Positions 1 to 64,000 of a stretch of 64,000 bases of DNA are shown in pieces. Both the position numbers and the translations under genes were made by a program. Source of the DNA: a virus. Its lineage: Duplodnaviria > Caudoviricetes. Each line of letters begins with the position of its first letter. Within the stretch, counting starts at the first letter, position 1. The stretch is from the IMG/VR virus record IMGVR_UViG_2687453538_000001, positions 1 to 64,000 of that record; one strand, written 5' to 3'. The notes beneath the pieces are model-generated. The model saw only the letters and a list, made by a program, of their open reading frames with translations, was not told the origin of the DNA and did no database searches.

Positions 1-255
1 TCACTCCGCTTCACGCTCAGCATGAGCCCATAGTCTGGCCGCCTCGGCGAGCTCCAGCATCTCGGCCAGCGCCCCAGCACCAATGTCCTGTCGGCGATGA
101 GCGGAAATGGCCATTTCCGTCATCACTGCAGAGCGCCCCTCTGGATCGGAGATCATCGCCATCTGGTCGTTGAGCTCATCCATCCATGGCTGCGGGATGC
201 CCTCCGCGCTACTGCGCACGACACCACCATGATTGCGCATAGAGCACACCATCAC
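1..255 (-). CDS. Small hypothetical phage protein, homolog of 3566-3820 (start uncertain, abuts a deletion junction)
   Basis: Near-identical protein (GIPQPW..ELNDQMAMI..AEAARLWAHAEREAE) to ORF 3566..3820. Confidence 0.55.
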   Translation of the reverse strand: MMVCSMRNHGGVVRSSAEGIPQPWMDELNDQMAMISDPEGRSAVMTEMAISAHRRQDIGAGALAEMLELAEAARLWAHAEREAE

Positions 256-319
256 CATTTCCACCGCACTCGTCATCGAGCTGCGCAAGGCATTGGAAAG
301 TGCAAAACCGAGATAACCC

Positions 320-622
320 ATGGACACGATCACAAGCGGCTCTTGGATGGGCTACCTTGGGCGCAGTCTTGCGCCCCGCGAGCTGGAGTGTGTTCTCGAT
401 GTTGCTCAGGGCATGACCTCGAAGCAGATCGTACGGCACTACTGCATCAGCCAGAGCGGTGTCGAGAAGCGCATTGCCGCCGCTATGTTCAAGCTTGAGG
501 TGCCGCGCCGGGCCGCCACCGACGACAGCGGCCCCATGCGCCGCGATCGACGAGTACCAGACCGCCGGATCGCACAGGTCCGCGTCCTACGCAAAGCCAA
601 GTCATTCGACTACCACGCCTGA
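320..622 (+). pseudogene. LuxR-type HTH phage regulator with in-frame internal deletion
   Basis: Matches 48031..48414 but lacks 27 aa (100 vs 127 aa). Confidence 0.7.
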
Positions 623-641
623 TTCCCACGAGGAACACCCC

Positions 642-911
642 ATGCAGACAGGAATGCACCCCGCTTTCGCGGAGAAATGCGCCCTGCTCGCGGCTCTGCT
701 CGAGCGCAGCCAAATGGTACGCGAAGAGGCTCTCGCCAAGGTCGCCCAAGGGAGTCCGCGCTACCAGGCATCTGATCATGGCGGCACCTGGGATGTGGTT
801 GAGATCGTCACCGGCGCCGTGCAAGGCTTCGCCTACAGTTACAAGGCGGGGATGCGCTTTGTCGATGCCTGCGAGGCTGGGGCGGCAAGCAAGGCAGGCA
901 CGCGGCAATGA
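642..911 (+). CDS. Hypothetical phage early protein
   Basis: GAGGA RBS; C-terminal half similar to 48435..48701. Confidence 0.6.
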   Translation: MQTGMHPAFAEKCALLAALLERSQMVREEALAKVAQGSPRYQASDHGGTWDVVEIVTGAVQGFAYSYKAGMRFVDACEAGAASKAGTRQ

Positions 912-1002
912 GCACGCGCAAACCCCAGAACATGCGGGCACGCCTGGAGCGGACGTGCCGGACCCTGGTCTCGGACAATCACGCCGCCGTGGTCAACATC
1001 GA
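908..1002 (+). pseudogene. Truncated homolog of 48698..49156
   Basis: DNA matches 48698-48792, then jumps to sequence matching ~49150. Confidence 0.7.
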
Positions 1003-1050
1003 GCATGAAACGCATCGCCGCCCACGTCCGGCAGAGCGCGAGCGACTCCA

Positions 1051-1518
1051 CTAATCCAGTGCCCCATTCAGCACCTCGTAGATTATGCCGGTAGCAATCG
1101 CAACGAGAATTAAGTCAGTTCCGACCTGTTGCCACTCATAGCCATCGTAGCGAGGAAGATGGCCCAGAAGTCTCCCATCGAGCTTTTTCGCGATGCCAGG
1201 AGGGAGCGGTTTTCCTCGTGCCAAATTCTTCTGAATACCAGGCGGCAGTGCTGGTCCTGGACTCCAGTAATTGTGGTAACTGTTTAGTACGTTTAGGACG
1301 CTGCTTCGATCAACTCTCGGTCCGTCATCCCAGTCATTGTGCCCTGAACCCTTTCCCTTCGACCCGCCGCCCGCAGCTTCATGGCCTTGAATATTCTGGA
1401 AGTTACCCTTTCCATGGCCCTGCCCTTTTCCATTGCCGGGATCAGCCGCGGCACTTATTGAGCCCGTAACTAGGGCGGCACTAGCGAGCAATGAGATTAA
1501 AGTTTTTGATGTGAGCAT
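1051..1518 (-). CDS. CigR/RcnB-like exported or membrane protein
   Basis: Signal peptide, Gly/Lys-rich linker, PPGIQKNLARGKPLPPGIAKK motif. Confidence 0.75.
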   Translation of the reverse strand: MLTSKTLISLLASAALVTGSISAAADPGNGKGQGHGKGNFQNIQGHEAAGGGSKGKGSGHNDWDDGPRVDRSSVLNVLNSYHNYWSPGPALPPGIQKNLARGKPLPPGIAKKLDGRLLGHLPRYDGYEWQQVGTDLILVAIATGIIYEVLNGALD

Positions 1519-1638
1519 GTCCGTTCTCTCATTAAGGGTAGCCCCTCCAATGTAGACGACGTTGCCCCACTAAGTGCATTCAACATCATTACTCCTTCAG
1601 CACGGAGGGTGATGCAGTCAACCCTAGAGGTATCGGCC

Positions 1639-2002
1639 ATGACCGAGCAGAAGACGGGAGCCGCAAAGCACTCAGCGGACTACCGCGATCGTCAGAAGAA
1701 GCAGGCCGCGAAGCTGGGGCATCGAGAAGGTGTTCTTCAAAATGCCGGAAGGGATCAAGGCCGCCATGGCTGCCGAGATCGAGCGCCACGGCTACGATCA
1801 GGTGCAGGAGCTATGGCAGGACTTGGCCCTGTCATGGATTGCCCAGGATCCGGAAGAGCGGGCGCGTCGCCTTGAACGTCCTGACGCGCCAGCTTTTTAC
1901 ATCTCGCCAAAGCTAGCGCGTCAGTTTGAAGAAGCGAGTGTTGCCGAACTGCGGCGCGACCCAGGGACTGAGAACAATCTCTCAGGAATGAAAAAGGGCT
2001 GA
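1639..2002 (+). pseudogene. Frameshifted phage hypothetical (ribbon-helix-helix-like)
   Basis: ORFs 1609..1875 and 1730..2002 join across a G-run near 1716-1719. Confidence 0.55.
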
Positions 2003-2057
2003 ACGAGTCAGCCCTTCTGAATAGTGGTGCGGGGCCCGGTTGCCCGGCGGCTATCTA

Positions 2058-2276
2058 TCAAGCACAACGCTCAATCCCCAACAGTTCTCTGCTATTTGCA
2101 TGGTCCCGCAGCACAGCCCCAGCACAGATCATCATTGGTAGTACTGCCATAAGAACCCCCCAGTAAGCATTGTCATTGATGAAAACAAACAAAGTTACGA
2201 GGCCAGACAGAACAGATAAAACATCGATGGACTTCACGTTGTAAACAGCTTGCATCGACTCGATTGGGTCAAACAA
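2058..2276 (-). CDS. Small membrane protein
   Basis: 72 aa with two hydrophobic segments. Confidence 0.45.
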   Translation of the reverse strand: MFDPIESMQAVYNVKSIDVLSVLSGLVTLFVFINDNAYWGVLMAVLPMMICAGAVLRDHANSRELLGIERCA

Positions 2277-2547
2277 CGACCACGTGATCGAAGATTACCA
2301 CTCAACCCGCACCTGAGGCAATAGGCTACTACCTTGCCTCCGGCGCTGCCCGCCAGCGCCTTCCCCTATGCAAGCTTTACTGCCAACTGAAGGGAAACTG
2401 CAATAGCGGCAGCCATTGCGGCGGCGCTATTCCACCGAGCTTGAGCGCGTAGTGTCTTGATGAGATCGGAGTTGTTGAAAACTATACCTTTCCAGTAATC
2501 ACCATCGCACTGGAGCTTGGGCGCTGGATTGATGAGAGGTATCAGCT

Positions 2548-2796
2548 GTGAGCGAATTCACGGATACACAACGCTTGGATTTCATGCTCGGCAATTTCCG
2601 AAAGGTGGTGGTAGAGGTTCTGCCATTCGGGGGTCGAGATGTTTACGTGGGAGAAGGCTTCATGGGGACAAAAACCTATGGGGCAGTTCGCCTCACCAAT
2701 CCTTCCGATCAGGAGGAAGAACAGGCGAAAAGGATGGCAATCGATCTAGCTCTGCAGGTGCAACCATGGCCTGCCAGCGCCCAGCCGACACGCTGA
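2548..2796 (+). CDS. Hypothetical phage protein, 3' end fused to integrase remnant
   Basis: GAGAGG RBS in the same context as 53369; DTQRLDF motif common in small phage proteins. Confidence 0.5.
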   Translation: MSEFTDTQRLDFMLGNFRKVVVEVLPFGGRDVYVGEGFMGTKTYGAVRLTNPSDQEEEQAKRMAIDLALQVQPWPASAQPTR

Positions 2797-3239
2797 AGTT
2801 CAGCAGTGTCGACCTCGACGAGGACTACCTGTGGGTCGACCAGAACAAGACAGATAAGAAGTTGCGCATACGACGGCACGTCAATGGCGTACTGACCGGC
2901 CTAGGCCTATTCATCGAGGCGCTGCTTGAGCGGCGCAAGCTTCAGGGCGTGCGCAATTCACGCCTGATCACCAACGACGCCGGCCTGCGGATGAGCTGGG
3001 AGATGCTGAGGAATCGCTTCGGTGAGGCGCGGGACAAGGCCGCTCGGAAGCTGATCGCCGACGGCAACACTGACCTGGCCGCCAAAGTTCGGCAGTTCCA
3101 GTTCCGCGATATCCACCCGAAGGCCGCTTCGGAGATCGAGGATATCAGTCACGCCAGCCGCCTGCGGGGTCACTCGAAAGAGGAAATAACCAAGCGGGTC
3201 TATCGCCGAGTTGGCGAGGTTGTGAGCCCAACAAAATAG
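2775..3239 (+). pseudogene. Tyrosine integrase C-terminal fragment
   Basis: QRPAD..FQFRDIHPKAASEI..RLRGHSKEEITKRVYRR aligns with 54763..55812; N-terminus missing; RDIR changed to RDIH. Confidence 0.9.
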
Positions 3240-3244
3240 ATAGG

Positions 3245-3277
3245 GTTGCGGAACACATGCCAAATGTTGCGGAACAC
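3245..3277. repeat. Putative integrase arm-type sites of element 1
   Basis: GTTGCGGAACAC direct repeat at 3245-3256 and 3266-3277 between int and att core. Confidence 0.65.
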
Positions 3278-3299
3278 TTTGGCTTTTTCGAGCCATAAA

Positions 3300-3333
3300 T
3301 AAAAACCCCGCAGACGTTGATCTGCGGGGTTTT
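3300..3333 (-). terminator. Intrinsic terminator downstream of tRNA-Cys 3' fragment
   Basis: AAAACCCCGCAGA-loop-TCTGCGGGGTTTT hairpin. Confidence 0.85.
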
Positions 3334-3340
3334 CGAAGAG

Positions 3341-3384
3341 TGGAGGCCGAGGTCGGAATCGAACCGGCGTAGACGGATTTGCAA
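3341..3384 (-). repeat. att core: 3' half of tRNA-Cys(GCA), junction of elements 1 and 2
   Basis: Reverse complement reads TTGCAAATCCGTCTACGCCGGTTCGATTCCGACCTCGGCCTCCA (anticodon loop, T-arm, CCA); identical at 55914-55957. Confidence 0.93.
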
Positions 3385-3429
3385 ACCGATCCAAGAATTC
3401 CCGCCCTGCAATGGTTGCGAGGCTATATC

Positions 3430-3502
3430 AGTTCCAAAACTAAAGAGATCTTAACGGCCTGCACGCCGCATTCTACAAGGGTCACCTTTTTAGTTTTGGA
3501 AC
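3430..3502. repeat. Putative arm-type sites, left end of element 2
   Basis: AGTTCCAAAACT (3430-3441) and AGTTTTGGAAC (3492-3502) match AGTTTTGGGACT x2 at 55816-55849. Confidence 0.7.
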
Positions 3503-3565
3503 CGTTTTTCACCCTTTCCTTTGGCGTTCTGCCACCCCGGTCAGCCGTCCTGGCTGGCGTCACTC

Positions 3566-3820
3566 TCACTCCGCTTCACGCTCAGCATGAGCCCATAGCC
3601 TGGCCGCCTCGGCGAGCTCCAGCATCTCGGCCAGCGCTCCAGCATCAACGTCCTGTCGGCGATGAGCGTAAACAGCCATTTCCGCCATCACGGCAGAGCG
3701 CCCGTCTGGATCGGTGATCATCGCCATCTGGTCGTTGAGCTCGACCATCCAGGGCTGCGGTATGCCCGCCGCGCTACTGTGCACGACACCACCAGGATTG
3801 CGCATAGAGTACACCGTCAA
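3566..3820 (-). CDS. Small hypothetical protein (start uncertain)
   Basis: Conserved with 1..255; overlaps the upstream gene 3774..4067. Confidence 0.6.
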   Translation of the reverse strand: MTVYSMRNPGGVVHSSAAGIPQPWMVELNDQMAMITDPDGRSAVMAEMAVYAHRRQDVDAGALAEMLELAEAARLWAHAEREAE

Positions 3821-4067
3821 CCTCCTCCACCCCGGTGATGTTCATTCCGCCCTGGGCCATTCCCGTAACGCGTGCGTCGTGTAGCCGCGGAATCACGTCT
3901 GGACCTGGGGTCGGATTGAACACCCAGGCGCCCAGGCACTGCCGACCGAGCACTGAACTGTGCCCGTACTCAATATGAACGTCAGCCCGCAGCGGCTGGA
4001 TCTTCGTGAGCTGTCCACTGGGGATCGCAACGCCGCGCACTCGGCGGCGAACAAGGAGGAAGTACAT
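3774..4067 (-). CDS. Putative SOS-regulated hypothetical phage protein
   Basis: MYFLLVRRR..YAQSWWC; LexA box directly upstream. Confidence 0.7.
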   Translation of the reverse strand: MYFLLVRRRVRGVAIPSGQLTKIQPLRADVHIEYGHSSVLGRQCLGAWVFNPTPGPDVIPRLHDARVTGMAQGGMNITGVEEVDGVLYAQSWWCRAQ

Positions 4068-4079
4068 ACGGCACCAATA

Positions 4080-4095
4080 CTGTATATCGATACAG
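4080..4095. promoter_or_regulatory. LexA (SOS) box
   Basis: CTGTATATCGATACAG fits CTGT-N8-ACAG, between divergent genes. Confidence 0.85.
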
Positions 4096-4174
4096 TATTT
4101 GAGCATTGCACGCGCAGCCCGCGCCAGTACCGCCTGGCGGGCTATGCTTTGTGCTCGAGCAGGAGGGACGGGAA

Positions 4175-4837
4175 ATGTGTGGACGGCTGACCCAGTACCG
4201 GGGCATTCACGACTTCGTTGAGGTGCTGAGCATGCCGGAGGTGTGGAGGAACAACGTCGGTGACCAGGCGCTGCAGCGGTACAACATTGCGCCTACTACG
4301 CCCGTTGCTGTGCTGCGCTTTGATGAGGGAGGGCCGCGGGCGGACCTGGTGAGGTGGGGGTGGCGGCCGCACTGGGCAACCGATCGCGCCGCGCCGATCA
4401 ATGCCCGCGTCGAGAAGGTCGCTCACGGCCCGTTCTTCCGGGCCATCTGGCCGCATCGGGCTATTACGCCTATCGACGGCTGGTACGAGTGGGTTGATGA
4501 GGGTGGGCCGAAGAAACAGCCCTATTACATCCGGCGGCGGGACGGCCAGCCGGCGCTATGCGCCAGCATCGGTCAATTCACCGGCAACGAGCACGACGGT
4601 TTCGTCATCATCACGGCCGACGCCCAGGGCGGGCTTGTGGACGTGCACGACCGCCGGCCAGTGGTGCTTGAGCCGGAACTGGCTCGAGAGTGGATTGCAG
4701 CAGGCATGCCAAGCGAGCACGCAGAACAGATGGTGCTGAACCTGGGTGAACCAGCCGAGGCATTCGAGTGGTACAAGGTCAGCACAGCCGTAGGGAACGT
4801 GCGGAACCAAGGGCCTGAGCTGATATCGCCTCAGTGA
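4175..4837 (+). CDS. SRAP/YedK/HMCES family abasic-site processing protein
   Basis: N-terminal MCGR, RYNIAP, INARVE, GWYEW, VHDRRPV motifs. Confidence 0.92.
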   Translation: MCGRLTQYRGIHDFVEVLSMPEVWRNNVGDQALQRYNIAPTTPVAVLRFDEGGPRADLVRWGWRPHWATDRAAPINARVEKVAHGPFFRAIWPHRAITPIDGWYEWVDEGGPKKQPYYIRRRDGQPALCASIGQFTGNEHDGFVIITADAQGGLVDVHDRRPVVLEPELAREWIAAGMPSEHAEQMVLNLGEPAEAFEWYKVSTAVGNVRNQGPELISPQ

Positions 4838-5049
4838 CGACTCAGCGGCGCTCGCCCCATGGCATCTGAGTGGTACTGATGGGCCGCCTTGATCTGCGAT
4901 TCCAAGATCAGCCGCAAGCGCTCCACTTCCTGCGCAGGCAATCCAGCCTCTTGTGCCTCAAGATGGCGCCTCATAGCCTCCTCAACATCCTTGTAGACCT
5001 GATGGTCTGGCATCACGATTTCGCGCTTGTCCTTCATGCTCGCCTCCAT
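4831..5049 (-). CDS. Small helical hypothetical protein
   Basis: Similar to adjacent 5055..5288. Confidence 0.6.
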   Translation of the reverse strand: MEASMKDKREIVMPDHQVYKDVEEAMRRHLEAQEAGLPAQEVERLRLILESQIKAAHQYHSDAMGRAPLSRH

Positions 5050-5054
5050 GGCGA

Positions 5055-5288
5055 TCAGTGAATGATATGAGGTGCCTTGCCGGTAGCGATGAGCTGATAC
5101 TCGGTCACCTGGCGGTAAAGCCGATCGGCCAATACTCGGTGCCGCTCGACATCCTCGGGGGACTCACCATCAGCCACGGCCTGCTGCAGGCGTCGATTGG
5201 CATCAAGCGCCTGACGAAGTAACTCCTCACCTGCAGCAACCATTCCTTCGAGCGTACGTTTCACCGATACATCCCAGTTGTCGAACAT
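5055..5288 (-). CDS. Small helical hypothetical protein (start may be downstream)
   Basis: Similar to adjacent 4831..5049. Confidence 0.6.
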   Translation of the reverse strand: MFDNWDVSVKRTLEGMVAAGEELLRQALDANRRLQQAVADGESPEDVERHRVLADRLYRQVTEYQLIATGKAPHIIH

Positions 5289-5429
5289 ACAATTGTAGAT
5301 GGCATAAGCGTGACGTTATCCTCCTGCCGTACCCCTGCCCCCCAAAATCAGCCCAAAAGAAGGCAGGGCTATGGGCTGCACGCTGCTCCATGGCCCGTAT
5401 AATGCGCCGCTCATATATTCGGGAAATGA

Positions 5430-6449
5430 GTGAAAATGGGAATACCACCACTCTATCAGGTAGGGGCCCTAGCGCGCCGTTGCAAGGTAACCATTAGAAC
5501 CCTCCATCACTATGATGAAATAGGCCTCATCAAGCCAGCTGCACGCACGCAGGCGGGGTATCGTCTCTACGCCGAGTCCGCGGTTGAGCAAATAAACGCA
5601 ATCCAAACACTCCAAGAGACAGGACTGTCGCTGGAGAGCATTAAGCGCCTCCTGACCACTCCTAGCCAGCAGAGCATAGAAGCCATTTCAATCCAGCTCT
5701 CTCGGATCGATGAAGATATGGCGCTGATGAAACAGCGCAAAGCGAAGCTGTCTGTCCTTGCCGCTGGGCTGACCGCCGGCATAGTCAATGATCGCTTCCC
5801 CTGGCCCAACGCCGTAACACTACTTGAACACTATCGCAAAGCGTTCACGGAAGCTGAGCTACTGAAAATTCTTGGGCGCTGGGCTCTTGCTCGAAATCTG
5901 TTCGAACGCCTGATAGAAGAACTCCAGGCGGTAATGGCAGAGGGTTTGGACTACCACAAGCCGAAGGTCCAGCGTTTGGCCGCACGCTGGATGGATGCAG
6001 CAATGCTATGGATGGATGGAGACATTGAGGTAGCAAGAAGATGGAGCAATCTGCATGAAAAAGACCATGGTCAGCGTGACCACGTCGGACTGGACACTAG
6101 CCTGCTTGCCTACATCACTCCGGCCATAGAGTTGCGCATGGATGCATTGCGACGTCATCTGACCGAGGAAGACATCCTTAGCCTGGATAAAAGACTTGCC
6201 AGGGAGTGGAGTGAATTCGGCCGCCGCGCCGACCAATTGCTCAAGGCCGGCGACTCAGTGAGTCCGCTGGAAATCGACAGCCTGATAACGCAATACCATT
6301 CGCTTGTAGACAAGATGACCAGAGGCAATTGCGCGCTCGCCAGAAAGCTCCAGATGGCCTATCGCTGTGAGCCTATCTTGCAGATCGGGCATCCGGTTCC
6401 TGCACGCGTTCGAGAATGGCTTGCAAAGCACCTTCAGAAACAGGCTTGA
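5430..6449 (+). CDS. MerR-family regulator with long TipAS-like C-terminal region
   Basis: VTIRTLHHYDEIGLIKP..GYRLY MerR HTH; helical C-terminal repeats. Confidence 0.88.
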   Translation: MKMGIPPLYQVGALARRCKVTIRTLHHYDEIGLIKPAARTQAGYRLYAESAVEQINAIQTLQETGLSLESIKRLLTTPSQQSIEAISIQLSRIDEDMALMKQRKAKLSVLAAGLTAGIVNDRFPWPNAVTLLEHYRKAFTEAELLKILGRWALARNLFERLIEELQAVMAEGLDYHKPKVQRLAARWMDAAMLWMDGDIEVARRWSNLHEKDHGQRDHVGLDTSLLAYITPAIELRMDALRRHLTEEDILSLDKRLAREWSEFGRRADQLLKAGDSVSPLEIDSLITQYHSLVDKMTRGNCALARKLQMAYRCEPILQIGHPVPARVREWLAKHLQKQA

Positions 6450-6477
6450 CCCTCACGCTAAGGGGAGGCTTTACAGT
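6446..6477 (+). promoter_or_regulatory. MerR-type promoter with operator
   Basis: TTGACC, 20-nt spacer containing CCTC..GAGG dyad, TACAGT. Confidence 0.7.
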
Positions 6478-6507
6478 GCCGGCGAAACCATTCACCGGAG
6501 CACTACT

Positions 6508-7368
6508 GTGACCTCGCAAGATATCCCCAACCGCCCCTCCTCAGCGCTACGTGTGGCAATGGCGCGTGCCGTCCATCAATTACTGGACGACCCGGTCGTT
6601 TTTGACGATCCATACGCGCTCGAGGTGTTGCCCTCACCCGTCCAAAGCATGCTGCAAAAAGATCCGTTTCAGTTCAATGAGCCCGTGATGCGCTCTTTGC
6701 GGGCAGCCGTTGTTGCACGCAGCCGCTACAGCGAAGACTTGCTGTTGAACTCCAGGAACATGGATCTACGCCAATATGTGATTCTTGGGGCTGGACTCGA
6801 CACCTATGCGCTACGTAACGAGGACGAGAGCCTGGTTGTATTCGAGGTAGACCTCCACACTACCCAAGAGCAAAAGAGAAAAGCGATAGGTGGATTAAGT
6901 TCGGGCGCCAATTCGGTACGCTATGTTCCATGTGACCTGCGCAAAGACGCGTTGCTACCACGCCTGGTCGAGAACGGACTGGAAGCACAACAACCTGTCT
7001 TTGTTGCATGGCTTGGCGTGACCCCTTACCTCACGAGAGAACAGATCGTCGAAACGCTAAAGTCGCTGGCCCACTTGCCGGAGGGAAGCCAAATAGTTTT
7101 CGATTATCGGGTCTCACCGGAGCGGCTTCCTCCAATTGAACGAGCAATTGAAAGTCATGCTGCGAATCTGTTTGCTCAGATGGGAGAACCATGGCTCTCA
7201 AGCTTTGACCCAGAGGAAATGAGCGCGCTACTCAGTTCGATCGGTTTTACCTTACGAGAAAATCTAGACGCTAGCGCAATCAATCACCGATATTTCGCAC
7301 GCCGTAAAGACGGTCTACAGGCGACCGGCGCGGGTTTCCGTCTGCTCCACGCAGTGCGCAACTGCTAA
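6508..7368 (+). CDS. Class I SAM-dependent methyltransferase (LCM family)
   Basis: SALRVAMARA, FDDPYA, QYVILGAGLDT, VFEVD, WLGVTPYL motifs. Confidence 0.9.
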   Translation: MTSQDIPNRPSSALRVAMARAVHQLLDDPVVFDDPYALEVLPSPVQSMLQKDPFQFNEPVMRSLRAAVVARSRYSEDLLLNSRNMDLRQYVILGAGLDTYALRNEDESLVVFEVDLHTTQEQKRKAIGGLSSGANSVRYVPCDLRKDALLPRLVENGLEAQQPVFVAWLGVTPYLTREQIVETLKSLAHLPEGSQIVFDYRVSPERLPPIERAIESHAANLFAQMGEPWLSSFDPEEMSALLSSIGFTLRENLDASAINHRYFARRKDGLQATGAGFRLLHAVRNC

Positions 7369-7546
7369 ACCGTAAATAGAAACTAACTGCTCACCTCTTC
7401 GGATCTTGACTGTCGTTTACCGCGTTTTGGTAATGAAACCATAGATCAACGGCTTCGCTTCACTTGTTCGGCGCCCAGCCACAACGCACTCGAGTATTCC
7501 TTTTCAAGCATCGTATAGCCTGCGACTGGAGGCTATACGTGCCTCT

Positions 7547-8074
7547 TCAAAACTCTTCGCCTGCTCTCCAAACCATCGCACATCTGCTTCCCGCGGGAAA
7601 TCCGTGTTCATACTCTTCACTCAACAGTGTTGACAGCCTTTCATCGACCTGCTGCTCGGACTCAATCTGAAAACCGAGACGAGAGTAGAATGGAGCATTC
7701 CACGGTACGTGTCTGAAGGTCGTAAGAGTCACCGCACGCAACCCCTTCAACCCAACAAATTCCTGCACTACCTGTACGAGTTTTCGCCCTATCCCCTGTC
7801 CCTGCATGGTCTGGCGGACGGAAAGCTCATGGACGTGAAGGTCTCTACCGTAAAGATCAGCACTGAGAAAGCCCTGCGGGCGATTATCGGCATCAATAGC
7901 CACCCAGCACATCGAGCGTTTGATAAGCTCAAGATGTCGTTCAACGGGTATAGGGGGAGAATCAGCGAGCCAGCTTAACCCCTTGAAAACACGAAACGCT
8001 TGCGCAGCAGAACTCTCAATTGGCGGTAAGAGGCGTGCATCTTCGGGCACAGCAAAGCGGACAGTAGTGGACAT
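7547..8074 (-). CDS. GNAT family N-acetyltransferase
   Basis: ELSV..QGQGIGRKL acetyl-CoA motif; TFRHVPWNAPFYSRLGF. Confidence 0.9.
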   Translation of the reverse strand: MSTTVRFAVPEDARLLPPIESSAAQAFRVFKGLSWLADSPPIPVERHLELIKRSMCWVAIDADNRPQGFLSADLYGRDLHVHELSVRQTMQGQGIGRKLVQVVQEFVGLKGLRAVTLTTFRHVPWNAPFYSRLGFQIESEQQVDERLSTLLSEEYEHGFPAGSRCAMVWRAGEEF

Positions 8075-8359
8075 ATCTACGAGTACTTCCGAAAACAGGA
8101 TTGCAGAATGGATGGCAAATTATCGCATTACCAAGCGATCCAGGCCTGCGAATGGTCAGGTGGCTAGCATAATTTCAAACGCCCCTCAATTCCAATCCAG
8201 TTACTCCCCTGATTCACAAAGACGAGAACGATATCCAAGCTAAACCAAATGAATGTGGCGCCGTTAGTGCGCAGTCGCATGTCATCATACAGACTAAACT
8301 TGCATTATCCTCTCTTGAGTCTATTCTCACGACATAGCACTCTCTTGCCGGAGATAGAC

Positions 8360-8800
8360 ATGCATTCAAGATCATCTTGGGTAATTTATTTCAGCCTTTG
8401 CTTCGCGCATCCGATGCAAGCGATGGCGGAGTACGACAAGTCCAAATTAATCGATGCCATGGTTCCTTACGTAGCCATCAACGATGTGATGGAAAAGATA
8501 TCACGGAGACAATGCAGCTCTGCCGTACACTTTGAGAACACCGCCAGAGGGGCCATTCAGGAGACCACAGCACGGTTTAAGAGTCAGGATCAAGACTGGG
8601 TCAGATCCTACTTCTCCAGCCCTAACGGTAAAGCAAGGCTCGCAACCAACGATACGTATATCGAACGCTTCTTATCAGATGCAAAAAAAGAAGGCATGGA
8701 TGAACATACCGCCTGCGCGACCCTAGCTGGTATGGTGCTGACGCTGCACCACCAAGCTAAAGAGGCTTGGGTAAGAGCGGTCATGGATCACAGCCGGTAG
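8360..8800 (+). CDS. Hypothetical exported protein (moron)
   Basis: GGAGA RBS; signal-like N-terminus ending AMA; opposite strand to late genes. Confidence 0.55.
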   Translation: MHSRSSWVIYFSLCFAHPMQAMAEYDKSKLIDAMVPYVAINDVMEKISRRQCSSAVHFENTARGAIQETTARFKSQDQDWVRSYFSSPNGKARLATNDTYIERFLSDAKKEGMDEHTACATLAGMVLTLHHQAKEAWVRAVMDHSR

Positions 8801-8811
8801 ACTCTTAAGCA

Positions 8812-9096
8812 TCAGCGACAGGAAGATACAGACGCCTCAAGCAAACGCTCGTACCCGATCCTCTGACGGCGCTCAGCCAGCAGCGCACGCACCTTCACTT
8901 CCAAGCTATCGGACTTACGCAGGCCGGCAGCCGCCCACAGCGGCACAGCCACTTCCGGCGCACGGCACGGTACCTGCACCGGAACCTCGACGCGCACGGT
9001 TCGCATTTCCGGCTCAATTTGCGCTGCGCAGCCGGTAAGCAGCAGAAAACCTGCGAGCACCCCCACCCCTCGCAGGAATCGCCTTGCAATGCTCAT
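8812..9096 (-). CDS. o-spanin (Rz1-like lipoprotein)
   Basis: LLTGC lipobox; follows i-spanin. Confidence 0.75.
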   Translation of the reverse strand: MSIARRFLRGVGVLAGFLLLTGCAAQIEPEMRTVRVEVPVQVPCRAPEVAVPLWAAAGLRKSDSLEVKVRALLAERRQRIGYERLLEASVSSCR

Positions 9097-9455
9097 AGTC
9101 CAAGCTCCTTGTCGATGATCGAGGAAGCGGCGGCACACTGATCGCCACCGGTGCGTTCCTGCTGCAGGCGGTTCGCCGCAGCGTAGTCGTCCTGTGCGCT
9201 GGCCTTGGCCTCACTCAACGCTTGCTCTGCCATGGCCTGGCGCTCCTTCGCGGCCAGGGTCAGGTCGCCGAGTGCCTTGCCCTGCTCCTGCGCCAGGCCG
9301 GCCAAGTTTTCGCGCGCGGCGGCGCACTGGGCGGCCTGGTCCTGCTGGTGGTCGAGCAATGGCCGGAAGTGGCTGGTGGTGGCCCAGGTGCCAATGGCCA
9401 TGCCCAGCAGGATCAGCAGGCCGGCGCCGGCGAGGCGAAGCAGCCAGGCGCTCAT
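9093..9455 (-). CDS. i-spanin (Rz-like)
   Basis: N-terminal TM plus coiled coil; directly after endolysin. Confidence 0.75.
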   Translation of the reverse strand: MSAWLLRLAGAGLLILLGMAIGTWATTSHFRPLLDHQQDQAAQCAAARENLAGLAQEQGKALGDLTLAAKERQAMAEQALSEAKASAQDDYAAANRLQQERTGGDQCAAASSIIDKELGL

Positions 9456-10099
9456 GCCAGCACCTTGACCGCGAGGTCATACAGCGCTTTCCGCTCAGCA
9501 GTGCCATGCGGAACGCGGCCTGGCTTGCCGGTGTTGATGATGCTGCCGATATCCTGAAAACGCCCGGTGTCTGCCAGTTCGTTCAGGCCGTGCTGTGACC
9601 ACCACCAGGCGGCGGAAGCGGCTGCGTGTTCGGGCTGCTCGAGCAGCTCAGGTTGTTCGAGCAGGGGCAGGCCCAGGGCCTGGCCAGCGGCGCGGTAGTT
9701 GTCGCGGCCGGTCAGCTGGATCAGGCCGCGCCCGCGGAATCGCCAGCCATCGCCGGACGACTCAGGACCGTTGCCCATCCGGCCGCCGTATACGGCATTG
9801 CCCAGGCGCTCAGGCTTTCCGCCCAGTTCGTCCGCCCGCGGCACAAGGGATCGCCAGCGGCTGCCAGCAGGAGATGCCTGTCCGACCTGGCGAATACGAT
9901 CGGCGCGGTAGTTCAGGCTCTCGACCAGGTTGCGCAGCTGTCCCGACTCATGGCCTACCTGGGCCAGGAATGCAGCCTGGCGGACTCGGCTGTCGATGCG
10001 CCAGCGCGCCATAGCCCGGTTCAGTGCAGGCACAAAAATTCCCGCGACTGGGCGGGCATTGGGGAGGATCTGCAGCAGCTGCTGCTCAGTGATCGGCAT
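9452..10099 (-). CDS. Glycoside hydrolase family 19 endolysin
   Basis: AAFLAQVGHESG, GDGWRFRGRGLIQLTGRDNY. Confidence 0.93.
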   Translation of the reverse strand: MPITEQQLLQILPNARPVAGIFVPALNRAMARWRIDSRVRQAAFLAQVGHESGQLRNLVESLNYRADRIRQVGQASPAGSRWRSLVPRADELGGKPERLGNAVYGGRMGNGPESSGDGWRFRGRGLIQLTGRDNYRAAGQALGLPLLEQPELLEQPEHAAASAAWWWSQHGLNELADTGRFQDIGSIINTGKPGRVPHGTAERKALYDLAVKVLA

Positions 10100-10160
10100 T
10101 CGGGTTTCTCCAGGCAAAAAAATACCGCCTCGTGGGCGGTCGGTGGGCACTTGTGGACGG

Positions 10161-10514
10161 TCAAACGGGTCTTACTGGACGGTGCTCTTGATCGGGGAAG
10201 AATTCGGCGCCTTCCACCCATCGGCGCAGGGCCTTGCGGTAGTCTTTCCAGGCTTCTTGAGTGGCAACAGCCATGTCGTCGCCGTCTTCGTGCATCAGTA
10301 GCTGATCGGCCACGACAGCCATTTCAGCGGCCACCCATACAGCCTCGCGCCCCATTTGTTCATCGCGGTGCTTCTTGCTCAACAAATCATCTACTTCAGC
10401 CTGAGTGAGCAGCACCAGCTGAGGCAGAATGGCCGAATCCTCGGTCTCGTCCTCATAGGCAAAGATCTGACCTGTTTCTGGCTCATTGAAATACCTCATC
10501 GCAGTTCTCTCCAC
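10161..10514 (-). CDS. Tail fibre assembly protein
   Basis: WKDYRKALRRW..FP..RPVRP C-terminal motif; follows fibre gene. Confidence 0.8.
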   Translation of the reverse strand: MERTAMRYFNEPETGQIFAYEDETEDSAILPQLVLLTQAEVDDLLSKKHRDEQMGREAVWVAAEMAVVADQLLMHEDGDDMAVATQEAWKDYRKALRRWVEGAEFFPDQEHRPVRPV

Positions 10515-11509
10515 TCGATTATTGCCGCCGATCCATTACCGATTGCTATGTTGTAGTAGCAGCCATGGGGGATCAAAATCTCAGGCATTTCTATATAGTT
10601 CCCAGCCGCAGCGGAGTATCCACCGCGAACCGTGATGGCATTGGAAGCCCCATCCGGCCCTAAAATATTGACGTAGACCGAAACGTTGGGGTTATTGGTG
10701 GGGCCGAATAGCCCTGCTATTTGAATAGGCCGGCCGGTTGCGTTTCGGTAGTTGATCCCAGTAGTACGATTGGGGGTCAAGTTATACCAAAGCTGCCCGT
10801 GTCCGAAGGGAGTGGTATCAACCCACTCTGCAGGCCAAGGGGTCGAGGCACCCGGCCTGGCGCGCTCAAAACTGCGAAAGGCAGAGCTTTCTACGGACAC
10901 AATCCTCTGATATTCAACATCAGAGCGCTTCCTGTAGGTCAACATACCGTACGCAACAGGGCTGTTAGACGGGGTGGCCACAAAGTAGTCCCCATTTGGA
11001 ACGGTCAGCGCATTGAGATTGGGTGATTGCAGGTACGGAACATCGCCACCCACGCCGTGATCTCCCACCTTCAGCGCACGGCCAACAGTTGTGTCGAGGT
11101 CACTGGTGGTCAGCGCCGCAAAGGCCGCCGTACCTAAGTCACTGAGAAAAGCTTCCCGCCCCCAGTCGGCCCATTGGCCATTGACCACGTTGTATCCCCG
11201 CCCCGCCCGGCGACCGCTGAACATGTCGAGAGCACTCTGAACCACATATCCGCCTATAGTCACGACGTAGATAAGGGGGAAGATCATAAGCGGCGGTCTG
11301 TTTGCAGCGGTGCCAGAAGCAGCGCTCCACCAACCTTCGGTCATTGCCTGATTGCAGTCATCGTTAGGGACTGGTCGGCCGATGGGGGCAGAAACCCCAA
11401 TAGTGTCCAAGAACTGCGAGTTGTTGTTGATCCTCGTGAACGCGGTGCGCGGGTCATCACCGTCCAGGGCCGAGGGCGGCGTGCCGAGATTTACCTGTTG
11501 AAGTGCCAT
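10496..11509 (-). CDS. Side tail fibre protein
   Basis: NLGTPP..GDDPRTAF N-terminus, GRALKVGDHG, knob-like repeats, C-terminal YRNATGRPI. Confidence 0.8.
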   Translation of the reverse strand: MALQQVNLGTPPSALDGDDPRTAFTRINNNSQFLDTIGVSAPIGRPVPNDDCNQAMTEGWWSAASGTAANRPPLMIFPLIYVVTIGGYVVQSALDMFSGRRAGRGYNVVNGQWADWGREAFLSDLGTAAFAALTTSDLDTTVGRALKVGDHGVGGDVPYLQSPNLNALTVPNGDYFVATPSNSPVAYGMLTYRKRSDVEYQRIVSVESSAFRSFERARPGASTPWPAEWVDTTPFGHGQLWYNLTPNRTTGINYRNATGRPIQIAGLFGPTNNPNVSVYVNILGPDGASNAITVRGGYSAAAGNYIEMPEILIPHGCYYNIAIGNGSAAIIEWRELR

Positions 11510-11520
11510 CGAAGCCTCAT

Positions 11521-12198
11521 TCAGTCGAAGTTGGTGACGTCCACGATCATCATCGTGGGGGCTGCCATTGGTGGAGAGTTCGGTGGTGGCGGAGTACCAC
11601 CGCCACCGGTGGGCCTTGAGGAAATGGGTAGTTCGCCCACGGTGCAAGAACTGGGGCCGACCGTGATCCCGTATGACATTTGCACCCAGTAGGGAACACC
11701 CGCCTGGGCAGCCCCAACCCCACGTTTAGGGAAATGACCAAGCCCAGCCGCAAAGCTTCTGGATGTGCTCGGCCACGGAACAGAAGTACCTGGGCCGGCA
11801 TTTCGGGAGATTCCGCTGACCCGTAGAAAGTTGCTGTCAGAGTCGAAAGTGAGAACGCCTGCCTCGCTGAAGAACTGCAACCCCGAGGTTGAATGCAAGA
11901 TTTCCTGATCAGCGAAGCCGTATATGCGTAGAGCTACTTGCGCCGAGACTTTAAACCTCCAGGTGGTTCCAACCTTCGACCAGAGGGCAACAAAAACAGG
12001 GGTGTCAGAAGAAAAAAACAAGCTTCTGACATTGCTTGGAACTGCAATATCAAAGTAATACCCAACGGACACAAACGGCCCGGTATTTGCTGTAAAGGGT
12101 CCAGCATATGACGTTCGAAACGCGAGAGTCGCAACTCGGACCTCCGCGTCTATTTGGAAAACGCCGTCATCAAACCAGATGGTTCCACCTGCTGGCAT
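11521..12198 (-). CDS. Tail tip accessory protein
   Basis: GLQFFSEAGVLTFDS repeat type; downstream of J. Confidence 0.65.
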   Translation of the reverse strand: MPAGGTIWFDDGVFQIDAEVRVATLAFRTSYAGPFTANTGPFVSVGYYFDIAVPSNVRSLFFSSDTPVFVALWSKVGTTWRFKVSAQVALRIYGFADQEILHSTSGLQFFSEAGVLTFDSDSNFLRVSGISRNAGPGTSVPWPSTSRSFAAGLGHFPKRGVGAAQAGVPYWVQMSYGITVGPSSCTVGELPISSRPTGGGGTPPPPNSPPMAAPTMMIVDVTNFD

Positions 12199-12518
12199 CA
12201 GTAAGTTCCCACTGAGATACTGACGTTTCTTCTCGGCACTGGCTGGCCAGTCAGTGGGTTATTGAAGTCCACGTATGCCCACGACAAGATGGCACCCGAT
12301 ATCGAAACGTTTGGATAGGCATATGGATTGGCAAGTGTCAGATCAGCTGAGTCGTCCTCCACGAAGAAAAATGGTTCACCTCCGGCCGCTAGGGAAGGAA
12401 CTGAAATTGACCCATTTGCGCCACCTGTTGAAAAAGTTGCGGTGATGCGGCCGATGCGAGTTGTCGCATCCAGCCGCAAGTTCCCAGCAGCGTCCCAAGT
12501 CTGCAAACCTATAGGCAT
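12198..12518 (-). CDS. Tail tip accessory protein
   Basis: MPIGLQTWDAAGNLRLD; downstream of J. Confidence 0.65.
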   Translation of the reverse strand: MPIGLQTWDAAGNLRLDATTRIGRITATFSTGGANGSISVPSLAAGGEPFFFVEDDSADLTLANPYAYPNVSISGAILSWAYVDFNNPLTGQPVPRRNVSISVGTY

Positions 12519-12519
12519 A

Positions 12520-15500
12520 TCACCCCCAGATACCGAGTCTCATCCGCATACGCGCCGTGTCGTACACCGTCAGCAGCTGATGAGTGATGTTCATCCGTCC
12601 GAGCCCAGGACGAATCCCGTTGATCTCAAACTCGTTCGTGACGAAGTTGATCCTCATTCCTTGCTGGCCAGGAATGTAATTCGCACTCTTGAGCTCGCCA
12701 GTGATGATCAGGTTGATGATGTCGGCTTGGTTGATGATCGCGCTGTTCATGAACACCTGGCCGTTGTTGATCGCGAAGACTGACTTCGGCGTGCCTCCTG
12801 GCTGGTGCATGACGGAGAACAGGTTGGCCAGGAAGACGATCATCGATTGCATTCCCTCCGGGGTGTTCTCGACCGAAACGCCCATCCCCGCGCCGTAGTA
12901 GACGCCGTTCACGTCAACGCCAACCTTGATGTTGCGCGTCGCGCGAATGTCGCCATCCAGTTCAACCAGGGCCTCGGCGTTATCCTCTACCATCGCCTTG
13001 GTGTCGCCCACCTGTGCAGTCAGGGTCTCGTTGTCACGCGCCAGCGCGGACACGTCGTCTGTGAGCGTCTCCACAGTCCGAACTACTCGCGCCAAGTTGC
13101 CGCCGACCTGAGCCTTGACCTCGTCGACCTGCTTGGCGATCGCCATGTCTGCCTGCGCGAACGCCGAGTAGATCGACCAAGACCCAGCGTGGGAGCCGGT
13201 TTCGCCTGCGCGCCAGCCCTCGGTCGCGCCTGCCATCTTGGGCGAGACAGCCGCCTCTACGCCGAGAATTCGGCTCGCCATGGCGGTGAGCTCGCCATTG
13301 ATCTCCTCTACGCTGGTCTCGACGCCGTCCACGCGCACAGCAAGTGCCGTGACCATTTCCCCGAGAGACGCGTAGTCGCCTAGGTACTCCCAGAATCCGG
13401 CGTCGCCCACTGGGGTACCTGCTGGAACATCAACCTTCGCCCGGTACAGCTTGCCGTCGTGCTTGACCAAGGTTCCGGCCAGGTATGGCTGGTCTGGCTT
13501 CCACTCTTCAGCGCCAGCAAGATCAGCCAACTGGGCCGACAGTGAATCAATCTGGCTCTGCAGCGCCTTGTCACCCGCCTTGAATCGCTCGTTGACCGAC
13601 CCGGGGCCGTCGCCGCTGATTTTCCCGATTTCACTGAGCAACTGCTGGCCGAGGTGGCTTTCGGTGATCTTCCCGTCCAGGTACTCGAGCACAGCCGACG
13701 AGTCGGCGCTCGACTGGCCATAGACCCAATCCGACCACGGACCGATGTTGCCGGTACGGTCTACCAGACGACCTCGGAAGTAACGCACCACCGCCGCCGC
13801 CATGCCCGAGTGCAGGTAGGTCGGAGTCGGATAAGCGAACTGCCCTAATGGAAGCGGGTTCTGTCCGGTGGGCTCAGATGCCATCTGGATCTCGGTGTAA
13901 GCCGTGTCATCAGCACCAGGCTGGAATCCCCAGTTCAGCCGAATCGCAAATATCTCAGACGTTGTATTCAAGAACGCCAAGGCAGGAGGCGCACCTTCTT
14001 TTCCTTTCAACTCGGTCAACATCGAGTCGCGCCAAGGCGATGTGATGTCGAACGCGCTCACCGCCCGAGCACGCGCAAGGTAGGCGCCAGCGTAGATGCC
14101 CGTCACGTCCACTGACGTGGTGCCCACTCGCTGCAGGCGAATCCAGTTGCCGTTGTTCCTGCGCCACTCCACGTCGTATGCGACCGCGCCCTCCACTGCC
14201 GGCCAGGCAATCGTCATCGTGCTGACGGCAATGCCCTGGTCGACGGCATATCCCGAGGTCAGGGTTACGCTCGCCAGCGGCGGCACCGTCGTAACCGGGA
14301 TGACGCTGATCGGCCGCTCCTCAAGCTTGGCGCCAGTGTCGATCGCCGCGAATTTGCTGGGGTTGAACTCCAGCGCGGTGAACTCGTACTCGCCCTCAGT
14401 GGTGCGCACGCGCTTGAGCACACGGAACAGCTGGACGGCCAGGTCTTCGTAGTCGATCGCCCACTGCAGCTCAGGCTCTGGCTGCAAGCCATAGGCAGTC
14501 GTCACAGTCACTGCGCGACCGCTCACCGACTGCACGGTCCTGCCTTGGGCGGTGCCATTGGGCAGGTTAATGATCAAGCGGTCACCGGCCTTGATCGGCG
14601 TGTCCCGATCCAAGGTCACGACGCGGCCTGCGGCGGCAGAGATGCGGCCACCGTTCGGGCGCCCGGCGACGAGCTCATCAGCAACCGGGATGACGAAGCC
14701 AGGCAGCACGTTTGCGCCTTCCATCCCTGTCTTGAACGAGACCGTGCGATCCTGGTTGTTGCTCAGCAGCGCCCACTTGCCGCGGCGCTGGGCCTCGCTG
14801 GCCCGCGTGCAGCCAATGGCGGAGATTCCAACGGGGCGATCCCGGTACCGGCGCTGCAGTGCAATGTCGGTGACCGGTATTACGTCCGTGTCGTAGTTGT
14901 TCGCCGGGTTGTCGTAGCTCACCAGGGCGCGGCTGTAGTGCGTGTCGCGGCCCGCGCCGCCGTAAACGAAGTCGCCGTCGATCACGTTCGACCGAGTGAA
15001 GACGTAGTCAATGTCCTGCGCGCGAGGCATGTCGGCCTGCATGTACAGCGAGCCCTGCGCCCAATAGACCATCCCCCGATAGATCGCCGAGAGGTCGCGT
15101 AGCAGCGTCCAGGCCTCTGCCTTCCCCTGTAGGTTCAGGTCGCACAGGTAGCGCGGCTCCTGGCCGCCCAAGCCGTCCGGCACCAGCTGGTCGCAGTACT
15201 GGGCGATGCGGTACATCTCCCACTTGTCGACCATCCATGGCTGGATTCGCTTGCCCAGGCCGAAGCGGTCATTCACGCACAGGCCGTAGGTGGCCCACAC
15301 CGGGTTGTTGGTCCAGGCCTGCTTGAAAGTGCCGTCCCAGATGCCCGTGTAGGTGCGGGTCTCCGGATCGTAATTGCTCGGTACCGGCCAGCGCTGCGCC
15401 TTGCAGTTGACCGTCACAGCTGGGATGTTCTGGAACTGCTCGGCGTTGAACTCGATGTACAGCAGCGCGGTATTCGGGTAGCGCAGCTTCTGGTCGATAA

Positions 15501-16149
15501 TCTCGGTGTAGCCAGCGATCACCATCTGGTCGGCAATCGTGCCGCTGTTGGCGTTGGGCGTGATGCGGCGAACACGGAAGGCCCAGCCGGAGGTGGCTGG
15601 AGGCAGGTTCACAGATTCGGACCGCTGGTAGCCGTTGGTGGTCTTGCCGTCCACGGCTGAACGCAGGGATTCCACGAACGCCCCACCGTCGGTGGAAACA
15701 TCGATGGCGTACTCGATCCGGTAGCCATTTGTGTTGCCGCTGCTGTCTTGGCTGACCAGGCGCTGCCATGAGAACCGGACACGAACCCGCGAGAGCTGCA
15801 GGTTACTCAGCGTGCGCGTGAAGGGCGTGTCGCTGCGGAGCTCGACGTTCACCGTCGTCTCGTTCTCGATCGCTGGAATACCCTGGATGTAGTCCTGCTC
15901 GATCGAGCCTGGGCGCCACTCCCACTTCACGCCGGGGAAATTCACGTTGCCGCTGGCATCCATGATCGGCGTGTTGTCGAGGTAGATATCACGATCGGTC
16001 GGCATGCCGTCGAACTCACCCTCACCCACTGCTAGCAGGATCTTGGCGATGTTCGTCGATCGCAGGCTGTCCGGTGCTTCGACCGGGTTCTTCGGCTTCT
16101 TCTCGCCGCCCTTGCCGCCTGTGACTTCTGGCAGGAGTGCTACGCCCAT
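12520..16149 (-). CDS. Central tail fibre / host specificity protein J
   Basis: 1209 aa; GEGE, LRYPNTAL, WTNNP, FN3-like repeats, DUF1983-like C-terminus. Confidence 0.93.
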   Translation of the reverse strand: MGVALLPEVTGGKGGEKKPKNPVEAPDSLRSTNIAKILLAVGEGEFDGMPTDRDIYLDNTPIMDASGNVNFPGVKWEWRPGSIEQDYIQGIPAIENETTVNVELRSDTPFTRTLSNLQLSRVRVRFSWQRLVSQDSSGNTNGYRIEYAIDVSTDGGAFVESLRSAVDGKTTNGYQRSESVNLPPATSGWAFRVRRITPNANSGTIADQMVIAGYTEIIDQKLRYPNTALLYIEFNAEQFQNIPAVTVNCKAQRWPVPSNYDPETRTYTGIWDGTFKQAWTNNPVWATYGLCVNDRFGLGKRIQPWMVDKWEMYRIAQYCDQLVPDGLGGQEPRYLCDLNLQGKAEAWTLLRDLSAIYRGMVYWAQGSLYMQADMPRAQDIDYVFTRSNVIDGDFVYGGAGRDTHYSRALVSYDNPANNYDTDVIPVTDIALQRRYRDRPVGISAIGCTRASEAQRRGKWALLSNNQDRTVSFKTGMEGANVLPGFVIPVADELVAGRPNGGRISAAAGRVVTLDRDTPIKAGDRLIINLPNGTAQGRTVQSVSGRAVTVTTAYGLQPEPELQWAIDYEDLAVQLFRVLKRVRTTEGEYEFTALEFNPSKFAAIDTGAKLEERPISVIPVTTVPPLASVTLTSGYAVDQGIAVSTMTIAWPAVEGAVAYDVEWRRNNGNWIRLQRVGTTSVDVTGIYAGAYLARARAVSAFDITSPWRDSMLTELKGKEGAPPALAFLNTTSEIFAIRLNWGFQPGADDTAYTEIQMASEPTGQNPLPLGQFAYPTPTYLHSGMAAAVVRYFRGRLVDRTGNIGPWSDWVYGQSSADSSAVLEYLDGKITESHLGQQLLSEIGKISGDGPGSVNERFKAGDKALQSQIDSLSAQLADLAGAEEWKPDQPYLAGTLVKHDGKLYRAKVDVPAGTPVGDAGFWEYLGDYASLGEMVTALAVRVDGVETSVEEINGELTAMASRILGVEAAVSPKMAGATEGWRAGETGSHAGSWSIYSAFAQADMAIAKQVDEVKAQVGGNLARVVRTVETLTDDVSALARDNETLTAQVGDTKAMVEDNAEALVELDGDIRATRNIKVGVDVNGVYYGAGMGVSVENTPEGMQSMIVFLANLFSVMHQPGGTPKSVFAINNGQVFMNSAIINQADIINLIITGELKSANYIPGQQGMRINFVTNEFEINGIRPGLGRMNITHQLLTVYDTARMRMRLGIWG

Positions 16150-16205
16150 GCTTTCCTCCGGGCAATAAAAAACCGCCCGTAGGCGGTTGGTGGCATTTCG
16201 GGTGA

Positions 16206-16826
16206 CTACGCTTTGTCCTCGGCGTAGACCGATGCGGATATGATCGCCCCGCCCCAGCGGCGTTTCCCGATGCAGATCGGTACCGGGTTACCGCTGGCCG
16301 TGGTGTTCTTGGCAGCCCCGAAAGCGTACGACGGAAGGTTCTCGGGTGCGCCGCTCATGGATAGACCTTTGGCCTGGGGGCTGAGCATCTGTATCACCCC
16401 GCCAACCGCCATCGAGACGCCTATTGCTCCCGTAATGCCCCAGGTGCCACCAGCGCCAATTGCACCGAGGCCAGCCGGAGCAAAGATCGCCACCGCCGCT
16501 ATAAGCGCGATGCCAACTACAGTTTGAAGCAGTCCGCCACGCTTGCTACCACCAACCACTGGCACGAGCCGCAGTTCGCGAACTCCGCCACGATCAAAAT
16601 CATTGGTTCCAACGTTTTTTCGGTTCCTGAAAACCGCAAAACGCAGCCCCATTTCATCCAGGCGGCGGATCTCCTCTTCGAAGCCCGTCAGCGTAGCCTT
16701 CAAGGCTCTGAAGGCCTCCCAAGTGTCGCCACTCTCCAGCTGGCGCCGGTGGGTGCGACCAAATCTCTTAGCAAGTGAACCGGACAGTTTTATGGTGGTC
16801 ATGGGGGCGTACTGGATTACGCTCAT
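16206..16826 (-). CDS. Tail assembly protein I
   Basis: LSGSLAKRFGR..PSYAF..GNPVPICIG..GAIISA. Confidence 0.92.
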   Translation of the reverse strand: MSVIQYAPMTTIKLSGSLAKRFGRTHRRQLESGDTWEAFRALKATLTGFEEEIRRLDEMGLRFAVFRNRKNVGTNDFDRGGVRELRLVPVVGGSKRGGLLQTVVGIALIAAVAIFAPAGLGAIGAGGTWGITGAIGVSMAVGGVIQMLSPQAKGLSMSGAPENLPSYAFGAAKNTTASGNPVPICIGKRRWGGAIISASVYAEDKA

Positions 16827-16930
16827 GCTTTCTCCAAAAGAAACTTTAGATACAAAAAAACCGCCGAAACGGATTCAAAACCTGATTGGGTATCCCTACA
16901 CCAGATATTCGGCGCCTTACGATCCAACTT

Positions 16931-17107
16931 TTAATTTGACCCCTCGCAACCTACCCTCAGCCGTTCCATAGCATCTGGCGCCATCGGCGCGGTCATCATG
17001 GAGCGGTAGGTCATACACTCTTGGGTCTCTTGATGCTGTCTTTCCGGCTTGGCTGATGAGCAGCCCGCCATGAAAGCAAAGGCGGCAATTACGATCAGTG
17101 ACTTCAT
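16931..17107 (-). CDS. Small lipoprotein moron
   Basis: GGAGG RBS; MKSLIVIAAFAFMAG-C lipobox. Confidence 0.7.
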   Translation of the reverse strand: MKSLIVIAAFAFMAGCSSAKPERQHQETQECMTYRSMMTAPMAPDAMERLRVGCEGSN

Positions 17108-17244
17108 AGGCCCTCCATTTGAAGGCCTACTGTATCGAGCGACCTGACCAGACTGCAAAGACCGAGGCGACAAACGCCAGCATGAAGCGCTGCGGCCAGG
17201 TCTATCCTTTCCTCTCTTGAACCACTCCCTCAAAGGGTGCGCGG

Positions 17245-17436
17245 ATGCTCGAGAAAGAGAGGCAGAGATTTGCCGAGGCGCTGGCGCATTGGGCGGAGGA
17301 TGTCGCTTTGATCCGCGCCCGGGAGCGCGCCGAGGCTATAGCGCAGGCTGAGGACCAGGCAAAGGTGAGGCTTGCAGATGCCTTCCATATCAGCGACCTG
17401 TCGAAGCATCACGGGGCGAAGCTGCGGCAAAAATGA
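17245..17436 (+). CDS. Small hypothetical protein
   Basis: 63-aa ORF followed by a hairpin at ~17457-17480. Confidence 0.35.
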   Translation: MLEKERQRFAEALAHWAEDVALIRARERAEAIAQAEDQAKVRLADAFHISDLSKHHGAKLRQK

Positions 17437-17519
17437 TGATTAGGACCAGATGCAAGAAGCCCGGCGCGCGGCTGGGCTTGCGATGCATTGACCAGAAGTC
17501 ACTGCAAGCTGAACCACTT

Positions 17520-18500
17520 CTATCGCGATTTTATATTGAACCCTCCACCCAATGGGCCAATTTCTAAGTCCACATACTCCGCACCAGATCCAGCAGAATT
17601 CGTATTCAAAGCCAGAAATCGATACTCCCTTTGGTACGCATACTTAAAATCTTTCGACATAGCATGCGAATAATATTGGTTCTTCACACCTTCATAGGGA
17701 TCAAAATACTCTACTGGATTATGATGAAATAAATACCCAGGCATCGCGCGCGCTAGCGCCACTTCTAGCTTCAGCGCAAAGCCATCAACATCTTCTACAA
17801 TACCACAATGTTCGACATTGAAATCATCGAACAATCCTACATCCCAATCGCACGACATGCACAAAAGGAAGTACTCTGGACCACTATGACTTATCCGTAC
17901 GTCGCCAACCGTAGGTATTCTCAAACCATCCATATTTGTGATAATTGTCTTTGGGCCGTTAAGAAACCTATCCTTCACCATCTCATGATCTTGACGGGCA
18001 ACATCCGTCTCAAGCTTTGCATAAAAGTCAGCGTGCCACATCCGCAACCCACCGACTTCACTCAATTTATCTAGCCATTTCAAGTTTCCGTATCGGTACA
18101 GTACATCACCGGCATTTGGATGCCTTGGGCGCACAGGGACATCCCCCGTTCCAGATTTTGGTTGGTAGCCAGAGCTTAGTGGTGCGGATATACCTCGCAT
18201 GGCCATTTCAAGCCTTGTTTGGTGTTCTTTTCTATACCAATACCAAGAACTCAAGAACGAGAGGCATGGAATCACGTCGCGATCGGGAGATGCAAGACAC
18301 TCAAGATTCTTAACGATTTCAGCGTGCCTTTTCTCTAAGGCCCTGCTATCCAATTCGCTTAAATATCTATAACTTATATATTCAAATTCCCAAAAATCCG
18401 CATCATAGTTAGCCCTGGATTGCCCGAAAGATTTTATAGCACCTTCCGCTGGATATGCTCTAGGTAAGTTCAGCGATTGAATTTGAATTTTTTTCTGCAC
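17520..18500 (-). CDS. AT-rich hypothetical moron (DUF2971-like C-terminal motif)
   Basis: 326 aa; LLCMS..SKDFKYAYQREYRF; lower GC than tail genes. Confidence 0.75.
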   Translation of the reverse strand: MQKKIQIQSLNLPRAYPAEGAIKSFGQSRANYDADFWEFEYISYRYLSELDSRALEKRHAEIVKNLECLASPDRDVIPCLSFLSSWYWYRKEHQTRLEMAMRGISAPLSSGYQPKSGTGDVPVRPRHPNAGDVLYRYGNLKWLDKLSEVGGLRMWHADFYAKLETDVARQDHEMVKDRFLNGPKTIITNMDGLRIPTVGDVRISHSGPEYFLLCMSCDWDVGLFDDFNVEHCGIVEDVDGFALKLEVALARAMPGYLFHHNPVEYFDPYEGVKNQYYSHAMSKDFKYAYQREYRFLALNTNSAGSGAEYVDLEIGPLGGGFNIKSR

Positions 18501-18634
18501 GAACAGCTCCCTGCCTTGGCACTATTGGTATGTTAAATTAATCAAGATATCATAATGCAAGCCTATCGCTGGTCAAGCTTTCACGCATCACTGTCTACCC
18601 ATTCACCCTGGACGGAAAGACAGTGGAGCGCTGT

Positions 18635-19120
18635 CTACATTCTACGATCGGGACTCGATGCTTCTTGCATTCGATGGAGAAGATCCTCATATCGTTTTGT
18701 CGAAACACCCTGATTGCGCGCCAGCTTTTCGAGACTCGGCTCAATATACCGAAGATAGAGCCGACATTTCTTCTCATTGAATGTGTCCACGGTGGCATGG
18801 ACATCCTCTGCTAGGGCAGCCGAATCTCGAAGGCAAAGTGCAAAGTGCTCCCGTTGACCCATCAGGAAGTCCAACAGAGCAGCAACCTCAGGCAATCCGG
18901 CAGGGAATCGATGGCTCACATCCCTGATCAGGGATTCGTTTTCCCTATTGAGCTTGTGCCATTCCGATCTGGCTTGCTCCGACTTGGTTACTACGCTCTG
19001 CCGCAGGGTAAAGAGCTCAGTCATCTTTGTCCTTCTGAGCGCCCACCAAGCTACAAACAGGCTCAATAGCGCGATCAGCAGCGTGATCGCGTCGACCAGT
19101 GAAACCTTCCCTATTTCCAT
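18635..19120 (-). CDS. Membrane-anchored hypothetical moron
   Basis: N-terminal TM followed by helical domain. Confidence 0.65.
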   Translation of the reverse strand: MEIGKVSLVDAITLLIALLSLFVAWWALRRTKMTELFTLRQSVVTKSEQARSEWHKLNRENESLIRDVSHRFPAGLPEVAALLDFLMGQREHFALCLRDSAALAEDVHATVDTFNEKKCRLYLRYIEPSLEKLARNQGVSTKRYEDLLHRMQEASSPDRRM

Positions 19121-19298
19121 CCGCCTGATCCTAAAGAGAAAGATCTAGGATAGCCGAACTACCCTGAATCGTCTGAGCTGGATGGAATGCCAGTACGCGG
19201 CCTGAACGCTGGCGTAGTAGCGTTGTGCCTTCCAACGAACCGCCCCTGGCCATAGCCGGAAAGCCCATGGACTGGGGCATGATGACCTAGGGGGTCAG

Positions 19299-19919
19299 AT
19301 GATCAGTGACAACAGCGATGGCCGCTGGGGCTACAGAGCCGGCCCTTCAGATGCAATGAAACGCGAGATAGGCCAGATCGTCACGAATCACGCGGGCTGC
19401 GATCCTGCGCTTTATGCTCTATTTCACGCGCTATCAGGGGTGAGCACTGACCAAGCAAAGGTCATTTCTCGAACTCTTAAGTTGCGCTCCAACTCTTTAC
19501 TCTCGCTCATAAAGGCTTTTCGGAGAGAAAACGAAAGTAAGCTGTATCCGCCGTTGGTGGAGCGGATCGACATCGCAATTTCACATTACGACAAGCTGAC
19601 ATCACTACGGAACGTAGTTGCACACTGGCAATGGTCGCTATCTCCCGAGGGCGAAGACAGTGCTATCGCAAGCAATTTCCTGAGCCTGAAGGAGCGTGAC
19701 TCCAGCAATGAACGGGAGATAGACCTTCGCAATCTTCAAGAAATCTCTCTCGGATTGGTGGAGGTCATGTCGCTCATGCATTCGATTGCCGCTCTGATGG
19801 GAGCAAATCCTCCAACCTTCATCATTGATAAAGCCTTGGAAGCTCTAGACGACATCCTCAAGAAGGTCAGGGACACTCTTTTAGGCCTGCCAGATGTCTC
19901 GGACGATTCGCAGCCATGA
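19299..19919 (+). CDS. Putative HEPN-like protein
   Basis: All-helical, LRNVVAHW (RxxxxH); LexA-like box upstream. Confidence 0.65.
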   Translation: MISDNSDGRWGYRAGPSDAMKREIGQIVTNHAGCDPALYALFHALSGVSTDQAKVISRTLKLRSNSLLSLIKAFRRENESKLYPPLVERIDIAISHYDKLTSLRNVVAHWQWSLSPEGEDSAIASNFLSLKERDSSNEREIDLRNLQEISLGLVEVMSLMHSIAALMGANPPTFIIDKALEALDDILKKVRDTLLGLPDVSDDSQP

Positions 19920-20112
19920 TTCGGTAAAGATCGTCCAGACGAAGCTCATTGAGCTCGGACGAATGCAGCCCCTCCCAGTACGCCACCGCTGCATTGATCA
20001 TGACAGGGGTTACGATGATTGATTTGAGGATGGAAACTGGCTGCCCTGCATGTGCAGCCAGCGATGCCATTCGCTCCGCTTCAAGTCTCGCACTGAGGTC
20101 GCTCATGTTCAC
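19867..20112 (-). CDS. Small hypothetical protein
   Basis: AGGAG RBS right after gene K. Confidence 0.5.
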   Translation of the reverse strand: MNMSDLSARLEAERMASLAAHAGQPVSILKSIIVTPVMINAAVAYWEGLHSSELNELRLDDLYRIMAANRPRHLAGLKECP

Positions 20113-20118
20113 TCCTTG

Positions 20119-20877
20119 TCAGCCCGGCGCGTCTGAACAACGCAACACAAGGCGGGTCCGGTCGAGCCATGGCCCGCCGAACACAATGATTTCTGATGGC
20201 CTGCCGTACAGGTGGTGCAGCAGGAACGGGCCAGGGCCGAACACCTCAGGCTGCTCGCCGGGCAGGCCTGGGTCTGTGCCCAGATAGATCCCGGCATGGT
20301 TTGGGTGCACGGTGCGCCCCACGGCCATGACGATCATGTCGCCACGTTGCGGCCGGTCAACCTGGAAGAAGCCAGCCTGCTCGTAGAGCTGCTCGTACAG
20401 GCTCGGGTTGTCTGCGTGCTCCCACCACCCGTCCTCACGAGCGTAAGCGGGAAAGTCGATCCCCCACTGCCGCTTATACCAGTCAGCGCAGACCTGCCAG
20501 CAGTCCCAGGCACCGTGCACGAATGGGCGCCCCAGCAGTGCGGTCTCGCCAGTCGGTGTGATGGTCCGCAGGTCGCCCTCCGGCCACGACAGGATGTGCC
20601 AGGGCAGCCCTGTGGCTTCGCACATGGCAAGGTCACGCGGGGACGGCCTGCTGGTGGCGTCAGGGTGCGAGTGCACGATGCCGATCACCTGCCCCTGGTC
20701 TTCTGCCTCGGCGTACTGCTCGGCCGCGATCCGAAATTCCTCGGTCGGCTCGGTGGCCGCGTTTTGGCATGGGAAGTAAACCTGCTTGCGGCCAACCGCC
20801 AGCAGCAGCCCGCAACACTCGCGCGGGTATTCCGCCGCGGCGTGCGCTTGCACGGCAGCAAGGATGTGTTTTCGCAT
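20119..20877 (-). CDS. Tail assembly protein K (JAB + NlpC/P60)
   Basis: YPRECCG, VHSHPD, DCW, NHAGIY. Confidence 0.93.
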   Translation of the reverse strand: MRKHILAAVQAHAAAEYPRECCGLLLAVGRKQVYFPCQNAATEPTEEFRIAAEQYAEAEDQGQVIGIVHSHPDATSRPSPRDLAMCEATGLPWHILSWPEGDLRTITPTGETALLGRPFVHGAWDCWQVCADWYKRQWGIDFPAYAREDGWWEHADNPSLYEQLYEQAGFFQVDRPQRGDMIVMAVGRTVHPNHAGIYLGTDPGLPGEQPEVFGPGPFLLHHLYGRPSEIIVFGGPWLDRTRLVLRCSDAPG

Positions 20878-20879
20878 GC

Positions 20880-21629
20880 TCAGCTCCGTGCGATCAGGGA
20901 GACGGCGGGGAAACCACCAAAGGGCAGCGGATTGCCCACGCCGAAGCGCGGGACGCACCCGGTGCCCAGGCAGCCGTCGCATTCGTCAAGTTCAGGGTTG
21001 TCGGTCAGGTTGCCGTCCTTGTCACGGTACGGCCCGGTGTAGCCACAGTTCGGCCCCCGGTACCCGTTGGTCATGGCCCAGTGGCACAGCGTAGTCATCT
21101 GCCGCCCGATGGTCTCCCCGCCTACATCGCCAGGGCTGGCCAGCTCCCATGACACTTTCTGGCCGTTCTCCGACACCTTCTGGTCGATGTACCAGACCTC
21201 GATGCTCTCCTGGGTTGGATCTGCTCCGGTGTTACCATCCGGGAAGTTCGCCGCGTCCAGGAACTGGCCTAGCGTATTCCGGATTGTCAGCTTGAACTCG
21301 AGCAGGTCAGCGAAAGCGAAGCACAGCGCGGTGATCCTGCCGTTGACGTTGCCGACCGATATCGTCGGGCGCACAGCGGTACCGTCCGAGTTTGCCTCAA
21401 TACCCTCAACCTGCAGCGGCCAGGCGCCATACTCCTCCCCCTGCCACCAGATCGATTTCGCCGGCAGCTGATCGGCGTCGGCGGCAGCCGCTGCGAGCTC
21501 CTGCGCCGTGTGCGGAATGGCGTGGCCATGAAAGCGCAGCACATCGGCGCCGAAGTCAGAACCATCCAGTTCGAACAGCAGCACCTCGGAGCCTGGCTCA
21601 AGCTTCTGGATCTGTGAAATCAGGCTCAT
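20880..21629 (-). CDS. Minor tail protein L
   Basis: WQGEEY..WP, conserved C-terminal Cys, FGGFPA. Confidence 0.93.
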   Translation of the reverse strand: MSLISQIQKLEPGSEVLLFELDGSDFGADVLRFHGHAIPHTAQELAAAAADADQLPAKSIWWQGEEYGAWPLQVEGIEANSDGTAVRPTISVGNVNGRITALCFAFADLLEFKLTIRNTLGQFLDAANFPDGNTGADPTQESIEVWYIDQKVSENGQKVSWELASPGDVGGETIGRQMTTLCHWAMTNGYRGPNCGYTGPYRDKDGNLTDNPELDECDGCLGTGCVPRFGVGNPLPFGGFPAVSLIARS

Positions 21630-21964
21630 GGGTGGTATGCCCTTTCAAAAGTCAGGCTGATGACGGCAATGCCGCCGGGGCGGCGCTGCTGGCCGATTCG
21701 CTCGCAGCGATACAGCCCGAGCTCGCCTTCCGGCGGGGTCCACAGGAACGACCTGAAACCGCCATGGGAGCGGATGAAGGCGACGATGGGGTCCACTTCC
21801 TCCGCGACACCTCCGAATGACAACGTCCAACTGTCGTTCTCGGCGTTGATCCCATCACCCACCACCTGGGTGTAGTTGTCGCCGAATTGCGACTTTCGGG
21901 TTTTCAGCACGCTCTCGCCACTGGCCTCATCATCTGGCGACCAGGTGAATGTCTCGATAGCCAC
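21626..21964 (-). CDS. Minor tail protein M (distal tail)
   Basis: ETFTW..QFGDNYTQ..SFLWTPP. Confidence 0.9.
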   Translation of the reverse strand: MAIETFTWSPDDEASGESVLKTRKSQFGDNYTQVVGDGINAENDSWTLSFGGVAEEVDPIVAFIRSHGGFRSFLWTPPEGELGLYRCERIGQQRRPGGIAVISLTFERAYHP

Positions 21965-21966
21965 GA

Positions 21967-24900
21967 CTACCTCCCCTTCATGTTTCGATAGCTGGCCCCG
22001 CCTGGGCGCCAAGAGGCAGCGATAGCACGTTCAGCCACACCATCCATTTGCTTGACCAAGTTCTGCTCGAGCGCGGCAGTGTCGAGTTGCATGCCTTCCG
22101 AACTGCGATCTTCGACCGTGATGCTCATGGGCGCGCTGATCTGCACCACAGTGCCCCCTCCTTGGTTACCGCCCACCACCTGCACACCCAACGAGCCATC
22201 GGCGCCTCGTGCCAGCGGCATGATGGCTTCCGGACCTGCTTCGCCAGCAATGCCCAGCCCGCCACCGGCCATGCCAAAGCCTGTGGGCTTGGTCAGTACG
22301 CTGTTGGTAAAGGCGCCGCCCTTGGCGAACATCTGCACGCCGCCATCCCAGGCACCGCCCAAGGCCTGGAAGTAGGCGCTGGAGTAACCGGCCTGCGAAG
22401 CACCAAGGTTTGACGATACCGCTCCGGCAGATCCGGCCGGCAGGCCATTGCCGCCACCACCGCCGAAGTAGCTGCCAATCGCGGAAACGCCAATACCTAC
22501 CAGGCCGCTGAGCAACGAGCTCGCAGCCTGCTGGCTGGCTATCCTCGCCATGTCGCTGATGATGCTGGTGGCGAAGTCCTTGAACTTCATCTTGCCGGTC
22601 ATGGTGAAGTTCGCGAGCGAGGCGCTGGCCGAATCGAAGCCGGCGGTCAGGGCGCGGTCCGTTGCACCTGCTACATCAGTCGCATCCGCCTGGATATTCG
22701 CCCACGCCCGGCGCGCGCCGTTGCGATAGTCGCGCTGGGCTTCGAGGCGGGCGCTGTGGCCGTCCACCTCCATCTGCAGTTCGCGCGCCTGGTAGTCGGC
22801 CAAGTCGGCCAGACGTTCTTCATAGGCTTGCTGGCTGAGACGCCGAGAGACATCCTCCTGCTGCTCCTCCAACTGCCGGCGCGCCTCGGCGTACTTCTGC
22901 CGTACAGCGTTCAGGCGGTCGGCCTGCTCGCGCTCATCGTCACCCATACCGACCCCGGCCACGTCGGCATTTATCGCGTCCTGCCGGGTCTGCAGCACCA
23001 CCTCCATGGCCTTGCGGTAGGCCTCGGCGCTGTTGCGCCGCTGCTCGGCAAGCTTCCGCTCAGCCTCGGTGCGCTGCTGAATGGTCGTGTCGCCGTAGGC
23101 GATGTTCAAGTTCTTGATGCCGAGCTCCATCTCGGCAGTGGTGATCTTGCCCTGGGCCTGGGCTTTACGCAGGCCCTCCACCCCTTTGGCCAGATCCTCC
23201 AGCCGTTTCTTCTCGGGCAAAGCGCGGTCGATAATGGCGTCCAGCGCCTTGATCTCATCCTTCAGGGCCTTGGTGCGGTCCTTGGTACCTGCCGTGGCGT
23301 CCTTGTTGGCCTTCTTCTGCGACTCGATTGCGCTCGCCGCCGACAGAATGGCTTGCCGATCCGTCTCGGTGAGGTCTGCATTCTCGGCGATGTAGCGGTT
23401 GGCGATCTTGAGCGCATCGCCGTTGTCCTGCAGGCCTGCGAGCTGCTTCTGGAGGGTCTCCAGGTACGTCTGACCTGCAGTGCTCATCCCCGCCTTGGCA
23501 GCGTTGTTGGCCAGGGTCTGCGCGGTGTTTTCTTCGGTGACGCCGTTGAGCACGCGCAGTGTTTCGGCGATCAGCGCCGAACGCTGGTCGGCGTCACTGA
23601 CGGCACCGGCCTGGGTGATCCATTTCTGCACTGTACCTGCCGGCAGGTTCAGTCGGTCACCCACGTCACGCAGAATCGGCGCCAGGTCACCGCCTGCCGC
23701 ACGCGCCTCATTCAGCCGGTCGACCAGCTCCTGATAGGCGCGCAACTGCTGGTTGTACTGGCCACCCGAATCACGCGCGGGCGCCGTAACCACTGACTGG
23801 CGGATGGACTGGGCCAGATCGCCGTAAGCGCTGCGTACTGCATCTGCAGCCCCGACCTGCTCCTGCTGCCATTTGCCCAGCGATGCCTCGCGCTGGTCGC
23901 GGTTGAGCTTGGCGAACTCCTCGCGCAGCTGCGCAACTGGCTTGTGCATGTCGTCCAGGCTGACGCCAGCCTTGTCGGCGCTATCGCCCAGGAACAGGAA
24001 GCTGGCGGCGGCGGTACCGGCGAGCAGAGCCAGGCCCGCCGGCCCACCGAGTGCAGCCAGCAGGCCACCCGTGGCAGCGCGCGTGAGGTTTGCCTGGGCG
24101 ATGGCCAGCGCGTCGGTGGACGCCTTGAGCGCCGCCTGCTTGGGCAACAGCTGTGTCTGCACCAGCGACAAGCGCTGCAGGCCGGTCGCAGCGGCGACAG
24201 AGGCCTGAGCCTGCTGCACCTGAGCCTGTGCATAGATCCGCTGGGCCTCGGCCCCACGCAGGGCGGCGCGGGCGTTCTCCACCTCCGCAGCGCGCTGAGC
24301 CAGTGCTGCCTTCACAGCCAGGCCGGCCTTGGCAACGTACAGGGTGAGCGCGGCGGCACCCGCCCCGCCCATGGCGCTAGCAACCAGGTCCACGTTGTCA
24401 GCCAGCACCAGCAGGACTTTCGAGAGTCCGCCGACCGCCCCGGTGCGCTCCTCCATGTTGCCGAGGAAGGTGCCGATGGCGTTATTGATGTTGACCAGGG
24501 CGTCCTGCACGCTGGTGGACATATCGGCAGCGGCCTTGCGGTTGGCTTCAACCGTGCGCAGCAGGCCGGTGTTTAGGTCATCCAGAGAAAGCTTGCCCTG
24601 CACCCCAAGCTTGCGGATCTCCGCAGCACTCTTGCCGGTACCGGCGGCGATGGCGTCCACAATGGTCGGCATCGCGCTCTGAATAGAAACCCAACCGTCA
24701 GCATCGATCTTGCCTGTCTGCAGCGCCTTGGAGTAGGCGTCTAGCGCAGAGCCTGCCTTGTCGGCAGACGCCGCGTTGGTCACCAGCAGGAAGCTGAAGC
24801 TGTCGGTGATATCCAGGGTTTGCTGGGTGTTGAAGCCCAGGCTGCGCATCACGTCCGCCGTGCGGATGTAGAGCTCCTGTGCCTCAGCCAGTGGGCGATA

Positions 24901-25251
24901 GGTTTCCTGGGCGGTGCGCAGGAGACGCTCCTGCACCACCTGGTATTCGCCGGCGCTGCCAGCTGCAGCCCTCATCCGGTCGGACATCTGCCCGTAGGCG
25001 TCCACCTGCTTGATGATGCCACCGATCAGGCCCGCGCCAGCAACAGCGGCAAACGCACCACGCATCAGCACGCCAGCAGACTGAGCGGCAGATCCCGCCC
25101 TGTCGAAGGCTGAATCGACGGTGGCCAGGTTACGGTCCATCGCCTGGGCACTGCGCGCAACCACCTGGTCCGCGTTGGCAAGTTCCCGGCGCAGTTGAGC
25201 GGTGGTCGCCTCGATCTGGACCAACATGCCCTGGACTTGTTGATCGGCCAT
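21967..25251 (-). CDS. Tape measure protein
   Basis: ~1094 aa Ala-rich helical; FAKGG and AGEAGPEAIMPL near C-terminus. Confidence 0.95.
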   Translation of the reverse strand: MADQQVQGMLVQIEATTAQLRRELANADQVVARSAQAMDRNLATVDSAFDRAGSAAQSAGVLMRGAFAAVAGAGLIGGIIKQVDAYGQMSDRMRAAAGSAGEYQVVQERLLRTAQETYRPLAEAQELYIRTADVMRSLGFNTQQTLDITDSFSFLLVTNAASADKAGSALDAYSKALQTGKIDADGWVSIQSAMPTIVDAIAAGTGKSAAEIRKLGVQGKLSLDDLNTGLLRTVEANRKAAADMSTSVQDALVNINNAIGTFLGNMEERTGAVGGLSKVLLVLADNVDLVASAMGGAGAAALTLYVAKAGLAVKAALAQRAAEVENARAALRGAEAQRIYAQAQVQQAQASVAAATGLQRLSLVQTQLLPKQAALKASTDALAIAQANLTRAATGGLLAALGGPAGLALLAGTAAASFLFLGDSADKAGVSLDDMHKPVAQLREEFAKLNRDQREASLGKWQQEQVGAADAVRSAYGDLAQSIRQSVVTAPARDSGGQYNQQLRAYQELVDRLNEARAAGGDLAPILRDVGDRLNLPAGTVQKWITQAGAVSDADQRSALIAETLRVLNGVTEENTAQTLANNAAKAGMSTAGQTYLETLQKQLAGLQDNGDALKIANRYIAENADLTETDRQAILSAASAIESQKKANKDATAGTKDRTKALKDEIKALDAIIDRALPEKKRLEDLAKGVEGLRKAQAQGKITTAEMELGIKNLNIAYGDTTIQQRTEAERKLAEQRRNSAEAYRKAMEVVLQTRQDAINADVAGVGMGDDEREQADRLNAVRQKYAEARRQLEEQQEDVSRRLSQQAYEERLADLADYQARELQMEVDGHSARLEAQRDYRNGARRAWANIQADATDVAGATDRALTAGFDSASASLANFTMTGKMKFKDFATSIISDMARIASQQAASSLLSGLVGIGVSAIGSYFGGGGGNGLPAGSAGAVSSNLGASQAGYSSAYFQALGGAWDGGVQMFAKGGAFTNSVLTKPTGFGMAGGGLGIAGEAGPEAIMPLARGADGSLGVQVVGGNQGGGTVVQISAPMSITVEDRSSEGMQLDTAALEQNLVKQMDGVAERAIAASWRPGGASYRNMKGR

Positions 25252-25292
25252 GCATTTCTCCAAGCACAAGAAAACCGCCCGAAGGCGGCGAG

Positions 25293-25535
25293 TTACTCTT
25301 CCTGGCGGCCCCGGAAGAAAGCCTTCAACTTGTCAGCAACGCTCACGGGTCGTCGCGGCGCGGATTGCTGGCCGGAGTTCTGTCCCTGGGCCTGCCCGCG
25401 GCCGGACCAGTCGAGCCGAGCATCGAGCGCGATCATGATTTGGGGTATTGGGGTGCGCCAGGCAGTGTCAGGCGGCCAACCAAGCCAGCCGGTGGCCACG
25501 CCGAACAAATAGTCGACGTAGCTCCCGTCCTTCAC
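25293..25535 (-). CDS. Tail assembly chaperone, T portion (G-T fusion)
   Basis: LGWPPDTAWRT; lies in -1 frame of upstream G. Confidence 0.8.
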   Translation of the reverse strand: MKDGSYVDYLFGVATGWLGWPPDTAWRTPIPQIMIALDARLDWSGRGQAQGQNSGQQSAPRRPVSVADKLKAFFRGRQEE

Positions 25536-25876
25536 TGCGCTGTGCTGTCCGCCTCGTCCTTTCCCCGGGCGACCACGCTCGGCGGTACCGGGTTGAGCAG
25601 GACAGTGATGAACTCGGTCAGCTGGGTGGAGACCTTGGCCACGCCGGTCTGGAACACTTCAGCGGCGACCTGGGCATGCTGGTCAGCCTGCAGGCCGGCG
25701 CCAGCGACAATGATGTCAGCGCTCGAACCGATGCTCATGAGTCGCATCGATTCGAGCGCACCGCGCAGTCCTCCGAAGCGACTTTCGATCAGCAGAGCCG
25801 CTTCCAAGGTTGGCCGCAGGGTGTAGGTTCGCGCACCGACCACCAGCGTCTTGGTGCCATACAGAGCTTCGCTCAT
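25532..25876 (-). CDS. Tail assembly chaperone G
   Basis: Between tail tube and TMP; GGGAAAG slippery site near end. Confidence 0.85.
   Translation of the reverse strand: MSEALYGTKTLVVGARTYTLRPTLEAALLIESRFGGLRGALESMRLMSIGSSADIIVAGAGLQADQHAQVAAEVFQTGVAKVSTQLTEFITVLLNPVPPSVVARGKDEADSTAQ
25559..25565 (-). other. Programmed -1 frameshift site G-GGA-AAG
   Basis: Same heptamer and phase as lambda G/T; -1 frame is open into 25293..25535. Confidence 0.85.
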
Positions 25877-25916
25877 GGGGTTCTCTCAGTAGAGGACGGG
25901 GCCGAAGCCCCATCGA

Positions 25917-26417
25917 TCAGGGGGTAGCCGGACCCGGCAGGATTTCGAGGATGTCGGTGTTGATGCCGAGCGTGATGTTGCGGCGCACGACGTTGTCGGC
26001 GGAACCGGCAGCCACCTTGTTGTTGCTCACCTTCACCGCGAAGTAGTACGTGGTCGGCAGAATTGCCGGGGTCGCACCTGGATCACCGTCATTCAGCGTG
26101 ACCCTGATGTTGTAGTTGCCCTTGGAGCGGTCCTTGTGCGCTACGCCGATCGCCTTCTGACCCGCATCGCCGTTGTCCAGGCCTACGACCAGGGTCATGT
26201 CGCCCGCGTCGGCGGTGCCCTTGTACTTGCGCACGCGGCCATTGGACAGCGCGGTGAAGTTCACCGGGTTGAAGGTGTCGCCGAACTCGCCCAGGTCTTC
26301 GATCTCGCCCACATCGACGTAGGTGTCGGCCTTGTACTCGGTTTCGGTGTCGGCACCGGTCTTGCCGCCAATGGCCAGGCGGCAGCCGGCGGCTGTGTTG
26401 AGGTTGTCTTCGGCCAT
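25917..26417 (-). CDS. Major tail tube protein
   Basis: GEIEDLGEFG..RKYKGTADAG; position in tail operon. Confidence 0.88.
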   Translation of the reverse strand: MAEDNLNTAAGCRLAIGGKTGADTETEYKADTYVDVGEIEDLGEFGDTFNPVNFTALSNGRVRKYKGTADAGDMTLVVGLDNGDAGQKAIGVAHKDRSKGNYNIRVTLNDGDPGATPAILPTTYYFAVKVSNNKVAAGSADNVVRRNITLGINTDILEILPGPATP

Positions 26418-26471
26418 GGGGGTTCCTCCAAAGGCACATTGGATAAAGCCGCAGCGCGGCCGGTGGTTGAA

Positions 26472-26858
26472 TCAGTGGGTGGTGATGACGCGGACCGTGA
26501 TCGAGCCCTGGTAGGTAACGCCGTCAGCATCGCGCTGGGCGTCCGACTGGATGACGCGGACCGATACGGCGCGACCAACCTCCAGCGGCAGCGGTCGCTC
26601 GTCCAGTGCGGCGATCACCTCGCCGTTGATGCGCTTCACTTCGGCCTGGCCGACAGCATCAGACCAGACCGACAGGTACAGCAGGCGCTGCTCGCGCTTG
26701 CGCCCGGAGATCGGGCTTTCGTTGACCGAGACCTCGCGGTCGATCGACACGTAGGGCATATCGGCGTTCATTGGCGCGCCGTCGTAAATCGGGCAACTGA
26801 CCTCGGCGAGGAGCCTGGCAAACAGCGCCTCTTGCAACGCAACAGACGGATCAGCCAT
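26472..26858 (-). CDS. Tail terminator (DUF3168-like)
   Basis: ALQEALFARL..IYD..PYVSI. Confidence 0.85.
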   Translation of the reverse strand: MADPSVALQEALFARLLAEVSCPIYDGAPMNADMPYVSIDREVSVNESPISGRKREQRLLYLSVWSDAVGQAEVKRINGEVIAALDERPLPLEVGRAVSVRVIQSDAQRDADGVTYQGSITVRVITTH

Positions 26859-27351
26859 TACCTACCCCCTGGCTCGCTTTACGGAGCGTGCGCCGTACGG
26901 CGGTCTCGATGTCAGCCATGACGTACTCGCGGTTCACGTCGATGGAGGGCCGAAGCCATGGGTGCGCCGGCCGGGCCGGAATGTCCGGGTACTTGCCGAA
27001 GAAGTGCTCGCCGTCGCTCTTGTTGGTGGCTCGACGGTTGCGATTTCCGGCGCGCTTGCTGCCGATATAGCCCTTGGTGCCGTACTCGATGAAGCGCAGG
27101 TAGAAGAACTTGCGGTTGTCGCGCTTGCCGCGGATTCCGATCTGCGCATCCAGGCCGCTGGGCGCCACGTAGATCTTCAGCGCTGCGGCGGCTGCGCCTG
27201 TGTCCTTGGGCATCAATTGCTGCTGGGTGGCAAGGACACGCTCAGCGGCGTGGCGCATGGCTGGGGCCAATTCGTTGTCCATCGTCTTGTGGATGTTGCG
27301 CAGCGTTCGCCGAAGGCGGATATCGCCGCGCATCTTCGAGCGGCGGGCCAT
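26851..27351 (-). CDS. HK97 gp10-like tail completion protein
   Basis: PKDTG, FIEYGT, PAHPWLRP. Confidence 0.88.
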   Translation of the reverse strand: MARRSKMRGDIRLRRTLRNIHKTMDNELAPAMRHAAERVLATQQQLMPKDTGAAAAALKIYVAPSGLDAQIGIRGKRDNRKFFYLRFIEYGTKGYIGSKRAGNRNRRATNKSDGEHFFGKYPDIPARPAHPWLRPSIDVNREYVMADIETAVRRTLRKASQGVGNG

Positions 27352-27354
27352 GGC

Positions 27355-27537
27355 CTACTCCTTGTTCTGTTCAGCCTTGGTTGGCTTGGCGGTCTTCTCG
27401 GTGGCAACCTCGGTCACCTCCTCGGCATAGCCGCGGGCGATCAGCCCGGCGCCATACTCTTTTTCGACCACGAACTCTTCACCCTTCTCGCGATCGCCAG
27501 AGGCGCCGGAGAGGATGCCCAGGGCACGAATCTTCAT
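27355..27537 (-). CDS. Small virion-associated hypothetical protein
   Basis: GEEF..LIARGYAEEV motif; in head-tail operon. Confidence 0.65.
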   Translation of the reverse strand: MKIRALGILSGASGDREKGEEFVVEKEYGAGLIARGYAEEVTEVATEKTAKPTKAEQNKE

Positions 27538-27548
27538 TGTTCACCTCA

Positions 27549-27875
27549 TCATGGGTTGGGGACGCTCGAGCACAGCAGGCGCAACATGTCCCGTTCGTTG
27601 TTAAGCAGCGGCGCTTCGATCGTGTAGGTCACTCCGGTACGGATTTCGGTGAACCTCCAACCCGCAACCACGTCGGTCCTGGGCCTGATACGGATCTCGG
27701 CACTGATCACTGCAGTGAGTTGTTCGGCCATCGGCATGACTCGGCCGCTGGGCATCGTGATCTCCGCCCAAACCTTGCCAACGTCGACCCATACCCTGTC
27801 GTAACCACCCGTGCTGTTTTGAACACGCTCCTCTTTGCTGAGGATTCCGCGGTGGCGCAGCGGCCCCGCCCTCAT
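27549..27875 (-). CDS. Head closure / head-tail adaptor
   Basis: MRAGPLRHR..W..VWAEI. Confidence 0.88.
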   Translation of the reverse strand: MRAGPLRHRGILSKEERVQNSTGGYDRVWVDVGKVWAEITMPSGRVMPMAEQLTAVISAEIRIRPRTDVVAGWRFTEIRTGVTYTIEAPLLNNERDMLRLLCSSVPNP

Positions 27876-28213
27876 ATTCCCCACCCGATTCGGTGTGGAG
27901 TCAGTAATGCGCTCGAGGCCATCGGCAGAGCAGTCGCGATGGTCCCTAGCACGACCTCTTCCCGATTTGCATAGAGGTGGCCAAAAATCAGCAAGCACGC
28001 CGCTTGAACTGCCGGGTTGATCAACATCGGAGATTCTCCAGCTGAACCCGCTGCGACTGCCGCATTGAGAGCATCAGCATCGGCGAAGAATTGGCGATTC
28101 AGATAGTCGCGGGCACGTTGCTCAGCGGCTTCGAGGAGAAGTTGTAGGTACTCATCGTCATCCTCTGGATCCCGCAGGTGATGCCTCGCCACCGCCATGT
28201 TGATGACGGGCAT
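27872..28213 (-). CDS. Head-tail connector (HK97 gp6-like)
   Basis: HLR..DDEYL..A.LL..HLYANRE. Confidence 0.9.
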   Translation of the reverse strand: MPVINMAVARHHLRDPEDDDEYLQLLLEAAEQRARDYLNRQFFADADALNAAVAAGSAGESPMLINPAVQAACLLIFGHLYANREEVVLGTIATALPMASSALLTPHRIGWGI

Positions 28214-28215
28214 CT

Positions 28216-28749
28216 TCACTCCTCCAGCGGCGTTAGCGCTGCCAGATGCCGCTGCACAAGCTCCTCGCCATGGCGCCGCTCAACCTCATAGCCAGGGCCG
28301 CCGCGACGGCGCAGCTCGCCTTCATCCATGTATGACCGCATCGGGTAGATTTGAAGAGTTGCTGGATTGGGGTTAGCCGCAATCTCACCCTCTCCAGCCG
28401 ACTGATCGGCTTCGTCAGCGTTGTCGGTCACGCCCGGCCCATTCTGATCTGCGACTTCCGATGCGACCGTGTCCGTACCGGGGGCTTCGGCAATGGTGCC
28501 CAGGTCGCTTGCAGCGATGTCCGATCCGGTACCCGAGTCTGCCTGTGTTTCCGGCAGCACCTGCTCTGCGCTCTCACCCGAGCCTGGAGCTGTTGGGGGA
28601 GCGCCCGACTCGCCAGGATTTGGCGAGACTGTTTCACCAGGCGAAGGGGGCAAAGCCCCATCCACGGCCTGGCCGCCGCTGGTTTCGGTGGTCGAGACAG
28701 GTTCCTTCGGCTCAACCGTGGACTCTGGTTTTTCCTGTTTACGTGCCAT
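28216..28749 (-). CDS. Low-complexity acidic protein after capsid gene
   Basis: Disordered N-terminus with small C-terminal domain. Confidence 0.6.
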   Translation of the reverse strand: MARKQEKPESTVEPKEPVSTTETSGGQAVDGALPPSPGETVSPNPGESGAPPTAPGSGESAEQVLPETQADSGTGSDIAASDLGTIAEAPGTDTVASEVADQNGPGVTDNADEADQSAGEGEIAANPNPATLQIYPMRSYMDEGELRRRGGPGYEVERRHGEELVQRHLAALTPLEE

Positions 28750-28797
28750 GGGAGTACTCCAATCGGGCGTCATTGCTGACGCCCCTAGCCAGAGAAA

Positions 28798-29985
28798 TCA
28801 AGGAGTGATCAGCGGACCGGTGACGAACGCCTCATCGCGATAAATCGCAAAGGCCAGACGCTCCTCAGCACGGATCGTCGCCATGTTGTTCTCGAAGTCC
28901 TTGTCGTTCTCGGTCGAGATCAGCACTTCGATTTCCATGCGGTCGAAAATCTGAGCGCCGAGCTTGAAGGCTCCGACCAGGAAGTCGTTCTGTGTCATGG
29001 CCTGGGTAGAAACCACTGGGCGATTCCAGAGCTTCGCGTTGGTGCCTTCCTGAGGCTGGCCGATGATGTACCGGCCTTCCCCGTCCTTAGTCAGCTCGAT
29101 GGCTGCCCAGTCGATCGGGTTGAGCACAATGCCGTCGGATGGGAACTCGGCCAGTTCGGCCTGCAGCAGCGCCAGGCGCAGGCGGTCGATTCGCTGCTCG
29201 CCCACTACTGTCACGCCAGCGGGCTGGGCGTAAAGCTGCGCGACAGTCATGAGGCCTTGCAGGTTTGCACCGGTGCCGCTTCCGTAAAGCAACTGGGCCT
29301 CTTCAGCCATGTTCAGGCCGTAGCGCGCACGAGCGTCGATGTAGCTCTGCAATGCCTTGGCATCGTCTAGCATCTGGCGGCTGGCCTTGAACAGATGAGC
29401 GATGGTACGAACGTTTGCGGTCGCCAGGGCGAAGGTGATGTCGGAGTACGGCTTGGCGGTGCCCTCCGCCACGGTGCGCGCGTTGTTGGTGTAGCCGGTT
29501 TCACGGATGTACTCGATGGAGTTCGACTCCGTCTCGCCCGGCGCCACCAGGTCGCGGATCGTCAGTCGGCGTTGCGGCGGCGCGACGACACCGGGCAAAC
29601 GCTGGGCGGGAACCAGGTCGCCACCGGTAGCAGTGGTGATAGCCGCGCGCGGCACGGAGACGCGACGCGAGCCACGGAAGGACGAGTTCATGTCCTGCAT
29701 TTCTTCGCTGCAGATCACCAGGGCACCCACCGACTTTTGCGGTTCTTCCTGATGAGAGCGGTCACGGCTCGCATTCACGAGCTTTTGCTCAGCCTCGCCC
29801 AGGCGCGCCTGCAGCTCGCCCTGCTTGGTCAGCATCTCATCGACCTTGGCGCGAGTTTCGGTATTCATCTCGCCGCTGGCCTTGATCTGTTTCTCGACCG
29901 CCTCGGCCTGGCTTTTGATCTGGTCGCCAATGCCCTTGAGGCTGGCATTGAGTTCTTTGACTTGGGCTTCAAAGTCCATGGTCAT
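28798..29985 (-). CDS. Major capsid protein (HK97 fold)
   Basis: Delta-domain coiled coil, VAEGTAKP, QLLYGSG, IRAEERL. Confidence 0.95.
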   Translation of the reverse strand: MTMDFEAQVKELNASLKGIGDQIKSQAEAVEKQIKASGEMNTETRAKVDEMLTKQGELQARLGEAEQKLVNASRDRSHQEEPQKSVGALVICSEEMQDMNSSFRGSRRVSVPRAAITTATGGDLVPAQRLPGVVAPPQRRLTIRDLVAPGETESNSIEYIRETGYTNNARTVAEGTAKPYSDITFALATANVRTIAHLFKASRQMLDDAKALQSYIDARARYGLNMAEEAQLLYGSGTGANLQGLMTVAQLYAQPAGVTVVGEQRIDRLRLALLQAELAEFPSDGIVLNPIDWAAIELTKDGEGRYIIGQPQEGTNAKLWNRPVVSTQAMTQNDFLVGAFKLGAQIFDRMEIEVLISTENDKDFENNMATIRAEERLAFAIYRDEAFVTGPLITP

Positions 29986-30839
29986 TTTCCTTTCAGAGAA
30001 TTGAGGAGATTGGTTGCCGCGCTCAGAGAGGCGGAGAGGTCTGGCGCGACAGCGCGGGGCTTATCGGTCGGGGCAGCGTTATGCGTGCCCCCGCCGGCAG
30101 CGCGAGGCATACCGGACTTGAAACTGGCGAACAGTTCGCGGCGCTCGGAGCGAGGCATACCGCCCTTGGCCAGGGCTACGTCCATCGCCTTGAGCGCATT
30201 GGCCTGGGCGGCGTCTTCGGTTTCGCGCTCGGTGACCTCGGTGGACGACAACAGTCCAGTGGCCAGGCCGAGTTCCACAGCACGCTTGCCGCGGATGTAG
30301 GTTTCGTCGTCCATCAGTTCGGCCATGTCTTCAGCCGACTGCCCGCTGGTCTCGGCATAGAGGTCGGCCATCGCCGCGTCGAACTCCTCCATGTCGTCGG
30401 CGATATCGCGGAGGTAGTTGCGATTGCCAGCGAGCCAGGTCCAGCAGTTGTGGATCATGAGGAAGGCGCTGCTGGCCACCTCTCGCTTCCTCCCCGCGAG
30501 GAAGACAATCGAAGCAGCGCTGGCCGCCATGCCCAGCACCTTGGTGGTGACCTCGTGGCTGTGCTCTTGGAGGCGGTTATAGATGGCGATGCCTTCGAAC
30601 ATGTCGCCACCTGGGGAGTTGATGTAAACGGTGACATCGCGCTCCCCGATCGCCCGCAAGGCGGCGTCGATTCGTTTCAGCGTGACGCCCTCGCCATACC
30701 AGTCTTCGCCGATCACGCCGTACACCGTGATGGTGTCCGAGGTGTTCTCGACGGCCGCCTGGATCGCGGGGTTCCATTTATCGAGCGCGCGCGGGCTCAT
30801 CTCGCTGCGCAGGCCGCGAGACTGGATCTTGTGTTTCAT
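29982..30839 (-). CDS. ClpP-type prohead maturation protease
   Basis: INSPGGD, GMAASAAS, LMIHN. Confidence 0.93.
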   Translation of the reverse strand: MKHKIQSRGLRSEMSPRALDKWNPAIQAAVENTSDTITVYGVIGEDWYGEGVTLKRIDAALRAIGERDVTVYINSPGGDMFEGIAIYNRLQEHSHEVTTKVLGMAASAASIVFLAGRKREVASSAFLMIHNCWTWLAGNRNYLRDIADDMEEFDAAMADLYAETSGQSAEDMAELMDDETYIRGKRAVELGLATGLLSSTEVTERETEDAAQANALKAMDVALAKGGMPRSERRELFASFKSGMPRAAGGGTHNAAPTDKPRAVAPDLSASLSAATNLLNSLKGK

Positions 30840-30855
30840 GGATTACTCCCGAGAT

Positions 30856-32154
30856 TTACTTTTCCGGCTGTTGAAGCCAGTTCATCAGTGCGGCCCTTGC
30901 GGCCTGACCATCGTCTTGCTTGCCGAGCTGGTCCAGCGGCACCAGGTTCGACTGAACCGTCAGAACGTCACCGCCTGGCATGTGAGGCATGTTGTCTTTT
31001 CGCCGCCCTTCGTTGCGGGTGATGAAGCCGTTCTGGGCCATCGTGCTGAGGTACGCCGCGCGCCCAGAACTGTCGGCCCGCAGAAACGCTTCGAGCGAGA
31101 ACTCCGAATAGAAATTGATCCGGTCTACTGCCGTCATGCACCACTTGTTTACGCACTGCTCGATCGGCGCCGTGAAGGACATGATGCAGTAGGTGAGGAA
31201 CGCGATCTGCTGTTGTTCCAGGCCGGTCCCCCAGTTACTGCCCTTGTCGGTCTTCATCACCATCCAGGGCGGGACGCCGAACCATCGACAAATCTCCTCG
31301 ATGCTGTGCCCTCTCGACTCCAGCAGCTGCGCGTCAGCGGGGTTAATGCCGATCATCTCCGGCTTCACGCCTTGCTCAAGCACAGGACTCTTGCCAGCGT
31401 TCAGCGCCCCGGAGATGGTCTTGACGTACTCACGAAACTCAACGCGCTGGGCCGGGTTAAGTGTTTTGTCGACCGAAAACGCGACCGTAGGCATCATGCC
31501 GTTGCGGAAAGTGCTGTTGGCCGCGTCGTCTGCCGACATCGCCGAGCCAAACACATCCGCGCCGTAGCGAATGGCCGAAAGGCCAACCCGGCCGTCCAAG
31601 GTAAAGGCCGGGATGTGCAGCATGTTCTGCCGCACAATCTCCCGGCGCGCCCCCTTTTGCGGCCTGAAGAAGTATCTCAGCCGGCCGTCATCATCAAACT
31701 CAAGGTCGACTCGGGACGGCATCAGGAAGTCCAGCGCAATGACGCGACCTGCAGATCGGTGAATCTCGCAGTAAGCATTCCCCCACAACAGCATCGAGGC
31801 AACGACTGCCTGCCAGAAGTGGAAGGCGGCCATGTCCTCGTTGGGGCTGGTGTGCACCACGTCGTACAGCGGGAAGTCCCGTGCACTCTCACGACTACCA
31901 TCAGGCATCCTCCGGTAGATGCTCAGGGGCAAGCCCGCAACCGAGGTGGAGATGATGCGGACGCAGGCCCACACTGTGGAAAGCCGCATCGCCTTGTCGA
32001 CGCTGACCGATTTTCCGCTACTGGACTGAGCCCCGAGAAACGAGCCCCAGAAGCCGCCATCTGACAGCTTGATGCTCTTGCCCAACCATTCGCTCATGCT
32101 GGCTGATGGCTTGGCAGCCGCAGCCCCCAAAGCCTGGGATAAGGTTTTAATCAC
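30856..32154 (-). CDS. HK97-family portal protein
   Basis: VWACV, LLWGNAY, EICRWFGVPP, TRNEGR. Confidence 0.95.
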   Translation of the reverse strand: MIKTLSQALGAAAAKPSASMSEWLGKSIKLSDGGFWGSFLGAQSSSGKSVSVDKAMRLSTVWACVRIISTSVAGLPLSIYRRMPDGSRESARDFPLYDVVHTSPNEDMAAFHFWQAVVASMLLWGNAYCEIHRSAGRVIALDFLMPSRVDLEFDDDGRLRYFFRPQKGARREIVRQNMLHIPAFTLDGRVGLSAIRYGADVFGSAMSADDAANSTFRNGMMPTVAFSVDKTLNPAQRVEFREYVKTISGALNAGKSPVLEQGVKPEMIGINPADAQLLESRGHSIEEICRWFGVPPWMVMKTDKGSNWGTGLEQQQIAFLTYCIMSFTAPIEQCVNKWCMTAVDRINFYSEFSLEAFLRADSSGRAAYLSTMAQNGFITRNEGRRKDNMPHMPGGDVLTVQSNLVPLDQLGKQDDGQAARAALMNWLQQPEK

Positions 32155-32308
32155 TGGTCAGCCCTCGGCGAAGGAAACCGGCGATGCAGAAGAAGCTCAC
32201 AGCTCCTGCAATCAAGGCCCAGCCAGTACCGGCCAGCACCCATACCCCAGCACATGCCAGAGAGAAAGCCACCAGAGCGCAGGCGATGAAAATGTGAAGT
32301 GCGTTCAT
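32147..32308 (-). CDS. Small membrane protein between terL and portal
   Basis: 53-aa hydrophobic ORF overlapping both neighbours (below ORF-track cutoff). Confidence 0.55.
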   Translation of the reverse strand: MNALHIFIACALVAFSLACAGVWVLAGTGWALIAGAVSFFCIAGFLRRGLTSD

Positions 32309-33984
32309 GCGATCAGTGGGTCCCGAATGCCAGCCATGAAGTTGTCCATTCCCCCGCGTCCCTCAGGATTGAGGCTGATCAGAGAAACAGCGTTGAATGT
32401 AGCCATTAGCGGGTCGATCTTCGCCGTGCCCGAGGCTTGCTTGGTGATCAAGAAGGCGTTGGCTGACGGCACCCCTTTGGCGTTGCCGCACGACCAGGCC
32501 ATGAGCGGCTGGCCGCAATGCAACAGCGTGCCCTCAGCGAGCTTGCGCTCCGTCGTCTTGATCGCGCCGGTAAGTTTCCAGCCTTGGGAGATGCCAACGA
32601 TCTTGTCCTCTTCGACACCAGCGTCGGCCAGGGCGTCGAGAACAGAACCAATCCCCGCCGGGTCGAGCCCGACCTTGTCCAGCAAGCCGGTCTCGCTGAT
32701 GCGGGCGACGATGGCTGCGAACTGCTCCACGTCCTCACCGATGCGCTTGACGATGGTCAGATCGCCCACCGCCTCAAGATCCTTTAGCCGCGGGGCTTCG
32801 GACTTGCGACGCTCAAGGACCGACGGGTGGGCCCAAGCGTGAGCCCAGTGGAACCAACGGCGGGTGCTCGCTTCCCGGCCGACGACGGCAAGCCCAAGCA
32901 AGTCGTCGAGCCCTCCTCCATCACCACCCACATCGATGACTTCACACCGCTCAAGGATTTCATTTAGGTTGAGCCAAGTGGCTGCCTGTGGCTCCCAGAA
33001 TTCGGCACCAACCCAGGCATCAGACATCAGGGCCAGGCCGATCTCGATGTTGAGGTGCTTGGCCAGGAAACCACGCAGTTCCGCCTCCCCGTCGATCTCC
33101 GCCTGCATGAACAAGCGCTCAAGCGTTGGGCGGTCGACCGAGAACCCCATATTGGGATTCACCAGGTGGAAGTTCTCTGGCTTGCGGGCATCACCGCTGT
33201 CGATCATCTCCTTGGAGAATTCGTAGATGATCGGCAGGAAGCGATTGTCGTTGATCCGGCCATCACGCACGCCGCGTGCATAGTTCAGCTTCGACCGGAA
33301 TACCCCAGCGGGCGGTTCGTTCGACTGCGTGGTCAGCCAGATAACGAAGCCTTCGGGCCGGGACAGCAGACCGCCGGTGGCCTCCCGAATCATGTCGGCC
33401 GCTTTCGGGTTCTTGCCGAACAACCAGGCCTCATCGATCAGCACGCCCACGGCCTTTTTGCCGCCCACCACGTCGCTGTCAGCAGCGACTACCTTCAGCG
33501 TGGCGCCGGTCTCCCGATGGGTGATCAGTCGAAGGTGTGGCTGCACATGCAGCAGATCCTTCAACTCGTCATCGTTGTTGACCATGTCCTTGGCCGGAAC
33601 GAAGGCGTTGTCGGCAATCTCTTTGGTCGGCGCGAGGATGATGAACTCTGCCGACATCCGCCAGTTCCGGACCAGGGCTGTCAGCATGATCGCGGCGGCG
33701 ATGGTCGACTTGCTGTTTTTCTTCGGGATGCAGAGCATGAACTCCCGAATCAGGCGTTCACCGGTCTCGCTGTTGTAACTGCCAAAGACAGCACCTGCGA
33801 AAGCCAGGACCCATGGGGCACATGCGCTTTCGATAGTTGGACTGCCCGGGGCATCGACAATGCGAAGGCCCTTGAAAACCTCGAGGCTTTCTTCTGCCTC
33901 CTGGGGAAAGAGCGGTTCTGGAATGATGGATTCGCTGGCAGCCAGACGCCGCCACCAGTCAGGGCAGGCCGTGGTCCAAAGCAT
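32305..33984 (-). CDS. Terminase large subunit
   Basis: IPKKNSKST Walker A variant, VLIDE Walker B, KIDPLMA. Confidence 0.95.
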   Translation of the reverse strand: MLWTTACPDWWRRLAASESIIPEPLFPQEAEESLEVFKGLRIVDAPGSPTIESACAPWVLAFAGAVFGSYNSETGERLIREFMLCIPKKNSKSTIAAAIMLTALVRNWRMSAEFIILAPTKEIADNAFVPAKDMVNNDDELKDLLHVQPHLRLITHRETGATLKVVAADSDVVGGKKAVGVLIDEAWLFGKNPKAADMIREATGGLLSRPEGFVIWLTTQSNEPPAGVFRSKLNYARGVRDGRINDNRFLPIIYEFSKEMIDSGDARKPENFHLVNPNMGFSVDRPTLERLFMQAEIDGEAELRGFLAKHLNIEIGLALMSDAWVGAEFWEPQAATWLNLNEILERCEVIDVGGDGGGLDDLLGLAVVGREASTRRWFHWAHAWAHPSVLERRKSEAPRLKDLEAVGDLTIVKRIGEDVEQFAAIVARISETGLLDKVGLDPAGIGSVLDALADAGVEEDKIVGISQGWKLTGAIKTTERKLAEGTLLHCGQPLMAWSCGNAKGVPSANAFLITKQASGTAKIDPLMATFNAVSLISLNPEGRGGMDNFMAGIRDPLIA

Positions 33985-33987
33985 GAG

Positions 33988-34494
33988 TCACCCCTTGACG
34001 ACTGTGAGGGGCGGCTTGCTCTGGGAGTACTTGCCTTTGCCCGCCTCTTTCGCGGCTTCCGCCTTCTGCTCTTTCTTGCCTGCCTCGGCCTTCTTCCCGT
34101 GGATGTACGGCACGGCCGTCTGCGCAGCGTTGCGCCGGTCGAAGACTTTGGCCCGAGGCTCGTTCATCAGCGCAATCAACCACTCGAGCGGATCCTGTGT
34201 GTCTGGAAGACAGCTCAGGAACTCGCCGTCCGCCTCGTTGACCTCGACAGGGTCTTCAGCGGCATCATCGGCCTTCGCTTTGCCTCTACGTTTTTTCGGC
34301 TCAGGGTTAACACTGAGCTCTGCTCTTCGAGCGAGAATTGCGGCCACAATCTTCGGATCAGTAGCCCAACGCGAGCCAGCCGCTGCAGCTGCCGAAGGCT
34401 TGCTGCCCGCGGCTTCGGCCGCTTCTTTGTTTGACGCACCCCGGGCCTTAGCGTCAACAAACTGTCGCTGTTTGTCTGTTAACACCATTAACAA
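33988..34494 (-). CDS. Terminase small subunit
   Basis: LTDKQRQFV..EAAEAAG HTH. Confidence 0.88.
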   Translation of the reverse strand: MLMVLTDKQRQFVDAKARGASNKEAAEAAGSKPSAAAAAGSRWATDPKIVAAILARRAELSVNPEPKKRRGKAKADDAAEDPVEVNEADGEFLSCLPDTQDPLEWLIALMNEPRAKVFDRRNAAQTAVPYIHGKKAEAGKKEQKAEAAKEAGKGKYSQSKPPLTVVKG

Positions 34495-34600
34495 AAACCT
34501 TTAGGGGGGAGAAAAATGTATACGTGGGGTCGGTGGCGGTCTAGCTAGATGAGAATCCCTAGCTTTTGACCCCCCTCCCCCTTTTGTGGCACATCGTTGA
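34495..34600. other. Probable cos region
   Basis: Between HNH and terS, flanked by G- and C-tracts as in HK97-like phages. Confidence 0.45.
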
Positions 34601-34641
34601 CGTGCCCTTGATGGCTTGGTTGGCGTGCAAACTTGCTTGAG

Positions 34642-34983
34642 TCAGCCCGCCACGCCCGCAGCCTCCTCTGCCTGCTTGACTGAGTCGTGGCAGGGCTTAC
34701 ACAGCGACTGCCAGTTGTCCTGGTTCCAGAACAGAACCTTGTCGCCTCGGTGCGCGACGATGTGGTCAACGATGAAGGCTGCGGTGGTTCGGCCCTGCCT
34801 CGCGCAGTAGACGCACAGCGGGTTGTCCATAAGATACCGCTCGCGCGCCTTCTGCCACTTGTAGTCGTAGCCGCGCTGGGAACTGGTCATGCCGCTGCGC
34901 CAACTGCCAGGAGTCACCACCTTGACCCGAGAGCCGGTGTTTTCCTTGATACGAGGACTGAGCGTCTTGAGTCTGGCCATCAC
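34642..34983 (-). CDS. Terminase-associated HNH endonuclease
   Basis: RGYDYKW, CVYC, VDHI, NWQSLCKPCH. Confidence 0.92.
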   Translation of the reverse strand: MMARLKTLSPRIKENTGSRVKVVTPGSWRSGMTSSQRGYDYKWQKARERYLMDNPLCVYCARQGRTTAAFIVDHIVAHRGDKVLFWNQDNWQSLCKPCHDSVKQAEEAAGVAG

Positions 34984-35300
34984 TGCGTTTCCCTGCTCAG
35001 CGCCTCTACCGCCCTGTCGGCGGCCTTGGTTGCAGTGGTTGCAGCCTTCGAAGCCTTGGCAGCGGCGCTGTCGGTTCGCTTGGTCAACTCGTCCAGGCGT
35101 TTGTCGCGCTCAGCCATAGCCGCATCGTAGGCCTCCCGGATCTGGGTCACCTGGCTGGCCTGGGTGCTGGCCATGGCCCAGTAGGCAGACTGCCAGCCCA
35201 AGACAGCACCACCAGCTATCAGCACGGCAGCGATCAGCCATACCTCAACACGACGCCACCAACGTCTGGCGATGTACTCCAGTATGCATCTGTCCATCAC
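34980..35300 (-). CDS. Membrane-anchored coiled-coil protein (possibly lysis)
   Basis: Single TM plus coiled coil; late operon. Confidence 0.65.
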   Translation of the reverse strand: MMDRCILEYIARRWWRRVEVWLIAAVLIAGGAVLGWQSAYWAMASTQASQVTQIREAYDAAMAERDKRLDELTKRTDSAAAKASKAATTATKAADRAVEALSRETQ

Positions 35301-35668
35301 GATGTACCTCCCAGCTTGGTGCGCAGCCGGGCGATCTCATCGCTCTGCAGCGTTACTCGCTCTGTGAGGCTGGCTACCTGGCTGGTCAGCGCCTCTATCT
35401 TGCCTTCCATCCGACCGACCGTTGCAGCCAGGTCATTGCGTTCCTTGGCGAACTGATCGGCACGGGCTTCTGCCAGCTTCCGGGCCTCTCGCTCGGAGTC
35501 GAGCAGTTCATTGAGACGGCGGACAGTGCCGATATCGGCGTTGTCCATGGCACGATCAGTGGCGTCCTTTGACAGGAACTTGCGCAGCCACAGAAATCCG
35601 CCCAGCAGGACAGTGCCCGTACCGCCCAGCCAGGTGGCTGTGCCTGGGCCGAGGTCGGTCGGGTCCAT
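35297..35668 (-). CDS. Membrane-anchored coiled-coil protein (holin candidate)
   Basis: N-terminal TM; occupies the usual holin position. Confidence 0.6.
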   Translation of the reverse strand: MDPTDLGPGTATWLGGTGTVLLGGFLWLRKFLSKDATDRAMDNADIGTVRRLNELLDSEREARKLAEARADQFAKERNDLAATVGRMEGKIEALTSQVASLTERVTLQSDEIARLRTKLGGTS

Positions 35669-35696
35669 TCATTACTCCATCAGTTGGATAGGTCGT

Positions 35697-36317
35697 TCAG
35701 CCGCGGTGGAGCATGCCGCCGGGCTTGAGCTCGTCGCAGATCACCTGGCGGATCTGGTCGGCTGGGTCAGTGATCTGCAGGGTCGCGACACTTGGCCAGT
35801 CTGCAAGAGCAGAGGCCAGGTCGACGGACGGCTCTGAACGATCCTCACCGGAGTAGATACCGGTCGCGACGTGCTTGCCTTGCTCGGTGATCTGCGTCTT
35901 CCACGACCTCAACGCACTCACCTGGTCATCGATGGCAGCTTGGCTGATGAACATCTGACCATCGACCACAACGTATTGCTCACCCGGCTCATTGGCACGC
36001 TTCACGACCTCAAGCTGGCCGGCCCCAGCGGAATGCAGAACCGCGTTCGCAGCCCGGATCTGCCGAGCCGACTCGCCGTAGAAGCTGACCTTGCCCATGC
36101 GCAGAGGCTCAACCTCTTGGCCTGGGTCAATGCACAGCTGAGATGGTTCGCCAATCCCATACTCAGCACCTCCAAGCTTGAACTCGCCAGTCTTCAAGTT
36201 CACTTCAATCAATGGGCGGCCCTGGCTGTCCGTAGCCTTGGAGCAGACCGTTGCCACCCCCTGCTCCAGCAAGGCGGCCTTGAGCGCATCCAGCTGCGCT
36301 TGAGTGGATTCGCTCAT
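35697..36317 (-). CDS. Hypothetical protein with J C-terminal-like motifs
   Basis: VVDGQMFISQAAI resembles INNGQVFMNSAII in J; INLKTGEF resembles INFVTNEF. Confidence 0.6.
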   Translation of the reverse strand: MSESTQAQLDALKAALLEQGVATVCSKATDSQGRPLIEVNLKTGEFKLGGAEYGIGEPSQLCIDPGQEVEPLRMGKVSFYGESARQIRAANAVLHSAGAGQLEVVKRANEPGEQYVVVDGQMFISQAAIDDQVSALRSWKTQITEQGKHVATGIYSGEDRSEPSVDLASALADWPSVATLQITDPADQIRQVICDELKPGGMLHRG

Positions 36318-36429
36318 CAGTTGCTCCAGAAACAAGACTGACTTTGTGGAATCTAAAGATCAAATGGTAGTCATTGATTTGGACAACCGAGTTAAGGCGG
36401 TCAAAGGGCAGGTCAAGTATCCCAGCACT

Positions 36430-36642
36430 CTAGCGAGGTGCTTGGGCTTCTGAGCCAAACAATACGACCTCGATCTCGGCCAGCTTTCGCTCGTTCTCGC
36501 GGAGGCTGGCTTCTTGATACGCTACAAAGCCGTCCGCATGGGCAAGCTTTTCTTGCGCGTCGCACTGAATAGCCTTGGCCTCTCGCAGCTTCTGCTCGCA
36601 ACTGAGAATATCCTCGACGAGGCAGCGATATTTGCTTTTCAT
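36430..36642 (-). CDS. Small coiled-coil protein
   Basis: GGAGA RBS; 70 aa. Confidence 0.55.
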   Translation of the reverse strand: MKSKYRCLVEDILSCEQKLREAKAIQCDAQEKLAHADGFVAYQEASLRENERKLAEIEVVLFGSEAQAPR

Positions 36643-36808
36643 GCTGATCTCCAGAAACGAAAAAGCCTCGAAACGGGCCGAGGCTTGAAGGTTGAGTTAA
36701 CTCGTTGTCGCCTTCCACAGGCAAAAAAAACCGCCCTAAGGCGGCCAGCTTATTAAATATCGACGAAATCCCAAATCCTTTGGCCGAGACTCAGCTTAAA
36801 GTAGCTAA

Positions 36809-36988
36809 TTAAGATCTTTCAGGCTTTGTCTTTTTATCTACTTCCGCGTCTTTTTCGTGACGACTGTAGAGCTCGGCTTTCGACGCGCGCTCGGTATTTG
36901 TGCGCTTAACTTCATCTTTGCCGGAACCTTGGGCGGGCTTACGATCAGCAGAACCGTTTCCGCCCTGGTTGGATTTTTTGTCCGTCAT
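36809..36988 (-). CDS. Small hydrophilic protein
   Basis: GAGG RBS; highly charged 59 aa. Confidence 0.45.
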   Translation of the reverse strand: MTDKKSNQGGNGSADRKPAQGSGKDEVKRTNTERASKAELYSRHEKDAEVDKKTKPERS

Positions 36989-37172
36989 ATAAACCTCGAA
37001 TGAGTCCGTATGGTCGAACTCGGAAATCATTAACTCAGCTTGAGCACCATTAATCCCTACAGGAACAATAGGCCCTCTGTCTAAGCCTGGCTCATCATCA
37101 TCGGGGGTATACCCTAATGGATCATCGGCCTCGAGAAGAGAATCTTGTAGAAGGGTTTCTTTGGAGACTGGG

Positions 37173-37412
37173 TTACCAGCGTCTCCCAGGATGTGCCCAG
37201 ATCTCGTCATTGCGACTGAACTTTTTGGCATTCGCGGCTTCTGGCCGTGAAGGAGCTGGCTCCTGCTCTGGCATCGTATCCGGATCGACATAATCATCTC
37301 GATCCTCAGGAGTTGCTCGGTCTAACCCCTCACGTTTTTCGGTTTCAGATTCATCATCTTTATTAGGCTGAACCCCTTGCGCACTTCCCGGAATGTTCAT
37401 TTCACTAGACAT
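37173..37412 (-). CDS. Small acidic protein (possibly frameshifted)
   Basis: AGAGG RBS; acidic composition continues in another frame. Confidence 0.4.
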   Translation of the reverse strand: MSSEMNIPGSAQGVQPNKDDESETEKREGLDRATPEDRDDYVDPDTMPEQEPAPSRPEAANAKKFSRNDEIWAHPGRRW

Positions 37413-37601
37413 AAGTACCTCTCATTAACTCAGAAAATCCGAGCTAAATTGAGTATGCGCCTTATACACCTTCGAGAATTATATATCTGACCACCGGCAA
37501 AAATAGAAACCCCAGCGCATTGGCCGGGGGTCTCTGTGTCGTGCCGTTGCAAGCTGGACACGCTGCTATGAAAACAGGTGTTTATCCGCGCGGAAAGCTT
37601 T

Positions 37602-37991
37602 TTATGCTGCCTCGCGCAACTGTTCCAAGGCGCAATCGATCCATGCCACTCCAGTGTTGATCAGCTCGCGTGCCTTGGCCTCACTCATCTTGTGCTCGCG
37701 GGCGATCCGCAGCGCCGGCCATTTAGCCCCGAAGTACAGCCAGACGAAGCCGCCCATCTGCGGGTTGCGCTTGTTCAGCCTGGCTACGGCTGCGTCCACC
37801 GCAAGTGCTAGGTCGTCCGTGATTACGTACTGCTTGAGCCCTCCTTCCGCCGGAACGTGCTCCTTCATCAGCGCATACAGCGGGCATACATACTGAGGCA
37901 CACCCATTCCATCCATGCGCCACCAGCCCCATTGCTCGAGCATGTAAGCAGTGTCACCAAGGGCCTTGTCTACGTAGGTTCGTTTTTTCAT
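37602..37991 (-). CDS. Antiterminator Q
   Basis: LEQWGWW..ITDD.AL.VD.AVARL..GVAWID; precedes late operon. Confidence 0.85.
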   Translation of the reverse strand: MKKRTYVDKALGDTAYMLEQWGWWRMDGMGVPQYVCPLYALMKEHVPAEGGLKQYVITDDLALAVDAAVARLNKRNPQMGGFVWLYFGAKWPALRIAREHKMSEAKARELINTGVAWIDCALEQLREAA

Positions 37992-38001
37992 GTCCTTCCC
38001 C

Positions 38002-38322
38002 TCAATCCCCGGTGTAATTGGTGCCGCCGGCGCCGAGCCGGTTGCCATCCTGATATGCCGTCGCCGGACCTGTGGTCCGCGCTTTCCTCAACTGCTCGAT
38101 CTGCCGTGTCGCGGCCATCAGCCTCATACTGAGCTGGGTCACCAGTTCACCCAGGGCCAGGGCCTCGCCAGTTGCAGCCACCACCCAGCCCGAGGCGTTG
38201 CAGTGGTCGCATGGCAGTTCGTAAAACAAACTCTTGGTGACCGCTCTCCCACGGCACACAGGACAATGAGCCAGCTCGATCAAGGCCTTCTTGAAGGCTG
38301 GGCCGTGGCTCTTCTTCATCAT
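38002..38322 (-). CDS. Zn-finger hypothetical protein
   Basis: CPVC.G..CDHCNASG. Confidence 0.7.
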   Translation of the reverse strand: MMKKSHGPAFKKALIELAHCPVCRGRAVTKSLFYELPCDHCNASGWVVAATGEALALGELVTQLSMRLMAATRQIEQLRKARTTGPATAYQDGNRLGAGGTNYTGD

Positions 38323-38567
38323 TGCCCCGTCTTCACCCAGCGGCGGATACGAAGCTCGCAACCACTGATGAGCGCGACGCCGTTCGCGCAACCGTAATGA
38401 GTCGCCCGACGCTTGCAGCCGCAGTGACACCGGCGCCGAGCCTTGGCTGGCTTCGGCTCCAGGTAGCGGATGTGCCGGCTGCTACTGCCAACTTGCCCCC
38501 ATCCATCGACCCCGCCGCGCATCGCTGCAGATCGGGCTGCCGGGGAAAGACTGTTCAAATCGGTCAT
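38319..38567 (-). CDS. Small Cys-rich hypothetical protein
   Basis: Overlapping start and stop with both neighbours. Confidence 0.55.
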   Translation of the reverse strand: MTDLNSLSPAARSAAMRGGVDGWGQVGSSSRHIRYLEPKPAKARRRCHCGCKRRATHYGCANGVALISGCELRIRRWVKTGQ

Positions 38568-39862
38568 TTCGAATCCTCGCTAGTAACAAATTCGGGATGG
38601 GTGCTAGAGGCCTTGTCCCCTGCGGCCTGCCCCTGAATCTGTGGGATTTCGGATAAGGCCTCTGTAAGGCCATGAATGGCACCAAAGCCGATGCCGTCTA
38701 ACCAGGCGTGCCACTTCTCCAGGGCTACCCTGCGCTGCTGCATCGCTTGGGTGTGGATGTAGGTGCTGGCGATCTTGCCCAGTGAGTGGTTCAGCAGCAT
38801 CTCGCCGATGTGCCCGTCGATACCGAGGTCGGTCCATGTGCTGCGAGAGACTTTCCGCAGATCGTGGCTGGTCCACTCGCCCCGTCCCAGGTAGGTGAAT
38901 ACAGCGCTGGCCTGGCTCTCGCTCAGGCACCCGCCGCGACGACTTGGGAACAGGTACACGCCGTCGTACCCTTCGGCCTGCTGGATTGCCCGGTACCGGG
39001 TCAGAAGCGCACAGATCTGGTTGGTCAGCGGCAGCCGGTGCTCTGTACGGGTCTTGGCATTCGCTGCCGGGATGAACCACTCGCCAGCCGTGACCGACAC
39101 CTCGCTCCAGCGGGCCTTTCGGGTCTCGCCAATGCGGGTACCGTGCGCCAGCATCATCAGCGCAAGCATGGCCTTGGCTGGGGTTTCCTCGAAGACCTCG
39201 GCCAGCTGCTGCATCACATCAGCCAGGTGCACCGCTCGCAGACGGGCCGACTTCGGCAGGATCTTGGCCTTGGTGAAGTCGCTGAAGCGCATCCCGCCCA
39301 TGGGGTCAGACTCGATCAGTCCCAGGCGCTTGGCTTGCTTGAACGCGGTCAGCAGCAGCGCGAACATCTGGCGCAGGTAGGACAGCGACACATCAGCCTG
39401 GGCGGGCCACATCAGTTGCTTGTCCAGCGTATCGGCAGTCACGTCTGCCAAGGGCAGATCATCCAGGCGCGGCTTCAGGTGCTGAGCAATGGCGGATCGT
39501 GCGCCGGCCTTGCGCTTCACCGACAGCGAGCGGTCACGAGCCATCCGGTCGCCGTACCAGTCCAGCAGCTGACCCACGGAGGCCATACTCGACACCACCA
39601 GAGCGGTGGCCGGTTCGCGCAGCAGGCGCTGACGCAGTGCGGGCAGCTCAGTCAGCACCGTGGCGACGTTCAGCTCTGGCCAGCGGGCGACCGGCACCCA
39701 TTTCTTGCCGCGCACCAGGTGCCAGGTGGCGCGCTCGCGGTTGCTCCAGAAGCGCAGGTATAGGCCAGGGTGACGCGGGTCGCGCAGATCGCGCACGGAC
39801 ACGTCGGCGGCCTGGCGGCGCACCTCAGCCTCGCTGAACTTCACTTCGCGTGTTGCGCTCAT
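38564..39862 (-). CDS. Second tyrosine recombinase (nin region)
   Basis: GTRIGE, KT, SHDLRK, LLNH, TY catalytic set; N-terminal arm-binding-like domain. Confidence 0.9.
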   Translation of the reverse strand: MSATREVKFSEAEVRRQAADVSVRDLRDPRHPGLYLRFWSNRERATWHLVRGKKWVPVARWPELNVATVLTELPALRQRLLREPATALVVSSMASVGQLLDWYGDRMARDRSLSVKRKAGARSAIAQHLKPRLDDLPLADVTADTLDKQLMWPAQADVSLSYLRQMFALLLTAFKQAKRLGLIESDPMGGMRFSDFTKAKILPKSARLRAVHLADVMQQLAEVFEETPAKAMLALMMLAHGTRIGETRKARWSEVSVTAGEWFIPAANAKTRTEHRLPLTNQICALLTRYRAIQQAEGYDGVYLFPSRRGGCLSESQASAVFTYLGRGEWTSHDLRKVSRSTWTDLGIDGHIGEMLLNHSLGKIASTYIHTQAMQQRRVALEKWHAWLDGIGFGAIHGLTEALSEIPQIQGQAAGDKASSTHPEFVTSEDSK

Positions 39863-40287
39863 GCGGCCACCGTCGCGGGCTGGAGCAGGTAGGCGCGGAT
39901 CGCCTCGACGGCATCGATACTGCCCCGGCAGACGATCGCCAAGTATCCTTGGGCGGTCAGCGCCTGGATGTACGCATCCTGGCTGGGCGAAACCTCAGCA
40001 TCGAAGGGAGGCTTGGCCTTAAATTCGATGTACAGGCCGAAATAGCCGCCACGAGCCATTGGTAGCACCAGGTCGGGAACACCAGCCTTCACGCCCTGCC
40101 CCTTCAGCTTTGCGGCGACCAACTTGTGCCGGTGCCCACCGTTCGGGACGTGGTAGATCAGCTTGTAGGCCTGCGGGTAGCGCAGTTGCAGTTCCTGCAT
40201 GAGCGCGGCCTGCTCCTGCCCTTCCCTGTCGACGGGCTTGGCGCGGGCCGGCTTAGCCTTGAAAGGGCGAAGGACAGTGGCACTCAT
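39859..40287 (-). CDS. VRR-NUC domain nuclease
   Basis: HVPNGG..GVKAGVPDL..LYIEFK..SPSQ. Confidence 0.9.
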   Translation of the reverse strand: MSATVLRPFKAKPARAKPVDREGQEQAALMQELQLRYPQAYKLIYHVPNGGHRHKLVAAKLKGQGVKAGVPDLVLPMARGGYFGLYIEFKAKPPFDAEVSPSQDAYIQALTAQGYLAIVCRGSIDAVEAIRAYLLQPATVAA

Positions 40288-40580
40288 GCGACCACCACGG
40301 ACTCAGCCAGCAAAATCGACTGGGTGCGCATCACGCCCTCGGCGTGGTACTGACGAGCAATCTCGCGATCAATCGCCCGGCTTCGCCCATCGCAGGCATC
40401 GTGGCAGGCGCTGCAAGACCATGCACCCTGCAGGTCGTGCGGCTTCTTGCCCACTCCGCAGGTGCCAGCCAGGCGGTAGTGAGCCAGGACTGTGGTCTCA
40501 GGATTTCCGTTGCATACGCCCGGGATGCGCACTTGGCAATCCCGGCCGCGTGCGGCCTTGGTCAGTTTGGATTGACGCAC
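40284..40580 (-). CDS. DUF1364-family Zn-binding nuclease-like protein
   Basis: ARGRDCQVRIPGVCN.NPETTVLAH..CSACHD. Confidence 0.88.
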   Translation of the reverse strand: MRQSKLTKAARGRDCQVRIPGVCNGNPETTVLAHYRLAGTCGVGKKPHDLQGAWSCSACHDACDGRSRAIDREIARQYHAEGVMRTQSILLAESVVVA

Positions 40581-40582
40581 GT

Positions 40583-41395
40583 TCAGGACTCCTTCTCGCC
40601 GCGGTGCGATTCCCACTCGAAGAGCACAATCACCCCTCCGCCCTCGCGCAGGCGGTCGTAGCAGCGTTCGCCCATGGCATGGCGCAGTTGGTGCCGGTCG
40701 AGGTTGGAAATCACCACCGTGGGGCGCATCTGCTCATAGCGCCCGTTGATGATCGAAAACAGGGTGGTCAGCTCGAATTCACTCGGCTGTTCCTTACTCG
40801 CGCCGACCTCGTCCAGCACCAGCAGCGATGGCTCGATAAGGCTGGACAGGATGTCGGCCTCGGACTGTTCGCTGTGGCGGTCGTAAGTGGCGCGGATGGA
40901 CTGCAGGATCGCGCCCACTGTGCGATACACAGCCGTCGCCGACGTGTTGCGCATCAGCTCGTTGGCCATACCGACCCCCAGATGGGTCTTGCCGGTACCG
41001 ACATTGCCCAGCAGCATCAGGCAACGCCCGGTACGCTCGATCTCCTCGAACGCGGCCACGTAGCGCGTGCAGTAGGCCAGGGCCTTGCGCTGGCCTTCCT
41101 GCTCGACGCGGTAGTTGGCCAGGGTGCGCTCGGCGAAGCGCTTCGGGATCAGCGCTGAACCCAGCTTGCGGGTCATGGCCTCGCGCTTCAGGCGGGTTTC
41201 CTCCGCCTGCTGCTTGGCCTGCCGCTCGGCAATGGCGACCTTTTCGCACTCAGGGCAGCGGCCAACAATCTCGCGCCCCATCAGCATGGTCACCCGCTGT
41301 TCGAAGTCGCCGTGATGCTCGCAGTGCGCAGGCTGGACGCGGAAGCCGGCTGCGTTTCGCACCTCGGACATGGTGATCACCGATTCAGATCTCAT
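40583..41395 (-). CDS. DnaC/IstB-like helicase loader ATPase
   Basis: GNVGTGKTHL, LLVLDEVG, PTVVISNL, DRL. Confidence 0.92.
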   Translation of the reverse strand: MRSESVITMSEVRNAAGFRVQPAHCEHHGDFEQRVTMLMGREIVGRCPECEKVAIAERQAKQQAEETRLKREAMTRKLGSALIPKRFAERTLANYRVEQEGQRKALAYCTRYVAAFEEIERTGRCLMLLGNVGTGKTHLGVGMANELMRNTSATAVYRTVGAILQSIRATYDRHSEQSEADILSSLIEPSLLVLDEVGASKEQPSEFELTTLFSIINGRYEQMRPTVVISNLDRHQLRHAMGERCYDRLREGGGVIVLFEWESHRGEKES

Positions 41396-42242
41396 AGGTA
41401 CCGTCCTCGCGCTCGGTAAGGCCGTCGGTGTAGTCGCGGTCACTGAAACCGTGGTGGCGGCTATTGGGGTTGGATTTGGCAGGCAGCTGGGCGGCGAGAC
41501 GCTTGATCACCCAGTCCACCTCGAACCCGCGCCAGCCGTTCTCGACAGCAACCTCTAGGGCCTGAGCGGGCTGGATGCCGAACGCCTTGCACTGCTCTAG
41601 CTTGGCGTTCAGGCCGGACCAGATCCGGGCAGTCACCGGGGCTTTTGCGGCCTTGCGGACAGTCAGGTAGTCAGCGATCAGGGACTCATCCAGGCCGTGC
41701 GGGTTGTCGGCCAGCATGGCGGCCTTCCCGAATGGCGCCTTGCGGTCAGCCTTGGCCGGAGTCGGCTGCTCATCGCTGGGGGGGCATGTATTTTCTTTCG
41801 AAGAAAGAAATACATAGGGGGTTAAATTCTTAGAATAAAGAAGGGACTCGGCGGTTTTGGTCTGTTTCGGCTCTTCTCCGATTCGGACCACTTGAGCCGA
41901 CTCGGCTGTTTTGGTCTGTTTCGGCTCGGTGACGTAGACCCAGTCTTTCGGGTCATTCACGCCGATATCACCCCTGGCACCACCCTCGCGGAACAACACA
42001 CGGCGGCGCAGCAGACTGGAGATCGCCTTGGATACGGAATCAGGGTGGGCGTTGATGGCTTTTGCGATGTCGGTCGCCGGGATGCGCTGGGCGCCCGCGC
42101 CGAAGTTGATGGTGGCCTTGGCCACGTACAGCACAATCTTCATCTCCCTGGCCGGAAGATCGATAGCCAACAGGCCATCCATGAGCTGGTTGTCCATCCG
42201 GGTGAACCCCCTGGACTTGTCAATTTGAACGATGTTTGTCAT
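41385..42242 (-). CDS. Replication initiator, lambda O-like
   Basis: GFTRMDNQL N-terminus; internal iterons. Confidence 0.9.
   Translation of the reverse strand: MTNIVQIDKSRGFTRMDNQLMDGLLAIDLPAREMKIVLYVAKATINFGAGAQRIPATDIAKAINAHPDSVSKAISSLLRRRVLFREGGARGDIGVNDPKDWVYVTEPKQTKTAESAQVVRIGEEPKQTKTAESLLYSKNLTPYVFLSSKENTCPPSDEQPTPAKADRKAPFGKAAMLADNPHGLDESLIADYLTVRKAAKAPVTARIWSGLNAKLEQCKAFGIQPAQALEVAVENGWRGFEVDWVIKRLAAQLPAKSNPNSRHHGFSDRDYTDGLTEREDGTYEI
41787..41927. repeat. Putative origin: iterons and AT-rich tract inside O
   Basis: GACTCGGC(G/T)GTTTTGGTCTGTTTCGGCTC at 41845-41873 and 41899-41927, next to AT-rich 41787-41842. Confidence 0.75.
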
Positions 42243-42314
42243 GCTCTGATCTCGTTTGAAGCTGTAGAGAAAGCCGCCCTGCCAGGCGGTTTTTTTTCGC
42301 CTACTGTTCAGCCA

Positions 42315-42330
42315 CTGGATGCATGAACAG
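42315..42330. promoter_or_regulatory. LexA-like box between cro and O
   Basis: CTGGATGCATGAACAG (CTG-N10-CAG). Confidence 0.5.
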
Positions 42331-42362
42331 CGGGGCGGACTCACTACTGGCGCAAGGCCGGG

Positions 42363-42587
42363 TCACGCATAATTCTTTTCGTCAGATGCTGGCCGTTGCA
42401 GCACAGGACGACTCGGAAACGGACGTACTTCCTCCCCCGTCAACGTCCCGTCGTCGTTCTGGATCACAAAGATCACCCGACCAGCCTTCATCGCCTTTGC
42501 GATGGCTGGTGCGCTAACGTCAAGCCCCTTGGCGACGGCGGTCTGGCCGATTCGCTCAACAAGCTCAGGCAGCAGTGTTCGGTTCAT
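42363..42587 (-). CDS. cro: Cro-like repressor
   Basis: GQTAVAKGLDVSAPAIAKA HTH; EVRPFPS; divergent from cI. Confidence 0.88.
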   Translation of the reverse strand: MNRTLLPELVERIGQTAVAKGLDVSAPAIAKAMKAGRVIFVIQNDDGTLTGEEVRPFPSRPVLQRPASDEKNYA

Positions 42588-42619
42588 GGCATTGCCTCAG
42601 TGAAGAATGCTCACGATAT

Positions 42620-42681
42620 TAACCGCCGGTTAGCATTTCTTCAACACCGGCGGTTGAGGCAGTCAAATTAACCTCCGGTTA
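42620..42681. promoter_or_regulatory. OR operators (three sites)
   Basis: TAACCGCCGGTTA 42620-42632, ACACCGGCGGTTG 42644-42656, TAACCTCCGGTTA 42669-42681. Confidence 0.8.
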
Positions 42682-42691
42682 AATTCCGCGA

Positions 42692-43579
42692 ATGACGAAA
42701 AAGAAAGATCTATCCCCAGAACTGAAGGCCGAGTGTGAGGCAGCGAAAAGGCTGTTCACCCAGAAAAAAAACGCACTTGGCCTGACACAGGCAAAGGTGG
42801 CTGAGGCTGCCGACATTTCGCCCGCAGGTGTAGCCATGTACTTGAATGGCACAAACCCCCTGAATGCGAAGTTTGCCGTCGTGCTGTCCAGGCTCCTTCA
42901 AGAGCCCGTGGACCGGTTCAGCCCCCGGCTAGCTGCTGAGCTTTCACAGATGCAGGGTGCCCAAGTGAAAAGCGCTGACGGCTTAAGGAGCACGGCCGCT
43001 GAGAAAGTGCTGGAGATGCTACGTAAGCACGGCGGAAAATCGCTGGATGCGACGGCTCAGGACAAGATTGCCAAGGCGGTAGCTGACAGTCTTTCCGAAG
43101 CATCAGCGCCGTCAACCGGCGCCGCACAGGCCGCTATCATGGTCATGGCAGGCCATGGAGATATCTCCATCCCGCAATACGATATCCGCGCGGCAATGGG
43201 CCATGGCCAGGTGCCAGCCGAGTACAGCGAAGTCATCCGCAACGTGGTGATTCGCGAAGAAGTACTGCGCGAGAAAGGCGTGACCTACACCGCCGCCCAG
43301 GCCTTGGCGATGATCACCGGCTGGGGTCAGAGCATGGAAGGGACGATCAATGACAAGGATCCTGTAATCGTTGATCGCGGAGTTAATGACTACCAAGGTG
43401 AAGGCGTTTATGTGCTCACTTGGCACGGGGATCTTCTCATAAAGCGCGTCCAGCGGATGGATGGGGATCACGTTTGGCTGATATCTGACAACAAAAATTA
43501 CGAAAAGCAGTCAGCTCGCATCGAAGACGTAACAATACACGCAAAAGTGCTGCTAGTTTGGAATGCAAGAAAAATCTAG
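42692..43579 (+). CDS. cI: CI-like repressor (HTH + S24 peptidase)
   Basis: LGLTQAKVA HTH; GQSMEGTI and LLIKR catalytic Ser/Lys. Confidence 0.93.
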   Translation: MTKKKDLSPELKAECEAAKRLFTQKKNALGLTQAKVAEAADISPAGVAMYLNGTNPLNAKFAVVLSRLLQEPVDRFSPRLAAELSQMQGAQVKSADGLRSTAAEKVLEMLRKHGGKSLDATAQDKIAKAVADSLSEASAPSTGAAQAAIMVMAGHGDISIPQYDIRAAMGHGQVPAEYSEVIRNVVIREEVLREKGVTYTAAQALAMITGWGQSMEGTINDKDPVIVDRGVNDYQGEGVYVLTWHGDLLIKRVQRMDGDHVWLISDNKNYEKQSARIEDVTIHAKVLLVWNARKI

Positions 43580-43603
43580 AGATTAGCCGATAGTTAGGAT
43601 GCC

Positions 43604-44680
43604 ATGGATAAATTCATTTTTGAGGGACTCTCAATAGAGAGGATGATTGCGCATACAATCTTTCCCCGAACCAAGGAAGGCGTGCTGGTGCCGCCCCAAC
43701 TTTCTGAGGAATTAATCGATCTAGATGTCGATTCTAAAGACTTGCTCCAGGTGCGCATCACCGATGCACTAGGGAGCAACTCGCACGGGATCGAGATCAA
43801 CGCAGAAAAGACTGATGCGTCCTCCTTCATGCAAAAATCTGCAGAAGCTCTAAGGGCCGAAAAAGCACGCTTCATTGAGCTTTCGAGAGTAATCGCAGAG
43901 GATTTGGCGGATGCACAGACCAATCCGAAATGGCCGGGTGGCGTCCTAATTGTCCTGTCCGGGCGTGTTGGCAATAACCAACACCCCTTCCTTGCGGCGA
44001 TTAAGGCAGAAACCGACAAAGGCTTTAATATCGTTGAAAGAAACGGCTCCGTCAGCTTAACCCTAATAAAAAAGATGTTGCTATCTCAAACTCAGCGTCT
44101 TTACAAGATAGGGGTCAGCGTCGAGATTTCCTATACTGCTCCGGTAGCAAGCATTTATCAGCCCGAAAACTACAGGTTTTTCCTGTTCGACCACCTGCTA
44201 ACGACAACCGAAACGAAAGCAGCTGCAGCGTATTTCTACAACGCCTTCCTTGGCATGAACATCCTCAAATCTTCTAAGTTCCAGACTAGGAAATTCTACG
44301 AAGAAACAAAAACCTATATTTCAGGTTTAGCTCTGGAGCAACCGGAGAAGAGTGAGCTGCTCGAGGCATTGCGTTCCGAGCTTAGAAGCAACAAAGGAAC
44401 CATGTCCGTACCAGCTTTCGCCGAGGAACACTTGCCAGCTGATTCAAGACAGCATTACATCGACACCATGGCTGCAAAAGGGCTTCCGGATACAGCCATG
44501 GTCAAGGATCTTGCATACATCAAAGCTAAACTGCGAAGACCCCGCCGAGTAGATTTCAGCACGGGTGTAAAAATACAGGTACCCGCTGATTTGAATTTCC
44601 AAGATCATGTGCAGACCTTGCGGCAGGAAGGCGGATATACAGACGTCCGCATCAAAGGCGTAGTTGAGAGTCGAGAGTAA
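43604..44680 (+). CDS. Nucleoid-associated protein (YejK/NA37-like)
   Basis: 358 aa; IERMIAH, PGGVLIV, AAIKAE, RLYKIG, AYFYNAFLG, QTRKFY pattern. Confidence 0.72.
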   Translation: MDKFIFEGLSIERMIAHTIFPRTKEGVLVPPQLSEELIDLDVDSKDLLQVRITDALGSNSHGIEINAEKTDASSFMQKSAEALRAEKARFIELSRVIAEDLADAQTNPKWPGGVLIVLSGRVGNNQHPFLAAIKAETDKGFNIVERNGSVSLTLIKKMLLSQTQRLYKIGVSVEISYTAPVASIYQPENYRFFLFDHLLTTTETKAAAAYFYNAFLGMNILKSSKFQTRKFYEETKTYISGLALEQPEKSELLEALRSELRSNKGTMSVPAFAEEHLPADSRQHYIDTMAAKGLPDTAMVKDLAYIKAKLRRPRRVDFSTGVKIQVPADLNFQDHVQTLRQEGGYTDVRIKGVVESRE

Positions 44681-45645
44681 TGAATATTGAGCAGTTCAAA
44701 GACTATCTTCTGGCTGCTCAGCCCAGCCTTAATTTGTGGGGAAGTTTTGTAGAAAAAAACGTCAAGAAAATATCTAAAACCAATAGCATAAATCTCCAGA
44801 TACTTTCATCTAGAGTCAAAGAAATTGATTCAGCAATAGGCAAACTGACTCGAAAATCGTATAACAACCCCCTGAAAGACATGACCGACCTAGTTGGTGT
44901 CCGAGCTGTTTGCCTCTTGTCGCCCGATGTAGAAAAACTATGCCAAGCAATGATGCTACCCGTTTGGGACATACAGAAATCAAGAGACACCTCAAAAGAG
45001 TATGAGGACGCACCGGATAAATTTGGATATCAGTCCCATCATTTCGAGATACGCCCCAAATGCGATATACAAATCGCAGGCACTACGATCACTCCCGACA
45101 TATGTTGTGAGTTACAGATCAGAACATTGATGCAGCACGCCTATGCTGAGGTGGTTCACGATAGTATTTATAAAAGCTCTTGGAAAGTGCCTAGCCGCGC
45201 GGTAAGATTCGTATCCAGCAGTGCTGCATTAATCGAAACGGCGGACCACCTTTTTTGTGAAACCATGAACATTTTAGAGTCAGAATCGAAAGTCCGAGGC
45301 GAGCTGCTTGAGGAGCTCACGGACATCTACGATTCCAAGGTGGGGATTTCTAAGTTTAAAGATCAGAAATTTAACATGCTTGTTCTTGATCAGTTATCCG
45401 GCGTTATCCACCAAGACACACCGGATAAAATTCGCCACCTTCTAAATGAGCGCAGCTTCATTCAAGAAAGGGTGAAGTCCCGTCTAGACTCCAATGCATT
45501 TTGGTCTCAGCCAGTATCGATACTTGCATACCTCTTAGCTGTCGAGCACCCCTCTTCACTTAAAGAGCTCTGGCCCTATGCAGAGTCAGAAGACTCACTT
45601 GAACTCATCTATAGCGACTTAGGTAAAAAGTACCATAGCCATTAA
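44680..45645 (+). CDS. RelA/SpoT-domain small alarmone synthetase
   Basis: RVKEIDSAIGK, DLVGVR, GYQSHH, ELQIRTLMQHAYAEVVHDSIYK. Confidence 0.92.
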   Translation: MNIEQFKDYLLAAQPSLNLWGSFVEKNVKKISKTNSINLQILSSRVKEIDSAIGKLTRKSYNNPLKDMTDLVGVRAVCLLSPDVEKLCQAMMLPVWDIQKSRDTSKEYEDAPDKFGYQSHHFEIRPKCDIQIAGTTITPDICCELQIRTLMQHAYAEVVHDSIYKSSWKVPSRAVRFVSSSAALIETADHLFCETMNILESESKVRGELLEELTDIYDSKVGISKFKDQKFNMLVLDQLSGVIHQDTPDKIRHLLNERSFIQERVKSRLDSNAFWSQPVSILAYLLAVEHPSSLKELWPYAESEDSLELIYSDLGKKYHSH

Positions 45646-45659
45646 TTAGCGCACGCCAC

Positions 45660-45989
45660 TCAGAAAGGCGCCTTCTCCTCTTCATGACGGACCAGGTCAA
45701 GGTCCACTTCCCTCTCGATCACCCGATCGTCATCCGTAGCAGCATCCCACTGCAGAATCACCGACCCGTCATCACAGAACGTCATGTCCAGGCCGTCAGT
45801 TTCCGAAAGCAGCTCCATGATTCGTACCCAGTCCTGATCGCTATCCGTATCCAGTTGATGAATCAGAACCTTCCTTCCGAACTGGGCCAGCGGCGAATTG
45901 ATCATTGCTGAGATCCTCAGCCCCAGCTTTTCCAATCCCGTCAGCGCCTCGCCAGGCGCCGACATCGCTAATCCTTGTGCCGATCCCAT
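45660..45989 (-). CDS. DUF1654-like protein
   Basis: EKLGLRISAMINSP.AQ..DW; LexA box upstream. Confidence 0.8.
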   Translation of the reverse strand: MGSAQGLAMSAPGEALTGLEKLGLRISAMINSPLAQFGRKVLIHQLDTDSDQDWVRIMELLSETDGLDMTFCDDGSVILQWDAATDDDRVIEREVDLDLVRHEEEKAPF

Positions 45990-46005
45990 TTTCATACCTC
46001 CTATA

Positions 46006-46021
46006 CTGTATATCCGTACAG
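46006..46021. promoter_or_regulatory. LexA (SOS) box
   Basis: CTGTATATCCGTACAG. Confidence 0.85.
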
Positions 46022-46059
46022 ATTCAGGCAATCTTAGCGCGCCTTTTCAGAAAAATAAT

Positions 46060-46100
46060 TAACCGGCGGTATTGACGTAATGGTTACCGGCGGTTAATTT
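46060..46100 (+). promoter_or_regulatory. pL-equivalent promoter with two OL operators
   Basis: TTGACG-17-TAATTT; operators TAACCGGCGGTAT 46060-46072 and TTACCGGCGGTTA 46084-46096 match OR. Confidence 0.82.
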
Positions 46101-46355
46101 TGCTGCCAGCCGGATAGATACTGGCCGCAGCAAAGGCAGCGATGGACAGGCCTCAACAGTCCAGAGGGGTGGCAACTGCCCCGGGTGTGCAGGGTAAAGC
46201 ACCGAGATCAGTTATCCGGCGGGAAGGTCCGCGGTCGGAGTCAACAACCAGAAGAGTGCCGCGCAACCGACTCCAGTAGAGGGCCGCGGCTGAAGGTTTC
46301 ACTGGCTGGCCTTCGAGGTAGAGGGCCAGACGGGAAATCAGCCGGAGAAAACACC

Positions 46356-47030
46356 ATGGCCGTAAACATCAGCAAATTAACCATCACGACTCCCGTAGCC
46401 ACTTCCTCAACCAACCATGTTGCACTTGAGCTAAGCGGAGCAGAAGCGATCGCGCAGTTCCCGGAAATTGTTACTGCCTTGCCCGATGGCTCTATTCGCT
46501 TCACTGCGCCGACTAAAGGCGCCTCGAGCAAAAGCACACGTCGCACTCGTTGTGAGTGGTCTGAGGCCACCAACTGGACCCTGGCCAGCGCGGCAAATCA
46601 CCGAAATCACCAGCAGATGGCGCTTACCAAGGTCAACTTTGCTCAGAAGGTCGTGATCTCGCAGATGCATGTTAGAGGCGATGACAGCCCACCGGTGAAG
46701 GTGTTCTGGAACAAGGGCAACATCACGATGGGCTTTCGCACCACCTACAACCAAGCCACCCCGGTGAACACCACCGTACTCAAGGGTGTGCCGCTCGGGG
46801 CAAAGTTCACCGTTGCCATCGACGTTACGACACATGGCCTGGTGACTGTTTCAGCCCAGTGCAACGGTGTGTCCGGTTCTTCAGGAACCCTGCAGCTCGA
46901 CGACACCTGGGACTCTCGCCTGTTCGAGTTCCATGGCGGCGTCTACAACCAGGTCGATTACACCGACTCGACTCCCGCCGCGGATGGCTCGATCTGCGTC
47001 ATCAGCAGTCTCTCGCTGACCCATAGCTGA
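46356..47030 (+). CDS. Polysaccharide lyase family 7 (alginate lyase-like)
   Basis: RTRCEW, VISQMH, EFHGGVYNQ correspond to PL7 RxELR, QIH, YFKAGxYxQ. Confidence 0.8.
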   Translation: MAVNISKLTITTPVATSSTNHVALELSGAEAIAQFPEIVTALPDGSIRFTAPTKGASSKSTRRTRCEWSEATNWTLASAANHRNHQQMALTKVNFAQKVVISQMHVRGDDSPPVKVFWNKGNITMGFRTTYNQATPVNTTVLKGVPLGAKFTVAIDVTTHGLVTVSAQCNGVSGSSGTLQLDDTWDSRLFEFHGGVYNQVDYTDSTPAADGSICVISSLSLTHS

Positions 47031-47175
47031 CCAAGACAGCCGGAAAGACGGCCCGATCCACCTGGTCCCCCATCACCAGGCTGCATCGGAGAGCCTTCCC
47101 GACCCTACATCGAGCATGTTCAGGGAGACAGGCGGGATCGGCTCTCCAATGCAGCCCCAACGGAAGTGAATTGCA

Positions 47176-48027
47176 ATGGCGAAGTCGTTCAAGCAAATGA
47201 TCAAGGATGGCGAGGTGCGACGCGCCGACGCCATGAAGGTACAGCTGGAGGATCTTCACGAAGAACCCGGCTTCAACCTTCGCACCGAGGGTGAAGCGCT
47301 CGAGTCGAGCATCGACTCCCTTGCAGAGTTCATCGCCGCAGGTGGCCAAATTCCACCGCTGGAGGTTCGCCCTCGCGCAGAGGGCGGCGTCTGGCTTGTA
47401 GATGGTCACCGCCGCCGTCGAGCGCTGCTGAAGCTGGACGCAGCAGGCCGTCTACCAAGAACGCCGAACAAGGAAAACCCGGCGATTCTCGAAGCTTGGG
47501 TGCCGGTAATCGCATTTGAAGGAAGCGATGCAGATCGGGTCGCACGCATCATCACCAGCCAGGAGAACGAAAAGCTCTCCCCTCTTGAGCTGGCCGAGGG
47601 TTACAAGCGACTGAGGTCATTTGGCTGGTCAGTCGAGCAGATCGCGAAGAAGGTTGCTAAGACCAGGCAGCATGTCGAGCAGGTACTCACTGTCGGCAAC
47701 GCTAACACCGACGTGCAGAACCTTGTCGCCGCTGGGCATGTATCGGCAACCACTGCAGCTCAGGTGGTACGGGAACACGGCGACGGTGCAGGAACAGTAC
47801 TGGACGCGGAGTTGAAGAAAGTCCAGGCCAGCGGCAAGACGAAGGTCACCGCAGGCTCAATCAAAGGCCCCTCGATTCCAAAACCCCGCCTCGAAGCTGT
47901 TCACACAGCATCGCGCAATTTGATTGCATCGCTTGATGCAATCGACGAAGACAACAGAAGCCTCACCATTTCCACCGCACTCGTCATCGAGCTGCGCAAG
48001 GCATTGGAAAGCGCGCAACCGAGATAA
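47176..48027 (+). CDS. ParB-like domain protein
   Basis: GFNLR, VDGHRR, LSPLELA + HTH. Confidence 0.85.
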   Translation: MAKSFKQMIKDGEVRRADAMKVQLEDLHEEPGFNLRTEGEALESSIDSLAEFIAAGGQIPPLEVRPRAEGGVWLVDGHRRRRALLKLDAAGRLPRTPNKENPAILEAWVPVIAFEGSDADRVARIITSQENEKLSPLELAEGYKRLRSFGWSVEQIAKKVAKTRQHVEQVLTVGNANTDVQNLVAAGHVSATTAAQVVREHGDGAGTVLDAELKKVQASGKTKVTAGSIKGPSIPKPRLEAVHTASRNLIASLDAIDEDNRSLTISTALVIELRKALESAQPR

Positions 48028-48030
48028 CCC

Positions 48031-48414
48031 ATGGATACGATCACAAGCGGCTCTTGGATGGGCCACCTTGGGCGCGGTCTTGCGCCTCGCGAGCTGGAAT
48101 GCGTTCTCGATGTCGCCCAAGGCATGACGTCGAAGCAAATCGCCCGACACTTCGGCATCAGCGAGGGCGGTGTCGAGAAGCGCATCGCCGCTGCAATGTT
48201 CAAGCTCGACGTACCCCGCCGGGCTGCCCTGGTTGCCGAGGCCATGCGCCGAAACATTATCAGCCCGATGTGCTTCCTCCTCGTCGCTCTGGTCGCCACT
48301 CACGCCGCAATCGGCGACAGCGACCCAATGCGCCGCGATCGCCGAGTACCCGAACGCCGGATCGCCCAGGTCCGTGTCCTCCGCAAAGCCGAGTCATTCG
48401 ACTACCACGCCTGA
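48031..48414 (+). CDS. LuxR-type HTH regulator
   Basis: LAPRELEC..GMTSKQIA..KLDV. Confidence 0.82.
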   Translation: MDTITSGSWMGHLGRGLAPRELECVLDVAQGMTSKQIARHFGISEGGVEKRIAAAMFKLDVPRRAALVAEAMRRNIISPMCFLLVALVATHAAIGDSDPMRRDRRVPERRIAQVRVLRKAESFDYHA

Positions 48415-48434
48415 TTCCCCACGAGGAACATCCC

Positions 48435-48701
48435 ATGCACCACTCCATGCAACAGCGCGTGGACGGCCTGGCCGCCCTGCGTGCACGCTCTCTCATGGCT
48501 ACTGCCGAGTTCTACGGGTTGATTGGCCTGCCAGCTCCTACCGCTCGCCCTCTGTACCAGGCGGTCGCCAAGGGCAAGGCCTGGCACATCATTGAGGTCG
48601 CCACCGGCAAGACCAAAGGCTTCTGCTTCAGTCACCAGGCGGCCATGCGATTTGTTGATGCGATGGAGGCCGGTGCCGCCACCAAAGGCGTGCGGCAATG
48701 A
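48435..48701 (+). CDS. Hypothetical phage protein
   Basis: GAGGA RBS; homolog at 642..911. Confidence 0.65.
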   Translation: MHHSMQQRVDGLAALRARSLMATAEFYGLIGLPAPTARPLYQAVAKGKAWHIIEVATGKTKGFCFSHQAAMRFVDAMEAGAATKGVRQ

Positions 48702-49156
48702 GCAAGCGCAAACCCCACAACATGCGGGCGCGCCTGGAGCGAACCTGTCGGGCACTGGTTTCCGCCAATCATACAGCCGTGGTCAACATCGACCCCAGCG
48801 GCCAGCAGGTGCTGATCAATTGGAAGAACCTCAAGCAGATCCGCGTGCGCCAGGTCGTCGACGCCGTCTGCGACATCCCTCACCGCTGGACCATCTACTT
48901 GAGCGTGCTTTGCCGGACTGAATTCGGCGAGCGTTACCACAAATCGGTTGAGGTCGCGCCCCAAGGCAACTACCGAGCCGATCACCTCACCGAGGTGATC
49001 GAAGCCACCTACACCGAGTTGCGCGCCACCGCCAATCCAAACCACCTGGTGGCCTCCGGCTGGATCGCCATCCCCACCGACACAACGCTCGACGAAGCAG
49101 AGGCAGCCAAGATCTTCACCTCCGCCGGAGCCTGGGATCAGCAGACAGCAGCATGA
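48698..49156 (+). CDS. Hypothetical phage protein
   Basis: ATGA coupling; truncated homolog in remnant. Confidence 0.7.
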   Translation: MSKRKPHNMRARLERTCRALVSANHTAVVNIDPSGQQVLINWKNLKQIRVRQVVDAVCDIPHRWTIYLSVLCRTEFGERYHKSVEVAPQGNYRADHLTEVIEATYTELRATANPNHLVASGWIAIPTDTTLDEAEAAKIFTSAGAWDQQTAA

Positions 49157-49246
49157 AACGCATCAGCGAGGGTATCTGGCACGGATGACCCCGACTCTAT
49201 GTTAATCCGTCGCACAGGCCGATTATAATAAAATTGCTCAGTGTGC

Positions 49247-50083
49247 TTACCATTTTATAAGCCCACAGTTCCTCAAGTGAGCATCGCCTACTCGCTTGGG
49301 GCAGTTTGTGAATAGCGAGTATTGCTCCATCAATTCCTTCAGTCTTTGCCCGTCGTCACTTATACCATAAAGCAACACACACTCTACTTCGGCCGGCGTA
49401 AGCAGAGACTTGATAATCAACACGTATCGCTCTTTCAATACCGCGTCATCTAAATCACACCCATCGACGTATGACAGTAACTGCTCTAAAATAGTGAAGA
49501 ATTTTAGTCCATTCTCTTGAGCAGCCGCCAACATTTTGTTCGCGTGCTCCCTAAACAAAAATTCTCTCTCTCGCCTAGTTAAATTACCTTTTGACTCGTT
49601 GAAAACCCAGTCAATCCTATCAACGTTGTATTTAAAAGAAAGCCTCTGCGCCACAGCAATCCCAGTGAACACTCTCTGTTCTTCATAGAGGCTCATTGTT
49701 TCTAGCGCTTTAGAGTACAGATCAATCAAACCAAAAAATACAGACTCAAAGCTTTGCTGCTTGAATATTTTCGTCTGTTCCTTCTGCATCGAGATAGCTG
49801 CACTTGCCTCTGAGCGAGCCTCCTTAACCTCCTCAGACTGATATTTTAGGCTTTTCACAACAGCAATCAAAGCCATGAAGCTTAGTACAGGATTCAGCAC
49901 GCCACCCACATAATCACCAAACTGCCCCCACACTTCTTTACTTGAAGAAAACCAACCAAAAAAATTTACAACGTACGCACTAATTACAACAACAACAAAA
50001 ACTCCAGCACATGTAATCATCATCAAGCTAAAGTCTAACTTTAGCTTTGTAAACGCCGCTTTGAGACTTTGATGTATATCCAT
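49247..50083 (-). CDS. Putative abortive-infection membrane protein
   Basis: TM-WGQFGDYVGGVLNP-TM, QSFESVFF, C-terminal helical domain; AT-rich. Confidence 0.7.
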   Translation of the reverse strand: MDIHQSLKAAFTKLKLDFSLMMITCAGVFVVVVISAYVVNFFGWFSSSKEVWGQFGDYVGGVLNPVLSFMALIAVVKSLKYQSEEVKEARSEASAAISMQKEQTKIFKQQSFESVFFGLIDLYSKALETMSLYEEQRVFTGIAVAQRLSFKYNVDRIDWVFNESKGNLTRREREFLFREHANKMLAAAQENGLKFFTILEQLLSYVDGCDLDDAVLKERYVLIIKSLLTPAEVECVLLYGISDDGQRLKELMEQYSLFTNCPKRVGDAHLRNCGLIKW

Positions 50084-50189
50084 CTTTTCCGCCTAACCCT
50101 TAGCTTTCCGCCTTAAACCAATCATCCTAAACCAAATTGCCACCATGCCGCATCCGGCCACGGAGGGCGGCGCATTCATGGAGATCACC

Positions 50190-50576
50190 ATGAGTACATT
50201 CGCAGTGTTCGGCATGACCGCCGCAGCAGCGCTTGCCGATGCCCGGAAGAAAACCAAGACCACCAAGCCCAGCGGGAAAGCTGGCTGCCCCCCCTTGGAC
50301 CTTACCCTGGCCGAGTGGGAAGAGGCGGTGCAGCGCAACGTCGAGGCAATCATGGTCGGCGAGAAAGTCAAGCAGCTCAGCGTCCTCTACGACACCCCGC
50401 AGCACGCGCAGCAGTTCATCGAGCTCGCCAAGCGATCGGGCGCCTACCGCGACCTGAAGATTCGCTGCAAGGCCGCCTTGCTCGACGAAAAGGGCAAAAA
50501 GATCCTCAGCCCCAAGACCAAGATGCCCGTTATCGGCTGGATGGACTGGAATGCTGAAATGCATAAGGCAGCCTGA
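50190..50576 (+). CDS. Hypothetical phage protein
   Basis: GGAG RBS; phage-like codon usage. Confidence 0.65.
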   Translation: MSTFAVFGMTAAAALADARKKTKTTKPSGKAGCPPLDLTLAEWEEAVQRNVEAIMVGEKVKQLSVLYDTPQHAQQFIELAKRSGAYRDLKIRCKAALLDEKGKKILSPKTKMPVIGWMDWNAEMHKAA

Positions 50577-50602
50577 TCGCTTGATTAGATTCCCAGATGG
50601 GG

Positions 50603-51310
50603 CTAGGCATCCCCCGCCTGATTGGCTTGAGCAGTATCTATTGCCACCCGCTCAACCTCAAATATCAGAGAGTTAGCAAGCTCAATGACAGCGTGCACTT
50701 CAGCAACGGTTGGCTGCACGTCATGATGCGCATAGTTATTACGGTAAACGCCGTAAAAACCACTCAGTAAATTGCGGTAAGCGGTCTTCCTTGGGCCATC
50801 CAAATTTGTGAGAACTGATCCACCGCCGAATATAGTATTAACAAGCTCATCGCCATCTATATTCTGCGCAACTAAAAATCTTTGCCTAAGATGACTAGAA
50901 AGAATTGGGAAAACTTGCCTTATCGCGGCCGCATGGTGCCCGCCATCCAGTAGAGGTATGACGCCCTCCCTCAAGCGCCCGTGCAGGCGCACGGCCTGAT
51001 CTTCCAAGGCGAATAGCGAGGCGAACCCACTGGGCATATCACTGTAGATAATGTCCTTGATATCGCTGAAGCATGAATCTTTGAATCCCTGATTCAATCT
51101 CAACTCTATGAACCAGAGGTGACGACCGATATTGCCGAAAGCCCTTGGTTCAACGCCATTTAGCGTCAACAGCCTGTCCACCTCGACCTGCAGGGAAGTG
51201 TATTTTTCATAAAGCTCTGGAGGCTCCGAAAACTCCCAGCTCCGATGCATATCGAGTGCAATCTCATATGCTAATTGATATTGCCGAATCGCCGCCGTCA
51301 AAGCGCTCAT
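50603..51310 (-). CDS. TIGR02391-like protein with RxxxxH motif
   Basis: LH..L...GH..A..LR..DG.ELV..F..G....YRNNYAH. Confidence 0.72.
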   Translation of the reverse strand: MSALTAAIRQYQLAYEIALDMHRSWEFSEPPELYEKYTSLQVEVDRLLTLNGVEPRAFGNIGRHLWFIELRLNQGFKDSCFSDIKDIIYSDMPSGFASLFALEDQAVRLHGRLREGVIPLLDGGHHAAAIRQVFPILSSHLRQRFLVAQNIDGDELVNTIFGGGSVLTNLDGPRKTAYRNLLSGFYGVYRNNYAHHDVQPTVAEVHAVIELANSLIFEVERVAIDTAQANQAGDA

Positions 51311-51364
51311 GTCGTATCCCTGTGATTTGAATCCTGCTATCAGCATATCCGCGAAGGTATCCCC

Positions 51365-51976
51365 ATGCCCACAGAAAACCGATCCAGCAACACAGAGATG
51401 GTCAGCGTGCCGCGCGAGCATGAACTGAAAATTCGACAGACCCCGCTGGCTGACTTGCTCAGCGGCCTCAAGACCGGCGAGGTCCGGGATTGCTCGGATC
51501 GTAATTTCGCCGTGGGCGACACGGTTCTGCTCCGCGAGATCGATGATGCCCTCGACTACACCGGCACGGTTCTACGCCGGACTATCACCCATGTCCAAAA
51601 GCACTATGGCCTGCCGGATCACTTGTGCGTGCTGAGCTACGGCCAGCCAGCCCAGCACCAGGGCGAGCCGGTGGGCGAAGTCGTGGTATTCGGCAAGGGT
51701 CTGCATGAGATTGCTTGGGCTGCTGGGCGCATGCCAAGGCTCGGTGCCAAGCTCTACACCCACCCAGCGCCAGCAGATCCTGGCGAGCCTGAGCGGCTGC
51801 GAGCTGCTTTGAAGTTCTACGCCGACCGGGACCACTTCGCTGAAGACATTGGCAACGAATGGGACAGCGTGAGCGGCGAGCCCGCGAACATCCTCTGGCA
51901 CGAACATGAAGCTTGGTTTGTGGAGGATGGCTCGATTGCCAGGGCTGCGTTGTCGGAAAACTCCGAGGCGGGCTAA
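51365..51976 (+). CDS. DUF3850/ASCH-like domain protein
   Basis: HELKI..SGLKTGEVR..DRNFAVGD.VLLRE..YTG. Confidence 0.78.
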   Translation: MPTENRSSNTEMVSVPREHELKIRQTPLADLLSGLKTGEVRDCSDRNFAVGDTVLLREIDDALDYTGTVLRRTITHVQKHYGLPDHLCVLSYGQPAQHQGEPVGEVVVFGKGLHEIAWAAGRMPRLGAKLYTHPAPADPGEPERLRAALKFYADRDHFAEDIGNEWDSVSGEPANILWHEHEAWFVEDGSIARAALSENSEAG

Positions 51977-52010
51977 GGGTGAAAATCGCAGGTCCCTCTG
52001 CGATATCGGA

Positions 52011-52214
52011 TCACACTGGCAAGGAAGGCTGATCTCTTTGTCTCAAAAATTTGACCCAAGCGTCGTATGAACTCTGATACCAGCCAACAGCATCATCCCA
52101 GTCCACACCGCTCACCTCGCCTTTACCAACCAAGTGCCTAAGCCTGGAATTAGAAGCATCTAGATCAAGTAGGTGCCGATGGGACATGTAGCGAAAATCT
52201 TCATTGCTTAGCAT
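52011..52214 (-). CDS. Small hypothetical moron
   Basis: Similar to 52916..53128. Confidence 0.55.
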   Translation of the reverse strand: MLSNEDFRYMSHRHLLDLDASNSRLRHLVGKGEVSGVDWDDAVGWYQSSYDAWVKFLRQRDQPSLPV

Positions 52215-52460
52215 TGGACTGGTGTCCTGAAGGGCTGGCTCGAGGATACGTGCCGATGTCCCTATGCCATGATTGTGGCACCAAATCGAGGCGCGCAGTG
52301 CGGAATTCCAACAATTCGGACGATTCGGAGGATTAGCATCGAGCACATGTTTACTACATCCCGCAGTAACTTCTCTCCCTCTATTCACTGCCGCGATATC
52401 GCAGCCAGTAGGGGCTGGCTCAGTGTCAGAGCCTGTTCCAGCCCCAGGGTGACGACAGCT

Positions 52461-52760
52461 CTACCCAGCAGACGCTTTGGATGTGACGGCAGGCAAGCCT
52501 TCCGTAGCAATCCGGCGCGCCCGCCCGACACCCCAAGCCATAGCACGGGTCATCGACTCGCCAGGACGGGAGTCAAACGCCTCCTCATGCACCGCCATGC
52601 CTTGAGGTGCATAAACGCCGATGAACATTTGTGTTTGCCCTGTGCGTGAAAGCCTCACCTGGACATCAATATGCGTTCCATCGTCGAGTGTTTCGTCATG
52701 AGTACGGTGGTGAAGCGCTGGATCTGCCCAATCCCAGAACACATTTCCACGAACTCGCAT
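52461..52760 (-). CDS. Hypothetical moron
   Basis: AAGGAGG RBS; 99 aa. Confidence 0.7.
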   Translation of the reverse strand: MRVRGNVFWDWADPALHHRTHDETLDDGTHIDVQVRLSRTGQTQMFIGVYAPQGMAVHEEAFDSRPGESMTRAMAWGVGRARRIATEGLPAVTSKASAG

Positions 52761-52871
52761 GTGACCCTCCTTAACTTCTTAGCTTTCATCCATTAGAGGG
52801 TCAAAATAAATCGCACAAAAAAAAGCTACAAGTGACTTAGATCAGCAATCTCTTACGAATCGACAGCCGGT

Positions 52872-52910
52872 ATAAAGTTATACAAATGTATCTCTTTTGT
52901 ATAACTTTAT
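52872..52910. repeat. Perfect 15-bp AT-rich inverted repeat, 9-bp spacer
   Basis: ATAAAGTTATACAAA-TGTATCTCT-TTTGTATAACTTTAT. Confidence 0.9.
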
Positions 52911-52915
52911 TGGGG

Positions 52916-53128
52916 CTAAGAAGAGCGCTTCTGCACTTTCGTTTCAGCTGTAAGCGAATCAGCAAATTCGATCCAAGCGTTGAACGCAGCACGCTGCGCG
53001 TCGCATGCAGCTTGCCATTCCGGCCCTCCCAAGCGCCCGTAAGCTACCTGATTCATGGTGGTTGATGTGAGCGAATCAAGCTCCCGTAGCAATTTGTAAG
53101 CACGATATCTTTTTTCTATATCCGGCAT
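52916..53128 (-). CDS. Small hypothetical moron
   Basis: Similar to 52011..52214. Confidence 0.6.
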   Translation of the reverse strand: MPDIEKRYRAYKLLRELDSLTSTTMNQVAYGRLGGPEWQAACDAQRAAFNAWIEFADSLTAETKVQKRSS

Positions 53129-53368
53129 GGTCTTTTATCCATTTTGCATAGCAAGGATTTGAGCCTTCCAAGACTTCTGCCCGGTGGACCTCCCCTGGTC
53201 TCACTTATTTCGTCCGATATTAACTAATCCGCCGAATGGCGGCGAGGCGAAGCTATGTCTCAAGCATTTCCATACAAACAACGAGCGCCAGCTCTCCCCC
53301 CACGAAACCCAACCCGAACCTACACCCGCTGCCGCGCCTGCGGCATGGATTTATGAGAGGTATCAGCT

Positions 53369-53656
53369 GTGAAGAAATCCACCGAATTTCTGCAGGCCGC
53401 CATCGACGTGCAGGCCGAGCGCGGGAAGCAGTACGACGCGCCTGGCGGTGAGCGCAGCATGGGTCGCACCGTCAAGGCATTCAACGCTATCACCGGCCGG
53501 GACCTCACCGAGGCCGAAGGCTGGCTGCTGCTGCAGGTGCTGAAGGATGTGCGTCAGTGGCAAAACCCTGACAAGTTCCACGAGGACAGCGCGCTGGATG
53601 GCGTGGCGTATTCCTCACTGAAAGCTGAGGCGCTGGCCGCAGGTGGTGCGAAATGA
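53369..53656 (+). CDS. DUF6378-like phage protein
   Basis: ERGKQYD..LK.VR..HEDSALDGVAY. Confidence 0.7.
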   Translation: MKKSTEFLQAAIDVQAERGKQYDAPGGERSMGRTVKAFNAITGRDLTEAEGWLLLQVLKDVRQWQNPDKFHEDSALDGVAYSSLKAEALAAGGAK

Positions 53657-53672
53657 TCGCAAGGGGGCTGCG

Positions 53673-53873
53673 GTGAACAGCCACCAGTACCAGCCGTTCT
53701 CTGCTCGGGGCTTCGGTAGCTGGCACACCTGCAGCGTCTGCGGAACATCGAAGCACAGCGGCTACTACTGGCTTGGCGGCTACAAGAGCAAGACCGAGCC
53801 GCCCTGCATCGCCTGGAAGATCGACCCAGAGTGGAAGGCCCAGGCCATCCCCGCGCCGATCACCGAAGCATAA
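53673..53873 (+). CDS. Small Zn-ribbon-like protein
   Basis: H..HTCSVCG..PPC. Confidence 0.5.
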   Translation: MNSHQYQPFSARGFGSWHTCSVCGTSKHSGYYWLGGYKSKTEPPCIAWKIDPEWKAQAIPAPITEA

Positions 53874-53924
53874 CCCTCCCCAACAACTCAAGCCCGCCAC
53901 GCGCGGGCATGGAGAGCTATTGCC

Positions 53925-54476
53925 ATGATCATCGATGACGTTATGACCGACAAAATCACGCTTCACGGCCTGGGCTTCGTACAGGTCCAGTTGCAGGGCG
54001 ACCAGCGCCTGCATGTGTGGCACCCCGAGCTGCCCCGCCGCAGCTGCTTCGAGCACTCGGCAATCCACGACCACCGCTTCAACTTCGTATCGCGGATTTT
54101 GGTCGGGAAACAGATCAACCACTGCTACGACATGCGCCGCCTGGATGACGGTGAATTCGTTCTCTATCTGCACGAAGGCGCGCGGCAGGCTGGCGGCGGT
54201 AGACCGTGGACCCCAGACGGCAGGGCCAACATGGTGCACCACTCGACCTGCACCATTGCCGCGGGCGATGTGTACACCACCAGGGCCTACGAGTACCACC
54301 GGACCGAGCCGGGCGGTGACGGCCGAGTGGCCACCATCATGCAGAAGCGCGGCGAATACCCAGCCGGCGCCCACTCCACCTGCCGCTACGGCGTGCAGCC
54401 CGACACAGACTTCGACCGCTATCAATGGCCCGCAGCGCGACTCTGGGAAGTCGTGCGCGAAGTGCTGCTGGCCTGA
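53925..54476 (+). CDS. Cupin-fold hypothetical protein
   Basis: RLHVW..IHDHRFNF.S..YH metal-binding pattern. Confidence 0.65.
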   Translation: MIIDDVMTDKITLHGLGFVQVQLQGDQRLHVWHPELPRRSCFEHSAIHDHRFNFVSRILVGKQINHCYDMRRLDDGEFVLYLHEGARQAGGGRPWTPDGRANMVHHSTCTIAAGDVYTTRAYEYHRTEPGGDGRVATIMQKRGEYPAGAHSTCRYGVQPDTDFDRYQWPAARLWEVVREVLLA

Positions 54477-54515
54477 TTACCGTACTGCCGCCACCGGCGG
54501 CGTGGAGACCATCCC

Positions 54516-54761
54516 ATGGAAACCGAGATCCTTTCGGACGAAGAGCTGGTGGTGATCACCGGCTACAAACCCCGGGCGTGGCAGCGCCGCTGGTTGAAAG
54601 AAAAAGGCTGGCATTTCGTCGAGAGCCGCGGAGGCCGCCCCCTCGTTGGTCGCCTGTACGCCCGCCAGAAGCTCAGCGGTCTGGTGATCGACACTGTGCC
54701 GGTCGCTGCAGCTCCGCCGCCATCGCCAGCCTGGACCCCTGATTTTTCCCGAGTAAAGTGA
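54516..54761 (+). CDS. xis: Excisionase (DUF4224-like)
   Basis: LSDEEL..ITGYK....QRRWL..GRP.V; directly before int. Confidence 0.85.
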   Translation: METEILSDEELVVITGYKPRAWQRRWLKEKGWHFVESRGGRPLVGRLYARQKLSGLVIDTVPVAAAPPPSPAWTPDFSRVK

Positions 54762-54762
54762 A

Positions 54763-55812
54763 ATGCGCCCAAGGAAGACCGAGAATCGCGACCTGCCACC
54801 AGGCATGTATCGTCGCAAAAGACAAAAAGCCAATGGCAAGGTGTGGGAGGCTCTGTACTACAGGGACAAGTCGGGCAAGGACATTTTCCTTGGCAGTGAC
54901 CTGGTGAAGGCCAAGCTGATGTGGGCAGAGCTCGAAGCCAAGTCGGTACCGAAAGAACTGACAACGATGAAAGGGATCTTCGACGAGTACCTGTTGAAGA
55001 TCATCCCAGGCAAGGCCGCCAGGACCCAGAAAGACAACATCTACGAGCTTAAGCAACTGCGCACTGTGTTCGATTCGGCGCCGATCGATGCAATCACGCC
55101 GGCCATGATCGCGCAATACCGCGACTCAAGGTCGGCCAAAACTAGAGCGAACAGGGAAATCGCACTGCTCTCGCACGTTTTCAACACCGCAAGGGAATGG
55201 GGGCTCACCACCCGGGACAACCCGTGCCTGGGCGTGAGGAAGAACAAGGAGAAACCGCGCGACTTCTATGCCAACGAAGCGGTGTGGCAGGCGGTATATG
55301 AGGAGGCCCCACAGGAGCTTAAGGATGCGATGGACCTGGCGTACCTGACCGGCCAGCGGCCATCGGACGTTCTGTCCATGCGAAAGGACGATATGGACGG
55401 GATCTACCTGCAGGTCAGCCAAGGCAAGACCGGCAAGCGACTGAGGATCGTCCTGGAGGTGGACGGAGCGAAGAACAGTCTTGGGCTGCTGCTGGAGCGG
55501 ATTATGCGCAGGACCAGCGAGCACCTGTCGCCGTTCTTCATCATCAACGAGCACGGCAAGCGCATGAGCTGGCCGATGTTGCGCAACCGGTGGGCGGACG
55601 CCCGGGAGGCCGCCAGGGTGAAAGCTGACGTCGAGAAGAAGCCAGACCTAGCAAACCGAATCGCCCAGTTCCAGTTCCGAGATATCCGACCGAAGGCGGC
55701 CTCGGAGATAAACGATCTGGGCGAGGCAAGCGTGCTGCTGGGGCACTCCAAAGAGGGAATCACGGAGCGTGTCTATCGCCGTGTTGGGGCTATCGCGAAG
55801 CCCTCGAAATAG
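54763..55812 (+). CDS. int: Phage tyrosine integrase
   Basis: TGQR, KTG, FRDIRPK, LLGH, VY; adjacent to att. Confidence 0.95.
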   Translation: MRPRKTENRDLPPGMYRRKRQKANGKVWEALYYRDKSGKDIFLGSDLVKAKLMWAELEAKSVPKELTTMKGIFDEYLLKIIPGKAARTQKDNIYELKQLRTVFDSAPIDAITPAMIAQYRDSRSAKTRANREIALLSHVFNTAREWGLTTRDNPCLGVRKNKEKPRDFYANEAVWQAVYEEAPQELKDAMDLAYLTGQRPSDVLSMRKDDMDGIYLQVSQGKTGKRLRIVLEVDGAKNSLGLLLERIMRRTSEHLSPFFIINEHGKRMSWPMLRNRWADAREAARVKADVEKKPDLANRIAQFQFRDIRPKAASEINDLGEASVLLGHSKEGITERVYRRVGAIAKPSK

Positions 55813-55815
55813 GAA

Positions 55816-55849
55816 AGTTTTGGGACTGCACCCAAATAGTTTTGGGACT
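55816..55849. repeat. Putative arm-type sites, right end of element 2
   Basis: AGTTTTGGGACT at 55816-55827 and 55838-55849. Confidence 0.75.
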
Positions 55850-55872
55850 ATCGAGATTTTCCGGCGCACAAA

Positions 55873-55906
55873 TAAAAACCCCGCAGACGTTAATCTGCGG
55901 GGTTTT
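55873..55906 (-). terminator. Intrinsic terminator downstream of tRNA-Cys 3' fragment
   Basis: AAAACCCCGCAGA-loop-TCTGCGGGGTTTT hairpin. Confidence 0.85.
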
Positions 55907-55913
55907 CGAAGAG

Positions 55914-55961
55914 TGGAGGCCGAGGTCGGAATCGAACCGGCGTAGACGGATTTGCAATCCG
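55914..55961 (-). repeat. att core: 3' half of tRNA-Cys(GCA), junction of elements 2 and 3
   Basis: Identical to 3341-3384 and extends through the anticodon stem; D-arm and 5' acceptor strand absent. Confidence 0.93.
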
Positions 55962-56087
55962 GTCGTAGACCCAGGGAAATCGGTGGTTGTAGGCTGAAAG
56001 CACCGGAATACCTGGTCTACGCCTTAAGTTCTTGTGCTGGCTGTTCATGCCTATTTGGGACAACCAGTGTCCCAGGTTTGTCCCTCG

Positions 56088-56459
56088 TCAGGCCGGGCGA
56101 CCGATCACCAGAACCTCGATCACATCGCCGGATGCCGCAGCTTCGTTCGGTCCATCACTCAGCAGCAGCGTACCCTTGTTGCGCTTGCCGGTCAGCTCGA
56201 CTGTGGTGGTGGTCACCGTGCCAGGCACAGCGAAGTACCCTCGGTTGGCAACGAACCGGCTGCTGTTCACTACCAGCGGCGGAGAAACGTACGGTGCTGG
56301 GAATGTCAGCGTCACCGCCCCGCCCGCGCCCAAAGTCGCTTGGAGCTTGATCGCTGTCACGCCAGCCTGAGCCATGGCCATGTTCATCTGCCCCACGGTT
56401 GGGCTCTGCTGAGCCCTTGCCATCGCCCGGCGTGCCTGGTGGTTCGGCGAGGTGATCAT
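56088..56459 (-). CDS. Hypothetical (possibly virion) protein
   Basis: ATGA coupling; VTLTFPAPY..PP.V beta-sandwich-like pattern. Confidence 0.55.
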   Translation of the reverse strand: MITSPNHQARRAMARAQQSPTVGQMNMAMAQAGVTAIKLQATLGAGGAVTLTFPAPYVSPPLVVNSSRFVANRGYFAVPGTVTTTTVELTGKRNKGTLLLSDGPNEAAASGDVIEVLVIGRPA

Positions 56460-56719
56460 GACGGCACCGCCTGGACGTTGATCTGGATGGTGTTCATGGC
56501 CCCACGCACCCATACCCCAACAGATCCGGGCCACACTTCCACCACCTCGCAGTAGCGCAGCAGTCGGCCCGAGAAGTCATCAGCAGCAGGAATTGTCGCG
56601 CTTTCCTGGACGGTCAGCAGGTTGGAGTTCTTATTCTGAATCTCGAGGCCGGTTCCGACGGGGATACCGCTGCTGCTGTATACGTTGACCCATCCGATAT
56701 TGCTCGTGTTGATGTCCAT
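56456..56719 (-). CDS. Hypothetical (possibly virion) protein
   Basis: GGAGG RBS; 87 aa beta-rich. Confidence 0.6.
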   Translation of the reverse strand: MDINTSNIGWVNVYSSSGIPVGTGLEIQNKNSNLLTVQESATIPAADDFSGRLLRYCEVVEVWPGSVGVWVRGAMNTIQINVQAVPS

Positions 56720-56727
56720 GCAACCTC

Positions 56728-58929
56728 CTATACCGATGCGGAAATTACGAGCCTATTGGCGTCAGACCCATTCGCTGAACGACCTTGGGTTTGAGATATT
56801 TCAACCGTGAGAGAGCCACCATTAGGGATTCTCCTGACCTGGAGGATTGCAGATGGGGACCCGCCGTAGATGATTGCTTGATCCACTTGAACGCCGTTCA
56901 GCATCACCCGGAACACTGTCTCGTCAGCCGCTACCCCACTGGAAAGTGACAGAGAAACCCTGACGATCACATTCCGCATATCAGATTTCGCTACGAAGAC
57001 ACCGGTGCCGGTGTTGAACCATTCTGTTTGCAAGTTCAGCAAACCATCGTTCCTAACATCGCTTGGATTGAGGGTGGTAGGCTTGAAAACGCTGAAGGAA
57101 GTCGAGAAGGCTTGAGAGGATTGACGCGCATCAAGCGCGCAGTAGTCGTCATAACCCTGCGGATGAAGCACAGCAACACACTGAAAGAAGTCCGTAGGAA
57201 GATTGGCAAAAGCAATTGGCGAGACATAGGACGGGGCCCCTATCGAATAGATGATCTTATTTGATACGTGCCCATACAGTCGGTTCGTACCATCAATAGA
57301 GACGAACTGCCTGCAGTCGGAGCCAAGATTGATGAAGAACGCCGGGTTAGATGTGAGGTAGCCATTGCAGCCCTGCATCGTCAGAACATTTGACGAAACA
57401 TCCTGTGCGACATAAGCGCCAACAGCACCAGCCTCCAGTAAATTGCCAGTCTCTATGTGTGTGCCGTTCATGAAAAATTTACCGAACGAGTTCACATACT
57501 CGATATCGCCAGAAACCGGTTGAAGCTCCGACTTGAAGACGGGATACAGCGGCGTGAAGTTGGCGACACAACCCCCGGTGGTGTACACCAGGCATCCCCA
57601 GTTGTAGGCCACGATGGCCGGGAGGCTTTCCCAAAATGCTTTCCGGGGATCCCCCACTGGCAAGGTGTTGATAGTCGAATACAGAAGGCAGTCATCGAAG
57701 TGCAGGATGGTGTTTTGCCCGTAGCAATGGAATGCCGTCACGCACCACACCGTTTCGCAGGAAGACAAGATATTCTCGCTGTCACCCAGCATGCCAAGGC
57801 TTGGCGTCGTCGCCCATACCGGATCGCCGAAGGTCATGGCATTCCTGGCCTTCCAGAACGAACAACCAAACAGGTGGTTGTGTCGCCCACGAATCCACAG
57901 CGCCTCTCGGTAGGTCACTGAGTAGTCCATGTCAAACGTGAGGTTGTACAGCCTGTTGAAGTTGGTGAGCTTCATCACATAGTTTGCTGTAGCAGCCACA
58001 TCGAACGGACGGATCACGCCGCCTGCGCAGTAAATATCGATCTTCGACCCCACCTCAACAGAGGTCAGGTGGTAGATCCCGGTTGGGATCATGATCGCGA
58101 TGCGAGCGAAGTCAGGCCCTGGAGTCGTCCCGATCAGCGGAATTGCCAGGTTGAATGCGGCCTGAAATGCTGGCGTCCAGTCCCACGTGTCTGGATCGTT
58201 CGCGTCGGGCTTCACGGTAATCAGATTTGCAAACTCCCAAACCGATATAGCCTGAGCATTCAACATCTGCCCAGCCGAGATAATCGAGCTGCGCAATGGC
58301 GATCGTTTCCAACCAACAAGTGCCGCGCCTTTTGCAGCATTCGTGGGACTAGACAAATCTTGGACCGTATATGGCAGGCTGTCAGGCCCCATATACAGAA
58401 CGTTTGCCGCGTTGTTTATTGGACCTTGCCCAGTTGCCAAAATCTCTGCGACAAAATCAGCAACGTCCTTCCAGTTTGGAACCGAAGTATCCACCCGCTG
58501 CGACGAAGCAATGTTGACGATGCCATTGCCTTTACCTCGATAAAAGCCTGCACCATCCACATCCGAAGCACCGAGGCGCAAAGATCGATTCGTGTAGCGC
58601 ATCAGCTGCTTCAAGGCTTGCCAGATACGGTCAAAGTCGTTGTTAACGGTATTGGCAAGGAAGTCACCATTCTCCTGGTAGTCGTTCAGTCGCTCGAAAG
58701 GGACCTCAAGCGTGAACAGGATCTGCGCATTCAGGGGCGGAGCAGTGGTGAAGATAACGCTGCTGGTTGGGTTTTCCACCCCGGACTGGGTGTAACCCGA
58801 GGTGAGCTCTACCCCATCAACGTAGACCGCAAGGTCAGACGCCTGAATCACCAGGAAGGGTACGGTGAAGATTGTGCTCACGCCGTTGCCGACGTATCGC
58901 TGCTCTGTTGGTCCTGCTGGAACTGCCAT
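56728..58929 (-). CDS. Tailspike / tail fibre with putative beta-helix depolymerase domain
   Basis: T7 gp17-like N-terminus (YVGNGVSTIFTVPF..DL.VYVDG..DFDR); DWTPAFQAA..IPTGIY. Confidence 0.85.
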   Translation of the reverse strand: MAVPAGPTEQRYVGNGVSTIFTVPFLVIQASDLAVYVDGVELTSGYTQSGVENPTSSVIFTTAPPLNAQILFTLEVPFERLNDYQENGDFLANTVNNDFDRIWQALKQLMRYTNRSLRLGASDVDGAGFYRGKGNGIVNIASSQRVDTSVPNWKDVADFVAEILATGQGPINNAANVLYMGPDSLPYTVQDLSSPTNAAKGAALVGWKRSPLRSSIISAGQMLNAQAISVWEFANLITVKPDANDPDTWDWTPAFQAAFNLAIPLIGTTPGPDFARIAIMIPTGIYHLTSVEVGSKIDIYCAGGVIRPFDVAATANYVMKLTNFNRLYNLTFDMDYSVTYREALWIRGRHNHLFGCSFWKARNAMTFGDPVWATTPSLGMLGDSENILSSCETVWCVTAFHCYGQNTILHFDDCLLYSTINTLPVGDPRKAFWESLPAIVAYNWGCLVYTTGGCVANFTPLYPVFKSELQPVSGDIEYVNSFGKFFMNGTHIETGNLLEAGAVGAYVAQDVSSNVLTMQGCNGYLTSNPAFFINLGSDCRQFVSIDGTNRLYGHVSNKIIYSIGAPSYVSPIAFANLPTDFFQCVAVLHPQGYDDYCALDARQSSQAFSTSFSVFKPTTLNPSDVRNDGLLNLQTEWFNTGTGVFVAKSDMRNVIVRVSLSLSSGVAADETVFRVMLNGVQVDQAIIYGGSPSAILQVRRIPNGGSLTVEISQTQGRSANGSDANRLVISASV

Positions 58930-58952
58930 GGTCGCCCCCTGGTACTGGCGGG

Positions 58953-60581
58953 CTAGTAGTCGACTTGCACCTCGTGCACGCCCGCGTTGGTGCGCCAATG
59001 GTCCTGCCGGGCTTCTGTCGGTTTCCCGACTATCCGGCCAATGCGCACAGGGGTTTGGGCGATTGCGCCGGCACCGGAGTCGATGAAGTCATCGTCCTGG
59101 TCGGTGAGCGCTGGGTTGAAGTCGCGCATCTGGTCCCACAGCGGACCGCGCAGCACAGAGACGTGAGCCCACAGGAAGCGGGCAGAAAGGGGGGACTCCA
59201 GTGCGTCGAGAATGCGCTTCTGCTTGTTGGTGCTGCTGTGCTCTTCCCCTACCCCACAGCCGGTGCCCTTGAGCGCTTGGCGCAGGATGGTGGGCACGAA
59301 GCCGCCCGGGCCGTTTGTCTCCACCACAACGCGCGGAATCTGGTACTTGATCACCAGGTCGCGAACTTGCTGGACCTGGCCACCTGTAATCCTGCTGGTT
59401 GCTTCGTCGAAGGTGGCGATCTCACCCTCAAGGGCCTTGCACACCTGCCAGTACAGCTGGCCGCGCGCGTCGGTGAGGATCAGCGAGAACGCCGACGCAT
59501 CGGACTTGATCTTGCCCAGTGAGCAATCCCAGTAGGCGGCAGCGCCGACAATCTGGATGTTGCCCAGGTACATGGCGCATTCGCCGTTTGCGTAGCGAAT
59601 CTCCGGCTCAAGGTCGTACGGGATCATGCGCGCCGGGTCGAGACGAACCTCGGTCACTGGCTTGCTGTGCAACTGGTACTGGCTGTCCCATTCGTTGATT
59701 GTCCGGGTCTCGCGGCGGCGCTTCTCCAGCTCCACCATGTCGAATCGGTTGGGCCAGGCGCTGCCGGCGTAGCAGTCAATCAGGGTTCCAGGGGCTTCCA
59801 GGAACTCCAGGGTGCCGTCAGCGTAGCGGTAGTCCTTGTCCTCCACCAGCACACGCGCCAGCTTGCCGATGCCGGAGAACACCACCTCGGGCCTGAACGG
59901 CACGGCATAGGTCGTGTCCTTGGCCAGCTCGATGCGATGCTCGTCGGCGAACATGCGGATGGTCAGGCAATCCGCGCCCATCGCCTCCAGCTCGTCGTAC
60001 AGGCTGTCGTGGGTGTGGGGTGTGCCGATGAATAGCTTGCTGCCGCCCGGCACCAGAATGTGTGTCTGCTCGCCCAGCCGGTACCGAAGCTTCTCCCGCG
60101 CCTCGGGCGTCTGGATGTTGCGTGGCACCTCCACGTCATCGTTCTGGCATTCGTCAGCACGGGCCGAGGTGACGTTCGACAAGATGCCCTTGGCGAACAT
60201 CGAGGCGTTCCGGAAGTCGGCGGCGCCCTCAACCCACCACTGCTCGACTGTGCCCTGGTTGGGCGGCAGCAGGTGGCGGGTAAGCGGGTGGTTGCGAATG
60301 ACGTTTTGCGTGTCGCGGCTGGTCTTGTAGGCCGTGCCGTCGGCCTCGGACTGGTGCAGGATGCGAAACGTTGGGTTCCGGTAGTACCGCCAGGCGTTGT
60401 AGATCGCCAGGATGGTGGACTTGCCGAAGCCCCGGAAGCAACGCAAAACGGCCAGAGACCCTTTGGCCTCCAGCCATATCAGTGCCCTGACGTGAATGTC
60501 CGGCACCTCCCACCGCATCCGCTTTGACCAAATCAGGAAGAAGACCAGCAGGCTTACTTTCTTCTCCGGCTCATTGGGCAT
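58953..60581 (-). CDS. Terminase large subunit
   Basis: CFRGFGKST, NDDVE, IGTP, VETNG, DDDFIDS. Confidence 0.9.
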   Translation of the reverse strand: MPNEPEKKVSLLVFFLIWSKRMRWEVPDIHVRALIWLEAKGSLAVLRCFRGFGKSTILAIYNAWRYYRNPTFRILHQSEADGTAYKTSRDTQNVIRNHPLTRHLLPPNQGTVEQWWVEGAADFRNASMFAKGILSNVTSARADECQNDDVEVPRNIQTPEAREKLRYRLGEQTHILVPGGSKLFIGTPHTHDSLYDELEAMGADCLTIRMFADEHRIELAKDTTYAVPFRPEVVFSGIGKLARVLVEDKDYRYADGTLEFLEAPGTLIDCYAGSAWPNRFDMVELEKRRRETRTINEWDSQYQLHSKPVTEVRLDPARMIPYDLEPEIRYANGECAMYLGNIQIVGAAAYWDCSLGKIKSDASAFSLILTDARGQLYWQVCKALEGEIATFDEATSRITGGQVQQVRDLVIKYQIPRVVVETNGPGGFVPTILRQALKGTGCGVGEEHSSTNKQKRILDALESPLSARFLWAHVSVLRGPLWDQMRDFNPALTDQDDDFIDSGAGAIAQTPVRIGRIVGKPTEARQDHWRTNAGVHEVQVDY

Positions 60582-60906
60582 TGCTGCGCTGCATCCGCTC
60601 GATGATGGCCAGGGCTTCGCGCTCAGCCGCCGCAATCTCGCCGTCGAGTTCGTCAATCTTTGCGCCAGCCTCTAGTGCTGGCTTCTGCCGGTTGAGGATA
60701 CCGGCGATGTTCACCACCTTGAGCAGCAGCGTCATGGTTGCGGCGGCGTTCTTCTTGCACCAGTACCTGTCGCCCCGCTCCTGCTGGGTCAGCTCGCCAG
60801 GGGCCTTGTCAGCACCAGGCCACTGGTGCGGATCAACCTCGGTGATCACCACCTCGCCCAGGCGCTCGGTCAGCGCCTGCAGGCGCACAATCTGGTCGTC
60901 ACGCAT
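60571..60906 (-). CDS. Putative terminase small subunit
   Basis: 111 aa helical; overlaps terL start. Confidence 0.55.
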   Translation of the reverse strand: MRDDQIVRLQALTERLGEVVITEVDPHQWPGADKAPGELTQQERGDRYWCKKNAAATMTLLLKVVNIAGILNRQKPALEAGAKIDELDGEIAAAEREALAIIERMQRSNAQ

Positions 60907-60907
60907 A

Positions 60908-63475
60908 TCAGTCCCTCCCTACAGCGGCGCCCAGCGACGGGGCGCGATCTGGCAACGTCTCGCCCGGCTCCCACCAGAACTCCTGCCCGAAGTCCTTGCG
61001 CGCGCGCTGGCGCATCTTGCGCAGGTAGCCAGGCGAGAAGTACTCCTGCATCTGGTGAAAGATCATGTGGTCGGTGGCGGCCTTCGTGTACCAGAGGTTC
61101 GCGCCAGGCGTGTGGCTCTTGAGCAGGCGCACCAGGTTGCCCCCGGTGCTATCGACGTTTCCGTCAGCGGCAGTGCCCTTGAGCTTGAAGATGGATTCGA
61201 TATCGCCTGCGATGGGGCCGCCAATGGCAGCCAGGCCCGACTGCCCGCCTTGGGTCTGGTCGCTGAACAGGAAGTCACCGTACAGGCCCAGCGAGCCACC
61301 CTTGAGGAACGCTGCGGCGCCGAAGCGCAGGCCGGGGACGCCAAGCAAACCATCATCCAGCATGTTCTTGGGGTCTCGCCCTGCAGCGATTTCACCAAGC
61401 TGAATGGCCATGCCGCCCAAGACGGTGGTGCTGGCCATCAAGGCGGTCATATAGCCAGCCCTGCCCCAGCCAGTTTCTTGGGCCATGGCTCGCCGGAAGT
61501 GCCGCATCATCATGGCGATCGAGAAGGACTTGAACTGCCAGAAGCTGCGCATCAACTCTCCGCCGACGTCACCCCGCTCCCAGCGGCCAAGCATGAAGGC
61601 CCGTTCACGGGCGCCTGGCTCGATGATCGCCATGTTCGTTTCGTCCAGCACGGAGCCAAGCAGCTTGGTGGCTGCCTGGTCCTTGAGACGCTTGGGCGTG
61701 GTCTTGAATTGCTGGGCCAACGCAGTCAGCTGGGCTTCGGGGATGCGGTAGATGCTTCCTGCCGTGAGCACCTCATCGCCAACCCCGCGCCAGTCTTCGG
61801 GTTGCGCCAAGCGCCATACAGCCCAGTCAGCATCACTTACGCCCATGGCCTGCAACCGCTTGGCGTCGGCGGGATCCATGCTGGCGAAGTCTTGGAAGCG
61901 GCGCGTCATGCTTCCGATGGTGTCCATCATGGTGGCGCCGAAAGCCCGCTGCGATCCGGCAGTCAAGGCGTTCATGCCAGAGACCTGCATCACCTTGCTG
62001 GCGGCGGTCTGCGAGAACTTGGCAATGCGACCCGAGATTGCCTCACTGGTGCCCAGGCCATCGGCGCCCCAGCGGTTCAGGCTACCGATCATCTGGTTGA
62101 GCCCGAGGCCGGCGCGCATAGCGAGCCTGCGGTCGGCGGCATTGGCCGGGTTCAGCATCCTGGCTTCGTTGGCGAATACCTGCATGACGGGCATGCCGTT
62201 CATGGATGCGGTAAGGCCCAAGGTGCCCTGGTCGGTGACCGAGGTCAGCACCGCAGAGCCCAGGCGGCTGGCCACGTTCAGGGCTCGGTAGGTGTCGAAG
62301 CCGTTGGCGATGGCTGCCGAGGCTGGTGGCTCGCGGGTGCCGGCCACTTCCTCATACAGGTTCTCGATCCACTTTCGCTGCTTCTCCACCTTATCGCGGG
62401 CCTTCTCCCCCTTCTTTCCCTTGATGAGCAGGGCCTTGTCCATCTGCTGCTTCTGGCCTTCCTCAAGCCAGTAGCGCATTTGGTGGTTGGGATTGGGGCC
62501 CAGGGCTTCGACCAACGAAATGTCACGGGCGGCGCGGTCGATATGGCCGATCAGCAGCTCAAGCATGTTGCGCTCGCCATAGGCCTGCTGGGCGGCAATG
62601 AAGCTCTCGGCGTCCTTGTAGTGGATCTGGCGCGACTCGCTGCCACGGTTGGCGCGCATGCCGTTACCGGCCACGGCGCCGGGCTGCAGCTTGTTCAAGC
62701 CACCGGTTGCCAGCGTTTCCCAGGCATGCCCCAAGAACTCCGTCAGTTGCTGGTCATTCATGGGGGAGCCGTCTTCGTTCATGTACTTGCCACGGTTCGC
62801 CCATTTCACGTGGTCGCTGACCCACTGATCTCGGTCGCGGGCCACCTTCACCTGCGAGTGATCCCGAGGCATGGCCCAGTCGTTCAGCTTGCCCACGTCG
62901 CCGCCCGCCCGGTTGAAGCGCAGGCGCAGCGATTCGGTCACGTCTTGGAACGACTTGGCCGCAGCCTTGGCCGCGGCGTCGCCGGAGTCCTCGCCGTGCA
63001 GCTCGCGCACTAGCGCAAGGTTGCCTTCCTTGTCCTGGAACAGCCCCATGAACTTGCCTTTGGTCACGTCGATTACGTCTAGCATGCGGCTCAGGGCTTC
63101 GTCGCGAATGGCGCGGGTAGACGACTCGATCGACTGGATGCCGCTCTTGCCGTCGCTGGTGAACGCCAGCATGCGGTCCAGGCCTTCCAATGGCTGGTCG
63201 GGGAAGCGAGCCATGTAGCTCGCGATGCGGTCGTGGGCCAGGATGGTGAGCGCAACGCGCTTCTTCTTGAGGTCGGCTTCGGCCACCAAGTCCTTGGCCG
63301 ACTTCTGGGCCGCCTCGGTCAGCCGATCGGCAGCGGACTTGGACTGCCACTGTGGGTCAGTCTGCGCCAGTTGCTTCATGTTCTGGCGAACGCGGTTCTC
63401 TATGCCTTTGATTTCTTGCTGGGAGAGGGAACGGCCAATCGCCTGCGTGACGGCCTGGATACATTCGGGACGCAT
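60908..63475 (-). CDS. Internal virion / DNA ejection protein
   Basis: ~855 aa helical; QFKSF, GGSLGLYGD, PGANLWY motifs of podoviral ejection proteins. Confidence 0.75.
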   Translation of the reverse strand: MRPECIQAVTQAIGRSLSQQEIKGIENRVRQNMKQLAQTDPQWQSKSAADRLTEAAQKSAKDLVAEADLKKKRVALTILAHDRIASYMARFPDQPLEGLDRMLAFTSDGKSGIQSIESSTRAIRDEALSRMLDVIDVTKGKFMGLFQDKEGNLALVRELHGEDSGDAAAKAAAKSFQDVTESLRLRFNRAGGDVGKLNDWAMPRDHSQVKVARDRDQWVSDHVKWANRGKYMNEDGSPMNDQQLTEFLGHAWETLATGGLNKLQPGAVAGNGMRANRGSESRQIHYKDAESFIAAQQAYGERNMLELLIGHIDRAARDISLVEALGPNPNHQMRYWLEEGQKQQMDKALLIKGKKGEKARDKVEKQRKWIENLYEEVAGTREPPASAAIANGFDTYRALNVASRLGSAVLTSVTDQGTLGLTASMNGMPVMQVFANEARMLNPANAADRRLAMRAGLGLNQMIGSLNRWGADGLGTSEAISGRIAKFSQTAASKVMQVSGMNALTAGSQRAFGATMMDTIGSMTRRFQDFASMDPADAKRLQAMGVSDADWAVWRLAQPEDWRGVGDEVLTAGSIYRIPEAQLTALAQQFKTTPKRLKDQAATKLLGSVLDETNMAIIEPGARERAFMLGRWERGDVGGELMRSFWQFKSFSIAMMMRHFRRAMAQETGWGRAGYMTALMASTTVLGGMAIQLGEIAAGRDPKNMLDDGLLGVPGLRFGAAAFLKGGSLGLYGDFLFSDQTQGGQSGLAAIGGPIAGDIESIFKLKGTAADGNVDSTGGNLVRLLKSHTPGANLWYTKAATDHMIFHQMQEYFSPGYLRKMRQRARKDFGQEFWWEPGETLPDRAPSLGAAVGRD

Positions 63476-63536
63476 GGGCTTGCTCCTGTGGGGATGGAGC
63501 AAGCCTATGGCTTGAGGAAAGTCGGTTTCCCGACGT

Positions 63537-64000
63537 TTAGAGGCCTCGCTGCAGGAAGCAAGCGGCAGCAGCGGCGAACCCACGGGCATCCTGCTGGGCG
63601 GCCTTGATATAGTCGTCGGCCTGGGCCAGCAGCTCGCGAGCGGAGACGGTCACGGGGCGGCCCTCTTCGTCCAGGGCGCCAGTCGGCAGCCGCATATCAT
63701 CCACCCGGGTCATGATCTCGTCGGCGAGTTGAATGGTTGGGTCGGAATCGGCCTGGCTGGGTCCGGCCATATCGGCGGGATCGCGCTCTGGTGTCAAAGG
63801 TTTTGCCCCGGATGTAACGCTTTCAGCCTGTTTTGTCGTGTTCCCGGCCTGTTCTGTTACGCCATCAGCAGATTTTGTAACGGCCTTGGGTGAACCGATA
63901 TCCAACCCAGTCGGCTCAGCACGTGGCGCCAGTGCATCCTGCTCGGCAACCAGGCGGGCAATCTCAGCACGGGCAGCGGCTGCCAAATTCAAGCGTTCAT
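63537..64000 (-). CDS. C-terminus of an upstream (internal virion?) protein, partial
   Basis: Open frame reaching the window edge; ends AAACFLQRGL. Confidence 0.6.
   Translation of the reverse strand, partial: ERLNLAAAARAEIARLVAEQDALAPRAEPTGLDIGSPKAVTKSADGVTEQAGNTTKQAESVTSGAKPLTPERDPADMAGPSQADSDPTIQLADEIMTRVDDMRLPTGALDEEGRPVTVSARELLAQADDYIKAAQQDARGFAAAAACFLQRGL

Follow-up and report, generated by a model that had tools for sequence, protein, structure and literature searches.

A probable prophage-carried PANGU type I pair, a nucleoid-associated protein and a small alarmone synthetase, downstream of a cI-like repressor

The analysis of the window (the whole 64,000-nt stretch of DNA analysed, positions 1 to 64,000 of IMG/VR record IMGVR_UViG_2687453538_000001, a provirus) reveals a two-gene module directly behind a cI-like repressor gene. 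We consider this pair, with good confidence, a prophage-carried example of PANGU type I, a bicistronic system of the NA37/YejK-like nucleoid-associated protein (NAP) Pag1A and the toxSAS Pag1B/gRel, presented on 6 April 2026 in a preprint that is not peer-reviewed (bioRxiv 10.64898/2026.04.06.716658); the likeness is drawn from the published description, architecture and folds rather than from alignment with the tested sequences. The PANGU kind is already described, and the locus is another example of it, not a new kind. A preliminary description, made from the sequence alone, had held the pairing to be unnamed, a claim overturned by the match to PANGU type I; our literature search found a NAP paired with an alarmone synthetase in this preprint only. 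The module that it had outlined, a DNA-binding NA37 partner beside a small alarmone synthetase, stands, with control of the enzyme by its partner predicted from the orthologues of the preprint.

The features of the locus, in window positions, are as follows.
42363..42587, minus strand: cro-like small repressor gene, a 74-aa ORF divergent from cI (phrog_35 'transcriptional repressor', E 1.8e-06)
42620..42681: OR-like operator set in the intergenic region between cro and cI (104 nt), made up of two palindromic 13-mers at 42620-42632 and 42669-42681
42692..43579, plus strand: cI-like repressor (Pfam HTH_3 1.3e-07 and Peptidase_S24 1e-21)
43580..43603, plus strand: spacer between cI and gene 1, 24 nt, with an AGGA ribosome-binding site 5 nt 5' of the ATG
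43604..44680, plus strand: gene 1, Pag1A-like YejK/NA37-type NAP, 358 aa, 40.2 kDa
44680..45645, plus strand: gene 2, Pag1B/gRel-like small alarmone synthetase, 321 aa, 36.7 kDa
45646..45659: right edge of the cargo cassette
45660..46031, minus strand: DUF1654 gene (Pfam DUF1654 2.4e-21), the conserved right border of a variable slot
46060..46096: OL-like operator set, two more copies of the OR-like 13-mer (46060-46072 and 46084-46096)

The cI-like protein also matches phrog_4 'transcriptional repressor' (5.9e-35) and phrog_6201 'CI-like repressor' (4.2e-20), and its gene ends in a TAG stop codon whose last base is 43579. ORF calls, sequence and base composition agree with the earlier reading of two AT-richer genes starting 24 bp past this stop on the same strand: GC drops to 0.43-0.51 over 43.6-45.6 kb, compared with flanks of 0.55-0.69, and rises again from the right edge of the cassette. 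The proposed overlap of the two genes was read directly in the sequence as TAATG, in which the start of gene 2 and the stop of gene 1 share one base on the same strand. Four runs were compared with the window, all as contigs; in those of runs X19 and X15 a match begins at 45660 and continues to the right, with unrelated, terminator-like sequence on its left side, which places the right edge of the cassette. A gene for an alginate lyase follows 0.7 kb further along.

The pairing is not due to chance, as a gene 1 homologue stands directly upstream on the same strand in 141 of the 160 loci with a gene 2 relative. This neighbourhood check bears out the expectation that the pair would be conserved in other genomes. 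The 19 misses comprise 6 loci cut by a contig end, 9 with only the catalytic domain in common and 4 real exceptions, in which the synthetase relative is full length and a NAP gene was undetected. The two genes overlap by 1 or 4 nt at 108 of 139 junctions, and the pairwise identities of both proteins rise and fall together (Pearson 0.85 over 5356 pairs). Record titles place the family in many phyla, with a sporadic presence that amounts to 5/401 genomes of one genus (E<=1e-30) and 8/401 of one order (E<=1e-20). The proteins closest to gene 2 carry Pseudomonas names, which fits the gamma-proteobacteria for which an excerpt of PMC3153485 lists the gRel subfamily of small alarmone synthetases (SAS). 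Among 50,697 GenBank phage records, full-length relatives of gene 2 numbered zero; seven records match, none at 80% query cover and all in the catalytic domain only, and a megablast of 42600-46100 against GenBank phages returned no match.

The YejK/NA37-like pattern that had been noticed in gene 1 is confirmed by a Pfam NA37 match above the cut-off (E 3.6e-14, 53.3 bits against 24.6, residues 15-329) and by its fold. The AF2 model (pLDDT 90.0) has a single significant PDB match in Foldseek, E. coli YejK (9be2, E 2.2e-09, 357 columns), which is the best solved fold for the protein at an identity of 15%. Unlike gene 1 with its conserved partner gene, E. coli YejK is a housekeeping, stand-alone NAP. 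Gene 1 also matches phrog_1974 over its full length (1.3e-58), while it gave no matches to PADLOC 2023 models or NCBIfam, and none in a sequence search of a PDB copy which, like the Foldseek library, is without 9UFP, the validated Pag1A/Pag1B structure of the preprint (bioRxiv 10.64898/2026.04.06.716658). Basic positions conserved across the family are R13, R22, R51, K134, R165, K168, K249, R261, K301, K309, R311, R314, R315 and K351; the DNA-contact residues of the preprint's NAP are K200/R203/K204 in its own numbering (bioRxiv 10.64898/2026.04.06.716658), with no correspondence implied. A YejK domain also features in a validated system to which an excerpt of the DefensePredictor paper (PMC13092281) refers.

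Gene 2 carries all of the RelA/SpoT synthetase motifs first listed for it. Pfam RelA_SpoT covers residues 44-167 (E 1.3e-17), and in a 104-sequence family alignment R45, K47, K55, D70, R75, Y117, S119, H121, E144, Q146, R148, Q152 and H153 are invariant, with S51, G73 and E157 conserved at >=90%; Y117, the G-loop tyrosine of GYQS, is invariant together with 19 further positions. The same Pfam search returned the synthetase part only and no hydrolase domain, as had been stated. A match to phrog_32462 (2.8e-85) was also found. The AF2 model (pLDDT 95.4) consists of a catalytic domain (1-165), a single helix (172-220) and a helical C-terminal domain (229-313), so that the region beyond the catalytic domain measures about 150 aa instead of the roughly 110 aa first given.

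The top PDB folds for gene 2 are those of B. subtilis SAS1/RelQ (E 5e-10), and SAS1/RelQ and RelP together range from 5e-10 to 2e-08; the C-terminal domain gave no PDB fold match. A PDB sequence search matched 6 distinct chain sequences (E 4e-08 to 8e-07), namely B. subtilis SAS1/YjbM and SAS2/YwaC and two streptococcal GTP pyrophosphokinases, and the best NCBIfam match was YjbM, below threshold. The Firmicute enzymes SAS1/RelQ and SAS2/RelP are thus the best solved folds for the catalytic domain, at identities of 20-24%, yet they are without the long helix and C-terminal domain of gene 2.

The published description of PANGU type I can be set against these properties point by point. Its operon rule places the NAP gene first and the toxSAS second with an intergenic distance <40 bp (bioRxiv 10.64898/2026.04.06.716658, methods); here gene 1 comes first on the same strand with a 1-nt overlap, and its product is the YejK-like NA37 protein expected of PagA. 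In Pag1B an N-terminal toxSYNTH domain is joined by an alpha-helical linker to a C-terminal domain (bioRxiv 10.64898/2026.04.06.716658), and the gene 2 model shows the same three parts. The catalytic G-loop tyrosine of the Ferrimonas synthetase, Y129 (bioRxiv 10.64898/2026.04.06.716658), has its counterpart in Y117 of gene 2 among the synthetase motifs. Sizes are alike, 40.2/36.7 kDa here and 40.6 and 37.5 kDa for the P. aeruginosa proteins, P. aeruginosa being with Ferrimonas and E. coli a source of the tested systems (bioRxiv 10.64898/2026.04.06.716658). This likeness is further strengthened by traits common to PANGU type I and the family of the pair, namely the spread across phyla, the co-variation of both proteins and, in some relatives of the pair, a third gene of the SLATT/DUF4231 type.

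The C-terminal domain of PANGU type I synthetases is acidic and mimics DNA (bioRxiv 10.64898/2026.04.06.716658), whereas that of gene 2 is weakly acidic, with a net charge of -2 for residues 221-321 and -5 for the linker and a pI of 5.06 (186-321) or 5.47 (205-321). Since the domain is only mildly acidic and, while net negative in 77/104 family members, is not so in 27/104, the 'DNA mimic' trait is not clearly present in gene 2. The site in a prophage immunity region after cI is a setting that the preprint does not discuss, and its main text never uses the word 'prophage' (bioRxiv 10.64898/2026.04.06.716658).

In the preprint, phage breakdown of host DNA frees the NAP, which activates pppGpp synthesis and leads to abortive infection; Pag1B alone is inactive in vitro and requires the NAP, the inactive synthetase is a tetramer and the active assembly a 2:1 NAP:synthetase complex (bioRxiv 10.64898/2026.04.06.716658). 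The binding, chemistry, trigger and protection of the window pair likely follow those of these orthologues. A lysogen would make both proteins, probably from the cI transcript, with the NAP dimer kept on chromosomal DNA and the synthetase held as an inactive oligomer. A superinfecting lytic phage that degrades the host chromosome would release the NAP, which would then bind the C-terminal domain of the synthetase, and the complex would convert ATP and GTP, GDP or GMP to AMP and (pp)pGpp; transcription and translation would halt and the infection would be aborted. The preliminary description had a DNA-binding partner that restrains or triggers the synthetase on sensing phage DNA or proteins. 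Judged by the orthologues, the triggering part agrees with the preprint, where the NAP activates the enzyme, and the restraining part does not; the proposed cue also differs, as the one put forward in the preprint is the loss of intact host DNA.

The same sensor-effector logic could serve another chemistry, that is, pyrophosphorylation of tRNA 3' ends as by CapRel, FaRel2 and PhRel2, or synthesis of (p)ppApp as by FaRel and Tas1, instead of (pp)pGpp. The toxSAS subfamilies do differ in reaction, CapRel (rank 39, E 2.9e-07) and FaRel (rank 48) are among the significant folds for gene 2, and its product is likely well below 70% identical to the tested orthologues. However, the nearest solved folds, SAS1/RelQ and RelP, are (p)ppGpp synthetases and the best NCBIfam match is YjbM, and the gRel enzyme of the preprint used G nucleotides as sole acceptors and gave no tRNA labelling (bioRxiv 10.64898/2026.04.06.716658), all of which makes a different product improbable.

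Still less probable is a type II toxin-antitoxin pair, with a constitutively toxic toxSAS released when the NA37 protein, acting as antitoxin, is lost during infection. The tight overlap of gene 1 and gene 2 is typical of such pairs, and all toxSAS studied before acted as toxins under the control of an antitoxin, either fused or adjacent (bioRxiv 10.64898/2026.04.06.716658). Against this, the orthologous Pag1A, Pag1B and the two together were non-toxic, the synthetase alone was inactive, and the pair became toxic with a DNA-binding-defective NAP (bioRxiv 10.64898/2026.04.06.716658); moreover, a 358-aa YejK-fold partner kept across phyla is unlike a small, labile antitoxin. Least probable of all is a non-defence role, in which a lysogenic-conversion module tunes the host nucleoid and stringent response for lysogen fitness: morons 3' of prophage repressors do include non-defence genes, and the alginate lyase gene is close by, but recognised defence systems occupy the slot in related proviruses, orthologous PANGU type I pairs cut plaque counts by 3-4 logs (bioRxiv 10.64898/2026.04.06.716658), and a sporadic, cross-phylum spread fits mobile defence cargo.

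Three other known systems were compared with the PANGU type I-like pair. CapRel of prophage SJ46 (PDB 7ZTB) is likewise carried by a prophage and likewise extends a small RelA/SpoT synthetase by a regulatory C-terminal part, and the catalytic fold is common to both; CapRel is encoded by one gene, responds to a phage capsid protein and modifies tRNA (summary in bioRxiv 10.64898/2026.04.06.716658), whereas the window has a separate, conserved NAP partner. A fused toxSAS of the CapRel type was rejected on the partner gene in 141/160 loci and on a poor whole-chain fit to 7ZTB (TM 0.41-0.44, rmsd 17.2 A). A PADLOC search, as the preliminary description had proposed, assigned gene 1 to no family and gene 2 to the candidate PDC-S33 only, with which gene 2 has the RelA/SpoT catalytic domain in common (E 1.2e-19). 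Membership in PDC-S33 was not retained: the match links only residues 26-177 of gene 2 to positions 53-201 of a 349-position profile, and PDC-S33 is a single-gene candidate; the C-terminal domain and the NAP fall outside any PADLOC model. Lambda RexAB, an exclusion function expressed in lysogens, occupies the same position, downstream of cI in the same orientation, within the immunity region that the OR and OL operators flank. It is alike in position alone, PADLOC having given no Rex model match for either gene.

The rexAB-equivalent placement that had been noted at the outset is thereby upheld, with cI, the pair and the DUF1654 gene bracketed by the OR-like and OL-like sets. Counted by strand and at <=2 mismatches, the 13-mer of 42620-42632 matches 7 times in the 64 kb, at 4 places, compared with a mean of 0.53 in shuffled sequences, where 7 was reached in 0/100 shuffles. 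A consensus scan of 42200-46300 returned no promoter-like sites, and neither a terminator-like nor a promoter-like site was found in the spacer between cI and gene 1; the 7 terminator-like sites of this region (4.6 expected) are all intragenic, none of them between cI and the pair. We infer that the pair is probably co-transcribed with cI in the lysogen. The sole run recorded as RNA (X19, a metatranscriptome, as contigs) covers parts of cI and of the DUF1654 gene and not the pair, which is neutral on expression; the pair is covered by contigs of the DNA runs X2 and X3.

The space between cI and DUF1654 was surveyed in 80 of the 228 cI relatives found in IMG/VR. The DUF1654 gene lies downstream of cI on the opposite strand in 76/80 of these proviruses, and the slot between them is empty in 27/76; in the other 49/76 it contains varied cargo of 0.35-3.5 kb. 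This cargo matches gop-beta-cll, IetAS, PD-Lambda-2, HEC-04, PDC-M53, AriA and AbiL models, as well as HicAB and HipA-like families; the defensive context once suspected for the pair is in line with such known defence genes. It is conceivable, although we hold this only tentatively, that the operator-bracketed interval from cI to DUF1654 in one family of temperate Pseudomonas phages is a dedicated defence slot read from the repressor's promoter, with PANGU type I as one interchangeable cargo.

Neither the locus nor the hotspot alters the understanding of the PANGU mechanism itself. The locus offers a natural, prophage-borne PANGU type I example, probably expressed in step with the repressor of lysogeny. 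If the slot reading is true, sensor and effector would be made only while cI is made and would be switched off at prophage induction, and the lysogen would be guarded against superinfection by phages that break down host DNA, a link absent from the preprint. The interval between cI and DUF1654 in Pseudomonas proviruses is a compact hotspot in which known and unassigned cargo alternate, and thus a place in which to seek more defence genes.

ORF calling with translation table 11 places the two genes of the pair directly behind the cI-type repressor gene, as follows:

42692-43579, plus strand: cI-type repressor, 295 aa (Pfam HTH_3 and Peptidase_S24; 'CI-like repressor' PHROGs)
43604-44680, plus strand: gene 1, NA37/YejK-like nucleoid-associated protein (NAP), 358 aa, 40.2 kDa (Pfam NA37, E = 3.6e-14, which clears the curated cut-off)
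44680-45645, plus strand: gene 2, RelA/SpoT synthetase, 321 aa, 36.7 kDa (Pfam RelA_SpoT, E = 1.3e-17, residues 44-167)

The cI stop codon TAG ends at 43579 and is followed by a 24-nt spacer that carries AGGA ahead of the ATG of gene 1, while genes 1 and 2 have one base in common, inside TAATG. GC content is 0.43-0.51 across the pair against 0.55-0.69 in both flanks. The preliminary description had these ORFs, the spacer, the overlap and the lower GC correctly placed, and all the synthetase motifs that it listed for gene 2 are present, with key residues fully or almost fully conserved across a family alignment of 104 sequences. Pfam detected no hydrolase domain in gene 2. Both proteins fall into full-length PHROGs families of unknown function (gene 1, phrog_1974; gene 2, phrog_32462).

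AlphaFold2 models built with the 104-sequence alignments were confident for both proteins and were compared against PDB folds. In the gene 2 model (pLDDT 95.4), a mixed alpha/beta catalytic domain (residues 1-165) is followed by one long helix (172-220) and then by a C-terminal domain made of helices (229-313). The best PDB matches to the catalytic domain are the (p)ppGpp synthetases SAS1/RelQ and SAS2/RelP (E = 5e-10 to 2e-08), with CapRel and FaRel at ranks 39 and 48, and the C-terminal domain matches none of the PDB folds. The C-terminal part is mildly acidic (pI 5.06 for residues 186-321; net charge -5 in the helix and -2 across 221-321), and 77 of 104 relatives have a C-terminal domain with a negative net charge. 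For gene 1 (pLDDT 90.0), the sole significant PDB fold match is E. coli YejK (9be2, E = 2.2e-09, 357 columns, 15% identity).

Full-length relatives of gene 2 measure about 320-335 aa and occur in gamma- and beta-proteobacteria and beyond (169 matches); at least 583 relatives were found among the 600 pattern matches listed from one-genome-per-species contigs. The comparison of 160 loci, 80 from these contigs and 80 from IMG/VR, reveals conserved pairing by gene neighborhood: in 141, tblastn with gene 1 identified a co-oriented homologue immediately upstream. Among the 19 misses, six have no room for an upstream gene before the contig end, and nine represent other small alarmone synthetase (SAS) families, because only the catalytic domain matched. 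The other four (L065, L115, L150 and L075) hold a full-length synthetase relative with a C-terminal match and room for an upstream gene, where tblastn with gene 1 detected no NAP gene. In L065 (5319-6023) the synthetase gene is truncated beside an insertion-sequence-like ORF, and in L115, a phage context, the upstream gene encodes an unrelated protein of 224 aa.

The junction overlap is 4 or 1 nt in 108 of the 139 pairs with both ORFs resolved, and at 90% NAP identity the pairs fall into 110 clusters. Pairwise identities of the NAP and the synthetase are correlated (Pearson 0.85, Spearman 0.65, 5356 pairs), much of which shared ancestry alone could give. Record titles among the matches listed include Proteobacteria, Verrucomicrobiota, Firmicutes, Planctomycetota, Leptospira and Meiothermus, and the pair is rare inside groups: at E <= 1e-30 a single genus had it in 5 of 401 genomes, and at E <= 1e-20 a single order had it in 8 of 401. 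Conserved pairing, cross-phylum spread and rarity within groups together are the pattern of a mobile accessory module. Among 104 non-redundant upstream neighbors, only four contain an S24 domain, making the post-repressor context a minority in the family; the remainder include DUF4231 (8/104), SLATT_4 (4/104), restriction-modification parts and assorted phage genes.

The preliminary description put the pair forward as a candidate undescribed defense system, a claim overtaken by a preprint (Li et al., 6 April 2026, bioRxiv 10.64898/2026.04.06.716658) that defines PANGU as operons in which a YejK-like NAP is one of two genes. In type I, the NAP Pag1A (NA37 in the methods) accompanies the gRel toxSAS Pag1B, which consists of an N-terminal toxSYNTH, a helical linker and an acidic "DNA-mimicking" C-terminal domain. 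Systems from Ferrimonas futtsuensis, P. aeruginosa (proteins of 40.6 and 37.5 kDa) and E. coli were tested; type I lowered T4 or Bas34 plaque counts by 3-4 logs, protection required both genes and the G-loop Tyr, and neither gene nor the pair was toxic. On its own Pag1B forms a tetramer that lacks activity, and Pag1A is dimeric and binds long DNA; through the C-terminal domain they form a 2:1 Pag1A:Pag1B complex that converts ATP and GTP, GDP or GMP into AMP and (pp)pGpp and leaves tRNA unlabeled. T4 escapers have mutations in denA (EndoII) by which the host chromosome is spared, Pag1A departs the nucleoid during infection, a DNA-binding-defective Pag1A mutant renders the pair toxic, and some type I operons carry an additional SLATT protein (10.64898/2026.04.06.716658). 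An excerpt of PMC3153485 gives gRel as a gamma-proteobacterial SAS subgroup, and one of PMC13092281 refers to an E. coli system that includes a YejK domain and has been validated.

Compared by description only, the pair fits all sequence-level features published for PANGU type I bar one, the weakly acidic C-terminal domain of gene 2, and the DUF4231 and SLATT_4 neighbors in the related loci (L001-L151) match the remark on SLATT. We judge it probable that this locus is of the PANGU type I kind. Transferred by architecture, the mechanism would most likely be that of type I, and the earlier proposal, that a toxic synthetase serves defense under the control of a DNA-binding partner, was largely right. 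Full-text searches found the pairing described nowhere beyond the preprint. In PADLOC 2023, no model covers gene 1, and gene 2 matches only PDC-S33, in the catalytic domain.

The setting of the pair was investigated within the first 64 kb of the 93,443-nt IMG/VR provirus record. On its left side, cI is flanked by a minus-strand block of early genes that include a cro-like gene, an O-like initiator and a DnaC-like loader; a 432-aa integrase-family protein (38564-39862, minus strand; phrog_1, E = 2e-43) is encoded within this block. Right of the pair follow DUF1654 (minus strand) and then alginate lyase, ParB-like and LuxR-type genes (plus strand). Sequence matching located a palindromic 13-mer on both sides:

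42620-42632 and 42669-42681: two copies in the cro-cI gap (42588-42691)
46060-46072 and 46084-46096: two copies right of DUF1654, within 46032-46184

The 13-mer has 7 strand-wise matches against 0.53 expected, a number reached in 0 of 100 shuffles, and its sites are probably the OR- and OL-like operators of the repressor. A third copy, weaker than these, appears to be present at about 42645-42657, with 3 mismatches counted by eye. Read as OR and OL, the sites put the pair within the immunity region between cI and OL, at the rexAB position; the likeness to lambda rexAB is positional only. Co-transcription with cI is likely, because the 24-nt spacer separates them and no promoter- or terminator-like site was found in between. 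Contigs of one RNA run cover cI and DUF1654 only and, as contig data, have no bearing on the pair's expression.

The first gene past the OL-like sites is the alginate lyase (46353-47030, plus strand; Alginate_lyase2, E = 8e-45), also present in L172 and L216, two loci with cI relatives, and in L082, which carries a relative of the pair. Beyond the LuxR-type genes are two more defense-like genes in a very AT-rich stretch (GC about 0.41), encoding a putAbiC-domain protein (49247-50083, minus strand; E = 1.9e-09) and a Hypoth_Ymh protein (50603-51421, minus strand; E = 1.3e-08), which may form a second defense island near the prophage integrase end. Within 3 kb after the lambda-type integrase (54763-55812, plus strand), which lies far from the integrase-family gene of the early block, comes a terminase-like gene that belongs to another module (58953-60656, minus strand), and for this reason the 93-kb record may comprise two adjacent prophages. 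A search of the window for tRNA genes found none.

A survey of cI relatives (47-95% identity) at 80 IMG/VR loci placed DUF1654 downstream on the opposite strand in 76, in Pseudomonas-type proviruses, and found the pair in none. The cI-DUF1654 slot is empty (<350 nt) in 27 of these 76 and spans 0.35-3.5 kb in 49; its 106 ORFs of 70 aa or longer, which mostly run in the same direction as cI, form 82 clusters at 50% identity. PADLOC matches of the 82 representatives include gop-beta-cll, IetA/IetS, PD-Lambda-2, HEC-04, PDC-M53, PDC-S42, AriA, AbiL and NsnB, among others; Pfam adds HicA/HicB, a HipA-like protein with DUF3037 and a staphylococcal-nuclease domain, and many ORFs are without a match. 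Two runs have contigs that align with the window from 45660 to the right and diverge into unrelated, terminator-like sequence to the left, marking the right edge of the cassette. The pair's closest relatives among the matches listed, L082 and L083 (72% and 67% identity), occupy the same slot with DUF1654 next, behind a different S24 repressor (38-39% identity). The slot is a variable cargo hotspot with defense genes. This slot and the location in a prophage immunity region are what the locus adds to the known system, an incremental advance.
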